A stretch of DNA of 64,000 nucleotides from Octopus vulgaris (taxonomy: Eukaryota): positions 100,254,001 through 100,318,000 of the forward strand of contig OX597822.1 of the NCBI GenBank assembly GCA_951406725.2, in the 5' to 3' direction. Made by a program: the position numbers and the translations under genes. Of this stretch, positions 1 to 64,000 are shown piece after piece. Each line of letters opens with the position of its first letter. Positions within the stretch are counted from its first letter, which is position 1. Below the pieces are notes generated by a model that saw only the letters and a list, made by a program, of their open reading frames with translations, had not been told where the DNA came from and ran no database searches.

Positions 1-258
1 CGGTTCGACTGGGATCTGGAAGCCATGGAGGCTGCACTAGGCTCCAGTCTGATCTGGCAGTGTTTCTATAACTGGATGCCCTTCCTAACACCAACCACTC
101 CGTGAGTATAGTGGGTGTTTTTTTTATGTGCCACCGGCACAAGGGCCTGAGCAGGCTGGCAAATGGCCACGATCAATTGGTGCTTTTACGTGTCACCGAC
201 ACGGACGCCAGCCAGACGGCGCTGGCATCTGCCACGTTTGGACGGTGCTTTTTACGTA
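1..258 (-). mobile_element. (GAT)n-tailed RTE-3'-end repeat (cut by window edge)
   Basis: CTGGATGCCCTTCCTAAC..CAACCACTCC core and GTGCCACCGGCAC modules. Confidence 0.85.
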
Positions 259-2139
259 AGCATGTAAAAAGTATTTTATTTCCCATTTCATTAGTTGAAC
301 ATCTGAGAAACAGTGTTACAAGCTGTGGAGTACTGGAGGTGTTTTAATGTCTTGTCTTATATGTTCACGAGGTATTGTTGTTGTTTTGGCTTTTCGTCTT
401 CCTACCATTGATGAAATAACTATCGATAATATAACTTTGGTTTATTCAATTGGCTGTAGTTCCCTCTTTTGAAGATAATAAAACTGGCCTCTGTATCTAG
501 ACAAAATATTTTTTGTAGATTATTGCTGGTCTTTTCTTCATATTTACTATTAAGCGGTAGGAAATTTTTAATAACCTTACTGATGTGTGCCATAATTAGT
601 TTTATTTTTTTATAAAAGTACTCTCTTAGCAAGGTTCTTTGTTGCTATTGGATAATTGGTTTTATACTTCATTCTTTCCTTTCAACTGATGACTGGCAAA
701 TTAAGTTCATTAACCATGAAATTTTGAACATTTAACTAGTGATAAAATTTAGTGCTTTTTCACATTTACCTTGTTTACAGTTGCACATATAGCATTTATT
801 CTCTCTGATAGAATTGAGGAGAAAAACTAAACGGCCAAATCTGCAATCTATGTAACAATTTTAACCCAATACCATTTTCTTGATTACTTGATTCTTTCCC
901 CCTCCTCCTTTGTGTCTGTCTGTCTGAGTGAGTGAGTCCTTCCTTCCTTCCACTGTTCAGTAATGGGGATGTAAACAAACCAACACTGGTTGTCAAGCAG
1001 TGGTGGTGGACATGGACACACACACGTATATGTCAGGCTTTTACGGTTTCTGTTTACTAAATTCATTTGCAAGGCATTTATTGGCCCGAGGCTATATTAG
1101 AAAATACTTGCCTTAGATGTCAATGGGACTGAGGCTATATAAGAAAATACTTGCCCAAGGTTCCACAGTGGGACTGAACCTGAAATCACATTGCAAAGCG
1201 AGTGTCTGTACCACAGAGCCATACTTGTGACTATTTGATGTATTTTTAAAAACGATTTTCCTGCTTTTATTATTTTTGCTGCTTTTATTATTTTTTTTTT
1301 GAAATTATATTAAGGAGAAAGACTCTACCCCAAGCTTTGGTCCAGCTGCATTTTTCTGTATGTCATAAGTTGAGAAAGTGAACTATTCTATATTGGTCTG
1401 ATGTGATCATTGTCTTAATTCTCAAGAAATGACTTTTAAATACAGAACTTTGCAGGATAGCAAAATTCTCTATGCAATATTCAAAACCAACCTGTGGAAA
1501 ACGTTAGATGCTCTCTTAATTCTGAGGATGATAAGTCCCGTTTGTAAGGAGAAATTATGAATGTGAGGCTTTGAAATAAAATAACACGTGTACTATAAAG
1601 ACTTTAGGATTACACTCGAATGTTTTTGTTTTTCAATTGTGAAACCTGTCTGATGTTATGCAACACCAGTTTAGCTTAAATCATGTCATAGGTCACTCAC
1701 ACACACACACACACACACACACATTTGTATGTTTGTGCTGTAATTTCCGCAGCTTACCTGTTGTTTGTCTATTAAGAACTAACTTTATTATGCGAATATG
1801 TGAGTAGTTGTTAAAAACATTGCTTCACTTTCTCATCTTTTTAATAACAACTTCATTAGCATTAAATTGCTGTTCTCGAGATTTATTTATATCTTTGACT
1901 AATTAGCTTGGGCATCAGAGTTGCGTGAAGAGCTGATAATGTCAAGAGGCCAATCAATGTTGGTATTGGTGTTTTAATTATTCTAAGTAGTTTTTCTATG
2001 CATGTCTGGAATATGATGGAGTTCTAACAGTTGTGGCTTTAGCATTGGTCATTCTCTTTTGAGTGCACCTTGTTTATTGCTCACTGAACGAACTGGTTTT
2101 TCTCTCTTTTCCTTCAACTATCTTTCTTCCTTGCCTCCT

Positions 2140-3140
2140 GTCACCCCTCTCTTCTGTGAGCCCTGGCCCCTCTCTTCTTCGAGCCCCTGCCCCTCTCTTC
2201 TTCGAGCCCCTGCCCCTCTCTTCTTTAAGCCCCTCCTCTCTCTTTGACACCTCCCCTTGCCTCTCTCTTTGACACGGCCCTCTGCCCCTCTCTTTGATCC
2301 CTTCTTCTCTTCGATCCCCTCTGCTCCGCCATTCTTTGATCCCTTCTGCCCTTCTCTTCGATCCCCTCTGCTCCGCCATTCTTTGATCCCTCCTGCCCCT
2401 CTTGTCTTTGCCCCCACTCCCCCTTCTCGTTTTTGTCCCCCCTTTTTCCTTGTCCCCTTCCTCTTTGCCACCACTCCACCTCTCCCATCACCCCTACCTC
2501 CCTCTCCCGTCACCTCTGCCTCTCTCTCTGTCCATCTCCTGTCACCTCTACCTTTCTCTCTCCCTCTCCCGTCACCTCTACCTCTCCCTCTCCCGTCACC
2601 TCTCCCTCTCCCATCACCTCTACCTCTCCCTCTCCCGTCACCTCTACCTCTCCCTCTCCCGTCACCTCTACCTCTCCCGTCACCTCTACCTCTCCCGTCA
2701 CCTCTACCTCTCCCTCTCCCGTCACCTCTATCTCTCCCTCTCCCGTCACCTCTATCTCTCCCTCTCCCGTCACCTCTATCTCTCCCTCTCCCATCACCTC
2801 TATCTCTCCCTCTCCTGTCACCTCTACCTCTCTCCCTCCACCTTTCTTCTCTCCTATCACCTCTCTCTTCCTGTCACCTCTCTCTCTCCCTCTCACCCCT
2901 CCGCTACCTCTCTCCCTCTCCCCGTCGCCTCCCCACCTTTCCCTCTTCGTGGCCTCTCTACCTCTCTCTCCCTTCCTCTCCACCTCTCCCTTTCCCATCA
3001 CCTCTCCTCTATCAACCCCCTCCCCGATGTCTTGCCACCTCTCACCCTCCCAGTCGCCCCATCTCCGTTGCCTTCGGAACTCTCTCTTCTCTTTGTCGCC
3101 TCCCCACCTACCTCTCTTCCCTCTGTTGCCTCCCACCTTT
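2140..3140. repeat. Polypyrimidine minisatellite complex (24-bp CACCTCTACCTCTCCCTCTCCCGT and 18-36-bp units)
   Basis: Tandem units directly visible; about 1 kb C/T-rich strand. Confidence 0.92.
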
Positions 3141-4007
3141 CCCCTATCAGTTCCTTCCTGTTCTGTTCTCTCACTTTCCTATATTTAAAGTATTACTCTT
3201 TCACTTCTCCAATACAACCACCAGACAGTCTGTATATGAAACCTACCTTGTCTTCAGGCATGTTGATTTTACAAATCTCTTTCTGTCCTGTTCATTATCT
3301 TAATGGAGTCTTTTTTTCCATATATATATATAATTTATTGCGTGTCTGTAGCTCTGTCTGCAGCTATTCCCTTCACTAAACATAGCTCAGTCCCTTCTGT
3401 AAGTAATTAATAGCAGTTGAAAGTAACCATCAACAGTCTCTCTCTCTCTCTCTCTCTCTCATTTTGTTTTTACACTTCCAGTATTTGCTGTTAAATTCTC
3501 GCTTCTGAAGCATCTTGAGTATCTGTTTGTTGTTCAACAGTTTTTGCTCAGGTCTGCTACATTATTAAGTTCTTGAGGCAAATCAATATGCACAACACAT
3601 ATTTATCTTTATTGATCACTCCAATCACTTTGATCAGATAATTAGCATGGTCAGAGAGCTGGCGTGCTGAAATTTTCGAAATTTCTTAAAGTACGGTTCT
3701 GGTCATTCTGGTGGTTTCTCAGTCATTTTGTTTCCTGCTTTCATAGTTTACCCTTTCAGCACCCGGTATGAAAAAAACCACTGCCCTCCTCAGGTACTCC
3801 TGCTTATTTAGTTTTGGGGACTTTTCCTTTTTATTGGTCTTTTCTTGTTAGTGTCAGTGGCATGCAATAGAGCGCCCAGTACACACTGTAAAGTGGTTGA
3901 TACTAGGAATGGTATCCAGCTTGTAGAACCATGTTAAAGCTGCCAATGGAGCTTGACAAACCCTGGGAGCTTGCTGGATCCTGCCAAAATGGAAAATGTA
4001 TGTCTAA

Positions 4008-4228
4008 CCCTTTTGTTACTGTATTTATTTTGAGATGCTCTGTGTTTCTTTCAATTACTTTAGATATAACAAAGAATTTAGTAAAATAACTTAGTCATCA
4101 TTAAGCTTGTGTTAGGAACATAAATCGTGACTAAGGTTTGGTGGAAGATTTTAATTCAAAACTTATGAAAACTAGACATTTGTACTACAGAGCCAGAGCT
4201 GGTTTCAGCCAGGTTGGTATCAAAAAGG
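4008..4228. mobile_element. piggyBac-type MITE family A (221 bp)
   Basis: CCCTTTTGTTAC...GTATCAAAAAGG ends, CTAA/TTAA flanks; matches 51814 copy. Confidence 0.82.
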
Positions 4229-4502
4229 TTAATGATTATGATGTGGTACTGAAAATTTTAGAAGATTCTGATGATCAATGTGAATTTGATTTAATGTATC
4301 CATTGGATGACTTGAAGCTGACTGAAGTTAAAGTATTTCAAGTAGGAAATGATGTTGGGGTGCTTGCTTATAACAGCATAAAATGTAAGACAGCAATTCT
4401 GGAGTTTGTTTTACATTGTTTTACCATATTTTGTTGGCACTATCCCTTTATGATTTCATATTCTACAGATATGCTAAATTAGTCTTCATGAATATTTTGG
4501 GA

Positions 4503-4748
4503 TCATCATCATCATCATCATTTAACGTCCGCTTTCCATGCTAGCATGGGTTGGACGGTTCAACTGGGGTCTGGGGAGCCCGAAGGCTGCACCAGGCCAG
4601 TCAGATCTGGCAGTGTTTCTACAGCTGGATGCCCTTCCTAACGCCAACCACTCTGAGAGTGTAGTGGGTGATTTTATGTGCCACCGGCACAGGTGCCAGA
4701 CGAGGCTGGCGAACGGCCACGCTCAGATGGTGTTTTTTATGTGCCATG
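4503..4748 (-). mobile_element. (GAT)n-tailed RTE-3'-end repeat
   Basis: (CAT)n followed by family core. Confidence 0.88.
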
Positions 4749-4884
4749 TAAATAATAGTATTCTTTTTCCTCTACTAACAGTAAAAGCTCCTTGTTCTGA
4801 AATAAGGATTATTGTTTTTCATCAGACCATGGTAGAAAGAATCCAGTTTCTGTTTACATTTTATTGTCGATGTTACATTATATT

Positions 4885-5083
4885 CATTATTTACATTATT
4901 TACAATTGATGGATATTTGTCCTCATCTTGTTTGTTGTTAACACAATGTTTCGGCCGATATACCTTCCAGTCTTCATCAGGTATCTTGGTGAAATTTTGA
5001 ACAACAAACAAGATGAGGACAAATATCTGTCAATTGTAAATAATTTAAATAATGTACATAATTCCACATCTCTTAAATATAGA
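4885..5083. mobile_element. Penelope-like end with about 55-bp inverted arms
   Basis: Arms ATTATTTACA...TTGTTTGTTGTT and AACAACAAACAA...AATAATGT; flanking direct repeat ACATTATATT (4875, 5084); same family at 50618-50685 and 50978-51042. Confidence 0.62.
4940..4985 (-). ncRNA. Decayed minimal hammerhead motif (Penelope type)
   Basis: Reverse complement: GATAC-CTGATGA-agactggaaggtatatcggcc-GAAA-CA-TT-GTGTT. Confidence 0.55.
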
Positions 5084-6085
5084 ACATTATATTTCTGGGA
5101 CAAAATACTTAAACCTAATCAAAACTTTGGTTGTCCAATGTATGGCTCAGTTTCAAATTATATTTTGCTGTACTTATTGATGCTTTGCTCAAAGGAATTA
5201 ATGTCGTAACTTTTTACTTTTGCTCCTGCATTGCAAGCCTAATAAAAACATTAAATAACAATTGTTATATTTATACTTTAAATGAGATTTTTTTTGTGTG
5301 TTTTTACCAATCATAAGAACAGCTATAATGACATTGGTCACAAATTGGATTAATTTTTTGAAATCGACGATCAAGGTAAATCACCTGAAATGTAAAGGAG
5401 TAAATACTAAAATCTCTTCTTTAGGTGAGGTAGCTAACTTTTTTCATTTCTGGATCTCTCTTTCTACAGATTAGTTGGATTTAACCTAGATATGCTTGGC
5501 TGTATTATTTTGTAATTTGTGGGTATATAAAATTGACTTGATTGTAATATTCCTTTTTTTTTTTTTTTTTTTTTTAGCCATCTTGTTATGCTGTGTAAAT
5601 TTTCTCTTATAAAAGTATGTGCACTGAATATATTGTATGTAAATCTAATGTTATTTTAGACAATTACACTTTTCTGTGATGGTTGTGAAGTGTGTGTGTG
5701 CACAGCTGAGAGGAAACTGTTTTGCTGAGGAGTTTATTGCTTTGGTGCCATTAACTATTGGCAGAGTTCAAATGAAAATTAAGATTTTGCTATGTACCCC
5801 TGCCCCCCAGGTCAGCTTTAATGCAGCAGTCCAAGAGTATGCAAATAGTCAAATGAGGACTTGCTGTCCACAGAGTCCTAATTATATCACATTTCTTCCC
5901 TACTGAGGACAATACTATACATTCTCACAAGCATTGGTAAATTATATGAAGTACAGTGAAACAGCCTGGACATGTATTTTCTATTGTTCTGCATTGATTT
6001 TGTTAAGTATTTTTATTAAATTTCTTTAAATATTTATCTGAAAAATGGTAATGGTGCAAAAGAACAGAAGAATCATTGTTTTTAA

Positions 6086-6306
6086 CTCTTTAGTGTCTTA
6101 ACTGGCCAAATCCGGCCCAATATATTCTACATGTTTTATATTCAAACTGGCGATATCTAGCCTCTCACTCCTAACCTACAATGCCATTCTGAAAATAAAC
6201 AATCACATCATTGAAACCTCAAAGCTGTAAGATAATGCATGAGTAATTCAAAACAATTTGAGTGAAAAAGCATTACATTTAACAGAGTAATCTGAACACT
6301 AAAGGG
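6086..6306. mobile_element. piggyBac-type MITE family B (221 bp)
   Basis: TTAA-CTCTTTAGTGT...ACACTAAAGGG-TTAA. Confidence 0.82.
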
Positions 6307-6666
6307 TTAAATCAAGAAATTGCTTATTATAATCATACTTCCCAATTTTTATTTTAGCAATTTACATGATGGGGTCAACAAGTTGTCAATGAATCCACGA
6401 AGGGTCATTGATATAAAAAATTTGCCTGCTTCTGATCTAGAGGCTTCTGTATTAGCTTGGGTTAATTTTTGTTAATGATTGTTACAAATGGTGCTAGTTT
6501 ATGTAGTGGATTCCACTTGACATCTGCTTCTCACTTGAAGACTCCTCATCGGCTGACACTAGTTGCTTAGAGAGGATGGTAGCTATTGTAATTTTCTTCT
6601 GGTAGACGGTCATTTTGGCTGCAGGAAGACAATATTTCTTGAACTCTGTACTTGTTTCCTCCTTAA

Positions 6667-6887
6667 CCCTTTAGTGTTTGCATTATTCTGCCAAAATTAA
6701 TCCTTTTTTATCCACATTGCCTTGAACTAATCAGGCATTATCTTGGTGCTATGAGATTTTCATGAGGTAGCTGTTAATTTTTAAAACGATATTGTGGGGC
6801 TGGTGTGAGAGACCAGATCTGGCCAGTTTAAACATAAAACAGGCAGAATACTTTTGGCCGGATATGGCCGGTTTAAATGCTAAAGGG
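6667..6887. mobile_element. piggyBac-type MITE family B (221 bp), inverted relative to 6086 copy
   Basis: TTAA-CCCTTTAGTGTTT...AAATGCTAAAGGG-TTAA. Confidence 0.85.
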
Positions 6888-7595
6888 TTAATACAATCTT
6901 CTGCTTTTATAGTTTCTAATTGATTTCAGTTGTGCATATTCTTAACACTGGTTAATGGTTTAGCTTCACTGTTGGTTTGGATTAGTGGATGAGCATCTTC
7001 TATAAATTTTGATGCCTATACTTTATCTTGAAGTTTTATTTTTTCTGTATATCTATACTTCACAAAAAGAAAATAATTTTGTCTTTTGCTGTTCATATTT
7101 TAAAAAACCTGTTTGCTGTTCTCTACTTGATTGATGCAAATACAAATATATTAAACCTAAATATGACATCTTGCAGCTGTTGATGAGATTAACTTTATTT
7201 CTCATTGTTTTTGTTAGATTTTTCACGTTACCATGAGAACAGTTTGTGCAAATTTTCACATTTGCTTGCTTGTTTCTTTCTATTTTTCATATTTTTATAT
7301 CACAGAATTGGTCAATAGTAGTATCATTGGTTATAGGTTTCTAATGGATCAATCTCAGATTCCACACGTTTGTAGTTTGATGCAGAACAAACGCCTGAAG
7401 ACTTTGTTTGTAACACACTGGTTTCTCAGTTTTCTCAACAGTTTATATCCTTCGGAGGAACACACTCTACACACGCAAATAAATGGCTTCTACACTATAT
7501 CAGATTCCACTCACCTAATATTAATGAAGCTGAGGCTGCCACGTATTAAGATTGAAACTAGAACTACATGGTTGTGAAGCACTCAAACAGCTATA

Positions 7596-7782
7596 CATCA
7601 TCATCGTTTAACGTCCACTTTCCATGCTAGCATGGGTTGGACGATTTTGACTGAGGGCTGGTGAACCAGATGGCTGCACCAAGCTCCAATCTTGATTTGG
7701 CAGAGTTTCTACAGCTGGATGCCCTTCCTAATGCCAACCACTCCGAGAGTGTAGTGGGTGCTTTTTACGTGTCACCGGCACA
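7596..7782 (-). mobile_element. (GAT)n-tailed RTE-3'-end repeat
   Basis: Family core. Confidence 0.85.
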
Positions 7783-7986
7783 TGCTTGCAAATAATTTTT
7801 ACAGCTGGAAGACCCCACCCCCCTGCTAACTTCATCTATGACATAACGTAACTTATTGTTAGTTATGAAGACCGACACTTTAACTTGGAAAACTTGGTCG
7901 GTTTCTTTTTTTTTTTTTTTATTAAAATTTGTTTACAGACTCCATTGATAAATAGTGTATAGTGTATATTGAAGATATATGTTTAA

Positions 7987-8186
7987 CCAGTTTGCTAACA
8001 TATTTCTTTTGAAATGCATTTCCCTTGTTTTGAAATAATGAAGAATTTTGTGAAGTAACTTTCGTTATCATGGTGGTGTTTGAGACATGAAAGTTTGACG
8101 GAGAAGCTTTTAGCTTAGATCACTGGAAACCAGGATGTTTATATCATGGAACTAGGATGGTCTCGGGTGAGTTGCTATCAAAAGAG
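7987..8186. mobile_element. Older family-A-related TTAA MITE
   Basis: TTAA flanks, decayed family A internal sequence. Confidence 0.6.
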
Positions 8187-8328
8187 TTAATTAACTTTGA
8201 AAGTGTAATGTTATTAGATCAGTGCAGTTGATTGATTAAAGCAGCAATACTTGCTTCATATCTTAATATCACCATGATGTACTCTAAACTTGTTTACTTT
8301 AAGGGGGATAGTGGCAGTTGATAACCCC

Positions 8329-8360
<32 letters not shown>

Positions 8361-9199
8361 GAGCAATTCTTTGAAGTGTTTTGTTAATATTCGCTATGGT
8401 TCACAATAGTATTTTATTTCAGTCAATAGGTTACCTAAATGAGCTTACTACTTTTAAATTGGAGTGGGGGTTAGATAAATAAACAGTAAAAGTGTTCAAC
8501 TACTTGACAACATGGGGGAAAGATGGAATATCAGAATAAAGGTGATGTTATTTTAATAACTAACAATTGATTTTTGTTTTATTTTTATTAATCCTGTGCA
8601 GCTGCAGAATAATATTGCATACTCTTTTAAAAACTGCATGCTTTAGAATTGCTCGAGAAAGTTTTCATAATGCATAAGGGTTTTCTGTTTTGTTATTTAT
8701 ATTATTTCTTAATGAGGATTATGTTGTGAAAGAGTGGATGGAAGCTAGAAAAATCTTCTGCAATTCTTGATTTAGTTCTTGTGTGTTTATTACAAGTCAG
8801 AGCAGGTGTCTTCCTCAAATATTCCATTTACAATACATAAAGGAATATGTCACTAATCCATGATAAATGTCGGATTATTCCGAAGGCAGAAAGTTAACCC
8901 TACTCTTATTGATGACTTAAATGTATTTTGTTTCAGATTCACTACCATTACACTAATGGTAGTCAACTGACTTGTCATACTCTTATATAATTAAAATATA
9001 ATAGATTGATATAAGTTTACAAATGCTTTCAATGCTTTCACCTGTCTAAATGGATTATAAACATGATCTGAAAGATCTTGGATTACTCTGAGGAAACCTC
9101 TTTGGATATGGAAACTGAGTAAACATGGTAGACAAGTATCTTCAAGGGTCATTCAAGTTTTTCCCTGTGAGTGTGTGTGTGACAAAATGAAAAAAAAAA

Positions 9200-9303
<104 letters not shown>

Positions 9304-10709
9304 TTAGGTACAAATAGTGCTCTTAATATAACTACACACACACTTAGGAATATTCATGTGTGCATATACATATGCAATGTGCTCATATATACATGTACAC
9401 GTATTTTATGTACATATACTTGAAGTACATACATATTGTGTGTGTGTGTACACATGGTCATGCACACTTGGAGCACATACATTACCTTTTATGTTTTAAT
9501 TCCTGATTATTCCAGCATTCCATTTCAGTTGTAATTTGGTGTTTTGGGATTTGTTTTATCATACAGGAAATTTACTGATGCCTATATATATATATATGTG
9601 TGTGTGTATGTATATATATATATTCTTTTGTGCATAGAAATAGATTATTATATTGATTTTCAAGCTAATATTATTTAATGTTTTCCTTCCAAACTGAAAA
9701 TTTTAGAATCAGTCTGACATTTTATCAATGCATCAGGTGCTAAAGGATTAAGAAACCAGGTATTTGCTGTTTCTGACTTGTAAAGCTGATAATTCACTTA
9801 GAAGGGTTGAATATTTTTTATGAAATTCTTCAAAGCCTTCACTTGAACTGTGGGACATCGAATTTGGGCATCTGTCAAATTGTTAGGTACCAGCAGTCTG
9901 TAGTGTTTCAAAGAGTTTTCTCTATAGCCTGTGTCATTCTATTGTTGCTGTTGTTGTTGTTGTCTAGTAGAAATGTAGTGTTGATTGAACAGAGCTTAGT
10001 TTTTAAGTCAGTTTTTTAGGTTAGATTTTTGATTTGAACTGCATGACTTCATTTGTCCCTAATACTTTATAATAATTTGGAAAAAGAACCTATTCATCTG
10101 CAGTCTAATTTGAGTTCATTTTGATCTTTTATTCACTCGGGATCATAAGAATTAATGATTATATTCTTTGGAATAAGAGCAGAAAAGTATAAATTTCACA
10201 TTTTTGTTGCACTATGTGCTCAACAGCTGTTTCATTAGAATAAAGATCATTAATTCCATAATTACATGTTTGATAGATAATTGATTTAAATTATTTTAAA
10301 AGCTCTTTTTACCCAAATCATCAGGAGTATTATTTATATATGCACATGCACACATATATTTGATATATACTTATATGCACACAGACAATGATATATGTAA
10401 ATATTCTCTCCATTCTGCATTGCAAACAAATTCATTCATATGGCAGAATTAGTAAAGCAAGAGATAAAAATGGCCTTGCTTTTGTCTTCTGAGTTCAAAT
10501 CCCATCAGGGTTGTTTTTTATCTTCCACCCTTCTAGGTTCAAAATGAAATAAATACCAACTGCTGGGTCCATATCATTAGAAGCCACCTCTCTCCTAAAA
10601 CTTTTTGAGTTGATAAAATATATACCACAATAAGTGGAAAGAAAGGAGGAAGTTTTTTGTTGATTAGAAATCTGGCCTGAGGGCTTGCAACAGAGTGGAC
10701 TCCGCTTAA

Positions 10710-10930
10710 CCCTTTCATTACCAACCTGGCTGAAACCGGCTTTGGCTCTTTAGTATAAATGTCTTGTTTCCATAAGTTTTGAATTAAAATCTTCCACCAA
10801 ACCTTAGTCACAATTTATGTTCCTAACACTAGCTTAACGATAACGAAGATATTTTACTAAATTCTTTGTTATATTTAAAGTAATTGAAAGAAACACAGAG
10901 CATCTCAAAATAAATACAGTAACGAAAGGG
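10710..10930. mobile_element. piggyBac-type MITE family A (221 bp)
   Basis: TTAA-CCCTTTCATTAC...GTAACGAAAGGG-TTAA. Confidence 0.88.
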
Positions 10931-12545
10931 TTAAGGCATTCAAGGACCAGATGATGGTGCTAAACAGGGTGATGGATTGTCTACCATCAATGAACATCTA
11001 GAAGCAACTCAGAGTGTAACATATTTAAAATCTATGACCACAGATTTTAGACAAGTTAAGAACAACTGGGGAAAAAATAACTATGCTGTTATAAAATTAG
11101 CTGTTGCTTATAAGTATTGAGAAGCATGTCTCAGAAATAAACACAGTAAAAACATACTTAATGCATTGTGAATTGAATTTAACTTATGTTGTGATTGTGT
11201 TGATTCTTGTCAATGGATTTGTTTTAAAGCTACTTACCTAAGCTAATGTTTTTCCCTACATCAGCATTAATAAAAGAAGAAAAAAACCCAAACAAGCATC
11301 AAAACACAACCCTATTATCTTCCTCGATACTATGACAAATGTATTACATCTTTACCACCTGGTCTACTGGTTATGTATCTTGTTTTTAGTGATATCGTTA
11401 TCTTCCCGTCAGTCAATAAATTGATTTAAATGTGAAAGCAGTTTCAAGTTTCTATGAATTACTTTGCCAACCATATTGTTACACACATACTCTCACACAT
11501 TCATTTTCATACAACTCTGCAATATAGCTCCATTTTTTTTTTTTCTATTAATCTATTTTTTAAAATTAATTCAGAAAATTTTAATGAATAGAAATCATAT
11601 ATGATATATAAGAAAATATGGAGAGTATTGTCAGTCCTGTAAATAAACTATAGAATTGTCTTCATATGTATTGAGCTAAGTCAGCCACTCAGATCCCATT
11701 GTTGTCTGTTAACTCTTTTGTTACCATATTTCTGGAGACACTACTTTTGTTTCATATACATTTGAAAATAAGGAAAAATTTCGCATATAACTTTGTAATT
11801 ATTAAGCTGGTGTTTGAAATATAAATTGTGTGATTTTCATGGAAGGGTTTAATTTAAATTACTTTAACCATTTTGCTACCATATTAGTAGTGAATAAAAC
11901 CTGCGATAAAGTTTTAATTAGATATATAGTTTCAAGTGTGACTGTGGTAATCAGCTTGCTTCCCAACCATGTGGTCTTGGGTTCAGTCCCACTGCATGGT
12001 ATCTTGGGCAAATGTCTTCAACTATAGTTCAAACTAAGGTCTAATTGTGTGTGTGTGTGTGTATGTGTGTACACTTATCTTGACATCATGTGATAGTTGT
12101 AAATGAGCATCGCTATTATCCAGTGTTATTCATTTCCAGTTTTCCATGAAAGACATGTCTGGCCATAGGGAAACGTTATTTGCTTTGAAACAGGTGAGGG
12201 TTGGTGACCCATCTGATCCATGCAGGCATGGAGCAAGGGACATTAAACAATAATGATCGTGTGTGTGTTTGTATGCACACACACCACACACAATATGCAC
12301 ATGCTGTATACTTTGTTTATGGTGAGCTGTGCTTTTTTCTTTTTTCCTAGATTGAAGTCTGTCTTGTACAATTAATGATAGCACTGTTTACCTATTGTAC
12401 AATTTGTGGCAATAGAAGTTGAAAATCCTGTGATGAGCTTTCTCTTTTGTTACCCAATTTCTTTTTGAATACACTGCATTTGTTTCAATTAACTGTGAAA
12501 ATAATGGAAGAATTCAGTAAAATAACTTTTATCGTTATTAACTGG

Positions 12546-12748
12546 AAAGTTTACGAAAATAAACAAAAGACGAAGGCAGGTGGAGTACAAACAAACAAAT
12601 ATATTAGTATAGCGCTCAGGAATAGAAATAGAAAAAGTCTTTAACGTTTCGAGCCTACGCCCTTCGACAGAAAGATACACAGAAAAAAACAAGGAGAGAA
12701 AAAAATGCGTGTAGGAGCTAACGACCTATCATGGCGTCCTGACTTCGG
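12546..12748 (-). mobile_element. Penelope-like fragment inserted in an old TTAA MITE
   Basis: About 20-bp imperfect target duplication (acttt(t)atcRttattaa(g)ctgg) at 12525 and 12749; carries hammerhead motif. Confidence 0.6.
12638..12675 (-). ncRNA. Minimal hammerhead motif (Penelope type)
   Basis: Reverse complement: TCTTT-CTGTCGA-aGGGC gtag GCTC-GAAA-CG-TT-AAAGA; palindromic AACGTT; core deviates (CUGUCGA). Confidence 0.6.
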
Positions 12749-12895
12749 ACTTTATCATTATTAAGCTGGTTTTTGGAATATAGATTAACATGAAATTTGA
12801 TGGAAGGTTTTTAATTTAGATCATTTTAAAATAAGAAGTTAGTAGAATAGAAGTAAAAGTTGTCTCAGGCAGGTTGGTATCAAAAAAGTTAAGTA

Positions 12896-13461
12896 TTGGT
12901 TTGTCCGGAAAGTTTGTGCCGATTTTTAAAGGAAAGAAAAAGGTCAATGAATATTTGCCATTACATTTTTAATCAACCAAATATGAACCGTTTTGTTGCA
13001 CAATGCATCTCCATCTTTCCTTTAACTTGAAAATACCCTCTTCCCAGTATTGAGGTGGTTTCATGGCAAAGAATTTATCAAGGTATCTTTTTACGTCATC
13101 TAAGGAATTGAAATTTTTACCATTAAGACTATTCTGCAGAGACCTAAATAAGTGGAAATCCGAAGGAGCAATATCTGCTGAATATGGAGGGTGGGGTAAC
13201 ACATCCCAACCAAGCTGCAGCAATTTTCGTCTGGTTCCCAAAGCATCAAGTTCTGAAAATGAACTTTCTTATCTTCCAATTTAAAGGGTTGCAGAATTAA
13301 CACAGGTTATAGGAACATAAACCTTCTTCCACGTAAAGGTAGCTTAAACTGTGCTCTAAATGGAGGTGTAGTCAAATCTTATTTTATGGACTCAACCATG
13401 TTCTAAAATAAGTCGAATGGTAAGCTACTATAAATCGGCACGAACTTTCCGGACAACCCAA
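12896..13461 (-). mobile_element. Internally deleted mariner (DD34D) element
   Basis: About 30-bp TIRs TTGGKTTGTCCGGAAAGTTYGTGCCGATTT, TA TSD; LPHPPYSADIAPSDFHLFRSLQ motif. Confidence 0.93.
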
Positions 13462-13519
13462 TATATTTTATCAGTATTGGTCAACTATCTTTTACTTATT
13501 AATTTTTTTTCGTTTTACA

Positions 13520-13880
13520 TAAATGGAAACGTGGCTGATGCCAGCTCCGCCCCGACTGGCTTCTGTGCCGGTGGCACATAAAAAGCACCATCTGAACGTT
13601 GCCAGCGCCGCTTTGGCTGGCTTCCGTGCCGCTGGCACGTTAAAAACTCCAACCGATCGTGGACAATGCTGGACCCCCCCCCCGGCACCTGTGCAGGTGG
13701 CACGTAAAAAGCACCCACTACACTTGCGGAGTGGTTGGCGTTAGGAAGGGCATCCAGCCGTAGAAACTCTGCCAGATCAGACTGGAGCCTGGAGCAGCCC
13801 CTGGCTTCCCAGACCCCGGTCGAACCGTCCAACCCGTGCTAGCGCGGAAAACGGACATTAAACGATGATGATGATGATGT
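13520..13880 (+). mobile_element. (GAT)n-tailed RTE-3'-end repeat
   Basis: Three GGCACRTAAAAAGCAC-type modules, core and tail. Confidence 0.88.
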
Positions 13881-14500
13881 AAATTTTTTAATATTTGCAC
13901 ATTCTCCAGCCAAAACAGCTGTTAAACTGCTAATGACATTTTCATAAATGAGAAAATGTGTCTCAGTTAAAAAAAGAAAAATGTAAATACTTGGTTGGTG
14001 TTTACAATTTTCATTGAATTGCTATTTATATGAACACATTGTCTCACATTGTACTAATCTGACATTTTAGTTTGTCTCATATACAGATAGTCCTAATCCT
14101 AACATTAGCTTTACCGTATCTAAATAATGATCTCTAAATCTGTTTGAAAGCCTCATTCATTTCACGATGGAATTTTGAGTTAGATATATATGAACTGCTC
14201 TTGTGTATTTTTAGCAAAAGATTTAAAGGTGAACATGTTTATTACTTGGCAGTTGGACAGCATTAATGAATATCTACTACTTAATCATTATCAGTTTTGC
14301 TCCAGCAGTTATTCAGCCACTGTAAATGTTAACCCTTTTTATACCAATTCACTTGAGACCACCTCTGGTCCTATGATACAAGCTCCATTTTAAATTGATC
14401 TGAATTAAAACCTATCAAACTCATGGTAATAAGGCAGTGTATTTCAACAGTGGCAAGGTAACAAAGGATTAAGGCATAGCAAGACCATTACCTCTATTAA

Positions 14501-14715
14501 CCCTTTCGTTACCAACTCGGCTGAAACCGGCTCTGTAGTACAAATGTCTTGTTTTCACAAATTTTGAATTAAAATCTTCCACCAAACTTTAATCACAATT
14601 TATGTTCCTAAAACTAGCTTAATGATAACTAAGTTATTTTACTGAATTCTTTGTTATATTTAAAGTAATTGAAAGAAACACAGAGCGTCTCAAAATAAAT
14701 ACCCTAACAAAAGGG
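14501..14715. mobile_element. piggyBac-type MITE family A (215 bp)
   Basis: TTAA TSD, same TIRs, short internal deletion. Confidence 0.86.
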
Positions 14716-15012
14716 TTAAACACTTTTCTGGTTCCTCTCACTTGGGTTTTTTCTCCTTTTTTTAATGGGAAGAGAAGGAAAATAAAAATGTTAAAAGGTA
14801 ATGTACATCACTATGTAATAACTGATTCAGTGGACAGTTTACAAGTATATGGATGATGAAGTCCTGTGGCTAAAAATAAAAACCTAAAGGCTAAATAAAA
14901 TAAATATAAATGAAATATAAATAAAATAAAGAATTGTGTTATTAGGTGTAAGACTTCAATAATTTGATAAACAACTATTAAATCTGCAATTTAATTTCAA
15001 ACAATAAATGCA

Positions 15013-15402
15013 GGAGTGGCTGCGTGGTAAGATGCTTGCTTCCCAACCACATGGTTCCGGGTTCAGTTCCACAGCGTGGCATCTTGGGCAAGTGTCTTGG
15101 GGCCAACCAAAGCTTTGTGAGTGGATTTGGTAGACGGAAACTGAAAGAAGCCTGTTGCGTGTGTGTATACACACGCACACACACACACATATGTACATGT
15201 ATATATATATATACATGTACATATATATTATAAATACACACACATACATACATATATACATACATACATACATTCATATATATATATACACACATGTATA
15301 TATGCATATATATACAAAGAATAAGTCCTGGGGTCGATTTGTTCAACTAAAGGCTGTGCTCCAGTATGGCTGCATTTAAATGACTGAAATAAGTAAAAGA
15401 GT
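15013..15402 (+). mobile_element. tRNA-derived SINE with internal microsatellite
   Basis: A box TGGCTGCGTGG, B box GGTTCAGTTCC, TTGGGCAAGTG, tail TAAAAGAG. Confidence 0.85.
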
Positions 15403-17686
15403 AATCTCTTCATGGCCTGATTTTTCTAAAAGTGATAAAAGATAAGCTGATGTAAGATGTAATTTTTTTTTCCACCTGAACTATTTTCCAGAAAAAAAAA
15501 ACCTTTTAAATTGTGTGTGTGTGTGTTTGACTTTCTAGATGTAGCTTTTCATTTTCTTCCTCTTGGGTTGAATGATGTTTGTCACTTTGGAGTAAAAGAG
15601 AAATATTTGTAGTTTTGAAGTCAAGCTTAAGACTATTGAGATGTTTAAAAAGAATCATCAAAATTTATTGAGAAATTTTTTTAGACTAATTAGAATATTT
15701 CCCTTTTACCTTCCTTCCTTTTCAGTCTTAAACTTTATCTCCCTACGCTTGTCTTCAGCTTTATCATAAGGGCATTGGAGGTAGTTTAAGAGTGGTGGAG
15801 GAGTATGACTAATAAACTCAGACATATTTTACAGTCCAGGGATGTCATTCATGGCCCAGCTTGGTGTATTCTCACATACATATGGTGTCTTTGGGCCAAC
15901 CAAAGCTTATCTTCAAGGGTATTGGAGGTAGCTTAAGAGTGGTGGAGGGGTATGACTAATAAACATGCTAAATATATAGATGTACACAGCTTCAGTCTTT
16001 GCTGCTGAGTGCTTCTAATGAATTATGGTGTCTTTGGGCCAACCAAAGCTTCTCTTCAAGGGTATTGGATTTATTATTTGTTTTTTACATATTATTTATT
16101 ATTTGCTTTTTGACCCCCGTGCCGGGTGTCATTCATGGCCCAGCTTGGTGTATTCTCACATACATATGGTGTCTTTGGGCCAACCAAAGCTTCTCTTCAA
16201 GGGTATTGGAGGTAGTTTAAGAGTGGTGGTGGGGTATGACTAATAAACCATCCGTTCGTGGCCGTTTGCCAGCCTCGCCTGGCCCCCGTGCCGGTGGCTT
16301 GTAAAAGCACCATCCGTCTGGCACCTGTGCGGGTGGCACGTAAAAAGCACCCACTACAAAGGTCTTTCTACATTTGTATCTACATGAACATGCTGAATAT
16401 AAAATGTACACAGCTTCAGTCTTTGCTGCTGAGTGCAGCCTTCTGGCTTCACAGACCCCAGTTGAACTGTCCAACCCATGCTAGCATGGAAAACAGACGC
16501 TAAATGATGATGATGATGATGATATAAGAAGGCCAGTTATTTATTAGTGGGCTATGAAGGATGATAGATTTGGTGTGTCAGTAGTTGATGAAGTATAACA
16601 AAGCTGGAATGCATGTCTTACAGTCCAATGTCATTTATGGCCCTGCTCTATACGCATTGTCTATAAGGAGAATCCCTTTCCTGAGATAGTTACTGCAGCA
16701 AAGGTCTTTCCATCATCATTTAATGTCTACTTTCCATGCTGGCATGGGTTGGATGGTTTGACTGAAAACTGGGGGCTGCACCAGGTTCCATTCTGTTTTG
16801 GCATGGTTTCTATTGCCAACCACTCCAAGAGCATAGTGGGTGCTTTTTATGTTCCATTGGCACAGGTGCCATTGATGTGACACTGGCATTAGCCACAACT
16901 ATGAACTCACTTGGCTTGACAGGCCTTCTCAAACATGGTATATCACTAAATGGTCTCAGTATATCATGGTATATCACCTGTCGCTGCCTCTGAGGCCCAA
17001 TGCTTGAACAGTGCTTTTTGCGTGCCAGCCAAATGGTACTGGCATCAGCCACAATTACAATTTCACTTGGCTTGAGAATTCTTAAGCTCAGCATATCGCC
17101 AAAAGGGTCTTCCATGTTTGACTATTCATGAATGTGTAAAGTATAAATGTGCACGGCTTTATTTTCATTTTGTAAAATACTGGATTGCATTATTTGATAG
17201 TAAATACAGTAATTCTGTTTCATTCAATAACTGTATTGCAAAATGAAAAAAAAAAAAAATCAGTGATGGATATAAAATCTGGGTACAGTTTATAAAATGG
17301 ATAGCTTTTAGTCTTGAACTTTATCTCCCTACGCTTGTCTTCCGCTTTATCATAAGGGCATTGGAGGTAGTTTAAGAGTGGTGGAGGAGTATGACTAATA
17401 AACTCAGACATGTTTTACAGTCTAGGGACTAAATCAAATCTTCTTCTGCTGAATTTTTCAATTTGTTTAAGAGCCTTTTACATCTGATGTAGTGAGTTTC
17501 TTTTGCTTTTTCTGACAAATTGACCTTTTCTCATGATATAAAACTTATATCTTCTACGTTTAAAAATAATTGTATTCAGTTTCTTAACAGAATATTTCTC
17601 CAAAAATTATTTGTATTTCAGAGAACTGATATCTAAATGCTCTCACATTCTTCAGACATTTACATCTCTTTCTTTTTTACTTGCAG

Positions 17687-17860
17687 CTTATTTTGGCGGA
17701 CCGTTCTTTAATGCCTGGAGATTGTGTTCGCCGTCTGATTCAGGGAGAAGATAGCCAAAGAGGCTATGTTCAAGACATGACGGTGAAATGTTGTCTTCAA
17801 GTAATGGGCACCAAAAAATATATTGATAACGTCGACAGCAGAGATTTGCTTCCTATTCGG
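17687..17860 (+). CDS. UBE2O: UBE2O exon A (LILADRSLMPGDCVRR...DLLPIR), phase 0-0
   Basis: Acceptor tttacttgcag, donor gtgagt; 174 nt; resembles UBE2O LEDRSVVPRDVVR region. Confidence 0.93.
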
Positions 17861-17890
17861 GTGAGTAAAGATGTAATCTCTTATTACTTC

Positions 17891-18047
17891 CATGCTAGCA
17901 TGGGTTGGACGGGTCAACTGGGGTCTGTGAAGCTGGAAGGCTTCGTCAGGCCCAGTCAGATCTGGCAGTGTTTCTACGGCTGGATGCCCTTCCTAACGCC
18001 AACCACTCCGCGAGTGTAGTGGGTGTTTTTTACGTGCCACCTGCACT
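17891..18047 (-). mobile_element. Tail-less RTE-3'-end fragment with 25-bp target duplication
   Basis: TAAAGATGTAATYTCTTATTACTTC at 17866-17890 and 18048-18072. Confidence 0.85.
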
Positions 18048-18379
18048 TAAAGATGTAATTTCTTATTACTTCTGAGTATTGACTCATTCTCAAGGCTCAT
18101 TTAACTTAATCTTCCGACTATTAGTCAATGAGACCACCTTTGTCTAAAGCAATCATTTTTCAATTAAACTTTCAAAATAATTGTATGTTGTAAGAAACAG
18201 TTTTTTTTCTTTAATGTTATGGTGTAGGTTTGGCTCTGTGGCCGAGGAGCTTGTTTCACAACCATGTAGCCTTGGGTTCAGGCTCACTGGGTGATAGCTC
18301 ATGTGTGTGTCTTCTACTATATTCTTATGAGTAGATTTGGTTGTCATATATGTGTGTGTGTATGTATGTATATATATAA

Positions 18380-19392
18380 ACTTCAGTTTCAACAACTGCT
18401 TCTTTATGAGATTGAGATCATCTACATGCTCAACTTGAGTGGTCCTGGTTCATTTTGGACACTACTCTGACTATGGCAGCTTTCAAAGAATCTTTGGTGT
18501 TATGGGCATGTTCATTGACCTCTCTCTCAACAATGCTCCACATGTATTTGTCCAATGGATTGAGATCTGGGGAATTAGGAGGGTTGTGTGATCATGAAAA
18601 TTTTCAGCCATCCATTGCTATGTTACTAGAGCCATGTGTGATAGTGCAGAGTCTTACTGAAACACATATGGCTTTCCATTGCATACATTGTTTATCCAGG
18701 GCTTAACAATGATTTCCAGGACCTCAATGTAGGTGGCAGAGTTAACTCTAAAGCCTTGTAGAAAGAAGAAGGTATCACATCTTCATTGTTGACAACCCCT
18801 AAAACTATGACAGTTGCAGGAAATTTTGTATGCATAACACTTGGAACTTCAGAAGGGTCTGCACCTTTCTGTCATTTCTTCTATTAACTTCTATTAACTT
18901 TTTGATCTTGGTCAAAGTTTTTCTTGTTTGAGAAAAACTAAATCAAATCTTCTGCTGTATTTTTCAATTTGTTTAAGAGCCTTTTACATTTGATGTAGTG
19001 AGTTTCTTTTGCTTTTTCTGACAAATTGACCTTTTCTCATGATATAAAACTTATATCTGATGTCTTCGTGTACAACATTTTTGACTGTACCTTCTGACAC
19101 GTAGAGATCTGTTGCAATTGACCTCATGGCATTTTCTGGGGTTGTAATCAATGGTCTGTTGAACTTACTGGACAAACTTCGTAGACGAAAGATCTGGCAA
19201 CTTTTAAAAAGTGAGCTATTTCTAAATAGCTATGCTCAGCCTTTATAACCACAATAACAGCATGCCTCTTCATTTCTTGAGTAAGCTGAAGGTCTGCCAT
19301 TTTTATTTTCTGAAACAAGGATTATACAGAGTTAGCAAAAAATGCAGCAATGACCCAAAAAAAGTATGTTCTCAAATACCTTATGCACCCTG
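18380..19392 (-). mobile_element. Degenerate maT/Tc1-mariner element (second family)
   Basis: End TA-CAGGGTGCATAAGG on - strand; RSIATDLYVSEGTVKNVVHEDIRYK and PNSPDLNPLD fragments. Confidence 0.78.
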
Positions 19393-19439
19393 TATATAGA
19401 TAAATATGTGTGTGTGTGTGTGGATATGTATGTGTTTGG

Positions 19440-19865
19440 ATATGTGTGTGTGAGTGTGCTTGGATATGTATGTGTGTGAGAGTGTGCTTGGATATGTATG
19501 TGTGTGAGAGTGTGCTTGGATATGTGTGTGAGTGAGTGTGCTTGGATATGTGTGTGAGTGAGTGTGCTTGGATATGTGTGTGAGTGAGTGTGCTTGGATA
19601 TGTGTGTGAGTGAGTGTGCTTGGATATGTGTGTGAGTGAGTGTGCTTGGATATGTGTGTGAGTGAGTGTGCTTGGATATGTGTGTGTGAGTGAGTGTGCT
19701 TGGATATGTGTGTGAGTGAGTGTGCTTGGATATGTGTGTGAGTGAGTGTGCTTGGATGTGTGTGTGAGTGAGTGTGCTTGGATGTGTGTGTGAGTGAGTG
19801 TGCTTGGATGTGTGTGTGAGTGAGTGTGCTTGGATATGTGTGTGAGTGAGTGTGCTTGGATATGT
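19440..19865. repeat. 26-bp minisatellite GTGTGAGTGAGTGTGCTTGGATATGT, about 16 copies
   Basis: Directly visible tandem array. Confidence 0.93.
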
Positions 19866-20375
19866 GGGTGTGTATGTGTGGATATGTGTGTGTGTGAGTG
19901 AGTGTGGGTGGACATGTATGTGCGTGAGTGTGAGGATATGTATACATGTATGTATATACATCTCATACATATGTGTGCTTGCACCTGCTACATTTAAATT
20001 AATCTTCTGTAAACCTGTGTTGTTAATAGACATCTTTTAGCCATCACGACAAACACTTTACTGCTTTTTTTGTTTTTGTTCCTTTGTTCTAAGTCTTCTG
20101 GCATGTGTCTAGTCTTGCCCGATCATCATTTCTATTTGTTATGTGTTTGGCTAATTTCCCATTTAGTGCAGCTTCTCTTATGTTGTTGTTGTTGATATTG
20201 ATTGTGTTTCAAGTTGTGTGAAGCTGATGTTGCTGTAGCTATCAACAGATACCCTTTTACAGCAATTGCTATAGTTATAATCTTTGTGACATATACAGCT
20301 CTTCACTCTTCCAATACATTTAATTCTCAGCTGCTATCTTTCTTTTCAAACCAGGCACATTCAAAACTTTGATAT

Positions 20376-20746
20376 CATCATTGCCTTACTGGCACTTGTG
20401 CATGTGCTGGTAGGGTGCCAATCCGAGCGTGATCGTTGCCAGAGCAGCCAACTGGCTTCCATACCCATGGCATGTAAAAGGGCACTATTCGAGCGTGATC
20501 GTTACCAACGTCGCTTCACTGGCGAGGTCATTGCTAGTACAGCCTGACTGGCCCCCGTGCCGGTGGCACATAAAAAGCACCCGCTACACTCTCGGAGTTG
20601 TTGGCGTTATGAAGGGCATCCAGCTGTAGAAACCCTGCCAGATCAAGGTTGGAGCCTGGTGCAGCCATCTGGTTTGCCAGCCCTCAGTCAAAATCGTCCA
20701 ACCCGTACTAGCATGGAAAGCGGATGTTAACGATGATGATGATGAT
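20376..20746 (+). mobile_element. (GAT)n-tailed RTE-3'-end repeat
   Basis: Family core; same subfamily as 39388-39678. Confidence 0.85.
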
Positions 20747-21794
20747 TAGTGTTATGTCATTGTATTTTGAGTGGGTTTTGGCAAATCTTTTCCTTTTTGG
20801 AATTACTTAATTTCTTTGACTCTATGTGGAACATAGGGTGCCAACAAAAGATCTATCTCCATCTCTTAATCTTTAGCAATGAATTGAAGTTGTCCCCAGT
20901 TGTAGCTGCCTGCCTGTGCTTCAGTTTTAGTGAATCTTCTCCACAGTTTTGGTCTGCCATGCTTCTTTCTCTCTTGGGTGTGTCCATTGAAGGACTTGCT
21001 AACAGGTTTCCATAGAGTGTGTCCTGGTTAGCCCCATTTTCTCTTCCTGATTTAGTTTGTCGCTGGTATACCTGTTCCCACAAGGTTTTGTGAGTCTGTG
21101 TTGCCATCTCAATTGAAGGAAGATCCCCAGATATATATTCACAAAAGTTTGGAGCTTGGCAATAGAGAACTTTGTAACTCACTTAACTTTTGTGCAAGAG
21201 AGAACTTGCTTGACCTTTCTCTGATTCTGAGAGCAAACAAGCAAGGTAGAAGAATTGACCCTTAATACTTGATTAAGTTCCAAATCCTGTTTTGTAATTC
21301 CCAGGTTTTGGTATTTGGTATCAGTTATATTTCCCCTGTTTGTGGATTTTCACCCTGAATGAATAAAAAGTAAAGTTGACCTCAGTGGGAGTTGAAGTGA
21401 GTGTGTAGTGTGGGAACAAATACCACAAGGCATTCTATTTGATGCTGCACCAGCTAAAGCCAAGCAATTGTGTTTGTGTCGATTTATTAAAACACTGATT
21501 TCTTCATATAAACACAAACTTACATATTTTGACAGTTGGGCTATCACCATTGAAATTGATCCCAGTATATTCCTGGTACAGTGGAATTGATTTCATTATA
21601 TTACTGATACTTCTTGACCTAACAAAAATGAACAGTAATGTTAACTCTGTGGAGTTTGAGATCAGAATGTGAAGGGATGTAAGGCATTTGTGTTTCTCTG
21701 TTGTTTGGTCCCCATAAAATATTTCCATTTGCTAACTCTAATATTCTGGTCATTAATATACTGGCCATAAATTTTATTTATCGAGTTTACAAAA

Positions 21795-21957
21795 GCGTAG
21801 CACCCACTACACTCACGGAGTGGTTGGCATTAGGAAGGGCATCCAGCTGTAGAAACACTGCCAGATCAGACTAGAGCCTGGTGCAGCCTCCTGGCTTCCC
21901 AGACCCCGGTCGAACCATCCAACCCATGCTAGCACGAAAAACAGACGTTAAACGATC

Positions 21958-21987
<30 letters not shown>
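21795..21987 (+). mobile_element. (GAT)n-tailed RTE-3'-end repeat
   Basis: Family core and tail. Confidence 0.87.
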
Positions 21988-21988
<1 letters not shown>

Positions 21989-23725
21989 ACGAACTTTTCT
22001 TTATCATTGAAAACCACCACATTTCCAGTGACTGAAGTTTCTAACACATTGATGATATCTAAAACATTGATGATATCTAAGCTCAAATTAAAGATCTTTA
22101 ACTGTAGATTAATTACTGATGATGGTAGTTTTTGTTTAATTGATCTCCGTATCGATTTTGTTTGAATAATGAAAGCCATTGACAATTAGATGAAGTCTTC
22201 TGTTTAACAGGTTTTGTATGATTATATATTTTTGCACATGAGTACAGGTGTCTTGAACTTCAACACACCAGTGGTGTTCATTTTGAAAGCTAGCACTATA
22301 AGAAAACCCTTTGCATTTTAGTTGGTATGGTTTATATTTAGATCAGGCTGCTTAATAAAAGATTTAACAGGTCGTTGCTGAAAACCACAACACATGAAAT
22401 ATTTATTAGATGATACTGTATGACATGGTGCATATTGAAGTTTTATAAAGCTGCCCTGAAGAAGCATTAGATAAATCTATATTGAACACAATATCCTAAA
22501 TCTTTTTTTATTCCCTCAAAACAAGCTAAATGAATTAGCTCTGCAGTTGGACATTTATATAAGAAATTAGGTTAAGAATTGCAGCTACTAATAATGTATT
22601 CACAATATATTGATTTATGAATGTTTAGCTACAAATATCAACATGACATTGTCTAAATAAAGTAGAAAGGGTAGGTCATAGTGTGGTGGTGGTGGTGGTG
22701 GGAGATATAAATTCATACATTAATGGCATAGAAAGGAAGCTGTGATCATGGTGTTGATGAAAGTAATCAATCATTAAAAATTGATGTCGAACCAAATGGG
22801 TCCCTTTTTGTTTTGGATTAGTTGAAGAAAAAAATTCAAGTGAATCAACTTCTGAGCTATAAATTGCAGAATTTGAAATTCTCATGTTGAATTCCTACAA
22901 AAAACAAGAGTCGATGCTTTTGCTTTGTACTTGACTGCAATAACTGGAGGTATTGAAACTGGGTTATAGATTCCATTTCCTGAGAAACTTATTGCTATAG
23001 AAGTTCTGTTGCTGATATTGCTTTGAGCATGTTCTTTATCTCTCAGTTTTCAGTTGTTAATGTGTTGAACTCTAAAAAATCATTACTTGAACTTGCTTTG
23101 ATAGCTATACTTCTTGAGAACTTATAGAATTCAGCATCTTAATATGCAAGCCAGAAATTAGTAATATTTAGCTAGTTAACCAATAAACAATTCTTGCGAA
23201 TATATTTTGGCTCTGACAATCTAACCAAAGCTAATATGGAAATGTACTTCTTCATAGTGTTTGAAGCTGGTGAATCCTCATCATCATTCTTTTAGCATCC
23301 ATTTTCCCATGCTTGCATGGGTCAGATGGAATTCTTTGAGGCAGATTTCCTATGATTGGATACCCTTCTGGTCACCAACCCTCACCTTGTTTCTAAACAG
23401 GTTTTCCAGACAGGTTTTCACAATAGACTGGATTTGGGTGCCACTTGTATGATGATGATGCTCATTTACAATTATCACTTGTTGTCAAGACGAGGAGACA
23501 CAAACACATATCCACCTTCTCCTCATATACACATATGATGGGCTTCTTTCAGTTTACATCTACAAAATCTACTCATAAGGCATTGGTTGGCTTAGGGATA
23601 TACTTGAAGACACTTAGCTAAGGTACCACACAAATAATGAACCTGAAATCATGCAGGTGGGGAGTGAATTTCTTAACCACACAGCCATTCCTGTGACTGC
23701 AATATATCCTAATATATTATGGTAT

Positions 23726-24070
23726 TCATCATCATCATCATCGTTTAACGTCCGTTTTCCATGTTAGCATGGGTTGGACTGTTCAACTGGGGTCTGTGAA
23801 GCCAGAAGGCTGCACCAGGCCCAGTCTGATCTGGCAGTGTTTCTACAGCTGGATGCCCTTCCTAACGCTAACCACTCCATGAGTGTAGTGGGTGCTTTTT
23901 ATGTGCCACTGGCATAGGTGCCAGACGAGGCTGGCAAACGGCCACGATCGGATGGTGGTTTTTACGTGCCACCGGCACGGAGGCCAGTCAGGGCGGCACT
24001 GGCTACGGCCACGTTCGGATGGTTCTCTTACGTGCCACCGGCACTGGTATCACAGCTACAAATTCCATTA
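23726..24070 (-). mobile_element. (GAT)n-tailed RTE-3'-end repeat
   Basis: Family core and tail. Confidence 0.87.
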
Positions 24071-25312
24071 TTTCACTTATTTCCTTGACTTTAAATCCAC
24101 ACTCATTAATTATTCTATATATTTCTTTGCCATTCTGGACACTTGATCAAATTACATTTAATTAATTTTTTTTTTTCTAATTTCCATCACTAATCAAACA
24201 TCTGCATAGAGCTGTTGACTTGGTGCTTTATCTCCTCCATACTGCCAGTCAGTTTAGCCATACTGAGGAATTTCTAACCAGCAGCTATTGATGAACTATT
24301 GTTGTTTTTATTTATTTTAACATGCACATTTTCTCTCACACACTTGCTGACTTCACATCATGCCACACAGATGTGCATGGGCACACACAGACACGCATTC
24401 TCTCTCTCTCTCTCCTTTTCTCTTTTTTTTCACACATTCTCACATCTCAATAAATAGAAATGCAGAATCTGCAAACTCAGAGACTGGCCTGGAATAGAGA
24501 GGACATATCATTGATGAGGTTACGAATATCAATGAAAGGTGTCTGATTGATTGATTGATTGACTAAATGATTAATCAAATGATTAATCAAACAATCAATG
24601 AGTTAATTGATTAAATGATTAACTATTGACTAAAAATAATAAAAAGTGAAATAGAACCAGCATATACATTATTGGCATAATGACCCTCCCAAATGCAACA
24701 GAATCTGTTTCAATGCATAATTTTTGCATCAAGAACCCTGTAAATCTAATACAGAAATGATTTATTTCGCTTTTCTATTATCATCTGATTTATTCACTGA
24801 CCAAATTTAATTATTTTCTTATTTACATCGTATTTTAGATGTGTATATAATTCTATAACGAAGGTAAATTTTAGAAGAAAGAAGTGACAAATGTTAGGCA
24901 TTTTTCTAACTGATAAATATTTATGCAAAGTGTTTTGTGGTTTTACGTTAACTAGCTTACCATTAGTGTCCAAAGTTTAATGACCACATCTCAAAATAGC
25001 TTGGAATAATTCCTATTTTGGCACAGGTTTTCAGGAATATAACTTATTTTTACTATTGGCAGTTTATCATCCTTTCCTTTCATCAATTTGTTGGCCAAGT
25101 CTGCTGGAACTGATTTTAATTCAATAATTCTTTGTTGTATTATTTCTTCTGTTTGCATTTTCTTGGAGAAACTGTGGCTGGTGATTGTCGCAATAAGAAT
25201 GTAGTTTTAATCAGATTTAAAGGTGTTTATTGTTGAATCATTGCCTCTAATAATTGTGTCTGGTTTAGGTACAAGGCTGGCAGTCTTGAGGTGAGGGACT
25301 CAGTCGATACCT

Positions 25313-25870
25313 GTTTCTTTATTACCCACAAGGTGCTAAACACAGAGGGGACGAACAAAGATAGACAAACGGATTAAGTCGATCATATCGAACCCAGTGC
25401 GTAACTGTACTTATTTAATCGACCCCGAAAGGATGAAAGGCAAAGTCGACCTCGGCGGAATTTGAACTCAGAACGCAGCGGCAGACGAAATACCGCTAAG
25501 CATTTCGCCTGGCGCGCTAACGTTTCAATACCATTGACTAGTACTTTATTTAATGGATCCCAGAAGGATGAAAAGCTAAGTAAACCTTGGTGGGATTTCA
25601 ACTCGGAATAGAAAGAGCCAGAAGAAATGTTGTAAGGCATTTTTTCCTGATAATAATAATAGTTTCTGATTTTGGCATAAAGATAGCCATTTTGAAGGGA
25701 GGATGTTAGTTGATACCCTCAACCCCAGTACTTCACTGGTACTTTATTCATTGACCCTGAAAGGATGAAAGGCAAAGTTGACCTCATTTGGGATTTGCAC
25801 TCATAATGATTTAAACACAAGGCTAGCAATTTCGAAGGAATGGAGTTAGTTGATACCATTGACCCCAGTA
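25313..25870 (-). mobile_element. MetaSINE-like copy (25313-25527) plus several decayed tandem fragments
   Basis: Repeated GACCCYGAAAGGATGAAAGGCAAAGTYGACCTC. Confidence 0.78.
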
Positions 25871-26024
25871 ACTAATGGTAATTAATCAGTGCTGCAAAAA
25901 AGTAAGATATCATTATCATTTTGAAGAACGATAGAAATTGATAATGTAGATATACACTTCTTACATAGGACTTTGTTATAGATCATTCTAGTGTCCACCA
26001 AATGTAATTATTGGATGTTCTTTC

Positions 26025-26058
<34 letters not shown>

Positions 26059-26061
<3 letters not shown>

Positions 26062-26453
26062 GCAGTATCGCCCGGCGTTGCTCGGGTTTGTAAGGGAAAT
26101 AACTATATAAGCATTTTTAGAGATGTAAAGTATAATAGCCATCTCAATATGGCTAACCACAAAGGGGGGTGTTACTGTAGCTTTTTACGTTCTGAGATTT
26201 AATAATAAATTTTTAGAGAGTTACTTCCCTTATATATGCCAAAAATGCATTAAAAATGGGAAAAATTGATGGTAAATTCTTTTTAAAATCATAGACTCAT
26301 CGTAGACATGCACTAATACCCAGAAGGGCTCGATATGAATCACGACTATAAGATGCCCAGTTTTGGTTAAACTGCACTGCAAAATGTGGGAGTAGTTAGG
26401 AATCTAAATCGTAGGAGACAGACAGCACACAACCTTACTTTTACGTATAAAGA
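26059..26453 (-). mobile_element. Non-autonomous Helitron
   Basis: 5' TC, 3' hairpin CCCGAGCAACGCCGGG then CTAG, A^T insertion site in (TA)n. Confidence 0.88.
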
Positions 26454-26799
26454 TATATGTCTTTTGTATTTATTATCTGTGTTGGTTCTGAGCAGATTGT
26501 AGAGAAAGGAGAAAGAGCTGATCAAATACTTTTTGCCAACTTGTATGTTTGGCACCTTCAGGAACAGACAACAACTGTCACTTCCAGTCAAACTTCTGGG
26601 ATTGAACAACATTTTAGCTATGGCCAGAACTTAAAACTTGTAAGCCTTGCTTTTAAGATGGTAGGATGTTAGTTGAGGATTGGCAGCTATAATTAAGATA
26701 GGTTACATTGTAATTATATCAGTTTACATTTTAGTTGATCATTTCAATTCATTTTTAAGATCATTTTATTCTTTGTGACCAAACCCATATATATATATA

Positions 26800-27122
26800 T
26801 CTTTATATATAAAAGTAAGGTTGTGTGTCTGTCTACTCCGATTTAGATTCCTAACTACTCCCACATTTTGCGGTGCAGTTTAACCAAAACTGGGTATCTT
26901 ATAGTCATGATTCATATCGAGCCAATCTGGGTATTAGCGCGCGTCTACGATGAGTCTACGATTTAAAAAAAAATTTACCATCAATTTTTCCCATTTTTAA
27001 TGCATTTTTGGCATATATGAAAGAAGTAACTCTCTGAGATGGCTATTATACTTTACATCTCTAAAAATGCTTATATAGTTATTTCCCTTACAAACCCGAG
27101 CAACGCCGGGCGATACTGCTAG
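26800..27122 (+). mobile_element. Non-autonomous Helitron, same family, about 70-bp internal deletion
   Basis: TCTTTATATATAAAAG...CCCGAGCAACGCCGGGCGATACTGCTAG in (TA)n. Confidence 0.88.
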
Positions 27123-29940
27123 TATATATATATATATATATACTCAGAAAGAGGTTGAATTGTTGCTGATTATTGTTCCAAAGTCTGTTGATTTATAATT
27201 CCCAAGTTTGTGGATTCAGTTGCAGTTACAGTTCTTATGTCTGTAGATTCTGTCAATTATAGTTGAAGCAAATTCAAATTATATTCTTCACTTTTTTTTC
27301 TAAAGTGTATGTGTGTGTGTGTGTGTGTGTGTATAATATACAGCTTCAGTCTGTAACCAGCTACTCTCAAAAATATTTTGTCTATCCTTTCAGCTTGTGA
27401 TGAGATTAAATATAATATATTATTGGTTATATAGAGCCGTCATGATAAATCCTATCATCAATCAATTACCATCTGATTACTGTAAACTTTTGGCATTAGA
27501 AACTGAAGTGGCAGCAGTGGTGGAGTTGAATTTGGAAATTTTACACGAAGAATTGATTTGCCTCACTGCTGTAATAATAATGCTGCAAAATAGCAGCAAT
27601 AGTAATTGGCTATTAAGGTGTCCAATGTTTTTTTTTTTTAACAGAAAAAGAGAGAAAAATCATATCTCCTTACCATTTCTGCTGGAATACTAATATAATG
27701 TTTTGATGTCTTGGGCATTTAGTGGAAACACCGACAGACCATTTCTTTCTTGCACGCTTCCTTAAGGATAGTCTTTGTGATGACATTTCTTTGGGCATCT
27801 TGCAATATGATGTCTAACCTCTGTTTATTACACCACAATAAATTTCATGCAAATTGGCACCTCTCTCTGTCTGTCTGTCTTTGTCTCTGTCTGTCTGTCT
27901 GTTTCTCTCTCTCTCTCATTTTTTAAAATGTCTATCAGGAAAATGGCTGTGTTTTATTTGTGTATAAAATGTTTAAAGTATTAAATGTTAAAGCTCTAAG
28001 TCATTCTAATGTATTTCATCCATTTGTAAAATATCTATTTAAAAAAAAAAATTTTTTTTTGACACGAAGCAAAGAAATAGTGAAAAGAGATTGGGTGATG
28101 TTCATGGCTTTCTTGAGGGGTGCTGAAAGAAATTACTAATTTGGGATTTAAAGTGAGCTTATGAGTGTTATCTACTGGGAGTTTACTTCTAATGAATAGA
28201 GAATAGAAATTGGAGAGATTCAGCATGACATAGAGTGAGACCTTTGAAATACAGGTACCACTGATTTTTGCCAGCTGAGTGGACTGGGGCAATGTGAAAT
28301 AAAGTGTCCTGCTCAAGGACACGATGTGCCACTGGAAATTGAACTTAACAAGTACTTGTCATTACTGTAATGATATCTGTACACATCTTTCTTTATAAAT
28401 TTGAAAATAGTCTCCAAGGTAGAAATTGTTTCATCTTTCCTACCTCAGTATATTACTGGTATTTACTGTCACCCTCCTGCTGCTGATAAAGAATGTAAGT
28501 TTTTGACTTTGATGGGATTTGAACTTGAAATTATAAGGAATGCAACATGATTGTATTAAGTGGCCTGTTTTTATATCACATTTTGTGACCAGTAGCATTG
28601 TTAGTTTCAGATTTCTATGAGGCCACTTCCTGGATTCATTGCATGTACTATGGATGAGAATGACAAGGAAGTGTCTCTGTCACACAGGTGAAACAAAATA
28701 ACCTTTGGGTGTTTTTGTTCAAAAATACCAATCTGTGGTCTCAATATACAATGATAAAAGGTACAATCTGTGTTCTTGATGTACAATGATAAAAGGTACA
28801 CAATATACACACATATGTGTTTCCGGACAGTTTCCACTCACCATATTCCACTATGAAGGTGTTGAGCACTCTGTGTCTTTGGTGGGAAACACCTTGGACA
28901 AAGATGCTATTCTGTAGGATTGAGAGCCATGTAGTCATGAATTAAATTTCTTAACCACTCAGCCATGCTGCATGCTTTCTGCCTTTGTACAGTTGAACTG
29001 TATTAATGATTAGAAAAAGAAAAAAAAGCAGTCTTGGAAATATCTGATATATCCAATGCATATTTAGATCTGTACTTTATCAATTACATGCAGAATCCTA
29101 TTCTATCTTGCTTGTTATTTCATTCTCAACATGAATTTATTTCTTGGTTTAAGCAAACAGGAATATTATCTTATAAGACAAGGTAAATACAGCTTGTCTT
29201 GCCAACTGAATGAAGAATTGTCTGTCTAAGCTTTCTTTGGTTGTGGAATTATCCATCTATACTGGAACTGGTCCTTTTTGCTGTTCTGGGTCGAGGATAA
29301 ATGGCTTCCCTGGCTGCTCTTTGGGTGCTGACTGAGAATAAAAGGGAAGGTTTGCTCTCTTATTCATTATGGGGTATACATGCAATATCATTACATCTAT
29401 ATTTAGTTTTCTCTAATTGCTGGAATATTTATGCATAATTAATGGTTTATAAATTGGAAAGCAAAAACAATTCATCAAATGCTATGGCATTTCCTCCATC
29501 GAATATTATTGTTTTATCTTGCTGTTTTCCCTTTTTTCTTTATATTTTCTCTTTCATTCTAATATTGTTATTGTTGTTTGTACTATTGTTCCCATTCTTC
29601 TGTTTGAATATCAAAGGGTAGAGCTTGTACTTCTAGTATTTAGTACAATGGAGTTCAGTGACATATAATGTACTTGTTCTATCAGAAAAATTGAATAATA
29701 TTTTCTCTTCACCTGTCTTTGTTTCCCAAATAACAATTGAAATGAAACCTCTATAAGATTGTATTCCTATCCCTATAATTGTACCAGAAACTTCTAATTC
29801 TTAATGATAATTACATTGCATTATTTGTTTTTATGTATCAATCAACAATCACTTAATTGTCTTCGAGATATTTTTCAAATTTTATTTCAAACCTTTTTTG
29901 TTATTGATACATAGTTTACATACATACATAAATTATTGAA

Positions 29941-30305
29941 GGAGTGGCTGTGTGGTAAGTAACTTGCCTATGAACCACATGGTTCCGGGTTCAGTCCCAC
30001 TGCGTGGTACCTTGGGCAAGTGTTTTCTATAGCATCGGGCCTACAAGAGCCTTGTGAGTGGATTTGGTAGACGGAAACTGAAAGAAGCCCATCGTATATA
30101 TATGTGTGTGTGTGTGTGTATATATTTGTGTGTCGGTTTGTCCCCCCCAACATAGCTTGACAACCAATGCTGGTGTGTTTATATCGGCAAAAGAGACTGA
30201 TAGAATAAGTACTAGGCTTACAAAGAATGTCCTGGCGTCGATTTTCTCAACTAAAGGCGGTGCTCCAGCATGGCCACAGTCAAATGACTAAAACTAGTGA
30301 GAGAG
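29941..30305 (+). mobile_element. tRNA-derived SINE
   Basis: Same head and tail as 33441. Confidence 0.87.
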
Positions 30306-30605
30306 TATATAATCACTACTTGTCTAAAGGAAAAAAACCTATCTAACTGATTAATAAACTGTTCTTCACTCTTACTCTTACTATTCACTCCTCCTTAAAC
30401 ATTTCAAATACTACAACCTTTTGTGTTTTTTATTCTACAATTATTGTGTTTCCTGTTTTGTCCCTTAATATTTGCTGGCTTCATTCTGATCTCATTTAGA
30501 ACTTGTAAAACCTTCCTTTTTGTTTCTCACTAGCTGCTAATTCTTGGTTAAACATTTTACCCAAAATTTACCAGCTTTCTTCAAAATTTCCTGATCCTCT
30601 TTCAA

Positions 30606-30890
30606 TTCATCATCATCATCATCATCATTTAGCGTCCGCTTTCCATGCTAGCATGGGTTGGACGGGTCAACTGGGGTCTGCGAAGCTGGAAGGCTTCGTC
30701 AGGCCCAGTCAGATCTGGCAGTGTTTCTACGGCTGGATGCCCTTCCTAACGCCAACCACTCCGCGAGTGTAGTGGGTGTTTTTTACGTGCCACCTGCACA
30801 GGTGCCAGACAGAGCTGGCAAACGGCCAAGAACGGATGGTGCTTTTACGTGTCACCGGCACGGGGCCAGGCGATGCTGGCAACGGACACG
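30606..30890 (-). mobile_element. (GAT)n-tailed RTE-3'-end repeat
   Basis: Family core and tail. Confidence 0.87.
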
Positions 30891-31491
30891 TTAACTTAAA
30901 ACAATTCAAGTAAAATATTTAATCCTTTAATATTTGAAACGGCCATATCTGGCCCAAATATTCTGTTTTATATTCATATCAGTCAAATCCAGCCTCTCAC
31001 ATTTACCCTACAGTGTCATTCTGAACATAAACAATCTCATCATGGAGATCTCAAGAGCTATGAGATAATGCATAATTAATTCAAAACAATGTGAATAAAT
31101 AAATATTAAATTTGACAGAGTAATCATAGTGTTAATTATAGCCATCCACTGTTTTTCTCTCTTGTTTGCAAAGTATGATTCGAACACGGAATGTTCTTTG
31201 AACAATTAATTAAAACACTGACTGTTAATTACCAATATACAAAACCAGCCAAGTATGAAGATTAATAGATTCAGTATGCAGTATATTTGTGTTAAAAACA
31301 TTATTGCTGGGAAATGAAACCCTTCAAGTTGTTGCTAGTATGGCTAATAGATATTGAACCTCCTGTGGCAGTAAGGAACATTTTTAGACTCTCATCAATA
31401 TTCCTTTAACCCTGGTTTCTATGATACTAAGAAGAAACAAATGTTGTTTTTTTTTTTCGTATTTTATTAATTTCTTAATTTCTTAATTTTG

Positions 31492-31800
31492 ACGTGCCGG
31501 TGGCACGTAAAAAGCACCATCCGATCGTGGCCGTTGCCAGCTTCGCCTGGCCTCCATGCTGGTGGCATGTAAAAAGCACCATGTGGCCGTTTGCCAGACT
31601 TGTCTGGCACCTGTGCAGGTGGCACGTAAAAAGCACCCACTACACTCATGGAGTGGTTGGCGTTAGGAAGGGCATCCAGCCGTAGAAACATTGCCAGATC
31701 AGACTGGGCCTGGTGCAGCCTTCTGGCTTCCCAGACCCCAGTTGCACCGTCCAACCCATGCCAGCATGGAAAGCGGACGCTAAACGATGATGATGATGAT
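31492..31800 (+). mobile_element. (GAT)n-tailed RTE-3'-end repeat
   Basis: Family core and tail. Confidence 0.87.
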
Positions 31801-32559
31801 TATCAAACTACCACCATGTTACAAATGAGTTCACCCTTGCGAGAGCTAGGAAGCATTTCTATCTAGATTTAAGCTATTTATTTTTGGTTTGATGGCAGCT
31901 GAAGTGATGCAAATTCCAAGGGCCAACATTTGACAGTAATAAGTTTGATACCTGTGCAGTGCTGCAAGGAATGTCTTGATTTTATTTTAAATCTAACTAT
32001 GCTTTGCTATGTCTTTTAAGCCTTTTACTTGTTTTAGTCAAATGAATTGTCCACAATACTTGTATTTTTAAAGCCTGGTACTTGTTCTATTGGTCTCTTT
32101 TGCTGAACTACTAAGTTATAGGGACATGCATAAACTTACACTGATTGTCAAGTGGTGGGACGGACACACACACACGCACACGACAGGCTTCTTTCAGTTT
32201 CCATTTACCAAATCCACTCACAGGCTAGAAGGCACTTGCCCAAGGTGCCATTCGATGAGATTGAACCTGGGACCATGTGGCTGGGAAGCAAATTTCTTGC
32301 CACAAAGCCATGCCTACACCTGAATACTTAACTAATTTTCATGGATTTAGAAATAGGTAAAAATTGACTACTTTACTAAAGTTAGACTGTAATGTTTATT
32401 ATGTGTAAAATTATTGTTTTGAATAAGGATGAATATGACAACTACAACAGTGGAGTTATTTAAGTTTTGGTAACTAGGCAAGTCTGAATAAGAAATAAGC
32501 ATTAACTAATTTGAGCTGGAACAGGCTAAGTTTGGATGAACTATAAGATACTATAAGAT

Positions 32560-33010
32560 GTGTAGATTATAACAATGGGACATGATAAAGATGACAAAAA
32601 AAAAACCCCACTTTTGATTGCACAGAGAAAGTGAAGGTTTTTTTGCTGCTTTTGGTCTGTACACCATCCTGCAGAAGCTTTGAAGCTAGGTTGCTGGATT
32701 AACTCCTCATCTTTCAGATGGATGGCATCCACTGTTTACAATATAACTATTCTGTTTGTCTCAGATCAAAATTCCAGTTTTTTAGCTGCTGTTTCTCTGA
32801 CGGACAGGTGGATACATCACTCAACCATCCCTTCTTAGTTCAGAGTATTTCAAATTCTTTTAAAATTTTTAGCCAGTCACCAACTTGTTTCTCTGAAGAG
32901 CCAAATTCAGCTTCAGTTTTTTTTGGTTATTTCTGCAGTTTTACTGTTATTGATGTAGCTTTGTGTAAATTGCATAGCTTTTAATTTAAATGTAACATTA
33001 CATAAGCAAT
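32560..33010 (-). mobile_element. pogo/Tigger-like transposase N-terminal remnant
   Basis: FKASAGWC CENP-B-type HTH motif; disrupted frame. Confidence 0.55.
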
Positions 33011-33440
33011 GTTTTTTGTTTTCAAGTAATTTTGCTTACATGTCACAAACATTCGTGTTTAAAATGTGGCCACTATAACAATTATATCTCCTGACTGCTA
33101 GCTGTGAAATAACTCAGCATTTCAAAATATTTGGTAGCTAGCAGTCAGAAGTTTAAAGAAGCATTTATTGATATTCGCCAGGAGTTTAAAGAAAGCATTG
33201 GTCGGTATGGTTAAGCACTGACAGGATATGATTAGTGGTTGCATAACAAATGAGATATTTTGTCTGCTGGAACAGTTAGGATAAGAAGAGTTAAATATCA
33301 CTTCTATTTTACTGTTACTGAATAATGGTATGAGTCTTTCATGATTTATGGGAAACAGCGTGGATACTCTTAAGTCTCATGCATCAATAGTAAAGTAAGT
33401 AAATAATATAAAAAAATTAAGAGAAAAGGTGCATTCTATA

Positions 33441-33824
33441 GGAGTGGCTGTGTGGTAAGTAGCTTGCTTACGAACCACATGGTTCCGGGTTCAGTCCCAC
33501 TGCGTGGCACCTTGGGCAAGTGTCTTCTGCTATAGTCTCGGGCCGACCAAAGCCTTGTGAGTGGATTTGGTAGACGGAAACTGAAAGAAGCCCGTTGTAT
33601 ATATGTATGTGTGTGTATACGTTTGTGCCGCCAACATCGCTTGACAACTGATGCTGGTGTGTTTACGTCCCCGTAACTTAGCAGATTGGCAAAGAGACCG
33701 ATAGAATAAGTACTAGGCTTACAAAGAATAAGTCCTGGGGTCAATTTGCTCGACTAAAGGCAGTGCTCCAGCATGGCCACAGTCAAATGACTGAAACAAG
33801 TAAAAGAGTAAAAAGAATAAAGAG
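33441..33824 (+). mobile_element. tRNA-derived SINE, full length
   Basis: A/B boxes, ACCTTGGGCAAGTG, (TG)n, (TAAAAGAG)n tail; other copies near 905-1228, 11935, 32020, 44995-46240, 51078, 54900, 59410. Confidence 0.88.
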
Positions 33825-33950
33825 TATACAGTAATTGAAAAAACTGTCATCCTTTGCTGTTGTTTATTTTTGTCGGGTTCTCCCTCCCCTTTTTTGCTTT
33901 TAAACCAAATTTACAATGTTTTTTCACTTGGATGTATTTTGTGTTTTCAG

Positions 33951-34051
33951 GAGTGGAGCCCAGAACCAGGTGATGTTGTCCTTGATTCTTGGGTTGGCCG
34001 AATTGATGTCGTAAATGTGATTGTAACATTACGTTTTCCAGACGGTGCTAA
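33951..34051 (+). CDS. UBE2O: UBE2O exon B (EWSPEPGDVVLDSWVGRID...FPDGAK), phase 0-2
   Basis: Acceptor gttttcag, donor gtaagc; resembles DCWLGKV...LSNGAR. Confidence 0.92.
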
Positions 34052-34682
34052 GTAAGCATTTCTTTTGTTTAAATATGTAATTCTTTGATATTATTTTTTT
34101 TTTAAATCTTCATTTGCTCTCATGTATATAAAACATTAAGTGAAGAAATGGTCATCGTTTGATGATGAACTTCAGATACAGCAATGGGATTGATAAAAGT
34201 GGTGCTATGTTGTGGATAGCAGACCCATCAAACCCACTTTTGATATGGGAGACCTTATCAGAACAATCGGTCAACCAATATATTAATTTTTATACAACAT
34301 TCACAAAGTGGAGTCAGATCAAATAGTTTTGCTATGATGAAGAGAATTCTGTTTTGGGCTGGACCATTTTTGTTTGAGAAAGATGAAATTTACCATTTGT
34401 AAATAACTAATTATAAAAGTAACTAATGATAGCAAGCCATCGTTTGTTACTGTGGATTCTAGTGGTTCACTTTTATGTTGAGTTTATATCTTTTATGAAT
34501 ACCAACCGCTCAACTTTGAGTAACGGTCAATGTTTGAGTAGATTAGGGACTGTTCTGAGATTAAATTTTATTGATATTGACTTAACTTTTTTTTTCTTTT
34601 TTGTCTTGGAAAGATAAAAATAATTTAGATGTTGTAATATACTAGAGTCAAGTCACCACCATTATCATTTTTATTTTTACTT

Positions 34683-35018
34683 AGGTAGGGTGGGGGGCTC
34701 TGAAAGGGGTCTCAGGGAGTAGCGTCCCTGTCTTCCTGAGCTAGTTTTCCACCCATTTCTTAAAAATCGTGGTAGAGGCCTTGGTCTCGGGACCACTCAT
34801 GTCTAGAAACTGAGGTTGGAGGTAAGCAAGGGCATGCTCCCTGTAAAAAATCCAGCTCCAAAAAAGCCTCATGAGAGCAAGGGAGAATGGGCACCAGCCA
34901 ACCCAAAGGTTGGGGTGGGCTGCACCTGCCTGTCTCAGTTACTAAGGCATTGAGGTAGATCTGGCTACCCCCATTAACGGGGACAAAACCTGGATCTAAA
35001 ACACTGGATGATGATGAT
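34683..35018 (+). mobile_element. GC-rich, hairpin-rich (GAT)n-tailed retroposon (RTE-dependent SINE candidate)
   Basis: (GAT)4 tail; body unlike other families; sits inside a decayed repeat. Confidence 0.55.
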
Positions 35019-36263
35019 TTTCCATGTTTGCATAGGTTAGACAAATTTTTATTGCAGCAGGTCTTATATGGCGAGATGTCCTTCATGTTGCCATCTCTCA
35101 ACTGTTTCCAAGGAACATAATATTTCCTCATAGCTAGACCTGTATACATGGAGATTGCTTGTATGACAGTGACACTCATTTACAAGTATCACATATCATG
35201 ACAAGGGAACACAAACATACATTGACAGACTTCTTTCAGTTTCCATGGACCAAATCAACTCTTAAGCCTTTGGTTGGCCTGGGTCTATAGTAGAAGACAC
35301 TTGCCCAAAGTGATATGCAATGAGACTGAACCTGAAACCATATGGTTGGGAAGTAAACCTCTTAACCACACAGCCACACTTGCATCTAAACACAAAAGCA
35401 GATGGCTACCTTCTTCAGAGACTCCACCTTAACCACACAGTCACACTTGCATCTACACACAAAAGCAGATGGCTACCGTCTTCAGAGACTCCACCTACCA
35501 AATCTTCTCACAGTGCATTAGCTGGCCCTGGTTTTTGGGTAGAAGAGACTTGCTGTCCAATAGAACTGAACCTAGAACCATGTGGTTGTGAAGCAAACTT
35601 TTGAACCACACAGCCATGCCTGCACTAATAGAGGAGAATAATGCTCTGTTGTACGACAATTGTCAGTCATTACCAAGCATCTGTTTACCTACATCTCAGC
35701 TTCTGTTTGTGTGTTTAATCGTTTGTTTGGGTTTGTCCAATAAATGTGGAAACTGTCATGTACGGTACTAGCATGGTAAATGTTAGTCCTGTTAGCACAG
35801 TATGCTGGGGAGACCTGAATATCTAATTTCAGTTACTTTTAATGTTTAAATTGCACAATTTTTTTTTTTATTATTGCTTCAAGAAACCAGTTACTTTGAT
35901 CCTATCAATTGTAGTTTCCTTGTCATTAATATTAACTGCCTGTTTTTCTCTACTTGGTGAAGTAATAAAGGTCATAAAGTTGAATCATTCCGAACAGCTG
36001 TAAAATTGACATTTGGCATGATTCCATTTTCCAAGGTCACTGCCAGCATCTTTGTTTTTCCTGGCTCCACATTTCCCATGGTTACTGATCACAATGTTAG
36101 TATCAATAGTTAGTTATACATGTTGTTAATTTTGTTGAACTCCTGAGTTATTATTTCTAATCTAATCTTATATAATTGTAACCTATTTCAATGTTTGTTC
36201 CACTTTATGATATTATTTCATCTGCCTGTGACTGTTTTAAAAAGAAAATGTGTTGTCTTTTAG

Positions 36264-36324
36264 ATGTGAAATTCAAGATGTTGACATCTTTAGCTTTGAA
36301 GACCTCAATGAAAAGAGAGGAAAG
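36264..36324 (+). CDS. UBE2O: UBE2O exon C (CEIQDVDIFSFEDLNEKRGK), phase 2-0
   Basis: 61 nt; acceptor gtcttttag, donor gttggt; restores phase between B and D and supplies the Cys after GAK. Confidence 0.82.
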
Positions 36325-36391
36325 GTTGGTCTTTATTGTCTTTAAACAATGTGTGGTTGAAACAATCCTTCATAAATGTTGCATTTATGTG

Positions 36392-36733
36392 AAGGCGCGT
36401 GGCTCAGTGGTTAGTGTCGAGCTTATGATCGTGAGGTTGTGAGCTCAAATCCCGAACCGGGCTGCGTGTTGTGTTCTTGAGCAAGACACTTTTTCACGTT
36501 GCTCCAGTTCACTCAGCTGTAGAAATGAGTTGCGACGTTACAGGTGCCAAGCTGTATCGGCCCTTGCCTTTCCCTTGGACAACATCAGTGACGTGGAGAG
36601 GGGAGACCGGTATGCATGGGCGACTGCTGGTCTTCCATAAAACAACCTTGCCCAGACTTGTGCCTCAGAGGGTAACTCTCTAGGTGCAAACCCATAGTCA
36701 GTGTCTGACCGAAGGGGGTCAAAAAAAAAAAAA
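36392..36733 (+). mobile_element. tRNA-derived SINE, V-domain-like, poly-A end
   Basis: GGCGCGTGGCTCAGTGGTTAG head; TTGAGCAAGACAC...CAGCTGTAGAAATGAGT. Confidence 0.75.
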
Positions 36734-38400
36734 AATGTTGCATATAAGGCTTGGCATTTATTTTATCACAAATTGGCTTCAACTTTTGCTTGAATTAAAA
36801 TAGTATTCAATTGGTTGAAGATTAATCAAAATAATCAACTAATTACCAGTAAAAGAAGAGCAGTCACTCAGTCAAGATAAATCATTACTATAGTATCTAG
36901 GTAGCAGTTATTGTCGTTAACCATGGCTGTGGGGCTTCATTAAGGTGCTGGGCGCATTGTCACATGACTTAGATTTGATTACTTTCATTGGGTTGTGCTC
37001 TGAAGTAAGATACTTAACTCTCTTAGCTCCAATTTACTTGACTTTGAGGAAAAATAGGTTCCACTTCTTCTTCATGATTGACTGCCTAGCAGTAGGACAA
37101 ATATTAAGTTGTAAAGTGAACTAATCACCCCAACAAATATATCTTCCCACACATATAGTTGGGGGTAGGGTGGGGAGTTAAAATGGATGAAAAACCTTAA
37201 AAGGAAAGAAAATATTTTAAAATGAAGCTTAGAAGAAGAAAAAAGGTAACTCTAAGTTTACTGATGATTTGGGTTGGACTTTTGCATAGAATGTATGATA
37301 AAAGGACAACTTAGTGTACACAATTGAAATGACCATCTGTGTATTGTACTTTACAGACACTGTTGAAAGGCATGGTGCTGTAGTTTATGTCTGAGATAAA
37401 ATCTCTCATAGACATGAGATGTTATAAACACAATATATTTTTGAGCAAGACAAAACGAAATCAACCCAGCAGTGATTTATGTGAATGTTAGATACATTTC
37501 AACCTTTTTAGGCTATGTCAATAACATATATTTGCAGCGATATGCATAAATGAAATTTTTCACCTCCATTTTATAGGAAACTGTGAATAATACTTTTACT
37601 GATATAGTGAATAGCTGCCCAGGCTGCATAAAAAGTCAGTGAATGCAATTGAAAGAGCTTTCAATTAAAATAGCCATCTGTGTATCATACTTAACACAAG
37701 CCACAGCATCAGGCCTTTCGTTTGATGTATAAATGTTAAGTATGACACTTTGATAGCTGTTTTATTTAAAGGAAGTTGTCGTTTGATCCCTTCCAGGTAA
37801 GCTCTAATGAACTAGACCCAAAATCAAGTATTTTAGCTATCATTGTTCAGCTACAACACTTGGTTGTCTTTATTTTTGTATTCTCCAAGGTGGTGAGCTG
37901 GCAGAATCATTAGCACGGTGGACAAAAAGCTTAGAGGCATTTCATCCATCTTTATGTACAGAGTTCAAATTCTGTCAGGGTTGACTTTCTCTTATATCAT
38001 TTTAGGGATCTGAAATAATCACCAATTCTGCACTGGGGGTTGATGTAATCAACTAGCCACTCTCCTAAAATCTCAGACCTTGTGCCTACAATAGAAGGGA
38101 TAATTTTTGTCCTCTCCTTCAGACAGTCTATTGTGGGCTGCATTAACCAGTGTGTCTTTACTTTTGTTTTTTATTTCAGATGGTAGCACTATTTGAGTGA
38201 GACTTCGCTGCTATTTCAGTTGGATTGGGTGACTACTTAGAGGATTTTTTGTTGGTTTGGTTGAGGGAGGTTAGATTTAATTGGTGCATCATGAGAAATT
38301 TCATTTATTTTAAGCATTAGAACAATTTTAGATGTTTTTTTTTTTTGCCTTAATCCTGCTGCTTAATCATCTTCATTACATTTCTCTTTCTTTCTCTCAG

Positions 38401-38559
38401 CATACAGAATTTGTAAACCGGTATTATTATCCTGGGCAACAGCTTCGCGGTGTGATGGGTGACCTTCGAGATGTTGAGTGGATTCAGACAACTCATCTTT
38501 ACAATAAAAACACTGCACACAATAAACCTCGTATGAATGTTATTGCAATTGTGGAAGAG
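38401..38559 (+). CDS. UBE2O: UBE2O exon D (HTEFVNRYYYPGQ...IVEE), phase 0-0
   Basis: Pyrimidine tract plus cag, donor gtgagc; FYPGQ and VVEEV motifs. Confidence 0.93.
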
Positions 38560-38709
38560 GTGAGCTCTTACATCAAATAATTAACCAATTTTCGTTTTTA
38601 GCCATTGTTTCTATTCACTCCACCCTTCAGTTGATTCGTTATTGACAGTAAAATTGTAGACTGCATCACCTTTTATGCTTGAACTTCTAAAATTCAATTC
38701 TTTCCAATT

Positions 38710-39787
38710 AGGCACCTGTGCAGGTGGCACGTAAAAAGCACCCACTACACTCACGGAGTGGTTGGCGTTAGGAAGGGCATCCAGCTGTAGAAACACTGCC
38801 AGATCAGACTCGAGCCTGGTGCAGCCTTCTGGCTTCCCAGATCCCCGGTCGAACCGTCCAACCCATGCTAGCATGGAGAACGGACGTTAAACAATGATGA
38901 TGATAGGCTTTTTCTTTTCTGTTTTTTGTCCAGGTTAGCATGTCTGGGATATTCAAATTTTCATATTCGCACAGGTGTTGGTAAGCCAGAAGACTGTGCC
39001 AAGCTTTATTCTCTGCTTTGATATAGTTTCTACAGCTGGATTCCCTTATTTCAACCACTTTCCTCTCTGTAAAATGGTTGATGTTTGGAAGGTCATCCAG
39101 CCATAGAAACCATGCCAAAGCAGACAGTAGAGCTTGCCACAGTCCCCTGGCTTACAAGCTCCTGTCAAACTGTCCAACCCATAGCAGCATGGAAAATGGA
39201 CATTAAATGATGATGATGATGTTGAACATCCATCAGCATTTTCAGCATGGAAGACATCATTATCTTTTACCACAAGGCACTGTGGCTACAGCAACATTAT
39301 TACTTCCGTTGTAATTACCATTGTTGTTGAGACATCAAGTTGGCAGAGTCATTAAAATGGCAGATTGAATACTTTGTCATATTTGTCTCGAGCGTGATTG
39401 TTACCAACGTCGCCTTACTGGCACCTGTGCCAGTGGCACGTGTAAAAAGATTCAAGCGAGGTCATTGCCAGTACCACCTGACTGGCCACCATGCTGGTGG
39501 CACATAAAAAGCACCCACTACACTCTTGGAGTGGTTGGCATTAGGAAGGGCATCCAGCTGTAGAAACTCTGCCAGATCAAGATTGGAGCCTGGTACAGCC
39601 ATCTGGTTCGCCAGCCCTCAGTCAAAATCGTCCAACCCATGCTAGCATGGAAAGCGGACGTTAAACAATGATGATGACTACTAATAATCATCATTCATCA
39701 TCGTTTAACATCCACTTTCCATGCTAGCATGGGTTGGACGATTTTGACTGAGGGCTGGTGAACCAGATGGTTGCACCAGGCTCCAAT
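38710..39787. mobile_element. Cluster of four or more RTE-3'-end repeats (38710-38903 +, 39066-39220 +, 39388-39678 +, 39694-39787 -)
   Basis: Repeated family core; last two are tail-to-tail. Confidence 0.83.
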
Positions 39788-40571
39788 TAGTACTGAGATT
39801 AAATTCAGTAGAGGTCAGCTTTTCCCTTCATCCTTTCAGGGGTGATTAAGTAAAGAAGTACTCATCCAGCATGGTGGATTGGCAGAACTGTTAGAATGTC
39901 AGACTAGATGCTTTATGTTATTTGTTCTGGCTCTCTACATTCAGTTAAATCTTGTTTGGGTGCCTAAGAAGTACTGTTGCTAACCCACTGACCAAGTGCA
40001 GTGAGTGCGGCAAATCCCCTGAAACAAAGGTCAATACTGAATAGATGTTGCTAGGTGGAGTCCAGATAGGGTTTTTCTCCAGTTGGGGAGACATGTGCCC
40101 TGATGAATCGAGTGAAGTGCTTAACTTAATAACACTGGTCAGCCTAAGACTGCAGTCACTCAAATCACCCTCTTTACCTGACACATTTAGGAAGTTATCT
40201 CTCACATTTGTCTCGTAGTGGGATGCTTCTGTATAATGTGAAGTAGCATGTATCTCTCTTGTAGCATGACATCTGTACATGTCCTCTATCATACTTAGCT
40301 TCTCGACACCTAGCACAAAGCCAACTCCCCTTCCACTATAACCACACTCAGTTGAGAGGGATTTTTCTTTTGTCTTGCAAGTTACTTGGTGACCTCACTG
40401 GACTGGTGCTGGTGTCATGAATAAAGCACCCAGTACACTCTTAGTATTAGGAAGAGCATCTTAGCCATAGAAATCCTGCCAAAGTAGACATTGGCGCTTG
40501 ATGCAGTCCTCCAGTTCTTTAAATTTTGTTAAAACCACCTAACCCATGCCAGTAAGGAAGACTGACATTAA

Positions 40572-40975
40572 CCATTTTAAAACAGTTGACATAAATTTTC
40601 ACATGCAATGTACGTGCTTGAAATTGGTCGGCATAATTATGTACCACCTGAGTTAGTACTAGTCCACCTGCCAACTGATAGGCCAATTAGATGTTTCGTG
40701 TAAATGTTTACAAACCAATAGGCTGGTCCTGCCACTCCAGCTCTGTCAACTTCATCGTTGCGTCCTGTTTCATTAAATTTATGGTTGTTGCACCAAGCTA
40801 CACCACCTCACCATTTGTTTCTTCTGGTTTGGACGATGACTCGGAGAGTGAGTATTTTCCTAGTTCAGAATCGGATGATTCCGATAGCAATGATCATATT
40901 CCAGTGATTCAAAGGTACAGGCTGGCAGAATGCAACCTAGTTCCTTGATAAAAAAAAAAAAATATTACCATGGGG
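40572..40975 (+). mobile_element. TTAA-flanked insertion, possible piggyBac 5' remnant with acidic peptide (DDDSESEYFPSSESDDSDS)
   Basis: Splits an RTE tail at gacaTTAA...TTAAatgatgatga; CC...GGGG ends, but TIRs match poorly. Confidence 0.5.
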
Positions 40976-41152
40976 TTAAATGATGATGAAGCTATATATA
41001 ATCATTTAGTGCTGGTAGAAATAGCATATATTCTCTTTGAAGTATTTTGAACTAATTTGGTCATTTTTTTTTAATAAAAGAAATGTAAGTTATACTTTGA
41101 ACATGAATCTATAGTCATAGTTTATTGTCAATAAATAGATTATTATTTTCAG

Positions 41153-41256
41153 GTGAAAACCAAAGACGTTGAAGTGCATTGGTCTTGTTGTGGGTTTAAA
41201 AATGGTTCCAATGTTGAAGCACCACCATTTATTGTTAAGAAAGACGATATAAAAAG
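41153..41256 (+). CDS. UBE2O: UBE2O exon E (VKTKDVEVHW...APPFIVKKDDIK), phase 0-2
   Basis: Acceptor ttttcag, donor gtaaca; VxW and PP motifs; phase fits. Confidence 0.9.
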
Positions 41257-41833
41257 GTAACAAGATTCACCATAACAATCTTTTCTTTTTCCTTTTAACT
41301 TATCTGAATTTAACCTTGAAAATGCTTTGCTACTTTTTATAAGTACAGAAAATTGTCCCTCAATCATAATGTTTTATTTTTTCCCCTTTTTTTCTGTAAA
41401 ATAATTTCTGTTCCCAAAGTTATGATAAAGATAAAACTAATTGGAAATTAATGACAGATTTTTCAGGTATTTGATTTGTTTAAACTATTAGTAATAATCT
41501 TGTATTGTTTGCTGAAATAGGAAATGATGATTTAGTTGAGCAGTGCAAATAAAAAAAAAAAAAATCTAAAATTAATCTATTCATGTTAATTGCTTGATCA
41601 GTTCTTACTCTTCATTTAGTCATTCACTATATCTACCCTTATGTGCTTCTGACCCCCATTTCTGTCACTGTGCATCATATATCTCTCTCTCTCTCTCTAT
41701 CTCTCCAGACTTCTCATCATCTCCTTATTTTTTTACCTATCTACTGTTTTACCGTTATGTGATTGCTCCTCCCTGACCCACTCCTATTTTCCTTACCTTC
41801 TCCCTGAGATTCACTGTTGTCTATACCTCTATC

Positions 41834-42131
41834 CTAGTGGTTAGAGCAGCGGACTCGTGGTTAAGGGATCGTGGGTTCGAATCTCAGACTGGGTGATGTG
41901 TGTGTTTATGAGCGAAACACCTAAACTCCACGCGGCTCCAGCAGAAGGTAATGGCGAACTTCTGCTAACCCTTTCGCCACAACTTTCTCCTCACTCTTTC
42001 TTCCTGCATCTTGCAGCTCACCTGCGACAGACCGGCGTCCTGTCCAGGTGGGGAACCTATACGCCAAGGAAACTGGGAAACTGGCTCTATGTGCCAGGCA
42101 TGGCTTGAGAAGGAACAAACAACAATAACAA
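41834..42131 (+). mobile_element. tRNA-derived SINE with (AAC)n tail
   Basis: TAGTGGTTAGAGC...GGTTCGAATCTC B box. Confidence 0.75.
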
Positions 42132-42757
42132 CTATCCTTATTTACTCTTCACTTCTATCTTCATCTCTGTTGTCTGTCACTTTCTTTTAGCATTCTCATG
42201 AACATTCTGTCATCCTCAATTCTCTGTCCCTGTTCTCTTTTATACCCACCTTGTACTTTGAGGGCACACCCTGACACCTCATCTCCACCATCCTTTCTCC
42301 CTTTCCTACTGGAGTAGCCATGTATTTTGTATTTCCTTTGCAACAAGACCACTGTTCCTGTCCCTCTAACATATTTTAACCTCTCAACACCTGGCATAAA
42401 GTCATCTCCCTCAATACTGCATCCCTTACTCTGTCAGGGAGGGTCTTGTCTTGTGAGTTACTGGGTGACCTTGTTAATGTTGGCACTATGTAAAAAGGTA
42501 CCCTGTACACTCTGTAAAGTGGTTGGTATTAGGATGGGCATCCAACTGTAGCAATCGTGCCAAAGCTGCTACAAAGAGTTCAGTGCAGTCTTCTGGTTCC
42601 TTGAATTCTGCCAAACTGTTCAACCTCTGCCAGTATAGAATACAAACATTAAATGAAGATGATGATATGACCTTTATTTGATGCGGCTGTATCTTCTGCA
42701 TTACAATGTTTAAGGCCTGCTTCGGGCCAAGCATAGCCATGTGGTATAAGAAGTTTG

Positions 42758-43171
42758 GGATCATTTTGGTTTGAACAGCAGTTTTTAACATAATTTTTAG
42801 GTAACTAAAAAATTTTAAACTTCGTATACTGGTAGAATGTGTTTATAAAACATCTTTTTCTCTTGGCTTTATTGAGAGAATTCTATAGTTTGTAAGATAT
42901 TTGTTGATTTTTTTTTCTTCAATTTCTGCAATTTCAAGCAATCATTGACGTCCATTGAGGTAAACAACATTCTGTGCCGTATGAATATGTCCCTCGTTTA
43001 AGAAACAGATTGGGTTTATTTACATTTGTGAAGAAAAAAAAGATACCCTTCCCCCCACCCCTAACCCTAAAATAGATTGAAATGCAATAGATCGATACTA
43101 GGGTCATAATTATGGGTGACAATTTCATATGACACCGCTAGAAAAAACTGCCGTTCAAACCGAAAAGATCC
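42758..43171. mobile_element. Merlin-like MITE inserted in a SINE head
   Basis: 30-bp TIR GGATCWTTTYGGTTTGAACRGCAGTTTTT; 8-bp TSD GAAGTTTG/GAAGTTGG. Confidence 0.72.
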
Positions 43172-43770
43172 GAAGTTGGTTTTACAACTTTGTTGTTCAG
43201 GTTGAATTCCAGTGTGGCACCTTGACACATTCACACACACCATTTTTCTCCAGCATTGGATGTAAAATACAGCCAAGAGACATTTTTGAAAGTCTAGTAT
43301 TCTTTGAATGAAGTTCTTTGTGATATTTGTTCTGCACTGAGCTACATTAACTCCTTTGTCACTGTGATTAAGTCTATTGGAAACTTGAAGAAAATAGTGC
43401 TACTGTTCTTCTGATGTGATATAAAATAAAAATGAAGTCTTAAGAACAGTTTAAAGAGTTAATCGTTTCTTCACTGTTGACTTAATTCTTTTTTGAGTTG
43501 AAGGACTTTGGGAAAAAAAGTTTTGGTGTTGATCAAAAGATAATAAGGATTGTGTGTGACCACAAATGGTTGTGCAGTTAGTTGGAAATGTGAAGGTTAG
43601 CAGTCAGGTGTGCATCTACTGTTAGAAATTTGCATGGAACAGGCACAGTGGCTACAGTAACATTTGTGAGCTATTGTTTTCTCATGTGCAAAATACATTT
43701 GAGTAAAAGTTAGTCCAGGTTTAAAGGCTATGATAACATACAGCCTGTATCATCTCTACGAGAACAAACC

Positions 43771-44001
43771 TATTTCTTTATTTCCCACAAGGGGCTAAAC
43801 ATAGAGGGGACAAACAAGGACAGACATAGGTATTAAGTTGATTAGATCAACCCCAGTGCGTAACTGGTACTTAATTTATCGACCCTGAAAGGATGAAAGG
43901 CAAAGTCGACCTCGGTGGAATTTGAACTCAGAACGTAACAGCAGACGAAATACGGCTAGGCATTTCGCCCGGTGTGCTAACATTTCTACCAGCTCGCCGC
44001 C
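43771..44001 (-). mobile_element. MetaSINE-like element, full length
   Basis: Reverse complement has GCCTTTCATCCTTTCAGGGTCGATAAAT..GTACCAG Meta-domain-like block. Confidence 0.78.
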
Positions 44002-44361
44002 TTATGAAAGCAAGCCTGTTCCTATCTTGATGAATTATGTGGATGCAAACAAACAAACAGTTGTCAAGCGATGGTGTAGAGTGCACACACACCCACAACG
44101 GGCTTCCATACAGTTTTCATCCACCTAATTCCCTCAAGCTTTGGTTGGCCTGGGGCTATTGTAGAATTGTAGAAGACACTCACCCAACATGTTGCACTGT
44201 GAAATTGAACCTGAAACCATGTGGTGGCAAAGCTCAAGCTCTGTTTACCTTATTTAACTTGTGTTATTTCTTTATCTCCCTCTAATAAATGTTGGATTCC
44301 TTTGCAGTAATTAAATGTTTGATGTAAATTAAAATTTTATTTTTTTATTTTTTTTTTTTAG

Positions 44362-44926
44362 AATGCAGAAATTAGATTGGTTTCACCACAGCTCTATTCA
44401 AATCGGAGACAAATGTTACTATACAATCACGGAGAGTGATGTTGTACTAAAGAGCCAACCAAAATATCATAACCCCCCCGACTTACAAAATGGAGGGGAT
44501 GCTTGCAAGAACAGCCTAGTCAATGGCTTTACACCAAATAATATGAAGAAGATAAAAGATAGAAGTCATGAGAACGAGTCAACAGTGACACCTGATGCCA
44601 ACGACCAGTGTGTACCTGAAGTCATCGATAATGTGTGTGTGACGAGCATTGATGAAATTGAGAATCTTGAAGAATACGAGGAACTAGAGGACGAGGAGGA
44701 ATCTGATAAAGCTTCCGCGTCTGGACAATCGAATGCTTCTAGTTCTTCGCTACGCAGGAAGAGAGCTTTTCAGCATGGTCCTGCACTGAAGACCCGTCTT
44801 ATGAAGAGAGTGCGAGGGAGAAAGGCCCGTCAGAAATTGATTTTACCTGAAAGGGAGTTGAAACCTGGGGAAAAAATACCTGTAGAAGTCTGTTACACTT
44901 TTTCTCTAGTTAATGTTGTCTGGCAG
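44362..44926 (+). CDS. UBE2O: UBE2O exon F (MQKLDWFHHSSIQIGDKC...acidic and basic NLS-like tracts...VNVVWQ), phase 2-0
   Basis: 565 nt open frame; poly-T acceptor, donor gtaatt. Confidence 0.94.
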
Positions 44927-44957
44927 GTAATTTTTTTGTTTTGTTTTTGTACTATGT

Positions 44958-44999
<42 letters not shown>

Positions 45000-45220
45000 T
45001 TTTACTTTTTCAGTCATTTGACTGTGACCATGCTGGAGCACTGCCTTAAAGGGTTTTTTAGTCAAAGAAATCGATCCCAGGACTTATTCTTTGTAAGCCT
45101 AGTACTTATTCCATCGGTCTCATTTGCCGAACCACTAAGTTAGAGGAACGTAAACACACCAGCATTGGTTGTCAAGTGATGGTGGGGGTACAAGCATAAA
45201 CACACACACACACACACATA

Positions 45221-46069
45221 CAGGGTGCAATGGGTAAATTGTTGCCATTTTATATTTTTAATTTTACGCATTGTTTTTGATTTTGTCGACTACACAGTAT
45301 AGTAGGGTCAGTTGGGCACCGTCTGTGAGGAAAAAAGCACCATGATGCAATTCATTCTACCAGAAATTTGGAAATGACATGTTATACTGCTTGGCATTTG
45401 TGTCAGAAGCTTCAATACGAACATTTCAGAGTGTTTGGGTGTTAGTCTGAGGACATGTACCACGAGTGATAAAAATCAAACATCCAGCCAACATAATGGT
45501 GTTTGGAGTGGTTACTAGCAATGGCAATGTTATACTTCCATTCATCTTCCCACAGGACCTCAGACTCAACACAGAGGCCTACATCAAGTGCCTGGCAGTG
45601 GTAATGTTGCCCTGGATCAAGAGGTTGGCTGCTGGAAAATCTTATGTTTGGCAACAGGATTCTGTGCTATGCCACACAAGTAGAACCCAGTCATGGCTGT
45701 CAGACAATTTCTGTGACCACATCACCCCTAACATCTGGCCACCTAACTCCCCAGACTGCAACCCCCTTGATTATTATGTGTGGGCACAGTTGAGTGAGAG
45801 ACCAGCAAAACTTGTAACACCAACGATGAACTGCTGGCAAGGATTATGGCAGCATTGACCAACATAAAGAAGGAGACCATCCAGAAGAGTTGCAGGAGAT
45901 TCTGATGTCATCTAGAGGCCATGGTTGAAGCCAATTTTATTGAATAAATTTACTCTTAGTATTTCAAGATATTTTTATATAATTTTGGTAAATATACCTG
46001 TTAAAATGAGATGTCAGTGTTATTTTCATTTTTGCATAATTTAGATGACAGTTTATTCACCGCACTCTG
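45221..46069 (+). mobile_element. maT/DD37D-like transposon remnant nested in a SINE (CA)n tract
   Basis: TIR CAGGGTGC...GCACTCTG, TA TSD; WQQD...WPPNSPDCNPLDYYVW. Confidence 0.9.
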
Positions 46070-47661
46070 TATACACACACACACACACATAAAACAGGTT
46101 TCTTTCAGTTTTTATCTACCACATCCACTCACAAGGCTTTGGTTGGCCCGAGGCTATAGTAGAAGACACTTGCCCAAGGTGCAGTGGGAGTGAACCTGGA
46201 ACCATGTGGTTAAGAAGGAAGCTTCTTACCCCACCTGCACCTGTTTATGTATATTATTTTTTTCCTCCAAAATGATTGAAGTTTGGTTCCCAACCAGAAG
46301 GTTTTGAGTTCAGTTCCACAGCTTTGCTTGCATGACAGTAACTCTTGTCTATCAAATTCACTCACAAGGCTTTATTTGCTCCTGCTTTATAATAGAAGAC
46401 ACTTCCCCCAAAATACTGCACCGTTAGACTGAACCTGAAACCACATGGCTTTGGAATAAGCTTCATAACTATACAACCCTGTCTGCATCTTGCTTATTCA
46501 GAAGAAAAGAGTAGAAGCCATAATCTTTTTTAATACCTCTGAGACAGGCAGAAGTGCATGTGTTGGGTGGTAGTTATCTGCAAAATAAAGAGCTAGCTTA
46601 AATGCCAACATTGAAAAATGGTGAAGTTTCTGATGATGCTCTGAAAGCAATAACAATAGAAACTCCTGATGTATTTTCTGAATACAAAAATTTTTTAAAC
46701 ATGTTTCAGCTACTAAATTTCCCTTTGGAATTGTCTTTTTTTTTTGTCAGTTCATTTGACTTAATATTTTGTTTCTAATTTCATGATGGAAATTTTATTT
46801 GGAGATATGTTATGTTATGTTGTTGTTGTATTCCAATTTACTATTCAATTTACTGTGATATGGGTCAGCTGTTTTTGACTAATATTAACAAAAATACATT
46901 TTTACAGTTTTCAAGCTTGTAATTTTGTTCTTTATTAGAATTAAGCTTTGGTGGAAACTTTTGTAGTGACATTTAACTGTAAAAGAAAAATATTTCTCTC
47001 AATAATGAATTTAGTAAAAGAAAAATGTCCTTAAGTTAGTGTTTGAAACATAACATGAAATTTTGATGGTTTAAATTTAGATCACTTTGAAACAAGAAAG
47101 TTGTATCATAGATCCAAGAGAAGTCCCGGGTGGGTCGGTATCAAAAGGGTTAGAAGTTAAAGGAATAACTATTACCTGTAGCTGCTCAATAAATATTTTA
47201 CTAAGCTTTGGAGTTAGCTATTCAACTTTTCTGTGTAGACTGTTGCTACTTCATGTATGAGAAGTGTTGTTAGCAACACAGAAATGGAACTCACCAGAAT
47301 CCTTAATCTGTTTAATCTTTGTGATACCAACATACCTTAGGCTGCCTCTGATTCAATGATATAATCTTTGTTTCAAAGTGATTTAAGTTTAAACCCTCCC
47401 TCAAAATTCCATGTTAATTTATGTTCCAAATACCAGATTAATAATGAAACAAAGACACTACATTTCAATAGAAATATAGTAACTAAAGGGTTAAATAGTA
47501 ATAATAATATAAGCTTGAAGTTTCTACTGTTTTACTATTGTTACTAAAATACGTTGACAGCAATTAATGATCAATTTGTTTTTGGTTTTTTTTGTAATCA
47601 TGAACAAAAAATACACCAAAAAATTTTTTTTAGTAAAGTGTTCTAAATTGTTTTTCTATAG

Positions 47662-47764
47662 GATGGTTCAATAGAATTAGGGATACCATCTCCAGAATTA
47701 TTTCCTATTCACCATTTAGATGAATTAGAATTTTTTCCTGGAGATTACGTTTTGGATGCAAAGG
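47662..47764 (+). CDS. UBE2O: UBE2O exon G (DGSIELGIPSPELFPIHHLDELEFFPGDYVLDAK), phase 0-1
   Basis: Conserved LFPxHHLDxxEFxPGD motif; ag/gtaagc. Confidence 0.95.
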
Positions 47765-48100
47765 GTAAGCTTTCGTTCTCTTGCTCTCTTTTTCTTTCTC
47801 TCTTTCTCTTCTCTCTTTCTCTCTCAAAAAAGTTTTTTGGCTTAACATATTTTTTGATAATTATTTCAGCAACTTTATTCAATGTCTTCAGTGAAGTGAT
47901 TCGTCTAATATTTGAATTTGTGAAGAAAAGAATTTATTGCTGGTTAAATTCTTTAATTCATGACTTATTGAAAATAAGGTTTTGTCCACATTTTATATTT
48001 GCCAGACCCAGACTTAATGTTTACAGTTAACTATCGAATATGCTCCTAATTCATTTGTTAGGAACCAAATTTTTTATGTGATTTGTGATTTTGTTTTCAG

Positions 48101-48206
48101 ATTCTGCTACCAGTAATATCTATGGGGTGGTTTATAGTTGCAATCATGCCGAAAGGACCTGTTTGGTAAAATGGATGAAAGTTTATGACGCTGGGAAATC
48201 TAATAG
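48101..48206 (+). CDS. UBE2O: UBE2O exon H (SATSNIYGVVYSCNHAERTCLVKW...), phase 1-2
   Basis: YGVV...RTCxVKW motif; ttttcag/gttagt. Confidence 0.94.
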
Positions 48207-48597
48207 GTTAGTTTTGCGAAGCAAATCAATTAAATACCCTTATTAACTTTTGTTCAATGGCCTAGTGTTAACAACTGCTATAAATATTTAAAAATGTTTT
48301 ATGCTCAAAAATGTGAGAGCTGATTTTATTTATTCTTTCACTTGTTTCAGTTATTTGATTGCAGCCATGCTGGAGCACTCACTACCTTGAAGGGTTTTAA
48401 TTAAACAAATCAACCTCAGGACTTATTTCTTGAGCCTACTACTTATTCTATCTGTTCCTTTGGCTCAACTGCTCAGTTATGGGGATGTAAACACACCAAT
48501 AGTGGTGATGGAGGGGGAAACACAGACACAAAACACACAGATATACATATACGCACACCCACACACACATATCTATACATATATATACATATACACG

Positions 48598-48634
<37 letters not shown>

Positions 48635-48642
48635 GATATATA

Positions 48643-48990
48643 TCATCATCATCGTTAATGTCCGTTTTCCATGCTAGCATGGGTTGGACAGTTTGACCGG
48701 GGTCTGGGAAACCTGGCGGCTGCGCCAGGCTCCAGTCTGATCTGCCAATGTTTCTACAGCTGGATGCCCTTCCTGATGCCAACCACTCCGTGAGTGTAGT
48801 GGGTGCTTTTTACGTGCCACCGGCACAGGCCAGAGGAGGCCAGCAGACAGCACGATCGGTTGGTGCTTTACACGTGTCACCAACACGGATGCCAGTCAGG
48901 CGGCGCTGGAATCAGCCACATTCGGATGATGCTTTTTACGTGCCACCGGCATGGATATCTTAACTACAATTTCCATTTGATTTTGATGTT
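48643..48990 (-). mobile_element. RTE-3'-end repeat nested in a tRNA-SINE (48332-49170, -)
   Basis: SINE halves flank the insertion. Confidence 0.85.
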
Positions 48991-50055
48991 GGTGTTGACA
49001 TATTTGGCTCAATGAGGAGCTTCTTTCAGTTTGTCCACCAAATCCACTCACAAGGCTTTGGTTAGCTTGAGGCTTTAGTAGAAAACACTTGCTCAAGGTG
49101 TCACACAATAGGACTGGATCTGGAACCATGTGGTTGGGAAGCAAGCTTCTTGCCACACAGCCATGCCTCCACCTTTATTTCTTCTTTTTTTATTAAATTG
49201 ACCTTCATATCGGTTTGAGTCCCTTGGGCTGGCATTTAAAAGCCTTACCAAACTGTTTTGTGTTCTTATTTGTCTTTGTTTTTGTTAAGTTTGTGTTTAG
49301 TGTATCCAACTGTTGTTATATAGACAAGTATGTCTGTGTGGATGAGAAGCTGGCTTTGCAACTGCCTGAATCTGGGTTCAGTTTCACTGTTCATCTACTT
49401 CAAGTTAACCAAACAAAACCTTAAGTAAAATTTGGTACAATGGAACTGGAAGCCTGTCAGTTGTGTTGTGTGTGTGTGTGTGGGTAAACAAAATTGGTGC
49501 AGTAATCACAAAAAGAAAAATCTTGTATTTGGGTTAGACCATGTTATCTCCTTTTAGGCAAGGACGACTTGCCTTTTGTGTGTGTGTCTTTCATGAGGTC
49601 GGTAACCAGATAAACCACTGGGATTGGCTAATACATTCAAAGCGATAAGGGTATTCTAGCTTGGCCATAGTCCTATGACTGAATCCAACAGAAAAACAGA
49701 ATTAGGGTCTCTTCCATTGATTTTTTTTTTTGTTGAAAATAATTTATTGAAGTGTTTTTCAGTTTCCAATTCAAGTCAACAACAGAGTTTTCATTTCCAA
49801 TTATGGTATTTCGTATCATTTGCATGATATGAAATTCCTTAGAGATTGTCATAGATGTTACAACCACCATTTAACCGTTTCTTCCTTCTTTGAAGTTTTG
49901 TATTCTTCAGAGACAGCATTAGAAATCTTTCTTTAGCGACATTGAATGGGTGTGGAGTGTTTATATGGAAATAGATATGCTTATTTATGTGAAATTTTTA
50001 AACTTGATTTTGTTTTCATGTATTGCTTTACAATTATTTTCTTTTTCTTTGCCAG

Positions 50056-50164
50056 ACCTGAAGAAATATCGCTAAAAAGTGAAGTGAGTGTCTATGACAT
50101 AAAAGACCATCCTTATTACAAGTACCGGCCGGGGTATGCAGTTATCAGAGTTGATGGTGCAGAT
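50056..50164 (+). CDS. UBE2O: UBE2O exon I (PEEISLKSEVSVYDIKDHPYYKYRPG...), phase 2-0
   Basis: VSVYDIxDHP motif; gccag/gtaagc. Confidence 0.94.
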
Positions 50165-50684
50165 GTAAGCAGTTTATCAATTGTTTCCTTATTTATCATC
50201 ATTGTTTAATGTCTGTTTTCCATGCTGGCATGGATTGGACGGCTTGACAGGAGCTGTCCAGGCTCCAATTGTCCATTTTGGTACGGTTTCTATGGCTGGA
50301 TGCCCTTCCAAATGCAAATTACAATTGTCTTATTGTATTCCTTAGTTATTGTATAACTAAAACTGGAATTAGAAATGTTGTAGTTTCCAACTGCTGATGC
50401 TTCATAAACAAATATTATTTACACTTAAAAGGAAAAACTTTACTTTTTGTACGAATCTTACGGCATTTTTTTTTAACCTTTTATTTAATGGAAATATTCT
50501 TTGCTTCAAACAGGAATGGTACCTAGTTTTAGTTGCGCGGTGTTAAATTAGAATGTCTCTTGTTATTTAGAATGTAAGACATATTGTGATGAAGTTTAAA
50601 CACCATTACATGTTGTTCTATATTTAAGAGATGAGGAATTATTTACATTATTTACATTTGACAGACATTTGTCCTCATCTTGTT

Positions 50685-50976
50685 TCATCGTTCATTATCA
50701 TCGTTTAGCGTCCGCTTTCCATGCTAGCATGGGTTGGATGGTTCAACTGGGGTCTGGGAAGCCAGAAGGCTGCACCAGCTGGATGCCCTTCCTAACGCCA
50801 ACCACTCCGTGAGTGTAGTGGGTGCTTTTTATGTGCCACCAGCGGCTGGCAAATGGCCACGATCGGATGGTGCTTTTTACATGCCACCGGCACGGGGGCC
50901 AGGTGAGGCTGGCAGCGGCCACGAACGGATGGTGCTTTTTACGTGCCACCAGCACAAGGCCAGTCGGGGCGGCGCT
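50685..50976 (-). mobile_element. RTE-3'-end repeat between Penelope-like fragments
   Basis: Family core with internal deletion. Confidence 0.83.
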
Positions 50977-51223
50977 TAATAATAATAATATCGAAAAATA
51001 CCTTAGGAATGAGAACCCAGGTTTGAAATTTCCCCAAGATACCCATTACATCTTGTTTTGTGAATATTATGAATAGGTCATAGGTTTGTTTGTGTGGTAA
51101 GAAGTTTGCTTCCCAACCGCATGGTTTCAGGTTCAGGCATCTTAGGTAAATATTTTTGGACTGACCAAAGTCTTTTGAGTTGAATTTGGTAGACAGAAAC
51201 CGAAAGAAGCCTGTTGTATTTAT

Positions 51224-51276
<53 letters not shown>

Positions 51277-51448
51277 ATATATATATCATCATCATTTAGC
51301 GTCCGTTTTCCATGCTAGCATGGGTTGGACGTTTCAACTGGGGTCTGTGAAGCCGGAAGGCTTCATCAGGCCCAGTCAGATCTGGCAGTGTTTCTACGGC
51401 TGGATGCCCTTCCTAACGCTATATGTATATATATATATATATATATAT

Positions 51449-51780
51449 AGGGTGTGATGGGTAAATTGTCGCCATTTTATATTTTTAATTTTACACATGT
51501 GCATTGTTTGTTTTTGATTTTATCGACTACACAGTATAGTAGGGTCAGTTGGGCACCGTCTGTGAGAAAAACAGCACCATAATGCAATTCACTCAGCCAG
51601 AAATTTGGAAATGATGTGCTGGAAGCTCCAATGCGAACAGATGGTGAACACACAGAAAAACCGTTGGCTTGCTATGTTCCCAAAACGTGTACCAAAAGTG
51701 ATAAAAATCAAACATCCTGTCAAAATCATGTTGTTTGGAGTGATCACTAGTGATGGTGATGTTATGCCTCCATTCATTTA
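51449..51780 (+). mobile_element. Truncated copy of the same maT-like family
   Basis: Aligns to 45221-45545. Confidence 0.82.
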
Positions 51781-51813
51781 CTGGAGTAAATTTTTTTGAC
51801 TAAACTTCATTAA

Positions 51814-52034
51814 CCCTTTCGTTACTGTATTTCTGTTGAGGTGCTCTGTGTTTCTTTCAATTACTTTAAATATAACAAAGAATTTAGTAAAATAACTTAG
51901 TTATCATTCAGCTAGTGTTAGGAACATAAATTGTGACTGAGGTTTGGTGGAAGATTTTAATTCAAAACTTATGAAAACAAAACATTTGTACCTCAGAGCC
52001 AGAGCCGGTTTCAGCCAGGTTGGTAACGAAAGGG
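51814..52034. mobile_element. piggyBac-type MITE family A (221 bp)
   Basis: Perfect 12-bp TIR CCCTTTCGTTAC, TTAA TSD. Confidence 0.9.
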
Positions 52035-52231
52035 TTAAGACAGACTCCCAGCATGACTGAAGTCTAATGACTGAAACAAATAAGATTAAAGATGTTACTT
52101 TGACTGCTTCAGAAATACTTTATAACAGAATGTTTAGGAGAATATCTTGAAAATTAGTGCATTGAGGGTGAAATATAGAGACCCATGTTTTTAAAATTTT
52201 TTTTTTTATCTGTATCTTTTTTTATTTTTAG

Positions 52232-52366
52232 GAGAACAGCAATGGTGATATAGAAGCTGCTGGTCAGGTGTATCAGCTAGATCCTCAGGGCTTTGTTCTA
52301 ATCAAATGGCCAAGTAGTAAAGTTTCTTGCTGCTACCCACAAGAGCTTTTTATTGTTGGAGATGAG
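52232..52366 (+). CDS. UBE2O: UBE2O exon J (ENSNGDIEAAGQVYQLD...W...YPQELFIVGDE), phase 0-0
   Basis: GQV...W...PQxL motif; tttttag/gttagt. Confidence 0.92.
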
Positions 52367-52455
52367 GTTAGTTTTCGTGTTCTTTCATTTATAATTGTTG
52401 TTTAGCACCAGGTTAGTTTTGATCAAGTAGACCTATGACTCAAAGGCCCTTGAGA

Positions 52456-53158
52456 TGCCTGTGTGCTATGCTACACAGCATGCTACAAAGCAGAGAAAAA
52501 CGGGCTATGGCTGCAGAAGACATGGGAAAGCTTGAAACAAATGAAGCTAGTATGCTTCACTGGATGTGCAATGTCAGTGTGCATGTATGACAGTGTAAGT
52601 GTCTTGAGAGAAAAATTGGGCATAAGAAGCATCAGATGTGGTGTGCAAGAGAGAAGACTGTGCTGGTTTGGTCATGTGATATGCATGGATGAGGACGGAA
52701 AACATGGGATGAAGTGGTGAAGCATGATCTTCAGATGTTGGGTCTCATGGAGCTGATGACAAATGATCAAGACTATTGGAGGCTTGCTGAGCTTGAGAAG
52801 ACTCTTCAGGCCAAGTGAAATCGTAGTTGTGGACAGTACCAGTGACATGTAAGAGGCACCTGTGTTGGTGACACTTAAAAGGGACCTTTGCTGGTGACCT
52901 GTAAAAAGCATCTGTGCTGGTGACACATAAAAAGCATTTGTTCAGTTGACACGTAAAAGGCATCCATGATGGTGACACATAAAAGGGATTCATGCTGGTG
53001 ACACTCTTGGTGTGGTTGGCATTAGGAGGGGCATCCAGCTGTAGAAACCAAGCCAAAGTCAGACAAGCCTGTTGCAGGTCTCTGGTTTACCAGTTTCAGT
53101 CAAACCATCCAGCCCATGCCAGCATGGTAATCGCACACTAAATGATGAGGATGATGAT
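52456..53158 (+). mobile_element. 5'-truncated RTE LINE: RT C-terminus, 3'UTR with about 24-bp tandem units, (GAT)n tail
   Basis: LREKLGIRSI...ERRLCWFGHV motif followed by the abundant tail sequence. Confidence 0.82.
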
Positions 53159-53891
53159 TCAAATTGTCTTCTGAGAGCACAACGAATACAGTAGCTGTAA
53201 GTACTTTAAACATTTTAATACAGCAGTTTTCTTCTCTCTTTGGAAAATTAGTTTTTCTCATATCGAAGCCTTATTATTAAAACTCTATTTATTAAATAAT
53301 TAATAGAGGTAAGTGAAAGGTTTTTGTGTGTGTGTAAAATTATGCTTTTGAGTTCAGAATATCTCGAGGTTCTAACCAAATTTCCATGTATAAATATTTA
53401 GTTGAGGTAAAGGTGCAGGCATGACTGTAAGGTGGAGAAGTTCATTTCCCAACCATGTGGTTTCAGGTTCAATCTCGCACCACAATATTTTGGATAAGTG
53501 TCTTTTGTAGCCTCAGGCCAACCAAATCTTTGTTAGATTTAGTAGAAAGAAGCTCTTTGTGTGTTTGTACATATGATTTTGTTTACATTGTGCTTGTCTG
53601 AAAGTTGCTGAACTGCAAGTGGTGACATGGTCATTTTCCTACCAACAATTCGTCTTCTGGTTTTGTGCCTTTGAAGATGTGAAACAAGAATTTCCGTATC
53701 TGAGAAACAGGTAAGGGTTAGCAACAGGAAGGACATCTGGCTGTAAAACAAATTGCTCGATAATGTTTGTTTTTCCATACTAGGATGGACAAAAAAATAA
53801 CGTAAAAATGAAGAATAATCCTGTTTGTTGTTTTTCACTATTTTTCTTACATATATATGTATATTTTATTTGTGTTATTTGGTTTTGTCAG

Positions 53892-54046
53892 CTGAGTGAA
53901 ATCAGTTCTGATGAATCTTCTGAAGATGATGATGAAGATGACGATAACATCAGTGATTGTAGTTGGGTGACAGAAAATGAAGAGGAAATAGATCCAGATA
54001 CTTTAGAGCCTAAATCTCCATCTCCAAAACCTGCTGCAGAACAGAG
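53892..54046 (+). CDS. UBE2O: UBE2O exon K (acidic, ...SWVTENEEE...), phase 0-2
   Basis: Acidic tract with SWxT; tgtcag/gtgagt; phase fits. Confidence 0.9.
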
Positions 54047-54253
54047 GTGAGTATCCTCCTCATCATCATAATTATTCACACATCCATTTGTACCATGCAT
54101 GGAACAGGACATCATAAACCAAATCAGTTTTGCTAAAGAGTTACTACTTTCCTAAACAAACCAGGAACCTTGTTTTGCTCTGCTTCTGTTTTGCCATTTT
54201 ACTAGAAGCATCTTAAAAGGTATTTGTGTAGGAGAAGCAGTCCCTTTGTATTA

Positions 54254-54304
<51 letters not shown>

Positions 54305-54373
54305 TATACATACATACATACATACATATATATCCATATATATATGTATATATACATATACATGTATATATAA

Positions 54374-54708
54374 AAGGTACATCCAAGGCTTGGGCCCCGT
54401 GCCATCCACCCAAAACAAAAATCGCACTCTCATCTCATAACAACAATACGGCACAATTATTTCACCTCAATTGGCCCCGCTCTCTTTAACATTACACCAA
54501 AACACATTAAAACAGAAACAGACCCTATAGGGTTCAAGAAGTCTTTGGACAGATTCCTTCAAGAAATCCCGGATAAACCCCCTACACCCGGATATGTCTC
54601 TGTAAACAATAACTCTCTACTTGAGTGGACCATAGTGCCCAAATTCTGACTTGAAAGACTTCACCAGGTGGTGCTATTAAGTTAGACATGGCCGAAACCT
54701 ATCAAAGT
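54374..54708 (+). mobile_element. 5'-truncated CR1/L2-group LINE 3' end
   Basis: Open frame 54374-54649: GPALFN...FKKSLDRFLQEIPDKPPTPGY..NNSLLEW*; ends in (TACA)n. Confidence 0.75.
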
Positions 54709-54823
54709 ATACATACATATACACATATATGTATATATATACATGTATATATATACATACATATATACATACATACACACACACATATATATATATATAT
54801 ACACACATACATACATATATATA

Positions 54824-54867
<44 letters not shown>

Positions 54868-55647
54868 TCTTAACAAGAACCATCAGATTTATTATTATAT
54901 GGTTGACAGAAACTGAAATAAGTCTGTCGTGTGTGTGCGTGCGTGTGTGTATTTGTGTTTGTCCCCCCCCCCCCCATCGCTTGACCACTGATGGTGTGTT
55001 TATGTCCCTATAACTTAGCGGTTTGGCAAAAGAAACTGATAGAATAAGTACTAGGCTTATAAAGCATGAGTCCTGGGGTTGATTTGTTTGACTAATACCC
55101 CTTAAGGTGGTACTCCAGCATGGCCGTAGTCAAATGACTGAAACAAGTAAAAGAATATGGGAATTGAGTGTAGGAAGTTGTGATGTTCATTTATTTAGCG
55201 AAACCTTTGATAATGTGAGTGAAACAAGTCAACCAGGATATCAGAATTCGACTGTGAAATATGTTTGCTACCAGCTTTACTCTTGGACTGCATCAGTATT
55301 ACTGGTTGTAACAATGATTATAATAATGATTTTTAACATTGGTCCCAGCCATATATTGACCAGTGAGTGGCATAATGGATTGAATCAACCTCAGTTGTCA
55401 ACAGGTACTTATGTTATTATTCAGAATTGGGGAGCAATATTGAACTCCCTCCCCCACAGAACATGGTGAGACAGAATTAAATACTATTACAACTTACTAA
55501 TGGTTCTGCCTGTTACTCTCTAGGTAATTATAATATCAATCATAATAACTAATAATACAATTTTCAATATTCATATAGCAATCAATGAGTAGGGAGAAAA
55601 TCATTACATTGTAATCTATCTTTTAACTATTGATTTTATCAAGAAAC

Positions 55648-55893
55648 TGCATGGCACGTAAAAAGCACCAGCCGATTGTGGCCGCTGCCAGCCTCCTCTG
55701 GCACCTGTGCCGGTGGCACATAAAAAGCACCCACTACACTCACGGAGTGGTTGGCGTTAGGAAGGGCATCCAGCTGTAGAAACACTGCCAGATCATACTG
55801 GAGCCTGGTGCAGCCTCCTGGCTTCTCAGACCCCGGTCGAACCGTCCAACCCGTGCTAGCATGAGAAAATGGACCTTAAATGATGATGATGAT
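55648..55893 (+). mobile_element. (GAT)n-tailed RTE-3'-end repeat
   Basis: Family core and tail. Confidence 0.87.
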
Positions 55894-56066
55894 TTGATAA
55901 AAGATTTCTCTATGCTCAGAATCTGAGTTTTGTTGTGATTATTTCATTTGCTTGACTCATAATTTAATTCTGACAAATAAACATTATTGTTTTTTTTTTA
56001 TATATATATAATTATTTGTTGTATTTTCTGAGGTTTCTTAAATATCTTCTGTTTAATTTCTTCTAG

Positions 56067-57130
56067 TTCACGGTGTGGAACATATGACGAACGGAAGGAG
56101 CATTTGGATAATTTAATTCAGCGTGGTAACAGAGCTTTGTCTCGCCTTTTGACTTTGATCAAGAACAATGATCCAGGCTACCCTTACAATGTTCTCAAAA
56201 TGTTCTACAACTGCCAAAGTCTCGATATGTTGTTAAAAATGTATCATTTCGTCGATCCCGATATCAATGATTTGGTTTTACAAATCTCTGAGGAGATACA
56301 CAAACGGCTGAACACTAACACAGCATGTAACAGTCACTCTGACAGCTGTATACCACTTACAACTTCTCCTAACAAACGGCCATCAAATTTATTGATGGCA
56401 ACAAAACAATACATCTCAAATGTTGCTGGTAAGGAATCAAGTGTAGACAAAGCTAATATGACAACCAAAGAGGATAGTTCCAAAGACTCGGGGGCATCTG
56501 CCACAAGTGAAAGCTCGGCCTGTAGTTCTGGTGTTTTAGATAATCCGGTTACTCGGAAATCTCCAACAAATAAAAAGACAGAAGCAGGGAGTTCTCCAGA
56601 TCCGAACATACAATTGGACTTTGACGAGTTGATCTTTTCAACTCAGGACTTTAAAAATTTCAATCCCGATTGTACAAAGTGGAATGAAAATACAAAGGAC
56701 TCGTGTTTACGTCTTGTAAAACTGCTGCAGGACAGAATTGGTCGGACGCTGAAGGAAGTGAACAAGAAATGGCGGAAACGAATACTGGAAGCCACAAAGA
56801 ACAGTCCTTTCTGTGATGATATGCATAAAGATAAAGGTATTCAAACTGAGAGTGATTTTGTCGATGATGTCGAGGCTCCACCTGGTCTTGATTGGTTTTC
56901 TCTGTCCAGTTGGCCCAATAAAAACAAATCCATTCAAACAAGCTCAGAGGCAGATATAAAAAATGTTTCAGATTCTAATGATACTTGTAAAAATGTTAGT
57001 TCTGCTACATCTGAGAAATCTCCAGAGGGAAATGAAATCGACATCACTGCTGCAAACCTTGTTAAAGAGACCTTAAATTCCCTTGACACCACCGTTGTTG
57101 AACATGACCCTGCAGTCTGCAATGAAAATG
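56067..57130 (+). CDS. UBE2O: UBE2O exon L (1064 nt, low-conservation linker with predicted helical/coiled-coil segment), phase 2-1
   Basis: 354-codon open frame in AT-rich DNA; ttctag/gttagt; phases join K and M. Confidence 0.9.
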
Positions 57131-57468
57131 GTTAGTCCACTTAGTTCACTCGCATGTTTTCTCATTTTCTTTGTTTCTCTTTTTCTTTCCTCATCACTTA
57201 ACCCTTAGGAGATGACAGGGCCGATCTATCAGCCTAAAAGTTGAATGATGAAGAACATTGCATTAGTTCTTTCAATTTCCTACAAGAATATACATAGTTT
57301 TATATATGTAAAGTAATTACTTAGTTTTTTTAAGCAACTTGTTGCGAAAAAAAAACCCTTATTATAATTATATAAATTTTTACCGAATATGGTCCTTTTC
57401 CATACTGAAATACTACTAGGTGAAATTTATTGATTTTATTAAATTAATTATATTTCACCCTTTATATG

Positions 57469-57509
<41 letters not shown>

Positions 57510-58365
57510 AAAATAAGTGCATGCCCTTGTGAAAAGGGCTTTGTCTTCTTGGCACTGAAACTCCAAATGAGGCTCCATTTTCAAAGTGTTAACATGAACT
57601 GGAGGGTTTGACTGGGTTGGATGAGCCAGAGAACTGCATTATGCTTAAATATTTGCTTTTGAATGATTTCATCAGTTAGATGCACTTAAAGCCAACCTTT
57701 TTACAGTGTTCTGGGTGCTTTTGTTTGTGGCACCAGCATAATGATTGTCGCCAAGTAGCTCACCAGACCCCTCAGTTGAGTGGTGGGTATAGAATTGATG
57801 GAAGTAGATTTGTGCCAGGTGTTCAAAGGCTCAGATATGAGAGTGGGATGCAAACAGGTGCTTAGTAGAGGGTACATAGCTCTCTTCATTGGGATAGCCA
57901 TGTGTCTCCTTTACAGAAGATACATCATGACTCTGAATAGAAAAGGAGAAAGGATTGTTTGATGTGGTATCAGGGCCATAACCTCAAAATACAAGAAGTG
58001 GATATGAGAAAGAATGGGGACAGAGGTTTGAGGATGGCTGGGTTGGTAGGTTTGCAAGAATGTAAAAGAGTGACAAATGATTAGAGGAGGAGCATGCTGT
58101 GAATGAAAGACTTGGGTGGAGGTGTGGTCAAAGGTGAATCCACTTTAGGTGGGAAGATAAAGAAAAGTAGGAGTGGGTCTAGGAGGAGGCAATAAATAAT
58201 GGCAGTACATAAAGGGCAGGTGGTGGGGAGCAGCTGTAATGTAAGAAAAAGAAATTGTTCAAAAGTTACTTGTATTGTATGTATCCATTTTTCATTGTTC
58301 ATAACAATGGGATAGGTTTTTTTCCCTTTCTTGGAGCATTTGTTTCTGTACCAACTGTGTATGTA

Positions 58366-58441
<76 letters not shown>

Positions 58442-59318
58442 TTGGGTCATCCTGTAAATAATGCAGTTTTTTTTATACTTTGATTTTTCAAATTTAAGAT
58501 AAACGAATTTCTTTTTTAATCAAAAATATACTCATCTTCATTTTCTACAATGCTCTTCCATCTATTTGGTAGACTTACAAGGTCCCTCTTCCAAAATTCA
58601 CTTGTCCATGATGAAAAATACTCCTCCAGTATTGTTCTGACCTCTTCTACAGAATTCATTTTTTTTTTGTCTAAATGATTTTGAAGACTGCAGAATAAAT
58701 GAATAATCCAGCGAATATGGTGGGTGATGCATCGTTTCCCATTCAAACTGCTCCAGCCTTTGGAATGTCATCCTCACTGTATATAGCCAAGTATTATCCT
58801 GATGGAAGAACACCTTTCATCTTGAAACCAAAAATGGTCGTTTTTCTTCTAGCGTTGACTAGAATGACTGATTGAATGATCAAATCCAAGCTTCTCTGTT
58901 AGTTCCTCAACAGTTATGATGGAATTTTGTTCCACAAGGGTTTGTAGGACATCCTCGTCAAGCTCTATAGGTGTTCCAGGATGAAGCTTGTCTTCTAGGC
59001 TGTAGTTTCCAGCTTGGAATTTCTGGAACCACTGTTGACACTGGCTTACACTTATCCAGTCCCCATATATTGTATTGATATTCCTTGCACTATCTTTTGT
59101 GTTGTAGCCTTTATTCAACTCGTAAAGTAAAATATGCTGAATATGCTCCTTTGTCACTTCCATTATAGCTTTGAAAAACTGTTAAAATCGAACTGCACTC
59201 TTCAAAACTTGCACTAAGAATAAGGACAAGGTATAATTACTACCTGCTTTTATAGCAAGTTGATGCAGGTAGTTTATCCTGTCCCTCTCCGATTTTTAGT
59301 TCATGCAATTGAAAAAAC
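58442..59318 (-). mobile_element. Degenerate mariner element
   Basis: N-terminal HTH (EHIQHILLYELNKG...), FHQDN and HHPPYS motifs across frameshifts; one TIR-like end at 58442. Confidence 0.88.
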
Positions 59319-59712
59319 AATGTACATATATTGCATATGGAGCAGAACCCATTTTGTCACTCTTTCAAATAGTTATGTGCTTTTTTTTTTTCATACAATA
59401 GCTATTGTGAGATACCGATAGAATAAGTACTAGGCTTACAAAGAGTAAGTCCTGGGGTCGATTTGCTCGACTAAAGGCAGTGCTCCAGCATGGCCACAGT
59501 CAAATGACTGAAACAAGTAAAAGAGTAAAAGAGATACATGGAAACAAACAGGTGAGGATTGGTAACAAGAAGAGCATTTTCAGCTGTAGGGAACCCTGCT
59601 TCAGCTATGTTGTATTTGACCCATGCAGGCGTGGAAAAGTTTTGTTAAAGCATTGATAATGATAAAGAGGAATTTTTTTTTACTAACTTTATTTTACTTT
59701 TACTTCTTTCAG

Positions 59713-59810
59713 GCTTCCAAATCGTTGAGGGGTCTCCAAGTTGTCATCATTTCTGTAATCATACTCACCTCAGCAGCCAAAGATCTTTCTTCATGTCTCT
59801 TAAGCGAGAG
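59713..59810 (+). CDS. UBE2O: UBE2O exon M (GFQIVEGSPSCHHF...FFMSLKRE), phase 1-0
   Basis: Resembles F...P..H.F...FFSTVRKE preceding the UBC domain; ctttcag/gttagt. Confidence 0.92.
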
Positions 59811-59994
59811 GTTAGTTTGTGATTTGTCTATGTTGGGAGCTGTAATTCTTATGATAGGAGCTTCTGAAGAACTCAAGGTTGAAGTCTCTAGAACTTTTTG
59901 AGTTTTTAATTATCTTGTCATAAAACAAAATCAAATTTCAAAATAATAATTGTAAATTCTGAGTTGATGTTAATTCTGATGTACATTTTATTAA

Positions 59995-60209
59995 CCCTTT
60001 TGCATTCACATTACTCTGTCAAACACAATGCTTTTTTATTCACATTGTTTTAAATTAATCATGCATCACCTTGTAATTTCAAGATTTCAATGATGTGATT
60101 GTATGTGTTTTGAATGTCATTGTAAAGGAAACGTGATACATCAGATCTGCCCAGTTCGAATATAAAACAATATTTATGCCGGATATGGTTGGTTCAAATG
60201 GTCAAGGAG
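59995..60209. mobile_element. piggyBac-type MITE family B, decayed
   Basis: Homologous to 6667-6887; another decayed copy near 30920-31125. Confidence 0.72.
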
Positions 60210-60259
60210 TTAGTAATTTGGTATTGGTATTAATGACGTAGTTACATATTACAAAGAAT

Positions 60260-60525
60260 CTTAACACATTAGTCTAGACAGGTATCTTCAGCTAGCAGGC
60301 CTTGCTACTCCAGACTGATGATGAGCAAATACTCAGAAACATGTCTCTAGATGCAGGCTTAGCTGTTGGGGGTGCTTGTCTCCCCTTCGCAAATATAAGG
60401 ACACAGGAAATGTGTCAAAGCCGACAGGAAGCGTCGATGCTTCCTAGGGCTAAATAGCGGTGGTGTGATTCCCTTTACGGGACTGTCACGTTAAGTTGAC
60501 AGTATACAACTGCTCTATTGCTCCA
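60260..60525 (+). mobile_element. Retrozyme-like structured element, copy 1
   Basis: Hammerhead followed by a series of hairpins; homologous to 63067-63334 on the - strand. Confidence 0.7.
60289..60365 (+). ncRNA. Type I hammerhead ribozyme, canonical core, predicted cleavage after C60345 (GUC)
   Basis: TCCAGA-CTGATGA-TGAG caaata CTCA-GAAA-CATG-TC-TCTAGA; stem I extends past a TAC bulge (CTTGC/GCAGG, CAGCTA/TAGCTG). Confidence 0.88.
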
Positions 60526-61810
60526 CCATTGCTCATATCTCTCTGAGATATTTAGAAATTTAAAGTTCCTAGTCATTCTACCATTAAGTGTGGATAAGGT
60601 GAATATGTAACACACATTGTGCTTGATAGAGGTAAGTCTGCTTAGTGAACTGGTGCTTACTAAGTGCTGAGTGTAGTAATCTCAGTCACTTATACGTCAT
60701 GCAACCTGGATTAAGCCCTTGGATTCACGACAGACATAAGTAAACAGAGAATTGGTTAACTTGCTAGAAATAGCTGCCAAGTCTCTTTCAAATTGCATTG
60801 TACCATTTTAAATAAAAGGAGGCCACATTGGGTTATGCAATCTTAAGGATATTCTAAAATGTAGGAATGGGAGGAATTACAACCGTGTTTCGTGGTCTGC
60901 TATCACAACAGCTCCTTTATAGGATCCAGTTAGCTCAAGACATCATCTGGAGGAACCACGTCCGGTTTTGGCCCTACTCCTCTACCGTTTTGATGTTGCG
61001 CCCCACCTCCCTTTCGGAGGTGTCTTCAGCTCTGGTGTTGGGTGCATGTCTTCTTTCTTCTGTTCCCTGGCCTCTTCGATGTATGGTCAGCGAGTGTCAG
61101 CCGGTGACTGACTGTCTTGTCAAATTTTTTTTCCCCTTTATAACAGGGATTTTCTGATCAGAAGTCTCTGCTCTATCAGGGTTAGCCTTGGGCTGAACAA
61201 CAACAGCACAATACATATTTAAGTCTTCTATTTAGAAATCAATGGAAGTGTATAAAAATAATAATTATCCGTATGAGAATACATTGCCATTATATGCAAA
61301 TAGCTTTGTACATTGTGCTAAATTTAACTCACAGACATGTATTGAATTATATAATGCTCATTCATATAGCTATATGCAGCAGCACTATACATATTTGACA
61401 GTTCCATTTTTTAATTTTTTTAAATAAATAAAACTACTGGCAGGGAAAAAGTGTATTGTGTTGTGGACTGTACTTGGTAGATTATTTAGATTGAGTCATT
61501 TTATTTGTGTGGAAGGCTGGAAGAATTAAGTATTCCCTGTGCATTTTAGTATTGGCTGACACCCTACTAATATACTTGGCACTATGTCTCCTCCTTTCTG
61601 CGTTTTTTTTAATCTCCTTGATATACCTTTTTCTGATATCTGAAGAGAAACAGCAATTTTAGCAGAACGTATTAAGCAACAGTAATATAAAATTAAAAAA
61701 CAAAAATAAACAATCTTTTGAAGGTTTTATAGATATTTCAAAAGTATGATGCTATTATGCTAGATGTTTCCATTATTTCGTCCAATCCCTCTATACACAC
61801 ACACACACAC

Positions 61811-61845
<35 letters not shown>

Positions 61846-61849
61846 TACA

Positions 61850-61885
<36 letters not shown>

Positions 61886-61889
61886 TATA

Positions 61890-62148
61890 CCGGAGTAAAT
61901 ACATAAATGTGAAACAAGGTGGAAAAAAGAGTACTCAAATACCAGTGGTAGAGTAATATGCTTTATTTAAAGCAGCAGAAAATTCAACAAAACCTGTTAC
62001 TCTGAGTTTGCCGGTCGTCGGACAGTTTTTGCTAAAAAAAAAAAAAAAAAAAAAAAAAAACAGTTTTCTAGCAAAAACTGTCCGACGAACGGCAACGGGA
62101 AACTCAGAGTAACAGGTTTTGTTGAATTTTCTGCTGCTTTAAATAAAG
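61890..62148. mobile_element. Penelope-like element end with inverted duplication (arms 61961-62034 and 62069-62148, poly-A loop)
   Basis: About 75-bp near-perfect inverted repeat carrying the hammerhead motif, inserted in a TA/CA microsatellite. Confidence 0.65.
62073..62120 (+). ncRNA. Variant type I hammerhead motif in a Penelope-like palindrome
   Basis: AAAAACTGT-CCGACGA-ACG gcaa CGG-GAAA-CTCAGAG-TA-ACAGGTTTT. Confidence 0.62.
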
Positions 62149-62349
62149 TAAATATATATATACACACACATACATATACACACATACATTATTTCTTATT
62201 AAATGATAAATATATGCATGTATTTTATTCAATATTTTAAATTTATTTCACATAACTATGAAACTGAATATGTATTGCCTGACTACCCACTTGAACATAA
62301 TTCATCTTTTTGTTTGGTAATTTTATTTTCATTTTCATTGTCTTTTTAG

Positions 62350-62412
62350 TCAAAGTTATTAAAAACTAGTCTTCCTGATGGTATTTTTGTTAAAGAATTT
62401 GAAGAGAGAATG
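62350..62412 (+). CDS. UBE2O: UBE2O exon N (SKLLKTSLPDGIFVKEFEERM), phase 0-0
   Basis: 63 nt; resembles LLATSLPEGIMVKTFEDRM; tttttag/gtatgt. Confidence 0.94.
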
Positions 62413-63066
62413 GTATGTATTGATTTTTCTACTTTCATTATTTTTTTTTGCACTACTTTTCTTATTTATATATAAATGTATAATCATTTTTGTGAGTTCT
62501 TTAGATCTTTGTTTAATCTTTGGAAAAATAGATATTCTCCAGGTTTCTTGTTTGTTTCATCTTTTTCTATTGTAATGCCATATATTATTGTAATAACCCT
62601 TTGTACAAAAGACACAATGCCTGAAATTTGTGGGGAGAGGACTGGTCGATTACATCTACCCCAGTGTTCCTCTGGTACTTAATTTATCGACTCCTAAAAG
62701 GAATATTATTGTAATAATAATACTTATAATATATTCTTAAGAGCAGTATACATGCCGTAATGTAAGCTGTAAACTCTTACTCAGCTGTGTTGTGGTTATT
62801 TCCCTTGAGTCGTTTTTGTAATCGTTTCAGTCGACTTAATCCCCCAAGTTCAAACAGAGGATTTGTACCTGCTTAGTTCAAAGTAGATTGACTGAAAAAA
62901 AAGAATATCATTGTTAAAATTTCTTTTCTGTAATATTGTTTAATTAGATTCTGATTTGTTGCACTTTTAGTACCTATGACCTGTTACAGGGTTTTTGCAA
63001 TTGACAGGAGGGGGGAAGGAGGTGAGGGAGATATCTTCAAAACTGAAAACCTGCTGCAAATACATT

Positions 63067-63364
63067 CAACAGAGTGGATTTTGATATGTTGTCAACTTTA
63101 TGTGACAGTCCTATGAAAGGGAAGAATGTTACTGTTATATTTAGCCCAAGGAAACACCGTTTCCTGTTGGACTTGACATATTTCCTGTGTCCTTATGTTT
63201 TCAAAGTGGAGACAAGCACCTCCACCCAGCAAAGCCAGCATCCAGAGACTAGTTTCATAGTCACTGCTCATCATCAGTCTGGAGTAGAATGGATTTTGAT
63301 AAAAGTAACCAAGATGCCAGGTCATGGTGTTAAGTCAGGTCACTCATTAAGTCTACCAGTGAAG
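63067..63364 (-). mobile_element. Retrozyme-like structured element, copy 2
   Basis: Shares GGTGCTTGTCTCC, ATAAGGACACAGGAAAT, GGGCTAAATA and GGACTGTCAC..AAGTTGACA with copy 1. Confidence 0.7.
63241..63283 (-). ncRNA. Type I hammerhead ribozyme, same family as 60289 (weakened stem II)
   Basis: Reverse complement: TCCAGA-CTGATGA-TGAG cagtga CTAT-GAAA-CTAG-TC-TCTGGA. Confidence 0.8.
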
Positions 63365-63648
63365 AAAGTTGTGGGATTTTTAACTCAACACAAAGAACTG
63401 GAACAAACACCACAAGACATCTGATCCAGTATCCTTACAATTCCACCAATCTATAATCCTAGATTGTTATTTTTATATTGATCTTGAAAAAATGATAGGC
63501 AAAGTTGACCTTGGTGGAATTTGAACTCAAGACTGCAAAAAATCAAAACTTTACCATTTTATCTGACACTATAACAATTCTGCTAGTTTGAGTAAAAGTC
63601 TGTAATTCTGTAGTTTGAATATATTTTTTTTTAATTCTTTATTCTCAG

Positions 63649-63852
63649 GACTTATTCTCAGTGATGATAGTTGGGCCTTCAAATACGCCCTATGAAGATG
63701 GTCTATTTATTTTCGATGTCCAGTTGCCAAATGATTACCCTGCATCACCACCCAGGTTCCATTATTTGTCCTACTGTGCTGATCGACTCAACCCTAATCT
63801 TTATGAAGATGGTAAAGTCTGTGTAAGCTTATTGGGTACTTGGTCTGGCAAG
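63649..63852 (+). CDS. UBE2O: UBE2O exon O, UBC catalytic core (active-site Cys codon TGT at 63820-63822)
   Basis: [20 protein letters not shown]...[23 protein letters not shown]; NPN in place of HPN as in UBE2O/BIRC6/UBE2Z. Confidence 0.97.
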
Positions 63853-64000
63853 GTAAGTTACTTAAATGCATTTTACTATCAACAATTTCATCTCTTGACT
63901 GAATCAAAAATGTAGAAAATTTCTCTAAGATTGAATGTTTTCTCAGGAACATTCGCTTGTGAGTTCATGGTGAAACCTTTTTCATTGAAAGTTCCTTTTA

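Follow-up and report, generated by a model that had tools for sequence, protein, structure and literature searches.

The UBE2O locus and its intronic hammerhead motif

The analysed stretch of Octopus vulgaris DNA, 64,000 nt long and here called the window, carries exons of UBE2O on its plus strand, and one intron of this gene holds a type I hammerhead motif in the sense orientation (Table 1). That the host is a UBE2O intron read in this sense, as the preliminary description had proposed, is confirmed by protein matches, by PDB matches and by exons that tblastn of protein P0002 places co-linearly on the plus strand. A predicted O. vulgaris UBC-domain protein matches the long upstream exon with 100% identity, and a UBE2O-like protein of Argonauta does so with 62%; the best PDB matches of the UBC exon are the (E3-independent) E2 enzyme UBE2O (E = 2e-31). 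Spliced contigs span 59712-59810 without a difference in three of the four sequencing runs that we guessed to be RNA, and this exact coverage of the upstream exon makes it likely that transcription of the intron runs in the ribozyme sense. The predicted cut would fall 535 nt downstream of its 5' splice site.

Table 1. Features of the UBE2O locus and of the hammerhead motif (positions in the window)
Feature	Position	Strand	Basis
UBE2O exon 5' of the hammerhead intron	59713..59810	+	Spliced contigs; tblastn of P0002
Host intron, GT..AG, 2,539 nt	59811..62349	+	Splice dinucleotides; tblastn
Putative retrozyme copy, 5'-truncated and sub-monomeric, ~300 of ~352 nt	60271..60571	+	BLAST of flanks against 29 genomic copies
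Type I hammerhead with extended and bulged helix I	60289..60365	+	Sequence; family covariation; sister-family model
Outer helices CUUGC/GCAGG and CAGCUA/UAGCUG		+	Sequence
UAC bulge	60306-60308	+	Sequence
Core unit	60309..60351	+	Sequence; family states
Helix I, UCCAGA/UCUAGA, mismatch C60311·A60349	60309-60314/60346-60351	+	Sequence
Core CUGAUGA	60315-60321	+	Sequence
Helix II, UGAG/CUCA, pair 10.1-11.1 = U-A	60322-60325/60332-60335	+	Sequence
Loop II, CAAAUA	60326-60331	+	Sequence
Core GAAA	60336-60339	+	Sequence
Helix III palindrome ACAUGU; C17 at 60345, predicted cut after C60345	60339-60344	+	Sequence
Optional 3' tail, ~55 nt	60518..60571	+	Family copies stop just before the tail or at its end
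UBE2O exon (SKLLKTSLPDGIFVKEFEERM)	62350..62412	+	Translation; splice dinucleotides; tblastn
Second, older family copy, in the next UBE2O intron	63069..63295	-	BLAST, 78.6% identity over 201 nt
UBE2O UBC-domain exon	63649..63852	+	Pfam UQ_con, E = 4e-18

The introns of UBE2O hold a variety of other repeated sequence. Three further repeats lie in the same introns: at 59410-59532 a SINE-like end that resembles an octopus SINE, at 59990-60215 an AT-rich repeat of high copy number that recurs in related form at 6805-6893 and 30912-31033, and at 61971-62120 an element whose inverted repeats enclose a poly(A) run. Broken Tc1/mariner-like transposase pieces at 45451-45858 (plus strand) and 58516-59181 (minus strand) were recognized by eye in the translations.

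When 60289-60365 was re-read, every element that the preliminary description had listed was found in its place, and the assignment to the metazoan kind of type I hammerhead with a palindromic helix III is borne out by the core bases and by covariation within the family described below. The UBE2O-intron copy has all of the bases C3-U4-G5-A6-N7-G8-A9, G12-A13-A14, A15.1-U16.1 and H17, and an arrangement of three helices with an open helix I is supported by covariation at the family level. The motif exceeds chance: a strict, helix-aware descriptor matches once in the two strands of the 64 kb. Taken by itself, the loose core pattern lacks significance: it matches 7 times where 4.3 are expected, and 23 of 100 shuffles reach 7 or more.

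We further scored the motif with a covariance model made from 14 hammerheads of three sister families of the same genome, excluding the window's own family. The UBE2O-intron copy obtained 46.7 bits (E of about 1e-14, by a rough calibration), a score in which only the helices are an independent test, since 12 of the 14 training rows (families D and E) had been chosen by a core and loop pattern derived from the window motif itself; the two rows from family C were chance finds in fetched loci. The best unrelated site in the window reached 17.3 bits, and 29 neighbour loci ranged from 25.2 to 53.5 bits, so that the UBE2O-intron copy stands mid-to-high among them. The segment at 37479-37533 of the minus strand, with 17.3 bits, has the core UUGACAU and 25% GC and is probably a chance match. 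The Rfam scan that had been proposed as a check was negative, with no hammerhead match in Rfam 15 at the gathering score, nor at E values as high as 10 when 3 kb and 111 nt were searched; it is equally blind to the hammerheads in six of six related loci, and the blank therefore weighs little for octopus families. The microRNA matches in Rfam proved to be microsatellites.

The motif lies in a solo copy of a dispersed repeat

The hammerhead belongs to a repeat of which the genome holds many copies. The exact core pattern has 369 matches in the genome (control, 0), and a 131-nt query yielded 2,063 first-look candidates; among the 40 of these that were scored, 39 are other full-length matches, 89 to 94% identical and spread over many contigs. 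An 18-nt 3' motif common to this family and one sister family matches 1,690 times. In natural tandems, which comprise dimers of 350 and 352 nt and a trimer of 355/354 nt (loci L031, L063 and L032), the unit measures 350 to 355 nt with 41% GC. One core is damaged in L063 and one in L032, the trimer's being its middle core. Only two pairs of exact cores lie at unit distance, compared with 369 cores, and because these and the one trimer are all, most copies of the family are solo. The sequence 5' of the hammerhead in other copies continues the sequence at the 3' end. No open reading frame of at least 220 amino acids lies inside the unit, among the frames listed for 70 loci. The share of intact cores is biased upward in this sample, in which L031-L070 were chosen by the exact core pattern and L002-L030 for their similarity to the window copy; a truncated copy at the edge of L018 (alignment A1) was excluded, as were L001 and L071, which are duplicates.

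The UBE2O-intron copy is a solo fragment with one hammerhead. Its 3' end is well defined as far as 60564 and becomes ragged from there to 60571, corresponding to +257 from C3, and its nearest relative is 95.5% identical, with a median of 88.6% over 79 hits. Tandem Repeats Finder reported no array at the hammerhead site, no microsatellite, inverted piece or target duplication was found at the copy, and the plus strand between 55,000 and 64,000 holds no other intact family core. The antisense copy in the next intron has a broken helix II (UGAG/CUAU) and scores 28.3 bits with the sister-family model. A search of a phage collection gave no match.

Because the hammerhead belongs to a mobile family with at least 369 core-exact copies, its presence in UBE2O is most simply explained by insertion. 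An empty-site allele, that is, a joint across 60270/60572, did not appear among the joints listed. One contig under another species label bridges the 3' junction (60534-60898, with 12 differences in 365 nt and 31 to 38 nt lying within the element), which is a weak sign that the insertion is shared between species and probably not brand new.

The family maintains the fold but varies the core

Comparison of natural copies shows that the family has maintained the hammerhead through covariation. Over 69 copies, 92.0% of the cells of the hammerhead structure are paired, with 16 double changes against 3.6 in shuffled alignments (0 of 500 shuffles), a control that the relatedness of the sequences inflates. 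Structures slid along the alignment leave 18 to 45% of cells paired; slides by +1 and -1 gave 3 and 7 pairs with double changes, respectively, compared with 7 for the actual structure. Across the three sister families the covariation score is 0.53 versus 0.24, and each of the six helix I pairs has changed on its two sides.

To describe the natural variants, helix states were counted in 67 copies, leaving out 13 of 80 hits with a broken core (as defined by the pattern). Helix III is most often ACAUGU (26 copies), ACUAGU (21) or ACAUGCAUGU (6), and in 51 of 64 copies it forms a perfect palindrome. Loop II reads CAAGA or CAAAGA in 50 of the 67 and CAAAUA, the state of the UBE2O-intron copy, in five. 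Helix I is fully paired both as TCCAGA/TCTGGA (29/67) and as TCTAGA/TCTAGA (4/67); the mixed TCCAGA/TCTAGA occurs in a further 4/67. The swaps of one helix III palindrome for another lend natural support to the dimer model, and the dimer model for hammerheads with a palindromic helix III (PMC4209133) fits the octopus palindromes. Axolotl monomers cleaved by 6% and 22% in an hour and dimers much better (PMC7229834). Folded as a circle, a natural 350-nt unit reaches -121.4 kcal/mol (z = -7.3, 60 shuffles).

The most conspicuous variation concerns pair 10.1-11.1. Changes at this pair slow cleavage, and no rate measurement for a changed pair was found in the literature searched. In 24 copies picked by similarity the pair is C·A in 13, U-A in 10 and A·A in one, and a pattern left free at these places has 402 matches, of which the 100 listed include no G-C. 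G10.1-C11.1, which is highly conserved in canonical hammerheads (PMC4209133), is replaced by U-A in the UBE2O-intron copy. It is not universal, however, the axolotl HHR_Amex2 having U·U, and the lack of G-C, a trait of the family, need not be fatal. We lean towards the view that a C10.1·A11.1 core supports catalysis in tandem units. The presence of C·A, U-A and A-U at this pair may also explain why Rfam misses the octopus hammerheads.

Several sister families were observed in the course of the analysis. Family B (L121-L123 and L080:2749-3322, minus strand) forms tandems of 363 to 366 nt whose body is about 71% like that of the window family; its core is CCGAUGA (U4C) with A10.1-U11.1, and its pattern has 651 matches but also catches unrelated motifs. 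Family C (L080:2141-2537 and L046:1021-1343, both plus strand) exhibits a U3/A8 core covariation (UUGAAAA, UUGAUAA), a covariation already published for Schistosoma Penelope elements (PMC4209133), and has an AT-rich tail and a small hairpin in common with the window family. Family D (L101-L108) is a young, near-identical tandem of 351 nt with the palindromic helix III ACUGCAGU; it shares C10.1·A11.1 with the window family, has other inner helix II pairs and lacks blastn similarity to the window family unit. Family E (L109-L112) features A10.1-U11.1 and a longer helix III, ACCAG-G-CUGGU, which might fold within one molecule.

Predicted activity of the UBE2O-intron copy

The preliminary description had called the ribozyme apparently intact. 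This holds for the core bases, the loop and the bulge, all of which are kept, but not for the U10.1-A11.1 pair, the helix I mismatch and the predicted fold of the monomer, which is inactive: in the minimum-energy structure the core pairs with the helix III palindrome and the inner helix I is absent. The pair probability of the inner helix I is 0.00 in the UBE2O-intron copy, compared with 0.89 to 0.97 in the best-folding copies; it exceeds 0.5 in 18 of 64 other copies and is at or below 0.5 in the remaining 46, all values from ViennaRNA, which leaves out tertiary contacts, Mg2+ and co-transcriptional folding and makes the folding argument a soft one. A dimer had been suggested as well. Helix III is indeed palindromic, but an intact partner core is missing between 55,000 and 64,000, and cofolding of two window segments gave inactive pairing and no double hammerhead; the helix III duplex alone contributes -4.6 kcal/mol. 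Elsewhere, the monomeric hammerhead of a coral retrozyme cleaves well, at about 0.8 per min (PMC7229834), and in one survey one of nine genomic retrozyme dimers cleaved (10.64898/2026.07.22.740005). Whether the UBE2O-intron copy would cleave measurably in vitro at high Mg2+ is, in our judgment, an even call.

Family sequence occurs in all four runs guessed to be RNA, and a head-to-tail joint of units in two of them; the same joint occurs in a run of unrecorded kind, and genomic tandems account for it. A drop in depth 5' of the cut site in the contigs guessed to be RNA was considered as a sign of cleavage and rejected, because the same profile appears in three large runs of unrecorded kind, which are probably DNA because they cover the intron at single-copy depth. 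The 3' part of the profile is inflated by sister families and by 5'-truncated copies.

The intronic CPEB3 ribozyme, which is of a different class, affects splicing or mRNA yield, and the same role has been proposed for the ultraconserved intronic hammerheads of amniotes. By analogy, the copy could have the same origin as its relatives and yet act efficiently as a monomer, cutting the UBE2O intron during transcription and altering splicing or mRNA yield. Its sense orientation, the full core, the CAAAUA loop and the UAC bulge would fit such a role, as would the decay of the nearby antisense copy next to a sense copy that is not decayed and, more faintly, the contig of another species label at the 3' junction, by which the insertion is probably not brand new. 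We nevertheless regard this as very unlikely. The same core is kept in hundreds of copies, so that an intact core requires no selection at the level of the host; the antisense copy is simply older (79% identity versus up to 95.5%); efficient cutting is disfavoured by the mismatch in helix I and by the misfold predicted for the monomer; and spliced contigs of the upstream exon exist. Nor did cut ends specific to the locus appear among the contigs, a kind of data that does not display such ends. The copy in UBE2O is likely a passenger and not a regulator of the gene.

Insertion footprints point to a probable role of Penelope enzymes

Measured from C3, the 3' ends of 78 core-covering hits fall mainly into two classes, 33 at +196 to +208 and 25 at +249 to +264, while two continue into the next unit and 18 lie elsewhere; the 5' ends are scattered. 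Two end points around an optional tail are a Penelope signature that has been linked to two start sites of the reverse transcriptase (PMC11167929). In addition, 22 of 69 loci have an inverted piece near the 5' end, and 27 of 69 have a microsatellite at the 3' end, compared with 8.7% of random windows; inverted 5' pieces and microsatellite targets are Penelope traits (PMC8557442). The family as a whole thus bears a tail, 5' truncation or inversion and a microsatellite bias, whereas the UBE2O-intron copy bears only the tail and the truncation. Endonuclease-bearing Penelope-like elements (Penelope/Poseidon and Neptune; PMC4209133, PMC8557442, PMC11167929) resemble the family in their 5' truncation and inverted 5' pieces, in a fixed 3' end that may bear a tail, in a hammerhead near that end and in their microsatellite targets. 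The family differs from them in that it has no ORF, a tail of about 55 nt instead of 30 to 40 and a canonical instead of a minimal hammerhead. A link between retrozymes and Penelope elements has already been proposed (10.64898/2026.07.22.740005).

These marks raise the question of whether the repeat is a solo pseudo-LTR (pLTR) of an autonomous Penelope-like element instead of a self-standing retrozyme. The tail, the 5' truncation, the inversions and the microsatellite targets are all Penelope marks (PMC8557442), and the retrozymes of Xenopus are related to pLTRs (10.64898/2026.07.22.740005). Against this, units occur head to tail without an ORF between them, and in 70 loci the element has no Penelope ORF of the same orientation next to it, save for an unrelated reverse transcriptase fragment in L043; nor was an ORF with a reverse transcriptase plus GIY-YIG found in the repeat or flanked by it in those loci. 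Moreover, the hammerhead of the repeat is canonical, with its loop II and long helix I, while those of metazoan pLTRs are minimal (PMC4209133), and an autonomous Penelope-like family of the octopus likewise carries a minimal hammerhead, unlike the repeat. We therefore consider a pLTR origin very unlikely and prefer a self-standing retrozyme.

The L043 fragment, which lies about 175 nt away from the retrozyme copy there, led to this autonomous family (L091-L097; G000:C10:97.80-97.82 Mb and others). It is a Penelope-like element of very recent age and high copy number, with open frames of 883 to 884 amino acids. Its tandem units lie about 6.2 kb apart and contain a long, CA-rich degenerate repeat, and a minimal hammerhead-like motif with the core CCGACGA lies upstream of the ORF. 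The match of the frame to RVT_1, at E = 1e-3, does not reach the Pfam cutoff; by eye, a cysteine linker and a GIY-YIG-like end would make the family Neptune-type. As a partner of the retrozyme it was rejected, blastn (word size 7, E <= 1) revealing no similarity to the unit beyond inserted retrozyme copies. Another minimal hammerhead-like motif, on the minus strand of L122, has CUGAUGA, an extra A and a 6-bp helix II and may be the pLTR of another Penelope family.

A probable non-LTR retrozyme family in an octopus

Taken together, the locus very probably holds a 5'-truncated solo copy of a non-LTR retrozyme, likely inserted by Penelope enzymes, with weak or no self-cleavage predicted at this site. 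Tandem transcripts of the family would be cleaved at one hammerhead after another, most readily when the palindromic helix III holds two of them together as a dimer, as the palindromes and the salamander data suggest, and the unit-length RNA would be ligated into a circle, in keeping with the much stronger predicted folding of the circular unit than of its shuffles. A Penelope reverse transcriptase/GIY-YIG endonuclease may then copy this RNA from one of two internal starts about 55 nt apart and insert it, often into microsatellites, leaving 5'-truncated and often 5'-inverted copies; the footprints of this last step are observed, while the enzyme is putative. Judging by its strand and by the spliced contigs, the UBE2O-intron copy would be transcribed passively in UBE2O pre-mRNA; having drifted, it would mostly be spliced out uncut. 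Because it has a single hammerhead, it would release no unit and represent a dead end.

The family compares closely with the non-LTR retrozymes of coral, mussel and axolotl (Cervera and de la Peña 2020, PMC7229834), which like the octopus unit of about 350 nt are non-coding and whose units measure 350 to 390 nt in mussel and 330/350 nt in axolotl. Both have less than 45% GC, one canonical type I hammerhead per unit, a weak palindromic helix III, tandem and solo copies and a strongly self-paired predicted circle. In terms of the features that define retrozymes, the octopus unit of 350 to 355 nt lies within the range of 170 to 400 nt for non-coding units with one type I hammerhead, and at the family level there are many dispersed copies and tandem hammerheads in consecutive units. 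The octopus family stands apart in that its tandems are rare and in having C·A or U-A at 10.1-11.1. As far as sequence can tell, it thus has the tested features of a metazoan non-LTR retrozyme, with putative catalysis and putative expression as circles. Two consecutive hammerheads have been taken as the hallmark of an active retrozyme (10.64898/2026.07.22.740005), which the solo UBE2O-intron copy lacks. The literature searched held no octopus or cephalopod retrozyme and no such 10.1-11.1 core variant, although the supplement of PMC7229834 may list cephalopods.

Two further hammerheads invite comparison at the level of the single copy. The Sm-alpha hammerhead of Schistosoma mansoni shares with the octopus copy the CAAAUA loop II, the UAC bulge in helix I and GUC at the cut; the octopus copy differs in having U10.1-A11.1 in place of G-C and in lacking an Rfam match. 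HH9 and HH10 of amniotes are type I hammerheads on the sense strand of introns, single-copy and deeply conserved. The octopus copy, in contrast, is one of hundreds of drifting copies, and its conservation is established within the family only.

It is tempting to speculate that solo intronic copies are half-ribozymes, silent on their own, that are cut in trans once free retrozyme RNA pairs with them through the palindromic helix III, and that they use for this a variant core without G10.1-C11.1; C·A at 10.1-11.1 does occur in two families with different inner helix II pairs. If so, retrozyme expression would act as a switch on host pre-mRNAs such as that of UBE2O, but we see this as a long shot. 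Almost certainly wrong is the notion of a chance likeness to a hammerhead or of a box C/D snoRNA fragment: it could appeal to the Rfam result without a hammerhead match and to weak C/D-box snoRNA matches of 8 to 16 bits, but these are far under the gathering scores (35 to 54) and rest on the hexamer UGAUGA, and covariation and retained palindromes across copies and families argue against chance.

The UBE2O locus, then, is a real hammerhead motif in an ordinary solo retrozyme copy. As a single locus it matters little, since solo intronic copies are common in animals; many metazoan retrozyme copies are intronic, 42 to 44% of them in Xenopus. At the level of the family, the finding extends non-LTR retrozymes to an octopus, and the insertion footprints add to the still unproven idea that Penelope enzymes move retrozyme RNAs.

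Follow-up and report, generated by a model that had tools for sequence, protein, structure and literature searches.

Copy B, the minus-strand element at the centre of this analysis, is very probably a truncated and likely inactive copy of a non-coding hammerhead repeat of the metazoan non-LTR retrozyme kind. A Penelope-like RT/GIY-YIG enzyme acting in trans is the likely agent of its insertion. Together with copy A, a second element in the same window (the whole stretch of 64,000 nucleotides analysed here), it belongs to a single repeat superfamily with at least eight subfamilies, and this superfamily is a further member of an element kind that has already been described, the metazoan non-LTR retrozymes. 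Taken alone, copy B would be an ordinary dead insertion. The insertion footprint of its family, in turn, supports a proposed dependence of animal retrozymes on Penelope-like elements, for which co-occurrence and repeat homology have until now been the main grounds.

Copy B and its repeat superfamily

The intron that holds copy B, in antisense orientation, belongs to a UBC-domain gene, which we take to be UBE2O-like, and precedes the exon that carries the domain match (Table 1). Fragments of a very high-copy repeat, visible as spikes in contig depth, occupy 62600-62720 and 63480-63533 of the same neighbourhood. The minus strand had originally been aligned with 60260-60525 over about 270 nt. The homology itself stood, with 175 of 229 columns identical between copies A and B (76%); the length did not, as the homologous segment spans approximately 63086-63295, the common part measures about 210-230 nt, and 63302-63364 is flank.

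Table 1. Coordinates of the features discussed, in window positions
Feature	Position	Strand	Remarks
Copy A	60278..60561	+	Subfamily A; ends near T2, the second fixed 3' end
Hammerhead core, copy A	60309-60351	+	C.A mismatch in stem I
UBC-domain gene exon, likely	62350..62412	+	From translation, splice sites read; upstream of copy B
Target-site duplication, left copy	63075..63086	.	12 bp, exact
Copy B	63087..63289	-	5'-truncated subfamily-B retrozyme copy; 3' end is T1, the family's first fixed 3' end
Hairpin 5 (UGUCA/UGACA), copy B	63090..63107	-	Directly upstream of 3' end T1
Hairpin 3 (AGGAAAC/GUUUCCU), copy B	63149..63165	-	Two-sided change across subfamilies in 7 of 10 pairs
Hairpin 1 (GUGGAG/CUCCAC), copy B	63206..63225	-	Weakest covariation of the helix set
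Type I hammerhead motif, copy B	63237..63289	-	Stem II broken at 63258
GAAAC-UA-GUC, copy B hammerhead	63247-63256	-	Predicted cut after 63247
CUGAUGA, copy B hammerhead	63271-63277	-	From sequence
Hammerhead stem I, copy B	63278-63283 with 63241-63246	-	From sequence
UAC bulge, copy B hammerhead	63284-63286	-	From sequence
Target-site duplication, right copy	63290..63301	.	12 bp, exact
Host exon	63649..63852	+	Pfam UQ_con match, E 3.5e-18

The paired motifs listed in the original prediction are all present in the sequence, namely the change of the stem III palindrome from ACAUGU to ACUAGU, the hairpins GUGGAG/CUCCAC, AGGAAAC/GUUUCCU and UGUCA/UGACA, and the stem I helix UCCAGA/UCUGGA. Its further claim that the differences preserve pairing fails for copy B, which is about 5% diverged from the subfamily-B majority (11 differing columns out of 211). 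The differences include a C-to-A change in stem II, a G-to-U change in distal stem I and an A-to-G change in loop II. The first of these, at 63258, places a G.A in stem II beside the U.U typical of the family; the variant is found in only one of 33 B copies, and contigs from other runs mostly have the pairing base there. The predicted fold of copy B is no better than that of shuffles (z = -0.44), compared with z = -5.2 for copy A. With both stem II and the distal part of stem I broken in this copy itself, and a fold that does not exceed shuffles, copy B is likely a decayed and dead fragment. The compensatory changes noted earlier are, as the sequences read, differences between subfamilies and not selection on copy B. 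Across B copies, the core is less diverged than the remainder (4 of 495 versus 226 of 5799 cells), which is a weak measure because the copies were picked by similarity.

The insertion is old: contigs from three runs, carrying three different organism labels, span its T1 junction. Such persistence might also be expected if the host had retained the intronic copy for some function, such as pre-mRNA processing of the UBC-domain gene; we consider this very improbable, given that copy B is antisense to the gene, that its stems are broken, and that it is no closer to its majority than its relatives are (4.8% on average), with a fold matched by shuffles. Copy A is sense to the host-gene pre-mRNA, and the C.A mismatch in its stem I and the want of a partner hammerhead likely limit its predicted cleavage.

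Genome searches with copies A and B returned 3410 and 2485 first-look candidates, respectively, and yielded two distinct sets of relatives (best 40 scored each). The exact hammerhead-core pattern of the two copies matched the genome 445 times and the control not once; a broad hammerhead pattern gave 2534 matches against 44 in the control, a figure that is not a copy number, since 19 of 30 fetched places were family members by eye. A pattern with a three-base loop III failed on subfamilies A-G and led to H and J. When 152 full-length copies were grouped into nine clusters, similarity between the cluster majorities was 46-90%, and copies diverged from their own majority by 1.3% (I) to about 9% (G, H) on average. 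A weak match to the 3' hairpins of the superfamily (E 0.005) is also present at 26134-26181.

Units measure 353 bp in subfamily A, approximately 345 bp in B (joined reference), 362 bp in C and 352 bp in I, with a GC content of 41-44%. They are arranged as monomers and short tandems with up to three cores in a row, the observed periods being 353 bp and, where three cores are present, 362 bp. The tandem copies that the original prediction proposed to look for thus exist, up to about 2.6 units; no longer array was found among the best 40 candidates. As had been predicted, the units contain no credible reading frame, the longest ORF with a Met start reaching 38-57 aa when units A, I and C are doubled. 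Simple regular-expression patterns for a Pol III A-box or B-box gave no match in these three units. The predicted lack of a tail is correct for poly(A), but members of the family may carry a 3' extension of the Penelope type, about 45-60 nt long and absent from copy B. No Rfam entry matched at gathering scores. Among the papers listed on octopus and cephalopod retrozymes, hammerheads and SINEs, none describes the superfamily; it may be catalogued in supplements, Dfam or Repbase.

Several subfamilies have features of their own. Subfamily I (L201-L214), whose copies lie only 1.3% from their majority, is the youngest; it has a U4C core and the 8-nt palindrome ACUCGAGU, and we regard it as the best candidate for current activity. 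In a branch of subfamily A (L004, L016, L024, L026, L029 and L030), a 4-nt duplication has produced a 10-nt palindrome, often accompanied by a compensatory UCUAGA/UCUAGA stem I. Subfamilies G1-G3 (L181-L199) are older and have a C3.A8 core mismatch in most copies, which may be tolerated or may be a sign that cleavage is dispensable.

RNA structure across the subfamilies

What is the evidence for selection on the RNA? At the family level, the repeats contain a canonical type I hammerhead by the definition in PMC4209133, with a helix I of about 6 bp, a helix II of about 4 bp, a helix III of 1-2 bp and a palindromic loop. The UAC bulge and the CAAAUA-like loop II may resemble those of the Schistosoma ribozyme. 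Covariation was assessed on 30 copies across subfamilies in 11 labelled groups. Run unaided, RNAalifold recovered stem I together with hairpins 3 and 5; of the 21 pairs in this prediction, 16 have two-sided changes. A 42-pair structure, which was written by hand from the same alignment, had 83.6% of its cells paired, as opposed to 71.7% after shuffling and 36-45% with slid partners. It contained 178 two-sided cells against 64.8 in shuffles, cell counts being inflated by related copies, and neither this value nor the paired fraction was reached in any of 500 shuffles. Two of five covariation measures, those that count pairs or pair types, were not above shuffles (113/500 and 442/500). Stem I has two-sided changes in all nine pairs, and covariation is weak at hairpin 1 and at the base of stem II; hairpin 2, which MAFFT had aligned out of register from one subfamily to another, was not counted. 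Taken over the 30 copies, covariation of the hammerhead and of the hairpins that follow it is strong, with the above limit on two of the measures.

Stem III is palindromic in 110 of the 152 full copies, as ACAUGU, ACUAGU, ACCGGU, ACUCGAGU or ACAUGCAUGU; the remaining copies comprise 7 non-palindromic ones, 23 without a pattern match and the 12 of the H-type group. These words do not fold alone and are predicted to pair as dimers, a pairing via stem III that is described for canonical metazoan hammerheads in the account of PMC4209133. Circular folds of whole units gave predicted z values of -8.9 (A), -8.8 (I) and -4.0 (C), each against 40 shuffles. On the basis of covariation, palindrome conservation, short tandems and the missing ORF, RNA structural selection is well supported for the family as judged from its sequences, and the original proposal of a retrozyme-like family under such selection is upheld at this level.

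The core pair itself varies between subfamilies: it is C3-G8 in A, B, H and I, U3-A8 in 28 of 28 copies of C, D and E, and C3.A8 in G. Weakening core variants occur in three subfamily groups, namely C3.A8 (G), U4C (I) and the U.U at the stem II base (B). The occurrence of such variants in whole subfamilies might indicate a structured, Penelope-dependent SINE-like repeat with a weak or dispensable hammerhead, copied from linear read-through multimers in a cycle that involves no circles. Mutating the hammerhead of an anole element left its insertion in vitro unaffected, and none of the reads stopped at the cut site, according to PMC11167929. We nevertheless judge a cycle of this type to be quite unlikely: stem I and the stem III palindrome have been kept through many two-sided changes between subfamilies that are only 46-90% alike, and U3-A8 and U10.1-U11.1 are tolerated natural variants (PMC3088659). 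A reading of UGAUGA as part of a C/D-box snoRNA was dropped, since the U3-A8 covariation and stem I account for the motif.

Insertion footprint and target-site duplication

The 3' ends of the repeats cluster at two sites, about 200 nt (T1) and about 255 nt (T2) after the core, in all four subfamilies mapped, and their 5' ends are scattered. Among 49 head-to-head pairs, 35 combine T1 with T2, three have like ends and 11 are unclassed, so that one end of each type is present in 35 of the 38 classifiable pairs; the T1 and T2 windows were defined after the end histogram had been viewed, and the queries used for C and I were biased towards anchors at T1 but left the partner arm free. By analogy, such a combination of fixed 3' ends with 5' ends truncated at random and with head-to-head pairs is the footprint of a Penelope-like element. 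The portions of the literature considered describe an optional tail on one inverted repeat and duplications of 8-10 bp (PMC3846280), tandem and inverted structures with a microsatellite bias (PMC8557442), and initiation at two internal sites, both strands being cut (PMC11167929), for such elements.

How does copy B fit this footprint? The 16-bp direct repeat described in the original prediction is indeed present, starting at 63071 and 63286 with a spacing of 215 bp. Its exact 12-bp core was matched by none of 100 dinucleotide shuffles of 62991-63400, and its remaining four bases (63286-63289) overlap the truncated 5' end of copy B. After removal of three duplicate loci, flanking repeats of at least 10 bp were found at 18 of 92 family insertions, whereas shuffled pairings gave 0.6 on average. 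Among the 58 A/B insertions, 15 have flanking repeats of 11-13 bp; subfamilies C and I lie mostly in (AT)n, where duplications are unreadable. The flanking repeats differ in sequence between insertions and are alike in length. Because of the exact core and of these repeats of the same length and different sequence elsewhere, we read the 16-bp repeat as a 12-bp target-site duplication, lengthened by microhomology at the truncated end. No empty orthologous site was present among the listed joints across the copy B insertion, and the duplication at copy B therefore rests on family statistics. The boundary of a 215-nt unit is out as a reading of the repeat, since other B copies differ there and the unit measures about 345 bp.

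We envision a scenario whereby tandem retrozyme copies are transcribed, two hammerheads pair via their palindromes and cut out a unit-length RNA, and this RNA circularises. A Penelope-like enzyme would then cut its target with a stagger of about 12 nt, and each of the two DNA ends would prime reverse transcription at an internal site of the RNA, one of them at T1 and the other at T2. Where two cDNAs meet, a head-to-head pair would result, whereas one cDNA caught by microhomology would leave a single truncated arm such as copy B, which would have decayed after insertion. Twin priming at T1 and T2 is what we infer here; no title among the matches listed proposes it for Penelope-like elements, and antisense self-priming has been put forward for their inverted copies in the account of PMC3846280. 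A possible, if less than probable, explanation of the near-strict T1+T2 asymmetry is a dimeric enzyme of the Penelope type that starts synthesis from both ends of a 12-nt staggered break, using two different fixed sites of the small retrozyme RNA. In that case twin priming, and not antisense self-priming, would explain why Penelope-like elements have head-to-head repeats with a one-sided tail, and the conserved hairpins 3-5 of a 350-nt RNA would form a minimal trans-acting recognition signal for the enzyme.

Retrozymes and Penelope-like elements

Given these features, how does the superfamily compare with known systems? It shares with the metazoan non-LTR retrozymes, as presented by Cervera and de la Pena in 2020 (PMC7229834), a canonical type I hammerhead, ORF-free tandem units of about 350 bp with a GC content of 41-44%, target duplications of more than 4 bp, a highly self-paired circular fold (predicted here) and co-occurrence with Penelope-like elements. 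It falls within the metazoan-retrozyme range of 150-450 bp units and a GC content below 50%; units of 350-390 bp in mussel and 330/350 bp in axolotl are given in that account, and the U.U at the base of helix II recurs in the axolotl HHR_Amex2 (PMC7229834). Unlike those retrozymes, the superfamily has short tandems and is known here from DNA alone, its sequence is not known to be related to theirs, and its fixed T1 and T2 ends and head-to-head pairs do not feature in the parts of PMC7229834 considered. Hammerheads have been reported in another cephalopod, with 235 hammerhead-1 matches listed for the giant squid genome in the section of PMC6962438 consulted.

Penelope-like elements and their pLTRs, as far as they are described in PMC3846280, PMC8557442, PMC11167929 and PMC4209133, resemble the superfamily in 5' truncation, partial tandems, a head-to-head inverted copy, an optional tail on one arm, microsatellite targeting (here in subfamilies C and I) and the presence of a hammerhead, including U3-A8. 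In contrast to them, the superfamily contains no RT/endonuclease ORF, its hammerhead is canonical instead of minimal, its extension measures 45-60 nt and not 30-40 bp, and its duplication is about 12 bp and not 8-10 bp. A dependence of retrozymes on Penelope-like elements has already been proposed, according to the portions considered of PMC7229834 and of a study of vertebrate retrozymes (Li, Clavereau and Pollet 2026, bioRxiv 10.64898/2026.07.22.740005), which are likewise mostly monomers with few repeat units. The evidence outlined there consists of co-occurrence and pLTR homology, whereas ours is an insertion footprint, and pLTR homology was not found.

Autonomous elements are present in the genome. 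A search for GIY-YIG candidates gave 6136 first-look matches, of which 150 were scored and 38 loci read. One of these (L125, G000:C6:133343500-133349500) has an intact 781-aa ORF for RT and GIY-YIG between direct repeats that contain a minimal hammerhead-like motif with a U3-A8 core and GAAACAUGU. This ORF has a CxxC linker and is Neptune/Nematis-like by the description available in PMC8557442, and 16 further GIY-YIG matches have an open frame of 781 aa. Coexistence of the young subfamily I and the intact ORF in one genome would provide ready substrates for studying dimer-dependent cleavage and two-site priming.

With so many GIY-YIG candidates in the genome and a footprint identical to that of autonomous elements, the units might alternatively be detached pLTRs of an autonomous Penelope-like element, left behind by 5' truncation and devoid of an independent RNA cycle; many Xenopus retrozymes match pLTRs in the part of bioRxiv 10.64898/2026.07.22.740005 considered. 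Conversely, tandem units abut directly with no ORF between them, and tblastn of six Penelope-like proteins against the element-bearing loci gave one short match, besides the low-complexity matches of one query. Superfamily matches in the GIY-YIG loci number three, at two places, and all are located outside the ORF-linked repeat; beyond the hammerhead core, comparison of the unit with the repeats of the autonomous element revealed no shared sequence. Nor was an RT and GIY-YIG ORF linked to the unit in the loci examined. On balance, an origin as detached pLTRs is unlikely, and we favour retrozymes that are mobilised in trans.

The window also contains a different and very young element, arranged as a head-to-head pair at 61890-62153, with a minimal hammerhead-like motif (CCGACGA ... 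GAAAC) and the cut triplet GUA. Many copies are 100% identical among 548 candidates, and they lie in (AT)n; no Penelope-like ORF was present within 1.5 kb of 12 loci. This element, too, ends at two fixed 3' positions, which are separated by about 70 nt.
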